Assembly (NCBI RefSeq): GCF_032444005.1
Contig: NC_091283.1
Span: forward strand, 827,514,001 to 827,578,000
Reading direction: 5' to 3'
Origin: Ranitomeya imitator
Lineage: Eukaryota
DNA: 64,000 nucleotides
Shown: positions 1 through 64,000 of the stretch, in pieces
Position numbering within the stretch: position 1 is the stretch's first letter
How the letters are laid out: every line of letters starts with the position of its first letter
Program-made: the position numbers and the translations under genes
Notes under the pieces: model-generated
Told to the model about the DNA's origin: nothing
What the model saw: only the letters and a program-made list of their open reading frames with translations
Databases searched by the model: none

Positions 1-1825
1 TATTACAAATGCTACAGTGATGAGTCCGGGCAGGTTTTGGAGCGATGCATTTCCGGCAAACCGACACCGATGGGATATTCTTCTGAGCCTGATTAACACA
101 AACAGTAGGAATGTTAAATCCCTCAAACTGAAGGAAATACATTGATTCTATGAAAATGAAACGTAGGGACAGGATAAAACATAATTTTGCCATTGTTTCA
201 TACATTACTTGTGGCAAGAACAGGCTGCATAAAATAAACGCAAAAAAAAGATGGCAAACCTGCAATCTACAACAGTTAAAGGGAGTTATAAGCAAGTGCC
301 CAAGTTATTCCCCATTGATAAGAGAACGGATAACCTATTGTTCCCTAGTAGTCCAGGGGGTCATGTTAGTATTCTGTGGTCACCGGATGGGATCCTGTGA
401 ACCTCCTCCTACTGCCTGAACCTCCAATGCCTCCTATAAGGCTACTTTCACACTGGCGTTTTTTGCCAGACGTCGCAATGCGTCGTTTATGGCAAAAAAC
501 GCATCCTGCAAAGTTGTTTGCAGGATGCGGTTTTGCCCCATAGATTAACATTAGCGACGCATTGCGACGCTTTGCCACACGTCGCAACCGTCATGCGACG
601 GTTGCGCCGTGTTGTGGCGGACCGCCGGGAGCAAAAAACGTTACATGTAACGTTTTTTGCTCCTGACGGACCGCTTTTTCCGACCGCGCATGCGCGGCCG
701 GAACTCCGCCCCCACCTCCCCACACCTCACAATGGTTGTGCAGTGCGTCAAACGCTAGTGTCGGAATCTCTGCCCGACGCATTGCGACGGGGAGATTCCG
801 ACGCTAGTGTGAAAGTAGCCTAACATGTAAGCCTGAAGCGATGCAGCCTATTAATCAGAAGAGGAGCCGGGGTTACCAGCAGCTAGGACGAGGCTCCAGT
901 GACTCATAGGGTCCAGCAAATTAATATACTCGTCTCTAATTCCTGGGGTCCGACCTCTGGGCCCCCACGGAATTCAGAGTCTTGTCTGAATAGAGCAGTG
1001 GTTGAGCACGTGTACCTCCACTCCACTAGCTTTTTATAGGACTAGCGGAAATAGCAGAACACAGTATTATCAAGCAGAGAATGAATGGAGTAAAGGTGCA
1101 CATGCTCGCCCTCTGCCGATCCATGGAGGTCCCCTATCCTATTGATACAAACCCTTGACTATACTGGTAGTCCGATGAGAACAAGTGATAACTACTAGAT
1201 CATTGAGGGTCCCATTACTAATGGATTGCTAGTACATGGAACTTGTGACCAATCTGAATGAAGCAGCAGTCGCGCATGTGTATCTTGTAAAAAGAAGCTA
1301 CCTGCGGAGGATACCCAGGGGGGGTGGTGATCGCCTTGTAATAGTGAAACACTATCAGGAGGAGATTCCAGTGGCCATAGGCGACGTGCCAGCAGATCCA
1401 GGCGATGGAGTATGTTTGGAGTATAAGAGGAAGGAGGCAGATGTACACGATCAGCACAATGGAGCTGGTCAGTAAGATCACCAGAGCGACAAACACCTAT
1501 AAAAAATTTTTTAAATAAATTATTAATAATAATAATAATGACAAAAAATATCATGAAAAATAAATAAAAGAAAAAGGTGTTTGGAGGTATACGGGAAGGA
1601 AACACTTACGATGCCAAACCATCTCGTCACATGATCCACCAACCAATAAATTGGCTCAAAGAGAGACTCTATGACGACATCGCTGTTCGTGAAGGAGTTA
1701 TAGGCTAAGGACACGAGGCAAAGGCGGCTGTAACGCAGCGAATCCGTCAGCAGGTGCACATATGTGAATTTCCTTCTGTGTCCCAGGCGAAGGCACCTCA
1801 AGAAAAGGCGCCGGATGTTTCTCAT
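1..1825 (-). CDS. ZDHHC16: Palmitoyltransferase ZDHHC16, 5' part (gene continues beyond the window start)
   Basis: Coding exons 1825-1610 (MRNIRRLF...SLFEPIYWLVDHVTRWFGI), 1496-1302 (VFVALVILL...HYYKAITTPPGYPPQ) and 88-1 (AQKNIPSVSVCRKCIAPKPARTHHCSICN, the start of the DHHC Cys-rich domain). All have GT-AG boundaries and phase-0 joins. The sequence matches the recalled human ZDHHC16 protein. Confidence 0.96.
440..820. mobile_element. PIF/Harbinger-type MITE
   Basis: TIRs GGCTACTTTCACACT...AGTGTGAAAGTAGCC flanked by TAA/TAA. Confidence 0.85.
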
Positions 1826-2189
1826 TCCCACTGTTCATTACCTGGGGACATCAAATCAACATGAAACAATGTATCAAAAAAAAAAAAAATTAAAAAAATT
1901 AAATATATTTTTTTTGACAGAGGGTGATCTGACATCACCTGCTCCACCACCCACAAAAATGCAGCAAAAAGCAATCAAAACCTTGAAAAATATATATATA
2001 AAAAAAAAATACAGCTCATCACACACCTCTATTGGTGAGGAAATAGAAAAAACCTACAGGTTTTACTAATTTTTTTTTTCAAAATTCTTAAACTTTTTTT
2101 TTTTAACAATTAAAATAATAATGTATACAAGTTCGGCATCGCCCTGGAGAATCGGATCACAGGGTCGTCTTGATGATAGTGTGTGCAAA

Positions 2190-2250
2190 CTGTAAAGCGC
2201 TGCGGAATATGTTAGCGCTATATAAAAATAAAGATTATTATTATTATTAC
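2190..2250 (+). mobile_element. L2/SINE 3' tail fragment
   Basis: GTAAAGCGCTGCGGAATATGTTAGCGCTATATAAAAATAAAG(ATT)n. The same tail recurs at about 8665-8715 and, reversed, at about 41885-41930. Confidence 0.6.
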
Positions 2251-2345
2251 CTGCACAATGAGAGGCTTAAAAACACAAAAAAGTTGAATAATTTTTTTTC
2301 ATTTTAGATTTCTTCCCACATTTTTTTTAGCACATTATGTAGTGA

Positions 2346-3081
2346 CTAGATGGTGGCCCGATTCTAACGCATCGGGTATTCTAGAATATGCATGTCCACG
2401 TACTATATAGCCCAGCCACGTACTATATTGCCCAATCACGTACTATATTGCCCAGCGACATAGTATACAGCACAGATCCACGTAGTATACAGCACAAACA
2501 CGTAGTAAACTGCCCAGTCACGTAAACTGCCCAGCCACGTAGTATATTGCCCAGCCACGTATGTAACAGGTTAAAAAAAACTTAAAATGAACATATACTC
2601 ACCTTCCGAGGGCCCCTTGTAGTCCTTGCCCCTGTGTGCGGTGCACGCGGCAGCTTCCGGTCCCAGGGTTGGCAAGAGCGTGACGTGACGTCATGGCAGG
2701 TCCTTCTTGCATAGCATCCTTGGCACCGGAACCTGACGCTTGCACTGCCGAGAACAGGGCGCGACGTCGGAGGGTGAGAATAACGTTTTTTTCTTTATTA
2801 TTATTATTTGTAACATTAGATATTTTTACTATTGATGCTGCATACGCAGCATCAATAGTAAAAGTTGGTCACACAGGGTTAATAGCTGCATCAATGGAGT
2901 GCATTACAGTGCGGTCCATTAACGCTGGCATTAACCCTGTGTGTGGGCTGACTGGAGGGGAGTATGGAGCGGGTACTGACTGCGGGGAAGAAGGAGCGGC
3001 CATTTTGCTGATTGGTCGTGGCAATGGTTGTGGGCGTTTTGCCACGACCAATCAGCGACTTGGATTTCCATGACAGACAGA
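2346..3081 (-). mobile_element. Non-autonomous Helitron-like element
   Basis: The minus strand ends in hairpin CCCGATGCGTTAGAATCGGG followed by CTAG|T, with short internal repeats (cacgtagtatattgcccagc). The 5' TC end is uncertain. Confidence 0.55.
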
Positions 3082-3111
3082 GGTTTTTCATACTCTAAGC
3101 ATGTTCTATGA

Positions 3112-3294
3112 CAGGGGTGTCAAACTGCATTCCTCGAGGGCTGCAAACAGGTCATGTTTTCAGGATTTCCTTGCATTGCACAGGTGATAATTGAATCACC
3201 TGCAGAGAATGATTCCATCACCTGTGCAATACTAAGGAAATCCTGAAAACATGACCTGTTTGCAGCCCTCGAGGAATGCAGTTTGACACCTCTG
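3112..3294. mobile_element. hAT-type MITE (palindromic, 183 bp)
   Basis: TIRs CAGGGGTGTCAAACT/AGTTTGACACCTCTG with an 8-bp TSD TTCTATGA on both sides. Confidence 0.9.
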
Positions 3295-3853
3295 TTCTAT
3301 GAGACCTAACCTATTGACTTTTATTGGGGCAAAATCTATGATGTTATATCCTATCATGCCTATCCATGCTAGGGGATATATAGCGGCCATGTAGATTTAC
3401 AACATATGGGGTATTTGTTACATGATATCTTTATAGACTTATCCTCATGTATATCCTTGGAGATGAGTAGTATTTGGAGATACAAGTCACATTTTCTATT
3501 TTGTCTCGGTTGCCAGATTATGCTAGTCCATGAGCAGCAGAGGGGTGTTTTTTCCTATCATCTCTGCTGCAAACTATATATGTGGTTATTTTAAAGTGTA
3601 ATTTACTTGTACTGCATTTAGGCTATTCATGGAATTTTCCTGTCTGATATCCCAATAAAGGTATTTATTCATTTTTTTTTTATTTTGGTCGTGTTGTGAC
3701 TTCACTGTCTCTGCTATCTAATTGTGAAGAGGATCACAGTCAATTGTTTATAGAGGAATTCTTTTGGTGGTATTATTATACAGTAGATATGAATAGTGTC
3801 AAACAAAAATATAAATGGTCTTTAAAAAAAAAAAAAGAGCCCCCACATGGCAA

Positions 3854-3986
3854 NNNNNNNNNNNNNNNNNNNNNNNNNNNNNNNNNNNNNNNNNNNNNNN
3901 NNNNNNNNNNNNNNNNNNNNNNNNNNNNNNNNNNNNNNNNNNNNNNNNNNNNNNNNNNNNNNNNNNNNNNNNNNNNNNNNNNNNNN
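3854..3986. other. Assembly gap (N run)
   Basis: Run of N. Confidence 1.
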
Positions 3987-4019
3987 GAAGGATAGGAAAA
4001 AAAGAGAAGGCGGAAACAA

Positions 4020-4400
4020 ACAGAAATCCCGGCCGGGAGTGCGGGGGTTAACAGCATTGTGTGGGAGAATGTTACAATGTTACAGGTGACGCAGCCTCGC
4101 CTCCTCCGTGTTCTCCCCGGTGCCCGCTCCTCACCTGCCCGGCGCCGCCGCTCATAGTCTCGCCTTTCCGCAGCGCCTCCGCCTCTCTCCCGTCATTCTG
4201 ACTCCCGGGTACCTGCAAGAACCGGATGTCACTGCGCTCACCTCACGTCGGCCGGAGCCATGCCTACAGAGCATGCGCACAACAACCCGGCAGCTGGGTA
4301 TCATTACCACGCATGCCCAGTGAAAGCCGGTATTACGTCACCATAAACAACGCATGCGCTTCATGAGTGACCTAGAATACGCATGCGCAGAATGGACAGT
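4020..4400 (-). promoter_or_regulatory. ZDHHC16 CpG-island promoter and probable non-coding first exon
   Basis: GC/CpG-rich. It has NRF1-like GCATGCGC at 4271, 4352 and 4381, an ETS-like CCGGATGT at 4222 and a CRE-like TTACGTCA at 4333. Candidate minus-strand donors are CAG|GTGAGG (4135) and GAG|GTGAGC (4242). Confidence 0.7.
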
Positions 4401-4701
4401 TCAGAAGGATGCTGCTACCAGAAAGCAGAAGCGGATTACTCACTATAACATTATGTGGGAGTCAAACTTGGGTTTTTTACGTTTGCTAACCCAGAAATCC
4501 TATATAATATAGATGATATATAACTAACCAACTCCAAGAGCCATACCATATTATTTAGAGGGGGTTGTCCACCAACGGTGACTTTTTTTTTTTTTCTTCA
4601 CTTAAATGCATGAATTTGGAACTAAAATTCATTTTTGCAATATGGTTTTGTTAAAAAAGTTGCACCGTTTGTCTTCTGTATCCTCTGTGCTGCGGACTTA
4701 A

Positions 4702-5055
4702 GGCTGTGTGCACACGTTCAGGATTTTTCGTGTCTTTTTGCTATAAAAACGCTTAGAAAACGCGTACGTAAGCATCCCATCATTTATAATGCATTCCGCA
4801 ATTTTTGTGCATATTTGCGAAAAAAAACGCATCGCGGTAAAAACCGCAGCATGTTCATTATTTTAGCAGATTTATTGCAGTTTTCCTACTATAATTATTG
4901 CATTGGGAACCTCCGGGGGGGAAAAAAAAAAAAAGGAAAAAAAAATCAGCAAAAAAAAAATAAACGCACAAAAAACGCATGTGGATTTCATGCAGAAAAT
5001 GTCCGGTTTTGTTCAGGAAATTTCTGCCAGAAATCCTGACGTGTGCACATAGTCC
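4702..5055. mobile_element. PIF/Harbinger-type MITE
   Basis: TIRs GGCTGTGTGCACACG / CGTGTGCACATAGTCC flanked by TAA/TAA. Confidence 0.75.
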
Positions 5056-5884
5056 TAAGAGTTGACTAAGAATTGGTCAGCGAGCTCGCTAGGACAGGAA
5101 AGTTTGTCACTCTTATATATGTGTGTTTCTGAGCTCTTCTCATCAAAGTGTAATGTGTCGGGAAGGAGCCTGCAAAGGTAAAGTGATGCAACATTTTTAA
5201 TAAAAAAAAAATTTGCAAAAATTATTTTTTTTGCTCAAAATACAGGCTTTTAGAATAAAAAAAAAAAAATACATGCATCCAAAAAAAAAAAAAAAAAAAT
5301 TTACAAAAGCCCCCTGAACGACCATGGGCCTTTAATCGTATTGGTCTTCTCTATGGGCCACAGGCTGCAGCCCCCCGTTAGGGTGACACCATCGAGTTCA
5401 TCATGACTGGCCGACCCTGTAACGCATACAGGTCCTCTCAATTATGTCGGAGGAGGAGGAAAGCATCGGCCCACTTTGCTCTCCCCGGATATAAGCTGCC
5501 GCCCTTGGAGGAGATGATGTAGAATCTGCCGGGGGCACATGCGGTGGTCCAGGTCGCTGTAAACATTTACAGGACTACGGATATAAAACAGATTAGGCGT
5601 CATGGATCTGATAGTGATTCTTAGGTTTATTCTGTGTGCGGATGGACCCATTATAGCCAGAAAACATGACCGACCAGGCAGCATTATTCTATGGACCAGA
5701 AGGTATTCAATGTCAGCGCAGCTCCTGTGCCCACAATGCGGATGAGCGCACAGACACTGGACCAGCTTTAATTTGGCTCCTTCACCCATAAGTTTATTTA
5801 AGAGAGTAAAAAACAAACAAAAAAACAACTTATGGACAATTTATCAGCTGCTAGAAATTTGTTGATTACCATAGTAATAACCAA

Positions 5885-6183
5885 ATTTGTATTTATTTAT
5901 ATGGCGCCATTAATTCCACGACAGTTTACAGGCATCATCACTGTCCCCATTTGGACTCACTATCTAGATTCCCTATCAGGATGTCTTTGGAGTGTGGGAG
6001 GAACCCAGAGGAAACCCACGCAAATAAACAAGGGGAGAACATACAAACTCCTTGCAGATGTCCTTGGTGGGATATGAACCCCGGACCCCAGTGCTGCAAG
6101 GCTACAGTGCTAACCACTGAGCCACCATAGAATGCTAACCACTGAGCCACCATAGAATGCTAACCACTGAGCCACCGTGCTGC
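5885..6183 (-). mobile_element. V-SINE (tRNA-derived head) with a triplicated A-box segment
   Basis: The minus strand has A-box TGGCTCAGTGG (x3, 25-bp period), B-box GGTTCATATCC and the V-domain GTTTGTATGTTCTCCCC...GCGTGGGTTTCCTC, then an L2-like tail. Confidence 0.75.
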
Positions 6184-6750
6184 AATTGAGATTCTAATTC
6201 CTGGAGCAGTAACAAAAAGGGTGACCTGAAGAGCGAGCGGCACACAACTTCTTTACAAAACTTTGTTACCAAACTTTGGTGCATTATTTTACATGTTTTT
6301 AGGTCCTTAAAGGGATTGTCCAGTAAAAAAAACAAAAAAAAAACTATAGTCTATCCACCCAATAGGAGATAAATTACAGGGTGGGGGTGGTCCGACCACT
6401 GGGTCCCGCACGGATCTTCAGAATAAGGAATGGTGATCACTGATGGGACACTTAAATGGAGCGAGAGTACATGAGAGGCTGATGCTCCATTCATTCTCTA
6501 TTGGGCGTGCACACTTACGCTCTATTCTAACAGGGATAAAAGAGTCCCCGTTCTGCTGATAAGTGCGGACCCCAGCAGTCAACAAGCTCTCCTCCTTCCC
6601 GAGTCTGTACAATGCATCTGTACTCTGCTCCGACACGTGAGCTCTTCTGCCTCATGAGGAATCACGGGGATCTGAAAATCCTGATCTGCAGAGAATTTAA
6701 AGGGGACACAAAAGTTTAGTTGCACTTTTATCTCTACTAGACTGCAATGA

Positions 6751-6764
6751 GCTCCCTCTAGTGG
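6751..6764 (-). promoter_or_regulatory. CTCF motif between the EXOSC1 3' end and the ZDHHC16 promoter
   Basis: CCACTAGAGGGAGC on the minus strand is a close match to the CTCF core. Motif only; binding is unverified. Confidence 0.5.
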
Positions 6765-7552
6765 TGGCCGCCAGCAATCCAAATGTTATAATTTGACTCC
6801 ATCTATAGTGGTTTTGACTTATAATGCAGTGTCAGGGAATCATCCGATTGTCTCCAACTTTATTCTGCAGCCAGACGACTCCCAACATCCAATCAATGTC
6901 ATGAATATCAAGGAGTCCTGGGGGTGATGATCCGGCCCCCACAGAGCCCTGATCTCACATGAAGAGACAAGCCTCATAGACAGAAGATCTGGGGACAATT
7001 CTCCAAGATGTTTAGAACAACCTCCTTCCGAAATCCTTCAAGAAGAGCGATCAGCAGATACTTGTGTGATTTAGATTTCTCTTTTTATTCCCCATTCACT
7101 TTTCATTTTGTTAATTGATAAAAATTGGGTTTGTGCCTTTACCAAAATGTATCAAGGAAACTACTCAAAAGATGATAAAAGAGCAAAAAACAAGTGTATA
7201 ACCCCTCAAACTCTGCTCCCCTTTGATTTTTTTGTGACTGGCAGTGTTCACATTGATCAGATGCTGGCGGCCACGTAACACAGTTGCCTGCAAGGAGACG
7301 ACCTCGTTCTCGCCCGCTCTATAAAGTACAAAAGAAAACAAAGCTAAAAGACATAAAACAATTTAATGTGTATAATAAAAGCAGCGATGAAATCAACTTG
7401 GGAGGGGGGGGGGGGAGGGGGGAAAGTAATGTAAGAAAAATAAAAGTAAAAAAAAAAAAAAAAGTGAGCCCCGCTTCTTTAATGTAACCACATGGTGGTG
7501 AATATACTGTAACTGTCCAGTCTGTGAGACACAAGCGTACAGCAGTACAGCG

Positions 7553-10500
7553 TTATGTCTGGAGAAACTCGGGCTGCACTCGGGCCACTTTCCGAGGCTC
7601 CTTCATGTGAGTCTTCGGGCACTGCATCTCACACCAGCTGATTGGCACCATGGTCGCCCCTGGAAAAGTAAGTAATTCACATTTTAAACAATTGGTCTTC
7701 TTTCACACACACCGTTTCTGCAGCTTGTAAACTGAATTTCAGTTTTTAATTTATTTTAATTTGCACATGTATTACGCTAATTTTTGCTGTAGATAAGTCT
7801 ATGAGAAAACATGTCTAAAATGTGCTACAAGTGGAAAAAAAAAAATGCCTCAAAACATGGACTTTAAAAGGTCGTCTACTTTTGGGGTCTTTTTTTCCCC
7901 CCCACCTCATTTAAATGCAAATATTTCAGGATAAAAGAAAAAAGATAAAAACCAAGTTTCAAAAAAATCTTATTAAAAATTTTGCATTGATTGGGGCTCA
8001 GGAGAGAAAAAAAAAAAAAAAATGGAATAATTAGAAACTCTCCATTGAGAATGAGCTCACTTATGGATCCTCAGTTAACTCATTCAGCAACAGTTAATGA
8101 AATGCAGAGTCTATAGAATGCAAAAGAGTGCAACATTTTCAAAGAAACGCAATTACAAAAAATTTTTTTTTATCCCCCCAAAATCTGCATTTAAGAAAAA
8201 AAGAAAAAGTATTACCAAAAGGTGAACAATCCCTGCGGCACACGTTTCATGGGATCTTGGCTGCCTGCTTTCCTCCGCCAGGAAGGACATCACGTACATG
8301 GGCAGGCAGGGTAAATACACGGCGTACGCTGGAGCACGGTGTTATATATTAGGCCATGTAATGCCCAGAGAACATATTTGCACTCACCGGCTTCGCTATG
8401 TGCCACCACCACTCCCAACTCATTCTCCGCCGTGGTCAGCAGATAATTGGACTGAGCGTCTCCTAATGATATCTGTGTGTGATGTAAGGAAGCTCCGGCA
8501 ATTCCCGCTTTACAATAATTACTGATTACCAACGCCTTTTTCATACTCATGCGAGTACCAAGGAGATGCTGGGAATTTGATAATTATTATTATTTATTTA
8601 TATAGCACCATTAATTCCATGGTACTGTACATAAGAAGGGGTTACATACAAAGTTATAGAAACTGTAAAGCGCTGCGGAATATGTTAGCACTATATAAAA
8701 ATAAAGATGATTATTATAGATATCGTTCACAGTAAACAAATTCACAATGACAGACTGGTACAGAGGGGAGAGGACCCTGTCCTTGCAGACTTCTATAACA
8801 AGGATACAACTCTTGCTACAACAATGTCTCCAGGACGAAAACTTTTGTACACTTCAACCTGCAAAAGAAAAGCAAATAGTTAACAAAATATGGAAAGTCC
8901 TTCTCACCAGGTAACAATTTATATTGTATGTGACCAGCAGCGCGTTCCTGCACATTTACCAAAATAATATATATATATTATTTTTTTTCCCCCAATCCAG
9001 TGTGATCGTCTTGCAGTGTATAGTGAAAATGCCGTCCTCTTATGAAGCCCGGCCTCAGAATTAGGCCGGGGTCACGCTTGCGAGTCTCTCGCATCAAGTC
9101 CTGGCGCTGCCGCCGGCACTCGGGACCGGAGCATGTGGCTACATAGAAATACATGCAGCTGTACCCTCTGGTCCGAACCGCCGGCGGCAGTGCCGGGACT
9201 TGACGCGCAAGTTTCTCGCATTGAACTCGCAAGTGTGACCCCGGCCTTCGCTTCATAGGCCGACTAAGGTGCCAGCAATGAGCGCCTTCAGCAGACTGGG
9301 CCTCTGTGACCTTAAGCGACTGGGTCACAGGGAAAACAATGGGTGCCGGTCACCCTACAATCTGCTGAGACTCCTAAACAAATGGTTTTCGTTAACTAAC
9401 TACAATGTGCGGCTACGAAGATTAGATTTGTGCATTACCTTATCTTTCTCTGTTGCTCTGATGTCCTCTTTCCTACATTATAAGACAAAAATATTATTAA
9501 TTAATAATAATAATAATATACACAAAGTATAAGATAGATAAGAGAACACAGCCTTACACAATTGCTAGAACCGAACCATCTTGCATCCAAACCTCTTCAT
9601 TTTGTGGACCCCCTAAGCACCAGGTAATATCATGAATTGTCATTTGCCCCTTTTGTGCCACACCAATTTTGCAACAATTGCAATCAATAGGGGTCTTGTA
9701 AGGCACCACGGGGGTCCGGAAAACGACATGCAAGTTTGTTTTACCTGATCGTCCCTCTAAATGTGTTCTTGAGCGCCGCCGCACCGATGTACATGATCTG
9801 GACTTTAGCAAACCTTGGATTAATACTCATCACCTGCAATTAAAAGCACAAAAGCAATGAATGGCCTGACCCATACAGCAGGTTTCTAAAACATTTCAAG
9901 CCACCGTGCCCCCTAGTGACAAACTTCCAACCATGTCCCCCTCCCCCAATAACAAGAAAGGACAAATCCAGCACTGTGACAAAGCAACAGAAGGGGGCGC
10001 CATCTGCCCTCTGCTCAGTCTCTTCCTCCATCCAGCAATGCTGTTCACACTGGTGCCGGGACTCCACCGTCTCCTGAGCCCCCAAAAGCCGGGTTGTGGA
10101 GTCGGAGCCCATTTTGGTGGAGTCGGAGTCATGGAAATTGAGGAGCCGGTGGTTTGGCTTACCGACTCCACAGCCCGGCCCAAAAGTTCTTGGAACCAAT
10201 GGAATGGGTCTGATGTTTGCTGGAGGCACTCTGTTCTGACTCAAGGGGTGTGGGGGTCCACAACAATACGCCCTAAGAGCTACATGAACAGGGCAGAGAG
10301 GAAGAACTACTCACCTTACAAGTCACTATAGAGCCCACGTCAGGCAGAAGATGGGAGTCTGTGTCCCTCACTACCGAGACCACCGGCATCTGCACACAGA
10401 GAAAACACGTCAGGGACGTCACTGCAGGGGAAGGACTAGGTGCCAGTACTGGGTGCTCTACACTTCTAGGAAATATCATTAGGATCACCAAAGAGAAGCA

Positions 10501-13500
10501 AGTCTACATACAAGGCCCCTTCCTAATATTCTGCATTGTATTATGGCCCCAGAGTGTGTTCCCTACAGATCCCCTGCCAGTCACTCCAGTGTGGAGACCT
10601 GCACACAACGATAATCCATAATGACACAAACCCCCCCCCAGGGCAATGCAGCGTCATGAAGCCACACAGTTAAATGGCTGCTCATATCTGTCTTCAGGGG
10701 TGCACCGATACCAGCCTCATGGCATCCTGCGAGGGCGCTGACAACCCGACCAGCAGCATGGTAGACAAAGCTCCACAGCATCGGAACCGGGCAGGGGCAC
10801 CAGTGGCCGGGCTGAAAGAAGAACTTGTAAGCTGTATAGCAAAGCGTTTGCAAGGGTCGCTGTCCTTTCCAAGAAACTGGCCACCTCTGAATGGCTACCG
10901 GCCACCTCTGCAGTCTAAGGCAGCGAATCACAATATCATTAAAAATCCCTCCCAAAACAAGGTGTGAATGCTCCTCACCAGGCCGTTGTCGCTCTTCTTC
11001 ACCACATATCCGGACAGCGAGGAGAAGACGTAGCCGTGTTTGCAGTAAGTCCCGTAGCCGGGCGTACATTCCTCCAAGCTGCACAGACGCTCTCCTGGAA
11101 AACGGACACATATATGATCAGTGCATGTGGATATAACGCCGCCGCCATACTGCTCTGCCACAATTACTACATTTTCCAAGACCAAAAGTTAAAAGCTGGA
11201 CCTGCCAGATTCTATTTATGCCAGAGATCTCAGACAGCACACGCGCCTCCCGCCACCTTTGGATATCCGGAGCAGACGGCACAGGCGCCTCCCGCCACCT
11301 CCGTATATCCAGAGCAGCCGCCTCCCGCCACCTCCGTATATCCAGAGCAGACGGCACAGGCGCCTCCCGCCACCTCCGTATATCCAGAGCAGACGGCACA
11401 GGCGCCTCCCGCCACCTCCGTATATCCAGAGCAGACGGCACAGGCACCTCCCGCCACCTCCGTATATCCAGAGCAGACGGCACAGGCACCTCCCGCCACC
11501 TCCGTATATCCAGAGCAGACGGCACAGGCACCTCCCGCCACCTTTGGATATCCAGAGCAGACGGCACAGGCACCTCCCGCCACCTCCGTATATGCAGAGC
11601 AGACGCCTCCCGCCACCTCCGTATATCCAGAGCAGACGGCACAGGCGCCTCCCGCCACCCATGATTTAAAAAAAGATTACCGCACACTCAAGACTGGTAA
11701 GATGCAAAAGGTGTATGCCAATTTTATTGAAGAAAACAAAACAAAAAAAGAAGTGGTTGCCACATTCATATTCATTTGAAATAGACAAAAACCCGACATT
11801 TCGACCCTCCCGGGTCTTACTCATGGGGTTACTCAAGTCCTTTGACATAGATGCATAATAGTGGCAGTGGTAGGGGGTGTACGACCGATCCCTTGTTAAG
11901 GCACAACCTTATAATAAAGCCAGTCCGGGCAGAAGTGTCCCGGGAGCACAGAATCTGGGTGGTGAGGGCTGTTAGACACCTAGTGGGTCTGAAAAGGGTC
12001 CCTGGGAGGATTAGCGGCACATCCCGCGCCTTGCTGCGATGTCCTGGGGGGAGACCCGGAAAGTCTTTGGATATCCAGAGCAGACGGCACTGGCACCTCC
12101 CGCCACCTCCTTAAATGCAGAGCAGACGGCACAGGCGCCTCCCGCCACCTCCGTATATCCAGAGCAGACGGCACAGGCGCCTCCCGCCACCCATGTACAT
12201 CCAGAGCAGACGGCACACGCACCTCCCGCCACCTCCGTATATCCAGAGCAGACGGCACACGCACCTCCCGCCACCTCCGTATATCCAGAGCAGACGGCAC
12301 AGGCGCCTCCCGCCATCTCCGTATATCCAGAGCAGACGGCACAGGCGCCTCCCGCCACCCATGTACATCCAGAGCAGACGGCACAGGCGCCTCCCGCCAC
12401 CTCCATATATCCAGAGCAGACGGCACAGGCGCCTCCCGCCACCTCCATATATCCAGAGCAGACGGCACAGGCGCCTCCCGCCACCTCTGTATATCCAGAG
12501 CAGATGGCACAGGCTCCTCCCATGTACATCCAGAGCAGACGGCACAAGCGCCTCCCGCCACCTCCGTATATCCAGAGTGGTGGTGATGCCTGCGCTCGCA
12601 GGATGGCACAATGCCACTGAAGCCTGTGACTGATGGCAGCGGTCATGAAATAGACACAGTGCATCACTGTATATTTCCCTAATGACGTGCAGTTCCAGTC
12701 ACCTGAACACTGCAACCAATCACAGACTGCAGCGGTTCTGTGAAACTTGGACAGTGTCAACCACTGGACAGAAGGGGAACATGCTTCCGTTATTGTATGA
12801 TAGCCCACACCTAAGGAGGGAAAAAGAAAAAAAGAAAAAAAAAAAAGTGCAACACCGACAACCCATTCAATTTCCTTTTTTCCCCTCCATTGCTTTTTTT
12901 TTTTTGGGGGGGGGGGGGTCATTTTTACAGCACACATCGCGCGGAAAGAATAGTTCTTCAGATCAGTACGGATATATACACCAGTATATATTTAGGCGCT
13001 TAAAAAAAATTCTTAACAGTATTTAGCTATGGTCACACGTTCAGTATTTGGTCAGTATTTTACATCAGTATTTCTAAGCCAAAACCAAGAGTGGAACAAT
13101 CAGAGGAAAAGTATAATAGAAACATCTGCACCACTTCTGTATTTATCACCCACTCCTGGTTTTGGCTACAAATACTGAACGTGGCTTTATATGGAATAAG
13201 CCGACACTCGTAACCCTGATCTTTATGTGGACGGAGCTGCGTCAGGACTTGTTTTTTCCGCTCGTTATTTTTGGTCCCGTTTTGGGCCAGATACGACGTT
13301 TTGACATGTTTTTATTGCATTATTTTGGTGGGAGGTGCAAAAGACAAACAAACCAACAATTTTTGGAGTATATGATGTCTACGTCCACACAGGACTGCAG
13401 AAACCCTGCCGCAGACCCCTGCACTCCACCCTATGGCAGTCACTGGGGTCATTGGGTCCCATTTCTGCGCAAAATAACGTTTCACCCAAATCTGAGGCGT

Positions 13501-13769
13501 ATCTGCTCTCTATGAACAAATCCTAAGTGTTTCGTGTGCATATACTAAAACCAAGCTAAATAAACAGCGTGGAACTACAAGTCTCAGCAAGCAGCCAGCA
13601 ATCTCCACACATTACACAGCTATATACTAAACAAGCACCATTTATCGGAAGGAGCCTTCCCTCTAACCGCCCATGACGGTGCAGACAGCCAGTATCAGAT
13701 GACTCCGCTCATTACCAGCTGTTTTCCTCTCCCGTACTCACCGGGGACACAACACCGAACCGGCGCCAT
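7553..13769 (-). CDS. EXOSC1: Exosome complex component CSL4 (EXOSC1), complete, 194 aa
   Basis: Exons 13769-13742 (MAPVRCCVP), 11094-10979 (GERLCSLEEC...), 10389-10315 (MPVVSVVRD...VTCK), 9833-9745 (VMSINPRFAKV...RGTIR), 9472-9439 (KEDIRATEKDK), 8858-8808 (VEVYKSFRPGDIVVARV), 8472-8388 (ISLGDAQSNYLLTTAENELGVVVAHSE) and 7659-7553 (...ISWCEMQCPKTH...VQPEFLQT*). They total 585 nt with consistent phases. Confidence 0.97.
8473..8807 (-). other. U12-type (minor spliceosome) GT-AG intron of EXOSC1
   Basis: 5' splice site GTATCCTTG, branch-like TTCCTTAC at 8491-8484 about 12 nt from the acceptor AG, and no polypyrimidine tract. Confidence 0.9.
8580..8795 (-). mobile_element. SINE/L2 3' fragment with a nested opposite-strand L2 tail
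   Basis: Same family as 25150-25310 (ttatttatatagcacc...aaggggttacatac...gacagactggtacagaggggagaggaccctg), interrupted by a plus-strand tail at about 8665-8715. Confidence 0.6.
9064..9245. mobile_element. Harbinger-type MITE
   Basis: TIRs GGCCGGGGTCACGCTTGCGAG / CTCGCAAGTGTGACCCCGGCC. TTA on the left; the right TSD is imperfect. Confidence 0.65.
11236..11662. repeat. 42-bp GC-rich minisatellite, array 1 (EXOSC1 intron 1)
   Basis: Unit CCAGAGCAGACGGCACAGGCGCCTCCCGCCACCTCCGTATAT, about 10 copies. Confidence 0.95.
11680..11835 (-). mobile_element. Penelope-like element terminal fragment with a minimal hammerhead-like motif
   Basis: The minus strand reads CCCC-ATGAGTA-A-GACCC-GGGA-GGGTC-GAAA-TGTC-GGG, then a T-rich tract and AATAAA. 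This layout is typical of PLE pseudo-LTR ends. Confidence 0.55.
12063..12575. repeat. 42-bp GC-rich minisatellite, array 2
   Basis: Same unit and orientation as array 1, about 12 copies. Confidence 0.95.
13029..13185. mobile_element. Harbinger-type MITE (second copy at 43818-43994)
   Basis: GGTCAC..GTTCAGTATTTGGTCAGTATTTTACATCAGTATTT...AAATACTGAACGTG. The two copies in the window are near-identical. Confidence 0.7.
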
Positions 13770-13930
13770 TAGTACCACGTGGGATTTGACACGCAGGAGA
13801 AAGTCACGCTATGATTGGATGATGCAATATCACGTGGTGTATTAACATGCCTGCAGCCGATTGGACGTCTTGTGAAGTAGTCGAGCCAATCAACTGTGAG
13901 AGGTCTGCAGACCGGCGGCAGCCATATTTA
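13770..13930 (-). promoter_or_regulatory. EXOSC1 promoter
   Basis: Immediately upstream of the ATG: E-boxes CACGTG (13776, 13831), CCAAT/ATTGG boxes (13814, 13860, 13886) and YY1-like GCCATATTT (about 13921). Confidence 0.7.
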
Positions 13931-14866
13931 GTGAGGGAAAACTGCCCACAGATAGTTTCCAGGGTGTATTGTAACTTTTACTGTACAGGGAATATAAATA
14001 ATACAAAAAGAAAATGTTTAGTTTTTCTCCATTTTCGGGATCTGGGGCTGGGTGATGACTTATTTTTTTGTGCGCAGAGCTGACGTTTTTTATTGATGTA
14101 GATATGTTTAGATCGCTGTTATTGCATTTTATTGGAAAGTCGTGGTGACCAGAAAAAACGTAATTCTGGCATTTTACAGATCGGATTCATTTATTTTATA
14201 TTTTGATAGATTGGACATTTCTGCATATTTTGTTTTATTTCGAGTGGGGGGGGGGGGGGGGAAGGGAATCTGAACTTTTTTTTTTTTTTGCAAACTTTTT
14301 TTCCTTTTTACTTGCTTCAAAGTTCTCCCTAGAAAACCTGAAACTGCAATCTTACAATCGCCTGTGTTATGTCTACCGTAAATGCAGATCTCCTAATTGC
14401 CACAGGCCGGTCTCAATAACAAGCACGTGGGTGGGGGGGGGGGGGCGGTCATGGCTGTCATGACAACCTATCGCCACCAAGGATCATGTGATGGGGGCGC
14501 CAAGACGCACTTCCTGTAAGAACGAGTTAAATGCTGCAGATGGATGGTGATTCCACCTGCGGCTGTTACAGACGCACATGACAACTGATCAGATTGGCTG
14601 TCACGTGCAGGGAAAGATGCGGGCTCAGCGCTGGAGCCTCCGCCCCAAATGCAGGGACGTGACCGATGACGTATCTATAAGTCATTTGTCGTGAAGTGGT
14701 TGAAGACCAATGGACATCTGGATTTCATAAATCAATAGTTCACATGAAAATAAGAAACGTTGTAACATATTTCATCAGAGAAATCTGCTGCTTTCTCCTC
14801 CTGGATCGATCCCTCTCGATTCCTGGATAAAATCTGTATTCAGTGGAGATAAGACTGAGAGGAGTC

Positions 14867-14978
14867 TGCAAATGGTTTCTTCAGAGAGGAAGAGGACCAC
14901 AGCGCTAGCGCCACCTATTGGAAGTCGTGATCCTAAAACTCAATATCGACCTTTTAATGAGCCTTGTCACATGACTTA
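14867..14978 (-). mobile_element. Diverged fragment of the 331-nt retrozyme-like repeat
   Basis: Aligns by eye to 35765-35880: gcaaat..tc(a/t)gaga..aagaggac..tagcgccacct(a/t)ttggaagt..gatcct..tttaa(t/c)gag..atgactta. Confidence 0.6.
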
Positions 14979-16476
14979 ATGACAGTTGGTGCTCACATCA
15001 TTCTATGCAGAGGGGAGGAGCTAGCGGAACACACGGACATTCCACTGAAAATTCTTTTGAAATGAGTTACAATTTAAAGGGGGTTTCGCCCCGGCCTGTG
15101 GATATTGTAAGTTCTACTGCTCAGGACATGGATTGTCCACAGGCGGCCCAGATTGCCACCTATGTCCGCCCTCCTCTTCCTCAATTGATAGTTCTGGCTT
15201 TACAGGAGTAGAAGGGTGGAAATAAAGGAAAAACAAGCAGGTGGGACGGTGCACTCGGCTGCTCAGGCGCAGCACGGAAGCACCGAGGCCGACGTCGTTC
15301 ACACTTGTCTTGATGAGGAGGTGTGCTGGAGTCAGAAGCCCCCGCGGTGCGTCAGATAGGTGGTGCGCTCCGCCATCTCCATGCACCACTCATCATGAAT
15401 TTGCCGAGCGGTCGCCTGGCACGCACTCTGCCGACTTTGGCAAAAATAGAGCGAGAACACCATATGGCGTAAAATCTTAGAGCAGCCAAAGTTTTGCAAC
15501 TTTTCACGTGTAGAAGCTTTGATGATATGGGCCTAAAGTGTTGGTGCTTGGTTTGAACAGTCATTTTTTTTTTCGTGCTTACAGAGTCTGGAACCATAGA
15601 CACAGGCTGGCCGAATGCTCCAGTGATGACAACCCCCATTAAAACTTGTGTCATGGCAAAAAAAAAGTGAGGCCTCATACAGATGTTCTTTTTAACTTTT
15701 GCATACAAAAAAAAAAAAAAAAACAACTGGCAGCTTTTCATCAATGTGCTGGATCAGGTTTTTACCTTCATTGTCATCCAATTATCTCATATTCCAAAAA
15801 TAATACCAAAATTTCCAAGGTTCCTCTAATTATTAAATGTAAAGCGCACGTATGACATTTGTGCCTCCTCTATTTTGTTCATTGATTTGATGAGTTTGTT
15901 CCAAGTCGTAGATCAAAAAAAAAAAATGGCCGTCTATTATTTTGATTTTTTGCAAACATTCTGTTCGGTTGTGTTCATTACAGGTAGGGTTCCTATATGT
16001 AGAATGGACGCTTGTAGGAGCCTTACTGGGGTAAAAGCACAACCAGAAGGCCGCTCTCATTGCACATCACTCCTTTATTGTAATGGTTTAAATAATAGAC
16101 GTCTCTACAAAAAAAGAAAATACGGGACCAGAAAACATGTACAGGTCTCCGGGAAGCAGAGCGGCACGATGCACTACGTCGCCACAGTATAGGGATGTAC
16201 GTTACCGCTAATACATGGGGGCACAGGAAACCTAAAATACAGGGGGGGGCGGTATACAAACAAATCTCATCCCACTGCATTCCCACTCAGCTTTTCTAGA
16301 GTCCTGAACAGCGAATCTACCTACCTGTGCAGGAACATGGGAGCTGGGGATGTATCACTACATAAAGGTGGCAGCGCCGCCATTCAGGAGTCTGGGAAAG
16401 TGAGATGTTTAACTGCAGCCATCTTGCCTAGAAATGGTTACAAATGGCATAACAGACAAAAATAGAAATCACTTAA

Positions 16477-16879
16477 AGGAATTGTCCATCTTTAGTAACT
16501 AATTTTTTTTTAACTTAAATTCATGTATTTGGAGCTAAAAAGCTTTTGTTTTGTAATTGAGTTTCATTAAACACATTTGCACCATTTTGCGTTTACAGCT
16601 TTTTTTTTTGCTTCATTCACTTTCATTTTTGATGAGACCTCAGGTCATAAATCAACTCAAAAGACTGATCGAGAGTCACAAACTCTCGTGTCAGGCCGAG
16701 CTCACTAACCGTTTCTCAGATAACTCCTTCTGCAGCCAGTAATTGTGCAACGCAGACACTGTAGAAAGCAAATGGCGCAACTTTTTAATGAAACTCAAAA
16801 ATGAATTTTAGACTCCAATACATGAACTTAAGTACAGTTGGGGAGGGGGGTGATACCCCTAAAAAGGTGGACAACCCCT
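16477..16879. mobile_element. Kolobok/T2-type MITE
   Basis: TTAA|AGGAATTGTCCA...TGGACAACCCCT, with internal inverted arms. The right TTAA is degenerate. Confidence 0.5.
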
Positions 16880-17603
16880 CAAAGACAATCTGAACCTCAC
16901 AACCCTAAAAATAAAAGGAGCAGCAGCACTGGAGTTGTGAGGGATCACTGGAATGGAGCTGTGGTCGAGTTAGCATTTGCATCCTGGTTCTTGGGATAGG
17001 TAGGGTCCAAGGGGTCAGACCCCCTCCGTAACATTATACGATGAGGATATCCCTTTAAGAACAAGAAATTACTGCAAAAGAAGCAGAGGGCGACCATCTA
17101 CTGATTTGCACCACATACGTTACGATCGGAATGACAATGACAGAAACGAGTTCCTGCATTTTGGGGCAAATGTCTGAAGACGCTTGGAAATGGCGCGACG
17201 AACGGTAACGTCTTCATACAGGAATATTTTCAGTGCACTGGAATAAAAAGTGTTGGAAACCTGGAAATGAAAGAACACGTACATGAGAACCCTATGAGTG
17301 CCGTAAACAGAGGACTACAGAGCGATACGACTACCTGCGTGTGACCGGACCACGGGCCGACGTGCGGCGTCCCAACATCCTAACTATGCAGACGGCGCTC
17401 CTATCGTAGAGAATGTGGAATGCACTAAAGTCTACTCCAGCTGCGCGGGCATGGGGGCTGGAGACGTGAACGGGTTTGCTAAGGGGGGCACAGTTACAAG
17501 AACAGACGCATTGTAGAATCTGTCAAGTGTTGGTTTTAAAAATAAACTTGAAAAATAATTTAAAAAAAGGGGATGGATGACGCCGGCAGCAGCGAAGGAC
17601 GAT

Positions 17604-26868
<9,265 letters not shown>

Positions 26869-26869
26869 T

Positions 26870-27360
26870 TCTTTCTCCGGTCGCCGGCTGCTGTTACGCT
26901 GCGGAACTGAGGGATAACTGCGCCTGCGCATTCACAACCAAAGAAGGAGTGGGCGGGGAGGCGTGACGTCACTCGAAAGCCTCCCGAGCACGTTCGCGCT
27001 TCTCAGACTCAAGTGCGCCTGCGTGTGTTTGTACGCATGCGTAGTAGTTCGATGTTGGGCGAAAAGCGGGCACCGTTTGTTTCGGGAGAGTGATTATAAG
27101 ATGATTAGAAAAAGGAGTTATACTTGTGTTGACGGCTCAGTTTAATCAACGCCGGATAATAATGTTATAAAGGTGGTTGTGTGAGGGAGAAATAGGTTTC
27201 TTGATGGTTAGTGGTATAATGTTGGACAGGTTGCCCTTTGGAAAGATGGCCGCCGCGGCATCGGGTTGTGACGCTAACACTGCTGGGCGTTGGCAGGGCT
27301 TGTGCTGTCTGCACGTAAAGCACGTCTCCGCAGCAAGGCGACGTGACCTTCAGCCGGGGG
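26870..27360. promoter_or_regulatory. PGAM1 CpG-island promoter
   Basis: NRF1-like TGCGCCTGCGCA (26919), GC box GGGCGGG (26951), palindromic CRE TGACGTCA (26964) overlapping an RCGTG, and YY1-like AAGATGGCCGCC (27243, plus strand). Confidence 0.75.
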
Positions 27361-27459
27361 CTTGGTTGGTTCTGTCAGAACTTAGGGATTATGTGACCGA
27401 ATGGTTCTTGTTGTGCAGACGCTGGAGGGGAGAGATGTGAATCCGGGGCTGCCAGAGGA

Positions 27460-29150
27460 AGCAGGACTCACAGGCTTTCCATGTGGGTTGGGGAAGCAGG
27501 ACTTTCTCTATGAGTGGATGTTGGAAGCAGGACTCACAGGTAGTGTTGAGCATTCCGATACCGAGTTCCGATATTTTTGTGGTATCGGGAATCGGTATCG
27601 GATCCATATTAATGTGTAAAATAAAGAATTAAAATAAAAAATATTGATGTACTTACCTCTCCGGCGGCCCCTGGACATCACCGCTGGTAACCGGCAGCCT
27701 TCTTTGTTTAAAATGAGCGCGTTTAGGGACTTCCATGACGTCACGGCTTCTGATTGGTCGCGTGCCGCTCATGTGACCGCCACGTGACCAATCAGAAGCC
27801 GCAACGTCATTCGCAGGTCCTAAATTCCTAGAATGAGGAGTTTAGGGCCTGAGAATGACATCGCGGCTTGTGATTGGTCGCGTGGCGGTCACATGAGCGG
27901 CACGCGACCAATCAGAAGCCGTGACGTCATGGAAGTCCCTAAACGCGCTCATGTTAAACAAAGAAGCCTGCCGGTTAGCCGCGTGATGTCCAGGGGCCTC
28001 CGGAGAGGTGAGTATATCAATATTTTTTATTTTAATTCTTTATTTTACACATTAATATGGATCCCAGGGCCTGAAGGAGAGTTTCCTCTCCTTCAGACCC
28101 TGGGAACCATCAGGATACCTTCCGATACTTGGTGTCCCATTGACTTGTATTGGTATCGGGTATCGGCGATATCCGATACTTTTCGGGTATCGGCCGATAC
28201 TATCCGATACCGATACTTTCAAGTATCGGACGGTATCGCTCAACACTACTCACAGGTTTTCTATACGAGTGGGTGGAGGAAGCAGGACTCGCAGGCTTTC
28301 TCTATGAGTGGGTGTTGCAAGCAGGACTCACAGGCTTTCTCTATGAGGATGTTGGAAGCAGGACTCACAGGCTTTATGAGTGGGTGTTGGAAGCAGGACT
28401 CACAGGCTTTATGAGTGGGTGTTGGAAGCAGGACTTGCAGGCTTTCTATACGAGTGGGTGAAGGAAGCAGGACTCACAGGCTTTCTCTATGAGTGGATGT
28501 TGAAAGCAGGACTCGCAGGCTTTCTCTATGAGTGGGTGTTGGAAGCAGGACTCACAGGCTTTCTCTGAGTGGATGTTGAAAGCGGGACTCGCAGGCTTTC
28601 TCTATGAGTGGATGTTGAAAGCAGGACTCGCAGGCTTTCTCTATGAGTGGATGTTGGAAGCAGGACTCACAGGCTTTATGAGTGGGTGTTGGAAGCAGGA
28701 CTCACAGGCTTTCTCTATGAGTGGATGTTGGAAGCAGGACTCACAGGCTTTATGAGTGGGTGTTGGAAGCAGGACTCACAGGCTTTCTATATGAGTGGAT
28801 GTTGGAAGCAGGACTCGCAGGCTTTATGACTGGATGTTGGAAGCAGGACTCGCAGGCTTTCTCTATGAGTGGGTGTTGGAAGCAGGACTCACAGGCTTTC
28901 TCTATGAGTGGGTGTTGGAAGCAGGACTCGCAGGCTTTCTCTATGAGTGGGTGTTGGAAGCAGGACTCGCAGGCTTTCTCTATGAGTGGATGTTGGAAGC
29001 AGGACTCACAGGCTTTATGAGTGGATGTTGGAAGCAGGACTCACAGGCTTTATGAGTGGATGTTGGAAGCAGGACTCACGGGCTTTCTCTATGAGTGGAT
29101 GTTGGAAGCAGGACTCGCAGGCTTTCTGGATGAGTGGGTGGATGAGGCAG
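27460..29150. repeat. About 39-bp minisatellite (split by a hAT MITE; relics at 36010-36120)
   Basis: GAGTGG(A/G)TGTTGGAAGCAGGACTC(A/G)CAGGCTTT(CTCT)AT, more than 20 copies. Confidence 0.9.
27541..28248. mobile_element. hAT-type MITE
   Basis: TIRs TAGTGTTGAGC/GCTCAACACTA with an 8-bp TSD CTCACAGG on both sides. Confidence 0.9.
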
Positions 29151-30287
29151 GTAATGGGAAAGGATTTTTTACAGTTTGTGCAGTCAATATGGAATGCCCA
29201 ACGACAAGAGGTAGTAATGGCATACATTAAAACAGCTTTTATAAAATGGCTGAAAGATTTCCTCAACACACATAACATTGTGGGTTATAGTTAAATTAGT
29301 ATGCAAATTGCCTCTTCTGAGAAAAAGAGGACTTAACTCTATAGCGCCACCTTTTGGAAGTAGCGATCCTACAAGTCACAATCAACTCTTTAACCCCTTC
29401 CCGACCTTTGACGCCACGTAGGCGTCATGAAAGTCGGTGCCAATCCGACCCATGACGCCTATGTGGCGTCATGGAAAGATCGCGTCCCTGCAGATCCGGT
29501 GAAAGGGTTAACTCCCATTTCACCCGATCTGCAGGGACAGGGGGAGTGGTAGTTTAGCCCAGGGGGGGTGGCTTCACCCCCTCGTGGCTACGATCGCTCT
29601 GATTGGCTGTTGAAAGTGAAACTGCCAATCAGAGCGATTTGTAATATTTCACCTATTATAACGGGTGAAATATTACAATCCAGCCATGGCCGATGCTGCA
29701 ATATCATCGGCCATGGCTGGAAATACTAATGTGCCCCCACCCCACCGATCGCCCCCCCAGCCCCCCGATCTGGCCGGTACACTGCTCCGGCTCCCCTCCG
29801 TCCAGTGCTCCGCTCCCCCCTGTGCTCTTGTCCACTCCCCCCGTGCTTCAATCACCCCCCCCCCCGTGCTCCAATCACCCCCCCTGCATTCCGATTCACC
29901 CCCCCGTGCTCCGTTCCAGCCCCCCCGTGCTCCGTTCCACGCCCCCCGTGCTCCGTTCCACGCCTGCCGCGCTCCGATTCCCCCCCCCCCCGTGCTCCGA
30001 TCCCCCCCCGTGGTCCCCCCCACCCCATCATACTTACCGATCCTGCCGGGGTCCCGTCCGTCTTCTCCCTGGGCGCCGCCATCTTCCAAAATGGTGGGCG
30101 CATGCGCAGTGCGCCCGCCGAATCTGCCGGCCGGCAGATTCGTTCCAAAGTGCATTTTGATCACTGAGATAGATTATATCTCAGTGATCAAAATAAAAAA
30201 AATAATAAATGACCCCCCCCTTTGTCACCCCCATAGGTAGGGACAATAAAAAAATAAAGAAATTTTTTTTTTCCACTAATGTTAGAA

Positions 30288-31090
30288 TAGGGTTAGGGTT
30301 AGGGGTAGGGTTAGGGGTAGGGTTAGGGGTAGGGTTAGGGTTATTGTTAGGGGTAGGGCTAGGGGTAGGGGTAAGGTTAGGGGTAGGGCTAGGGTTAGGG
30401 TTTCGGTATGTGCACACGTATTCTGGTCCTCTGCGGATTTGATAAATCCGCAGTGCTAAACCGCTGCGGATTTATGGCGGATTTACCGCGTTTTTTTCTG
30501 CGCATTTCACTGCGGTTTTACAATTGCGATTTTCTATTTGAGCAGTTGTAAAACCGCTGTGGAATCCGCACAAAGAAGTGACATGCTGCGGAATGTAAAC
30601 CGCTGCGTTTCCGTGCAGTTTTTCCGCAGCATGTGTACAGCGATTTTTGTTTCCCATAGGTCTATGAAAAACCAAATCCGCTGTGCCCATGGTGCAGAAA
30701 ATACCGTGCGGAAACGCTGCGTTGTATTTTCCGCAGCATGTCAATTCTTTGTGCGGATTCCGCGGCGTTTTACACCTGTTCCTCAATAGGAATCCGCAGG
30801 TGAAATCCGCACAAGAAACACTGGAAATCCGCGGAAAATCCGCAGGTAAAACGCAGTGCCTTTTACCCGCGGATTTTTCAAAAATGGTGCTGAAAAATCT
30901 CACACGAATCCGCAACGTGGGCACATAGCCTTAGGGTTAGGGTTGGAATTAGGGTTGTGGTTAGGGTTAGGGGTGTGTTGGGGTTAGTGTTGTGGTTAGG
31001 GGTGTGTTGGGGTTAGGGTTGTGATTAGGATTATGGCTACAGTTGGGATTAGAGTTAGGGGTGTGTTGGGGTTAGTGTTGGAGGTAGAAT
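30288..31090 (+). repeat. Telomere-like (GGGTTA/GGGGTA)n tracts, split by a nested MITE
   Basis: 30288-30400 and 30931-31090 are degenerate TTAGGG repeats. Confidence 0.85.
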
Positions 31091-34000
31091 TGAGGGGTTA
31101 CCACTGTTTAGGCACATCAGGGGTCTCCAAACGCAACATGGCGCCACCATTGATTCCAGCCAATCTCGTATTCAAAAAGTCAAATGGTGCTCCCTCACTT
31201 CCGAGCCCCGACGTGTGCCCAAACAGTGGTTTACCCCCACATATGGGGTACCAGCATACTCAGGACAAACTGCGCAACAATTACTGGGGTCCAATTTCTC
31301 CTGTTACCCTTGTGAATCTAAAAAAATGCTTGCTAAAACATCATTTTTGAGGAAAGAAAAATGATTTTTTATTTTCACGGCTCTGCGTTGTAAACGTCTG
31401 TGAAGCACTTGGGGGATCAAAGTGCTCACCACATATCTAGATAAGTTCCTTGGGGGGTCTAGTTTCTAAAATGGGGTCACTTGTGGGGGGTTTCTACTGT
31501 TTAGGCACACCAGGGGCTCTGCAAACGCAACGTGATGCCCGCAGACCATTCCATCAAAGTCTGCATTTCAAAAGTCACTACTTCCTTTCTGAGCCCCGAC
31601 GTGTGCCCACACATGGGGTATCAGCGTACTCAGGAGAAACTGGACAACAACTTTTGGGGTCCAATTTCTCCTGTTACCCTTGGGAAAATAAAAAATTCTG
31701 GGCTAAATAATTATTTTTGAGGAAAGAAAACGTATTTATTATTTTCACGGCTCTGCATTATAAACTTCTATGAAGCACTTGGGGGTTCAAAGTGCTCACC
31801 ACACATCTAGATAAGTTCCTTTCGGGGTCTAGTTTCCAAAATGGGGTCACTTGTGGGGGGTTTCTACTGTTTAGGCACATCAGGGGCTCTGCAAACGCAA
31901 CGTGACGCCCGCAGAGCATTCCATCAAAGTCTGCATTTCAAAACGTCACTACTTCACTTCCGAGCCTCGGCATGTGCCCAAACAGTGGTTTACCCCCACA
32001 TATGGGGTATCAGCGTACTCAGGAGAAACAGGACAACAACTTTTGGCGTCCAATTTCTCCTGTTACCCTTGGGAAAATAAAAAATTCTGGGCTAAATAAT
32101 TATTTTTGAGGAAAGAAAACGTATTTATTATTTTCACGGCTCTGCATTATAAACTTCTATGAAGCACTTGGGGGTTCAAAGTGCTCATCACACATCTAGA
32201 TAAGTTCCTTTGGGGGTCTAGTTTCCAAAATGGGGTCACTTGTGGGGGGTTTCTACTGTTAAGCCTCATCAGGGGCTCTGCAAACGCAACGTGACGCCCA
32301 CAGAGCATTCCATCAAAGTCTGCATTTCAAAACGTCACTACTTCACTTCCGAGCCCCGGCATGTGCCCAAACAGTGGTTTACCCCCACATATGGGGTATC
32401 AGCGTACTCAGGAGAAACTGGACAACAACTTTTGGGGTCAAATTTCTCCTGTTACCCTTGGGAAAATAAAAAATTGCAGGCTAAAAGATCATTTTTGAGA
32501 AAATAATTTTTTTTTTTATTTTCATGGCTCTGCGTTATAAACTTCTGTGAAGCACTTGGGGGTTCAAAGTCCTCACCACACATCTAGATTAGTTCCTTTG
32601 GGGGTCTAGTTTCCAAAATGGGGTCATTTCTGGGGGATCTCCAATGTTTAGGCACACAGGGGCTCTCCAAACGTGACATGGTGTCCGCTAATGATTGGAG
32701 CTAATTTTCCATTTAAAAAGCCAAATGGCGTGCCATCCCTTCCGAGCCCTGCCGTGCGCCCAAACAGTGGTTTACCCCCACATATGGGGTATCAGCGTAC
32801 TCAGGACAAACTGGACAACAATATTTGGGGTCCAATTTCTCCTATTATCCTTGGCAAAATAGGAAATTCCAGGCTAAAAAATCATTTTTGAGGAAAGAAA
32901 AATTATTTTTTATTTTCATGGCTCTGCGTTATAAACTTCTGTGAAGCACCTGGGGGTTTAAAGTGCTCAATGTGCATCTAGATAAGTTCCTTGGGTGGTC
33001 TAGTTTCCAAAATGGGGTGACTTGTGGGGGAGCTCCAATGTTTAGGCACACAGGGGCTCTCCAAACGCGACATGGTGTCCGCTAACAATTGGAGCTAATT
33101 TTCCATTCAAAAAGTCAAATGGTGCGCCTTCCCTTCCGAGCCCTGCCGAGTGCCCAAACCCCCACATATGAGGTATCGGCGTACTCGGGAGAAATTGCCC
33201 AACAAATTTTATGATCCATTTTATCCTACTGCCCATGTGAAAATGAAAAAATTGAGGCGAAAAGAATTTTTTTGTGAAAAAAAAGTACTTTTTCATTTTT
33301 ACAGATCAATTTGTGAAGCACCTGAGGGTTTAAAGTGCTCACTAGGCATCTAAATAAGTTCCTTGGGGGGTCTAGTTTCCAAAATGGGGTCACTTGTGGG
33401 GGAGCGCCAATGTTTAGGCACACAGGAGCTATCCAAACGCGACATGGTGTCCGCTAACGATGGAAATAATTTTTCATTCAAAAAGTCAAATGGCGCTCCT
33501 TCCCTTCCGAGCCTTACCATGTGCCCAAACAGTGGTTTACCCCCACAGGTGAGGTATTGGTGTACTCAGGAGAAATTGCCCAACACATTTTAGGATCAAT
33601 TTTATCCTGTTGCCCATGTGAAAATGAAAAAATTGAGGCTAAAAGAATTTTTTTGTGAAAAAAAGTACTTTTTCATTTTTACGGATCAATTTGTGAAGCA
33701 AAGTTCAAAGTGCTCACTATGCATCTAGATAAGTTCCTTGGGGCGTCTAGTTTCCAAAATGGGGTCACTTGTGGGGGAGCTCCAATTTTTAGGCACACGG
33801 GTGCTCTCCAAACGTGACATGGTGTCCGCTAAAGAGTGGAGCCAATTTTTGATTCAAAAAGTCAAATGGCGCTCCTTCCCTTCCAAGCCCTGCCGTGCGC
33901 CCAAACAGTGGTTTACCCCCACATATGAGGTATCAGCGTACTCAGGACAAATTGGACAACAACTTTCGTGGTTCAGTTTCTCCTTTTACCATTGGGAAAA

Positions 34001-34200
34001 TAAAAAAATTGTTGCTAAAAGATAATTTTTGTGACTAAAAAGTTAAATGTTCATTTTTTCCTTCCATGTTGCTTCTGCTGCTGTGAAGCACCTGAAGGTT
34101 TAATAAACTTCTTGAATGTGATTTTGAGTACCTTGAGGGGTGCAGTTTTTAGAATGGTGTCACTTTTGGGTATTTTCAGCCATATAGACCCCTCAAACTG
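31090..34200. repeat. About 370-390-bp tandem subrepeat (about 8 copies) inside the piggyBac-like element
   Basis: CTAGATAAGTTCCTT..GGGGTCTAGTTTCCAAAATGGGGTCAC recurs at about 31437, 31807, 32197, 32585, 32978, 33350 and 33725. Confidence 0.85.
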
Positions 34201-34662
34201 ACTTCAAATGTGAGGTGGTCCCTAAAAAAAATGGTTTTGTAAATTTCGTTGTAAAAATGACAAATCGCTGGTCAAATTTTAACCCTTATAACTTCCTAAC
34301 AAAAAAAAATTTTGTTTCCAAAACTGTGCTGATGTAAAGTAAACATGTGGGAAATGTTATTTATTAACTATTTTGTGTCACATATCTCTCTGGTTTAACA
34401 GAATAAAAATTCAAAATGTGAAAATTGCGAAATTTTCAAAATTTTCGCCAAATTTCCGTTTTTATCACAAATAAACGCAGAATTTATTGACCTAAATTTA
34501 CCACTAACATGAAGCCCAATATGTCACGAAAAAACAATCTCAGAACCGCTAGGATCCGTTGAAGCGTTCCTGAGTTATTACCTCATAAAGGGACACTGGT
34601 CAGAATTGCAAAAAACGGCAAGGTCTTTAAGGTCAAAATAGGCTGGGTCATGAAGGGGTTAA

Positions 34663-35521
34663 AGGGAACCTGTCACCCCGTTTTTTCAGTATGAGATAAA
34701 AATACCGTTAAATAGGGCCTGAGCTGTGCTTTACAATAGGGTATTTTTTGTCCCCTGATTCCCCACCTATGCTGCCGAAATACCTTACAAAAGTCGCCGT
34801 TTTCGCCTGTCAATCAGGCTGGTCTGGTCCAAAGGCGTGGTGACAGCGCTGTTTCTCCCCCACATCTTGCTTATCTTCCTGTTGGTGGCATAGTGCTTCT
34901 CGCATGCGCAAGTGCCTAATGCACTGCGCAGCTGTAGAAAAAGAGTGTGCTCTCTGCTATTCAGCGGTTTCTCAGTGGGCGCGGCCATCTTCCTGAGGCC
35001 GCGCGTGCGCAGATGGTGTCCTGCTTCCTGGGGCTTCAGGAAAATGGCCGCGGGATGCCGCGCGTGCGCAGATGGAGATCACGACGGCCATTTTCCTGAA
35101 GCCGAGATGCGAACTCGGCTTCAGGAAAATGGCCGCCACGATCTCCATCTACGCACGCGCGGCATCCCGCGGCCATTTTCCTGAAGCCCCGGGAAGCAGG
35201 ACACTCCATCTGAGAAACCGCTGAATAGCAGAGAGCACGCTCTTTTTCTACAGCTGCGCAGTGCATTAGGCACTTGCGCATGCGAGAAGCACTACGCCAC
35301 CAACGGGAAGATAAGCAAGATGTGGGGGAGAAACAGCGCTGTCACCACGCCCTTTGGACCAGACCAGCCTGATTGACAGGCGAAAACGGCAACTTTTGTA
35401 AGGTATTTCGGCAGCATAGGTAGGGAATCGGGACAAAAAATACCCTATTGTAAGGCACAGCTCAGGCCCTATTTAACGGTATTTTTATCTCATACTGAAA
35501 AAACGGGGTGACAGGTTCCCT
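34663..35521. mobile_element. Kolobok/T2-type MITE, near-perfect 859-bp foldback
   Basis: TTAA|AGGGAACCTGTCACCCCG...CGGGGTGACAGGTTCCCT|TTAA, with arms of about 430 bp that are inverted copies. Confidence 0.9.
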
Positions 35522-35553
35522 TTAACGAGTCGTGCAATATGACTTAGGATAAA

Positions 35554-35637
35554 AGCCAAATTAGTATCTCAATTCGCAGACACGGTGTTTCGGGCTGTTG
35601 GCCCTCGTCAGTGCGAAGCATGAGAACTAATTTGGCT
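35554..35637 (-). ncRNA. Type I hammerhead ribozyme with extended stem I
   Basis: The minus strand reads TTCGCA-CTGACGA-GGGC caaca GCCC-GAAA-CACCGT-GTC^-TGCGAA, so every core nucleotide is canonical. Stem I extends through TCTCA/TGAGA and AGCCAAATTAGT/ACTAATTTGGCT. Predicted cleavage is between 35579 and 35578. Confidence 0.9.
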
Positions 35638-36472
35638 AGGTGAGAGGCTCTGGACTGGGGTCTAAGGGGTATCGTTTCTCCTTATGGAGTGTGACATACC
35701 ATCTCTGGCTTGTCAAGGTAAGGAGGCTTATTCGCCATGCAATGCTCCTCTGGGAAATATAATATGCAAATTGCCTCTTCTGAGAAAAAGAGGACTTAAC
35801 TCTATAGCGCCACCTTTTGGAAGTAGCGATCCTACAAGTCACAATCAACCCTTTAACGAGTCGTGCAATATGACTTAGGATAAAAGCCAAATCAGTATCT
35901 CAAACTAGTGACACAAATGTATAATTGGTGGAGAAATGTTTACCTTGATGGACCTAGGTCTTTTTTTCAAACTAATATGCAAAAAACATAATTTTCTCAG
36001 ACTTTCTCTGGGTGGATTAAGCAGGAGTCACAGGCTTTCTCTATTAGTGGGTGGAGGAAGCAGGACTCACAGGCTTTCTCTATTGGTCCGTGGATTAAAC
36101 AGGACACAAAGGCTTTCACTAGAAATACTGACAAAGGAAACACAACTTGATACAAGAAAACACTCAAGGAGATCACAGAGAACGTCACATCCCTGAGCTT
36201 AGCATCTCGTCCTTTATTCTCTGCTATCCCAATGTAAAAAAAATTACAGGTCACAGAGATGTATTTAATTATGTGCAGGAGGACACCAACTCCCAACGGA
36301 TGAAAGTGGAAAAAGGCGTGTCCTCATTCCCATAAATCCTACACTGTAGCAACGATCCTCTTCTTTGATATATTAACTCATCAGCAGCATAAAGAACATA
36401 AAGTGCAATGCTTTGACGCCAGGTTACACCTGGGTCTTTTCCACCAGAAATGCGCCTCCGTTTTGAGAAGAC

Positions 36473-36528
36473 GGTGAAACGTTGCACTTTATTATCTGTA
36501 GGTGAAACGTTGCACTTTATTATTTGTA
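36473..36528 (-). terminator. Tandemly duplicated polyadenylation signal, probable cdc25d 3' end
   Basis: 28-bp direct duplication GGTGAAACGTTGCACTTTATTAT(C/T)TGTA. Each copy gives AATAAA on the minus strand about 540 nt after the stop. Confidence 0.55.
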
Positions 36529-37053
36529 TATTGATCATGAGCTAAAACATGAAAGATTATCATGGTTGCTGCGAAGGCTTTAGGTTACTGAGACGAGTCA
36601 GAGCTTCTCATCGGTGGTGGCTTTGAGCAGTTTGACTTTGCCTCCACCAAAGACTGGAAAGAAGGGACTGCAGAGTTCTTCTTGGCTACATAATGGCCTG
36701 TCTTCTTCATCTTTTTTTTTATCGAAGCCAAGAGAATCAAATAGGAGTCAATAAATTATTTCTATAATATGAGACATTTTTTCTGAACTGGAGAAGAACA
36801 GATTAAAATGGTTTTACGATGACTCTTCTGAAGGACGCCGAGAATGGTTAATGGAAGGTGATGGTCACTATGGCTTTTTTTGCTCCAGTTATTGTGGGGC
36901 GGTATTTGTGCCCATCCCAATCCGATAGTGATTTTTACCTATCTCTAGGACTAGTGACGTCACCCTTCACAGTCTCATGGTATTGCCTTGTTTTCCTTGG
37001 TTGTTAGGAGGCCATGATTTCTGTTGCTGGAGGTCTGTTCAGTGGTTTTACAG

Positions 37054-57890
<20,837 letters not shown>

Positions 57891-58614
57891 TGCAGGCTGC
57901 TCTTCTATGGAGGATAGTCAGATGTGGCTCTATGCCGGCGGCATTGGATGCAGGCCGCTGTTTATGTTTAGGTCCCCGCTGTAACAATGGCTTCATCTGC
58001 TGCTTGTTGGCTTGTCCCTCTGTGTCACCGCAGAATGAATGGCTCCTGGAGATGGTATCTACAACAAGCAGAGGCAGAGCAGCTCACTAGTCCCCAGGAG
58101 GCTGTGAGAAGCCAAGTGTTACCCAGCGCTTGTTTGTGGGCATGTCTGAGCTTTAACAGTCTGTAATAACCAGAGGATTAGAATTATTTATTGTACTGCG
58201 GACTTCACACAGAAAACCTACATTTTTATAAAGAAAATCTAAGGCTTAGAGCGTATCCATCACCAGATTTCATAATGCAAACTGCATATATTACTATATA
58301 AATATTATACCTGATGAGTCCGGTGTACTTACTATGAAAAAAAAATATCCATCAGAATGGCTGCTTAACCCTAATATTAAAGTAAGCATTATATGAGTCC
58401 AGGCATTGTAGTATAACCTCAGCCTATCTTTTACATGGATTTTCAAAGTAAATATACCTGCATCATCAGGTCACAGAGATCTATTTCATCTCTCCATTTA
58501 TTATCGTTATTTTGCACTGCGATATTTCTACCATTCCCTCTCCTCCAAGAACTGTAAGGCTATGGTTCACACACAACATTTTTGCTGCATTTTTCATTTA
58601 TTTAATTTTTTTAC

Positions 58615-58855
58615 TCAGTTATATAGCGCCATTAATTCCACAGCGCTTTACATAAATTATCATCACTGTTTCCATTGGGGCTGACAATCTACATTCTCTA
58701 TAAGTATGTATTTGGAATGTGGGAGGAAACCAGAGGAAACCCACGCAAACATGGGGAGAACATACAAAGTCCTTGCAGATATTGTCAGTGGTAGGATTTG
58801 AAACCAGGACCCCAGCGCTTCAATGTAATAGTGCTAACCACTGAGCTACCATAAA
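58615..58855 (-). mobile_element. V-SINE
   Basis: Same A-box/B-box/V-domain layout as 5885-6183. Confidence 0.75.
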
Positions 58856-59663
58856 GTGCTAACAACTGAGCCGCCATACAGTGCTAACCACTGAGCAATC
58901 GTACAGTGCTAACCATTGAGCAAACATACAGTGCTAATCACTGAGCCACCATACACTGCTAACCACTGAGCCGCCATACAGTACTAACCACTTAGCCACC
59001 ATACACTGCTAACCACTGAGCCGCCATACAGTACTAACCACTGAGCCACCATACAGTGCTAACCACTGAGCCACCATACAGTGCTAATCACTGAGCCACC
59101 ATACACTGCTAACCACTGAGCCGCCATACAATACTAACCACTGAGCAGCCGTACACTACTAACCACTGAGCCGCCATACAGTACTAACCACTGAGCCACC
59201 ATACACTGCTAACCACTGAGCCGCCATACAGTACTAACCACTCATCCACCATACAGTGCTAACCACTGAGCCACCATACAGTGCTAATCACTGAGCCACC
59301 ATACACTGCTAACCACTGAGCCACCATACAGTACTAACCACTGAGCAGCCATACAGTGCTAACCACAGGGCCACCATACAATGCTAACCACGGAGCAACC
59401 ATACCGTTCTAACTAATGAGCCGCCATACAGTGCTAACCACTGAGCTACCATAAAGTGCTAACCACTGAGCCGCCATACAGTGCTAACCACTGAGCCGCC
59501 ATACAGTGCTAACCACTGAGCCACCATACAGTGCTAACTACTGAGCCGCCATACAGTGCTAACCACTGAGCCACCATACAGTGCTAACCACTGAGCCACC
59601 ATAAAGTGCTAACTACTGAGCCGCCATACAGTGCTAACCACTGAGCCACCATACAGTGCTAAC
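58820..59663. repeat. 25-bp minisatellite derived from the V-SINE A-box
   Basis: GTGCTAACCACTGAGCCACCATACA, about 33 copies, contiguous with the SINE head. Confidence 0.95.
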
Positions 59664-62600
59664 TAGGGTTGAGCGACCTTGACCTTTTTAGAGTCGAGCC
59701 GTGTTTCGCGAAACCCGACTATCTTAGAAGTCGAGTCGAGTGGAATCGGCCGATTATCGCGAAAAGTCGGGTATCGCCCGAAACACGAAACCCAATGCAA
59801 GTCAATGGGAGAGCATAGTCAGCAGTGAGTGGAGGCCAGGAAAACACCTAGAGTGCCCATTTTAATGGCAAAACCATCCATTCTTCTTAATGAAGCTTGT
59901 CAATCGTAATTTACCTTATAATAATTGGAAGGCATGTGAAATTGGGGGTCATTTGGCTAAAGTTGTGGGGGGTAGGGCTGGTTGAAGTAATTAGTGGGCC
60001 CAGTAAATCTGGACCACGTCACAGCAGTGGAGCAGGGAGAGGTAAGTATTTCAACTTTGCAAGTGCTGTGATCTTGAGCAAGCAGGGGGGGCCCACTCGT
60101 TGGCATTGGCACTGGCACAGGGCCCCTCAAAGTACAGGGGTGTGTTTGCACAGCGGGGGCGCCTCCCACCGGCAGCAACACTTTTGCGTACTATGAGAGG
60201 CCCTGTGCCAGTGACATCGCCAACTAGTATTCCTCCCTCCACCTGATGAAGGAACCTGCACTTTCATCTGCACCTTCCTGTTTGTCCCCGTGTAAGGTGG
60301 TATGGTATGCGGGAAGAGGAACCTGACTTTCAGCAGGGTCACAATCTTGCTGTGTAGCGTGCACGGGGAATTTTGCGTTATGGGTCAATGTACCAGCAGA
60401 CTCATCTATCACTGGCTGGGCAATGGGCAGGATGAGGAGGAAACACAGATATAGGCCCAAAGAATAAAGTGGGCTAAATGCAGTTCAAAATTGGTAACAC
60501 AGGACTAACCAGGGGGCATTGCAGTGGAGGACAACTGGAATGAGAGGCTGACACAGAGAGTAGGCCCAAATCAGTAAGTAGTCGAAATGCAGTTCATAAT
60601 TGGCAACCGTAGTAAACAGGCGGCACAGCTTTGTTCAGTTGAGGAGAACAGCAAGGAGTGGCAGACACCGATAGTAGGCCCCAACCCAACTAGTAGGCCA
60701 AATGCAGTCTAACATTAACAACTACTTAACGAGAGCCTGAAAATGGAATTTCAGGACAGGAAACCAGGAGAACAGCAAGGAGTGGCAGACACCGATAGTA
60801 GGCCCCAAACCAACTAGTACGCCAAATGCAGTCTAACATTAACAACTACTTAACAAGAGCCTGAAAATGGAATTTCAGGACAGGAAACCAGGAGAACAGC
60901 AAGGAGTGGCAGACACCGATAGTAGGCCCCAAACCAACTAGTACGCCAAATGCAGTTGTTCCATTTAACTACAATTTAATGAGAGCCTGAAGATAGAAGT
61001 TCAGGAAAGGCAACCTGGAGAACACCTTGGAGTGGAACACACCATCTCTCTACACCCCATACCCAATTTGTAGGCCTAATGCAGTGTAGTTTTCAACAAC
61101 TACTAAACGAGAGTCGGAAGATCGAAGCAATGTGGACGAAACCTGGGGAACACCTTGGAGTGGAACACACCATCTCTCTACACCCCATACCCAATTTGTA
61201 GGCCTAATGCAGCGTAGTTTCCAACAACTACTAAACGAGAGCATGAAGATCGAAGCAATGGCGATGAAACCTGGGGAACACCTTGGAGTGGAACACACAA
61301 TCTCTCTACACCCCATACCCAATTTGTAGGCCTAATGCAGCGTAGTTTCCAACAACTACTAAACGAGAGCATGAAGATTGAAGCAATGGAGAGGAAACCT
61401 GGGGAACACCTTGGGGAGGCAGACACCGTTAGTAGGCCCTACCAAAGTTGTACACCCAATGCAGTTTTAAAATTCCTAGAGGCTGAAAACAAGACTATTG
61501 ACGCTCAGCTTTTTTCAAAGGAACACAGCTGAATTGAGTGGCGCAGACAGACACAGGTAGTAGGACTCAAACCAAAAATGTGGCTCACTGCAGCAGAAAA
61601 AAGTTACAGGGGTACACAAGCTGCAGTGCTCTGGGCAGTGGAGGACAATTTCAATAGTGAACCGCAGACAGACTTTGTACGCCTACTATTAAAAAAAGGA
61701 TGCTCTATGCAATTATAAATAGGTTCTAGGGGTACACGGGCAGCAGTGGTGTGGTCAGTGGAGGCCTAGTGGAAGGAGTGACCGCAGACAGGCATCGAAG
61801 GCCTAAAGTAATAACACATGGCTGTAGGCAATTTTAAATTGGTTCCAGGGGTACACGGGCAGCATTGGCCTGGTCAGTGTAGTAGTAGTAGAAAGAACGG
61901 ACCGCAGACAGGCATCGAAGGCCTAAAATAAAAAAATTGGGCTGGCTGTAGGCAATTTTAAATTGGTTCCAGGGGTACACGGGCAGCAGTGGTGTGGTCA
62001 GTGGAGGCCTAGTGGAAGGAGTGACCGCAGACAGGCATCGAAGGCCTAAAATAAAAAAATTGGGCTGGCTGTAGGCAATTTTAAATTGGTTCCAGGGGTA
62101 CACGGGCAGCAGTGGTGTGGTCAGTGGAGGCATATTGTAAGGAGTGACCGCAGACAGGCATCGAAGGCCTAAAATAATAACACATGGCTGTAGGCAATTT
62201 TAAATTGGTTCCAGGGGTACACGGGCAGCAGTGGCCTGGTCAGTGTAGTAGTAGTAGAAAGAACGGACCGCAGACAGGCATCGAAGGCCTAAAATAAAAA
62301 AATTGGGCTGGCTGTAGGCAATTTTAAATTGGTTCCAGGGGTACACGGGCAGCAGTGTTGTGGTCAGTGGAGGCATATTGTAAGGAGTGACCGCAGACAG
62401 GCATCGAAGGCCTAAAATAATAACACATGGCTGTAGGCAATTTTAAATTGGTTCCAGGGGTACACGGGCAGCAGTGGTGTGGTCAGTGGAGGCCTAGTGG
62501 AAGGAGTGACCGCAGACAGGCATCGACGGCCTAAAATAAAAAAATTGGGCTGGCTGTAGGCAATTTTAAATTGGTTCCAGGGGTACACGGGCAGCAGTGG

Positions 62601-64000
62601 TGTGGTCAGTGGAGGCCTAGTGGAAGGAGTGACCGCAGACAGGCATCGAAGGCCTAAAATAATAACACATGGCTGTAGGCAATTTTAAATTGGTTCCAGG
62701 GGTACACGGGCAGCAGTGGCCTGGTCAGTGTAGTAGTAGTAGAAAGAACGGACCGCAGACAGGCATCGAAGGCCTAAAATAAAAAAATTGGGCTGGCTGT
62801 AGGCAATTTTAAATTGGTTCCAGGGGTACACGGGCAGCAGTGGTGTGGTCAGTGGAGGCATATTGTAAGGAGTGACCGCAGACAGGCATCGAAGGCCTAA
62901 AATAATAACACATGGCTGTAGGCAATTTTAAATTGGTTCCAGGGGTACACGGGCAGCAGTGGTGTGGTCAGTGGAGGCCTAGTGGAAGGAGTGACCGCAG
63001 ACAGGCATCGAAGGCCTAAAATAAAAAAATTGGGCTGGCTGTAGGCAATTTTAAATTGGTTCCAGGGGTACACGGGCAGCAGTGGTGTGGTCAGTGGAGG
63101 CCTAGTGGAAGGAGTGACCGCAGACAGGCATCGAAGGCCTAAAATAATAACACATGGCTGTAGGCAATTTTAAATTGGTTCCAGGGGTACACGGGCAGCA
63201 GTGGTGTGGTCAGTGGAGGCATATTGTGAGGAGTGACCGCAGACAGGCATCGAAGGCCTAAAATAATAACACATGGCTGTAGGCAATTTTAAATTGGTTC
63301 CAGGGGTACACGGGCAGCAGTGGTGTGGTCAGTGGAGGCCTAGTGGAAGGAGTGACCACAGACAGGCATCGAAGGCCTAAAATAATAACACATGGCTGTA
63401 GGCAATTTTAAATTGGTTACAGGGGTACACGGGCAGCAGTGGTGTGGTCAGTGGAGGCCTAGTGGAAGGAGTGACCACAGACAGGCATCGAAGGCCTAAC
63501 ATAACAAAAATGTCAATACAATGGTATTGTCAGTGGCAGGCATTGAAGGATGTCAGCGCATAGACTAAACATTGGTGGAGCTGTGAGATAATTTTGCAAG
63601 TGGTAGAGCACTGTTTGAGCTGGGGGGGGGGGGGAACTGTCTTGTGGCCGGCGGTACAGGCCCAGGGCCCCTCATATTACAACGGTGTGTCTGACGTTGG
63701 GTGCGCACCACCACCGCCAGAGACACTTTATTGTACTAGGAGGGACCCAGTGGCAGTGCCGTCAACCAAAAGCGGGCACACCCACCTCTTCAGATAAACA
63801 GCACTCTCACGGGTGCTGTCGCCAAGTGTCGATACCACGGCCCCGTGTGGGGAGTTTGGCCATTTCGTGAGGTGGAAACATGTCGTATGCTGGACAATCA
63901 GGTGCAGAAAATTACGAGATTGGAAAAGGCATTCAGAATAGTCCACAGGCAAGACCTTTTCATAGGAAAGCTAGGTGTCAGCTGGGCAAGGTGGGGCAAA
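59664..64000. mobile_element. Large hAT-like non-autonomous element (right end outside the window)
   Basis: Starts TAGGGTTGAGCGA, like the TAGTGTTGAGC hAT TIR at 27541, with subterminal CCCGA/TCGAG motifs. It contains about 125-bp repeats (60640-61420). No clear transposase is visible. Confidence 0.55.
61700..63500. repeat. About 120-123-bp tandem repeat, about 15 copies
   Basis: GACCGCAGACAGGCATCGAAGGCCTAAAATA...GGCAATTTTAAATTGGTTCCAGGGGTACACGGGCAGCAGTGG recurs regularly. Confidence 0.95.

What the first reader, a model, noticed from the sequence alone, without database searches (positions are those of the whole stretch)
35554..35637. Canonical hammerhead ribozyme in a 331-nt repeat: a satellite-2-like retrozyme in a frog-type genome
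The minus strand has a full catalytic core (CUGACGA, GAAA, GUC), a 4-bp stem II, a near-loopless stem III (ACAC-C-GUGU, typical of dimer-dependent hammerheads) and an about 23-bp stem I with an internal loop after 6 bp. The unit length (331 nt), extended stem I and unstable stem III parallel newt satellite 2 (about 330-bp unit, self-cleaving transcripts), which is described in salamanders. A non-coding, self-cleaving, self-promoting mobile RNA of this kind in an anuran is the best candidate here for an undescribed system. Novelty cannot be confirmed without a search.
Basis: partly seen in the sequence, partly recalled or inferred. Interest (0 to 1): 0.9.

Follow-up and report, generated by a model that had tools for sequence, protein, structure and literature searches.

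The report
Frog hammerhead retrozyme copy, known kind
This is a real self-cleaving hammerhead RNA motif inside one broken, 1.45-unit copy of a high-copy, non-coding 331-nt retroelement of frogs, a kind of element (non-LTR retrozyme, related to Penelope elements) that is already described in amphibians including frogs, so it is a clean example and not a new system.

Summary
On the minus strand, 35617..35573 is a complete type I hammerhead. It has the core CUGACGA, a 4-bp helix II, GAAA, a weak near-palindromic helix III and GUC. Helix I is 6 bp, then an internal loop, then 17 more pairs. It scores 30.6 bits against Rfam Hammerhead_1, just under the gathering score of 34. My descriptor found no equivalent motif in 300 shuffles. 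Contigs from four related organisms keep the core and show five compensatory pair changes, two in helix II and three in helix I.

The locus is not a tandem array. It is one insertion of 479 nt, or 1.45 units, running 35903..35522 and then 29393..29293. Two later TTAA-targeted transposon insertions, 6.1 kb together, split it. It carries a single hammerhead, and helix III should need a partner, so this copy is probably inert.

The claim of novelty fails. Canonical and minimal hammerheads are published for Xenopus. Non-LTR retrozymes are reported in all seven amphibians sampled in a 2026 preprint, with a mean unit of 316 bp. This scan has already logged many hammerhead-bearing elements on other DNA of this genome.

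Not shown here: cleavage, circular RNA, transcription, or the mobilising Penelope element. I class it as a new member of a known kind, of low interest.

The parts
35573..35617 (-). Type I hammerhead ribozyme: 6-bp helix I, core, helix II, helix III and the GUC site. Cleavage is predicted between 35579 and 35578.
   Evidence: Rfam Hammerhead_1 full-length match, 30.6 bits, E 3e-6. Only hit of my descriptor in the window, with 0 of 300 shuffles matching it.
35554..35637 (-). Hammerhead with extended helix I: 23 bp, a 3x1 internal loop after 6 bp and one bulged U.
   Evidence: Fold -35.6 kcal/mol, z -6.0. Compensatory changes at pairs 35615/35575, 35629/35562 and 35626/35565 in contigs of related organisms.
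35522..35903 (-). Piece B of the retrozyme insertion: its 5' end at 35903, one full unit, and the start of the second unit up to a TTAA at 35522-35525.
   Evidence: 55-nt direct repeat 35849-35903 = 35518-35572, spacing 331. Contig depth drops about tenfold beyond 35905.
29293..29393 (-). Piece A of the same insertion. The second unit continues directly after the TTAA (29390-29393) and ends at ...CAATTTGCAT (29293).
   Evidence: 97% identical to 35755-35857, same strand. The sequence was read.
35733..35771 (-). Octamer ATTTGCAT (35771..35764), a 6-nt spacer (35763..35758), then an SPH-like motif beginning TTTCCCAGA (35757..35733), all inside the unit. The octamer is also where the insertion's 3' end falls in the second unit.
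   Evidence: Pattern found once, with 0 of 100 shuffles matching. A similar module is seen by eye in the axolotl Ax330 clone printed in the supplement of PMC7229834. Function was not tested.
34663..35521 (.). Later nested insertion 1: an 859-bp palindromic MITE with terminal inverted repeats starting AGGGAACCTGTCACC and TTAA duplications at 34659-34662 and 35522-35525. It is not part of the retrozyme.
   Evidence: Inverted repeats I1-I4, sequence. Many contigs with diverse flanks end at 35525.
29394..34658 (.). Later nested insertion 2: a 5.27-kb TTAA-flanked element with ends CCCCTTC.../...GAAGGGG. It carries telomere-like repeats and a 389-bp x 7.3 tandem array. It is not part of the retrozyme.
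   Evidence: Sequence at both ends. Tandem arrays.
14867..14978 (-). Diverged partial relative, 75% identical, covering unit positions 32-145. Its similarity also stops at ...CATTTGCA.
   Evidence: BLAST, local alignment, sequence.

Best explanation
The locus is one old insertion of a non-autonomous, non-coding hammerhead retroelement, a non-LTR retrozyme of the kind derived from or mobilised by Penelope-like elements. The family works as published for this class, and that part is inferred here. Transcripts longer than one unit are made. Two hammerheads pair through the near-palindromic helix III (ACAC-C-GUGU) to form active dimers that cut after GUC. [quoted passage not shown] A host RNA ligase circularises them. 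A Penelope-type reverse transcriptase then copies linear multimers or circles into cDNA longer than one unit, which integrates by target-primed reverse transcription. What is shown here is narrower. The motif is a complete canonical type I hammerhead. Its core is invariant and its helices covary across related frogs. The unit is a high-copy dispersed repeat shared by at least four organisms. Some contigs cross unit-to-unit junctions. This copy is 479 nt (1.45 units), begins 6 nt 3' of the cleavage site and ends in the octamer. It carries only one hammerhead and was later split by two TTAA-specific DNA-transposon insertions. The copy itself is most likely inert.
For: Motif and statistics. Cross-species conservation comes from depth-weighted contig variants in organisms A-D. 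Helix II pair 35601/35595 changes C-G to G-C (76%/63% in organism B). That change is linked within single contigs, read from the loose ends at 35583 and 35584. Helix II pair 35602/35594 changes G-C to A-U (72%/75% in C, 66%/66% in D). Helix I pair 35615/35575 changes C-G to U-A (95-100% in B, C and D). Pair 35629/35562 changes U-A to C-G (75-100%). Pair 35626/35565 changes U-A to A-U (64-95%). N7 varies freely between C and U. Among the variants listed, no other strictly invariant core position varies at 5% or more, except C17 in two contigs of one run. G10.1 (35604) and C11.1 (35592), the base pair of helix II, vary in 2-14% of depth. Family repetitiveness: 286-1417 contigs per run laid on the 651-nt stretch at 85-99% identity. 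Unit junctions: joints going back 331, 322 and 309+23 nt. Non-coding: the longest open frame in a dimer is 87 codons, and the 331-nt circle folds at -98.1 kcal/mol, z -4.3. Dimer dependence: helix III adds nothing to the monomer, and the homodimer gains -8.8 kcal/mol. Insertion anatomy. Literature for the class and its presence in frogs: PMC7229834, PMC4209133, PMC7761336 and bioRxiv 10.64898/2026.07.22.740005.
Against: The Rfam score is 3.4 bits under the family's gathering score. No cleavage, circular RNA or strand-specific transcription is shown. The runs are Logan contigs flagged 'RNA?', and their summed depth could come from genomic DNA or intronic read-through multiplied by copy number. 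Contig joints cannot tell circles from genomic tandems. Most covariation is inferred from matching frequencies, not from linked reads, and 14 variant rows were hidden. No Penelope reverse transcriptase or GIY-YIG gene is in the window; the only RT is a LINE with an AP endonuclease. The possible 6-bp target duplication (ACTAGT at 35904-35909, ATTAGT at 29287-29292 on the + strand) has a mismatch and is weak.
Confidence: 0.8

Rival explanations
1. The sequence is the pseudo-LTR remnant of a 5'-truncated autonomous Penelope-like element, not an independent non-autonomous retrozyme. The hammerhead would then be the PLE's own pLTR ribozyme.
For: PLE insertions are usually 5'-truncated and keep a terminal repeat. 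Retrozyme families in Xenopus are sister to PLE pLTRs. Here the family appears to have a fixed 3' end at the octamer. Two copies stop there, contig depth is 3-4 times higher just upstream of it, and loose ends fall at 35758-35767. That is the profile of a retroelement truncated from the 5' side.
Against: No RT or GIY-YIG coding sequence adjoins the copy, and the 1.45 units are contiguous once the nested insertions are removed. The motif is the canonical form, with helix I of 6 bp, helix II of 4 bp and a short helix III. PMC4209133 contrasts this with the minimal PLE hammerheads, which have helix II of 7-8 bp, helix I of 4-5 bp and no helix III. Unit-to-unit junction contigs exist.
Confidence: 0.13
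2. The unit is an ordinary satellite spread only by unequal crossing-over or segmental duplication. The hammerhead would then be a passenger with no role in mobility.
For: Newt satellite 2 was first described as a satellite. Multimers concentrate near telomeres and centromeres in Xenopus.
Against: This copy is an isolated 1.45-mer sitting between blocks of an unrelated 39-bp minisatellite. Partial relatives lie elsewhere in the window with different flanks. The hammerhead helices covary while the core stays fixed across organisms, which argues for selection on the RNA.
Confidence: 0.04
3. The hammerhead-like motif arose by chance in repeat DNA.
For: The score is below the Rfam gathering threshold. 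The relaxed descriptor hits 5.7% of shuffled windows.
Against: No shuffle of 300 reached the observed helix lengths. The E-value scaled to the whole window is about 1.5e-3. Five compensatory pair changes accompany an invariant core in four organisms.
Confidence: 0.01

Closest known systems
Non-LTR retrozymes of amphibians: axolotl Rtz_331/Rtz_353 and newt/salamander satellite 2
   Same: The unit is about 331 nt, the same length as axolotl Rtz_331. It is non-coding. It has a canonical type I hammerhead with a 6-bp helix I followed by a loop and a 4-bp helix II. Helix III is weak and palindromic, which makes cleavage dimer-dependent (PMC7229834). An octamer-like motif plus a TCCC...TTGCA(A)TGGCG module lies downstream of the ribozyme in both, seen by eye against the Ax330 clone. 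Newt satellite 2 is reported to use an snRNA-type promoter (cited in PMC2220036).
   Different: No overall sequence alignment to the salamander units was run, so orthology is not shown. The octamer starts about 138 nt after the cleavage site here and about 87 nt after it in Ax330. Helix III here is ACAC-C-GUGU, closer to HHR_Amex2 (ACACGUGU) than to HHR_Amex1. This locus is a 1.45-mer, not a long array.
Xenopus non-LTR retrozyme families, including REP4_XT (Li, Clavereau & Pollet 2026 preprint)
   Same: Anuran host. The amphibian mean unit is 316 bp. Copies occur as monomers, dimers and multimers. The families are related to PLE pLTRs. A REP4 dimer from X. tropicalis cleaves in vitro.
   Different: The host appears to be a different frog lineage, a poison frog according to earlier follow-ups in this scan.
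Penelope-like element pLTR hammerheads (Cervera & de la Pena 2014)
   Same: Type I hammerhead in a direct terminal repeat of a retroelement. Insertions are truncated from the 5' side and longer than one unit. The ribozyme is expected to work as a dimer.
   Different: PLE minimal hammerheads lack helix III and have a longer helix II and a shorter helix I. No RT or GIY-YIG ORF is present here.

Membership tests
Hammerhead ribozyme, type I (Rfam RF00163) | Conserved core C3 U4 G5 A6 N7 G8 A9, G12 A13 A14, the A15.1-U16.1 pair, H17 (not G), and the G10.1-C11.1 pair | tested here: met
   All are present at 35611..35605, 35591..35588, 35580, 35579 and 35604/35592. Across four organisms the strictly conserved positions show no listed variant of 5% or more, apart from C17 in two contigs. 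The G10.1-C11.1 pair shows minor variants of 2-14% of depth.
Hammerhead ribozyme, type I (Rfam RF00163) | Three helices around the core, with helix I open-ended | tested here: met
   Helix I has 6 + 17 bp and helix II has 4 bp. Helix III has 2-3 bp as a monomer or 8 bp as a dimer. Five pairs in helices I and II show compensatory changes.
Hammerhead ribozyme, type I (Rfam RF00163) | Score at or above the curated gathering threshold (34 bits) | tested here: not met
   The score is 30.6 bits, full-length, E 3e-6 on 131 nt. There is no hit at gathering on the whole window. The shortfall comes from helix II and loop letters that differ from the seed consensus, not from the core.
Hammerhead ribozyme, type I (Rfam RF00163) | Self-cleavage 3' of position 17 | not testable with these tools
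   This needs in vitro transcription of monomer and dimer constructs.
Metazoan non-LTR retrozyme | A 170-400-nt non-coding unit carrying one type I hammerhead, with no LTR, PBS or PPT | tested here: met
   The unit is 331 nt. The longest open frame in a dimer is 87 codons. One hammerhead per unit.
Metazoan non-LTR retrozyme | Tandem (multimeric) genomic copies | tested here: inconclusive
   This locus holds only 1.45 units. Contigs with joints going back 331, 322 and 332 nt show that unit-to-unit junctions exist somewhere, as tandems or as circles.
Metazoan non-LTR retrozyme | Expression as linear and circular monomer RNA | not testable with these tools
   Only assembled contigs of runs guessed to be RNA were available. 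Depth and joints do not separate RNA from DNA, or circles from tandems.
Metazoan non-LTR retrozyme | Stable, highly self-paired monomer fold | tested here: met
   The circular MFE is -98.1 kcal/mol, z -4.3 against 200 shuffles, with 59% of bases paired. The fold is branched rather than rod-like.
Penelope-like element (autonomous) | An ORF with a telomerase-like RT and a GIY-YIG endonuclease between the terminal repeats | tested here: not met
   No such ORF adjoins the unit. The only RT in the window (50396-52045) pairs with an AP-type endonuclease (49000-50361), which makes it a LINE.
Salamander satellite 2 / Rtz_331 lineage | Sequence homology of the whole unit to the salamander units | not tested
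Only short motifs were compared by eye.

The most novel reading that the evidence does not exclude
The frog family may be a direct relative of salamander satellite 2 / Rtz_331. It would keep the same unit length and the same internal snRNA-type promoter module: octamer, then 8 nt, then TCCC, and further on TTGCA(A)TGGCG. That would make it a self-transcribing retrozyme lineage older than the frog-salamander split. It would also have a fixed 3' terminus inside the octamer, making it a miniature Penelope-style element with terminal repeats rather than a plain satellite.
Probability: 0.15. Interest if true: 0.45.

Novelty: new member of a known kind. Interest (0 to 1): 0.2.

Why it matters
The copy is a well-resolved example of an amphibian hammerhead retrozyme. 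It has a full canonical ribozyme, comparative support for its helices from four related frogs, and a datable history: insertion first, then two TTAA-targeted transposon hits at the same site. It adds a frog lineage outside Xenopus to a class that is already published. It also gives two small leads for specialists. One is an apparently fixed 3' end at the octamer. The other is a 5' end 6 nt from the cleavage site. Both bear on whether linear cleaved multimers or circles are the template for reverse transcription. It does not open a new system.

Tried and rejected
1. The whole-window Rfam scan at gathering scores gave no hit. A 1.5-kb E-value scan listed only spurious miRNA-like matches to the neighbouring palindromic MITE and missed the hammerhead. 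Only the 131-nt scan showed it.
2. I looked for a second, diverged unit upstream of 35903. The local alignment score of 29 is not convincing, even though GTGTC sits in register at 35914..35910. I rejected a tandem array at this locus.
3. I looked for a Penelope ORF in the window and found none.
4. Two metagenome scans for the hammerhead pattern were run. The specific pattern gave 0 hits. The relaxed pattern gave three unrelated loci. Two are other type I hammerheads with the same ACAC-N-GUGU helix III, one of them repeated 281 nt apart. None is a family member.
5. The Coats et al. 1994 paper on the newt satellite 2 promoter is not held.
7. I did not run a full alignment to the axolotl Ax330/Ax353 clones, because the letters have no reference.
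8. The host gene, its strand, and whether the copy is intronic were not determined.

Full report
**1. The observation**

- The core is C3-A9 = CUGACGA at 35611..35605. Position 7 is the free position.
- Helix II is GGGC/GCCC, closed by the loop CAACA (35604-35592), and includes the conserved G10.1-C11.1 pair.
- G12 A13 A14 and A15.1 lie at 35591..35588.
- Helix III is ACAC-C-GUGU at 35588..35580.
- C17 is 35579, so cleavage would fall between 35579 and 35578.
- Helix I has 6 pairs (35617-35612 with 35578-35573), then a 3x1 internal loop, then 5 + 12 further pairs with one bulged U. That makes 23 pairs.

The 84-nt stretch folds at -35.6 kcal/mol, z -6.0, and none of 200 shuffles is as stable.

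Rfam Hammerhead_1 aligns over its full length (1-45/45) at 30.6 bits, E 3e-6 in a 131-nt search. That is 3.4 bits under the gathering score. This explains why the whole-window scan at gathering lists nothing. The 1.5-kb E-value scan also lost it to the speed filters.

A descriptor I wrote finds exactly one hit in the 64 kb on either strand. It requires the core, helix II of at least 3 bp, GAAA, U16.1, H17 and helix I of at least 4 bp. In 300 locally dinucleotide-shuffled windows, none had helix I of at least 6 bp with helix II of at least 4 bp. The relaxed form hit 5.7% of the shuffled windows. The motif is real and not a chance product.

**2. Comparative support**

The unit is held by public runs of at least five coded organisms. 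I laid contigs from four of them on the ribozyme. This gives depth-weighted variant frequencies. Five helix pairs change on both sides with matching frequencies.
- Helix II pair 35601/35595 goes from C-G to G-C (76%/63% in organism B).
- Helix II pair 35602/35594 goes from G-C to A-U (72%/75% in C, 66%/66% in D).
- Helix I pair 35615/35575 goes from C-G to U-A (95-100% in B, C and D; 18-29% in A).
- Helix I pair 35629/35562 goes from U-A to C-G (75-100% everywhere).
- Helix I pair 35626/35565 goes from U-A to A-U (64-95% in B-D).

For the first pair the two changes are seen linked in single contigs. The loose ends at 35583 (X10) and 35584 (X15) read as CUGAUGA-GGGG-CAACA-CCCC-GAAAC.

N7 varies freely between C and U. 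Among the variants listed, the other strictly invariant core positions show none at 5% or more, apart from C17 in two contigs of one run. G10.1 (35604) and C11.1 (35592), the base pair of helix II, vary in 2-14% of depth.

There are three caveats. Most linkage is inferred from frequencies. Depth sums many copies. Fourteen rows were not displayed.

**3. What the locus is**

The '331-nt repeat' is the spacing of a 55-nt direct repeat, 35518-35572 and 35849-35903, 98% identical. It is not an array.

Reading the minus strand, similarity to the family starts at 35903. That is 6 nt 3' of where the cleavage site would lie in unit register. The sequence runs through one full unit with the hammerhead and into a second unit as far as a TTAA at 35522-35525.

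An 859-bp palindromic MITE sits there (34663-35521). Its terminal inverted repeats start AGGGAACCTGTCACC, and the TTAA is duplicated at 34659-34662. Immediately beside it lies a second TTAA-flanked element of 5.27 kb (29394-34658). Its ends are CCCCTTC... and ...GAAGGGG, and it holds telomere-like repeats and a 389-bp array.

Directly after the TTAA at 29390-29393 the second unit resumes. It runs 29389..29293 at 97% identity to 35755-35857 and stops at ...CAATTTGCAT.

With the two nested insertions removed, the original insertion is 479 nt, or 1.45 units, and carries a single hammerhead. It sits between blocks of an unrelated 39-bp minisatellite, at 36009-36125 and about 28250-29151. So it entered older repeat DNA. 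A possible 6-bp target duplication exists on the + strand: ATTAGT at 29287-29292 and ACTAGT at 35904-35909. It has one mismatch and is weak evidence.

**4. The family**

Each run laid 286-1417 contigs on the 651-nt stretch at 85-99% identity. Depth falls about tenfold beyond 35905. Some contigs cross from the end of one unit into the start of the next, with joints going back 331, 322 and 309+23 nt. These come either from genomic tandems or from circles.

Depth is 3-4 times higher over 35764-35860 than over the rest of the unit. Loose ends cluster at 35758-35767. A 75%-identical partial relative at 14978..14867 also stops at ...CATTTGCA. Together these observations suggest a family with a fixed 3' terminus at the octamer and variable 5' truncation. 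That is the signature of target-primed reverse transcription. A related family sharing only that segment could give the same depth profile.

The unit is non-coding, with a longest open frame of 87 codons in a dimer. As a 331-nt circle it folds at -98.1 kcal/mol, z -4.3, with 59% of bases paired.

**5. How it most likely works**

Helix III adds nothing to the monomer. The fold is -31.9 to -32.3 kcal/mol with helix III and -32.7 kcal/mol without it. Two copies of the segment pair over 8 bp with a central C/C mismatch, at -8.8 kcal/mol. This is the dimer-dependent design described for newt and axolotl hammerheads (PMC7229834, PMC4209133).

The mechanism I commit to is the published retrozyme cycle (PMC7761336):
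1. Transcription of more than one unit.
2. Dimeric self-cleavage after GUC.
3. [quoted passage not shown]
4. Ligation to circles by a host RNA ligase.
5. Reverse transcription by a Penelope-type RT into cDNA longer than one unit.
6. Integration into new loci.

What is shown here is the ribozyme anatomy, its conservation and covariation, repetitiveness across species, the unit junctions, and the 1.45-unit insertion. What is inferred is cleavage, circularisation, transcription and the mobilising enzyme. The runs are only guessed to be RNA, and depth could reflect DNA multiplied by copy number.

With one hammerhead and a 6.1-kb interruption, this particular copy is probably inert.

**6. The promoter idea**

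The unit holds ATTTGCAT followed 6 nt later by TTTCCCAGA... (35771..35733). The pattern occurs once, and none of 100 shuffles matched it. The pattern was chosen after seeing the sequence.

The axolotl Ax330 clone is printed in the supplement of PMC7229834. By eye it has a similar module: ATTTGCAC, then 8 nt, then TCCCC, then TTGCAATGGCG. Counted the same way, the frog has 8 nt between the octamer and TCCC. Newt satellite 2 is reported to use an snRNA-type promoter (cited in PMC2220036).

This resemblance is a lead, not a test. The octamer is also the apparent 3' end of the insertion.

**7. Comparison with what is known, and novelty**

- Canonical metazoan type I hammerheads are defined as helix I of 6 bp, helix II of 4 bp and a short palindromic helix III. 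This motif fits that definition.
- It does not fit the minimal Penelope form, which has helix II of 7-8 bp and no helix III.
- No RT/GIY-YIG ORF is present. The window's only RT belongs to a LINE with an AP endonuclease.
- The class is documented in frogs. About 9,000 minimal hammerheads were reported in X. tropicalis (PMC4209133).
- A 2026 preprint found non-LTR retrozymes in all seven amphibians sampled. The mean unit was 316 bp. There were 57 Xenopus families related to Penelope pLTRs. One REP4 dimer from X. tropicalis cleaved in vitro.
- Axolotl Rtz_331 has the same unit length.
- Earlier notes of this scan record many hammerhead-bearing elements on other DNA of this genome. Two were followed up as ordinary retrozymes in a poison frog.

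The finding is a new member of a known kind.

**8. Limits**

- I could not search Repbase or Dfam.
- I could not align the unit to the salamander units.
- I could not see raw reads.
- I did not determine the host gene or its strand.

Noticed in passing
window 34663-35521: An 859-bp near-perfect palindromic MITE with arms 92-99% complementary, terminal inverted repeats starting AGGGAACCTGTCACC and a TTAA target duplication. It is high-copy in organism A's contigs, with diverse flanks, but has zero depth in organism B (35400-35487). It therefore looks younger or more lineage-restricted than the retrozyme. It also produces spurious miRNA-family matches in Rfam E-value mode.
   Followed up: partly
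window 29394-34658: A 5.27-kb TTAA-flanked element with ends CCCCTTC.../...GAAGGGG. It was inserted at the same TTAA as the MITE. It carries telomere-like (TAGGGT)n tracts at 30288-31081 and a 389-bp tandem array of 7.3 copies at 31195-34007. This may be a non-autonomous piggyBac-type carrier of satellite DNA.
   Followed up: partly
window 36009-36125 and about 28250-29151 (also 27455-27540): A 39-bp minisatellite (unit TGGGTGGATTAAGCAGGA.TCACAGGCTTTCTCTATTAG) lies on both sides of the retrozyme insertion, with about 3 copies on one side and more than 20 on the other. The retrozyme therefore landed inside or beside an older repeat-bearing element.
   Followed up: partly
window 49000-52045 (+): Two adjacent ORFs of a LINE: an AP-type endonuclease (Exo_endo_phos, 453 aa) and a reverse transcriptase (RVT_1, 549 aa). 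It is not a Penelope element.
   Followed up: partly
window 14867-14978 (-): A 75%-identical partial relative of the retrozyme unit (unit positions 32-145). Its similarity ends at the same ATTTGCA as the main copy's 3' end. No hammerhead lies beside it.
   Followed up: partly
L001 2643-2956 and L002 949-981 (metagenome contigs): These are unrelated type I hammerheads with the same ACAC-N-GUGU helix III and a GUCC/GGAC helix II. In L001 (a marine metagenome assembly) two copies lie 281 nt apart, so they are probably retrozymes of another organism, perhaps an invertebrate. This form of helix III is therefore not special to frogs.
   Followed up: no
window 35904-35971: The stretch just 5' of the insertion is itself repeated in the contigs. 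Depth is high over 35928-35971 and near zero over 35972-35993. Other copies continue differently after 35966 (loose-end consensus CAACCTATGTAA...). The host repeat was not identified.
   Followed up: no
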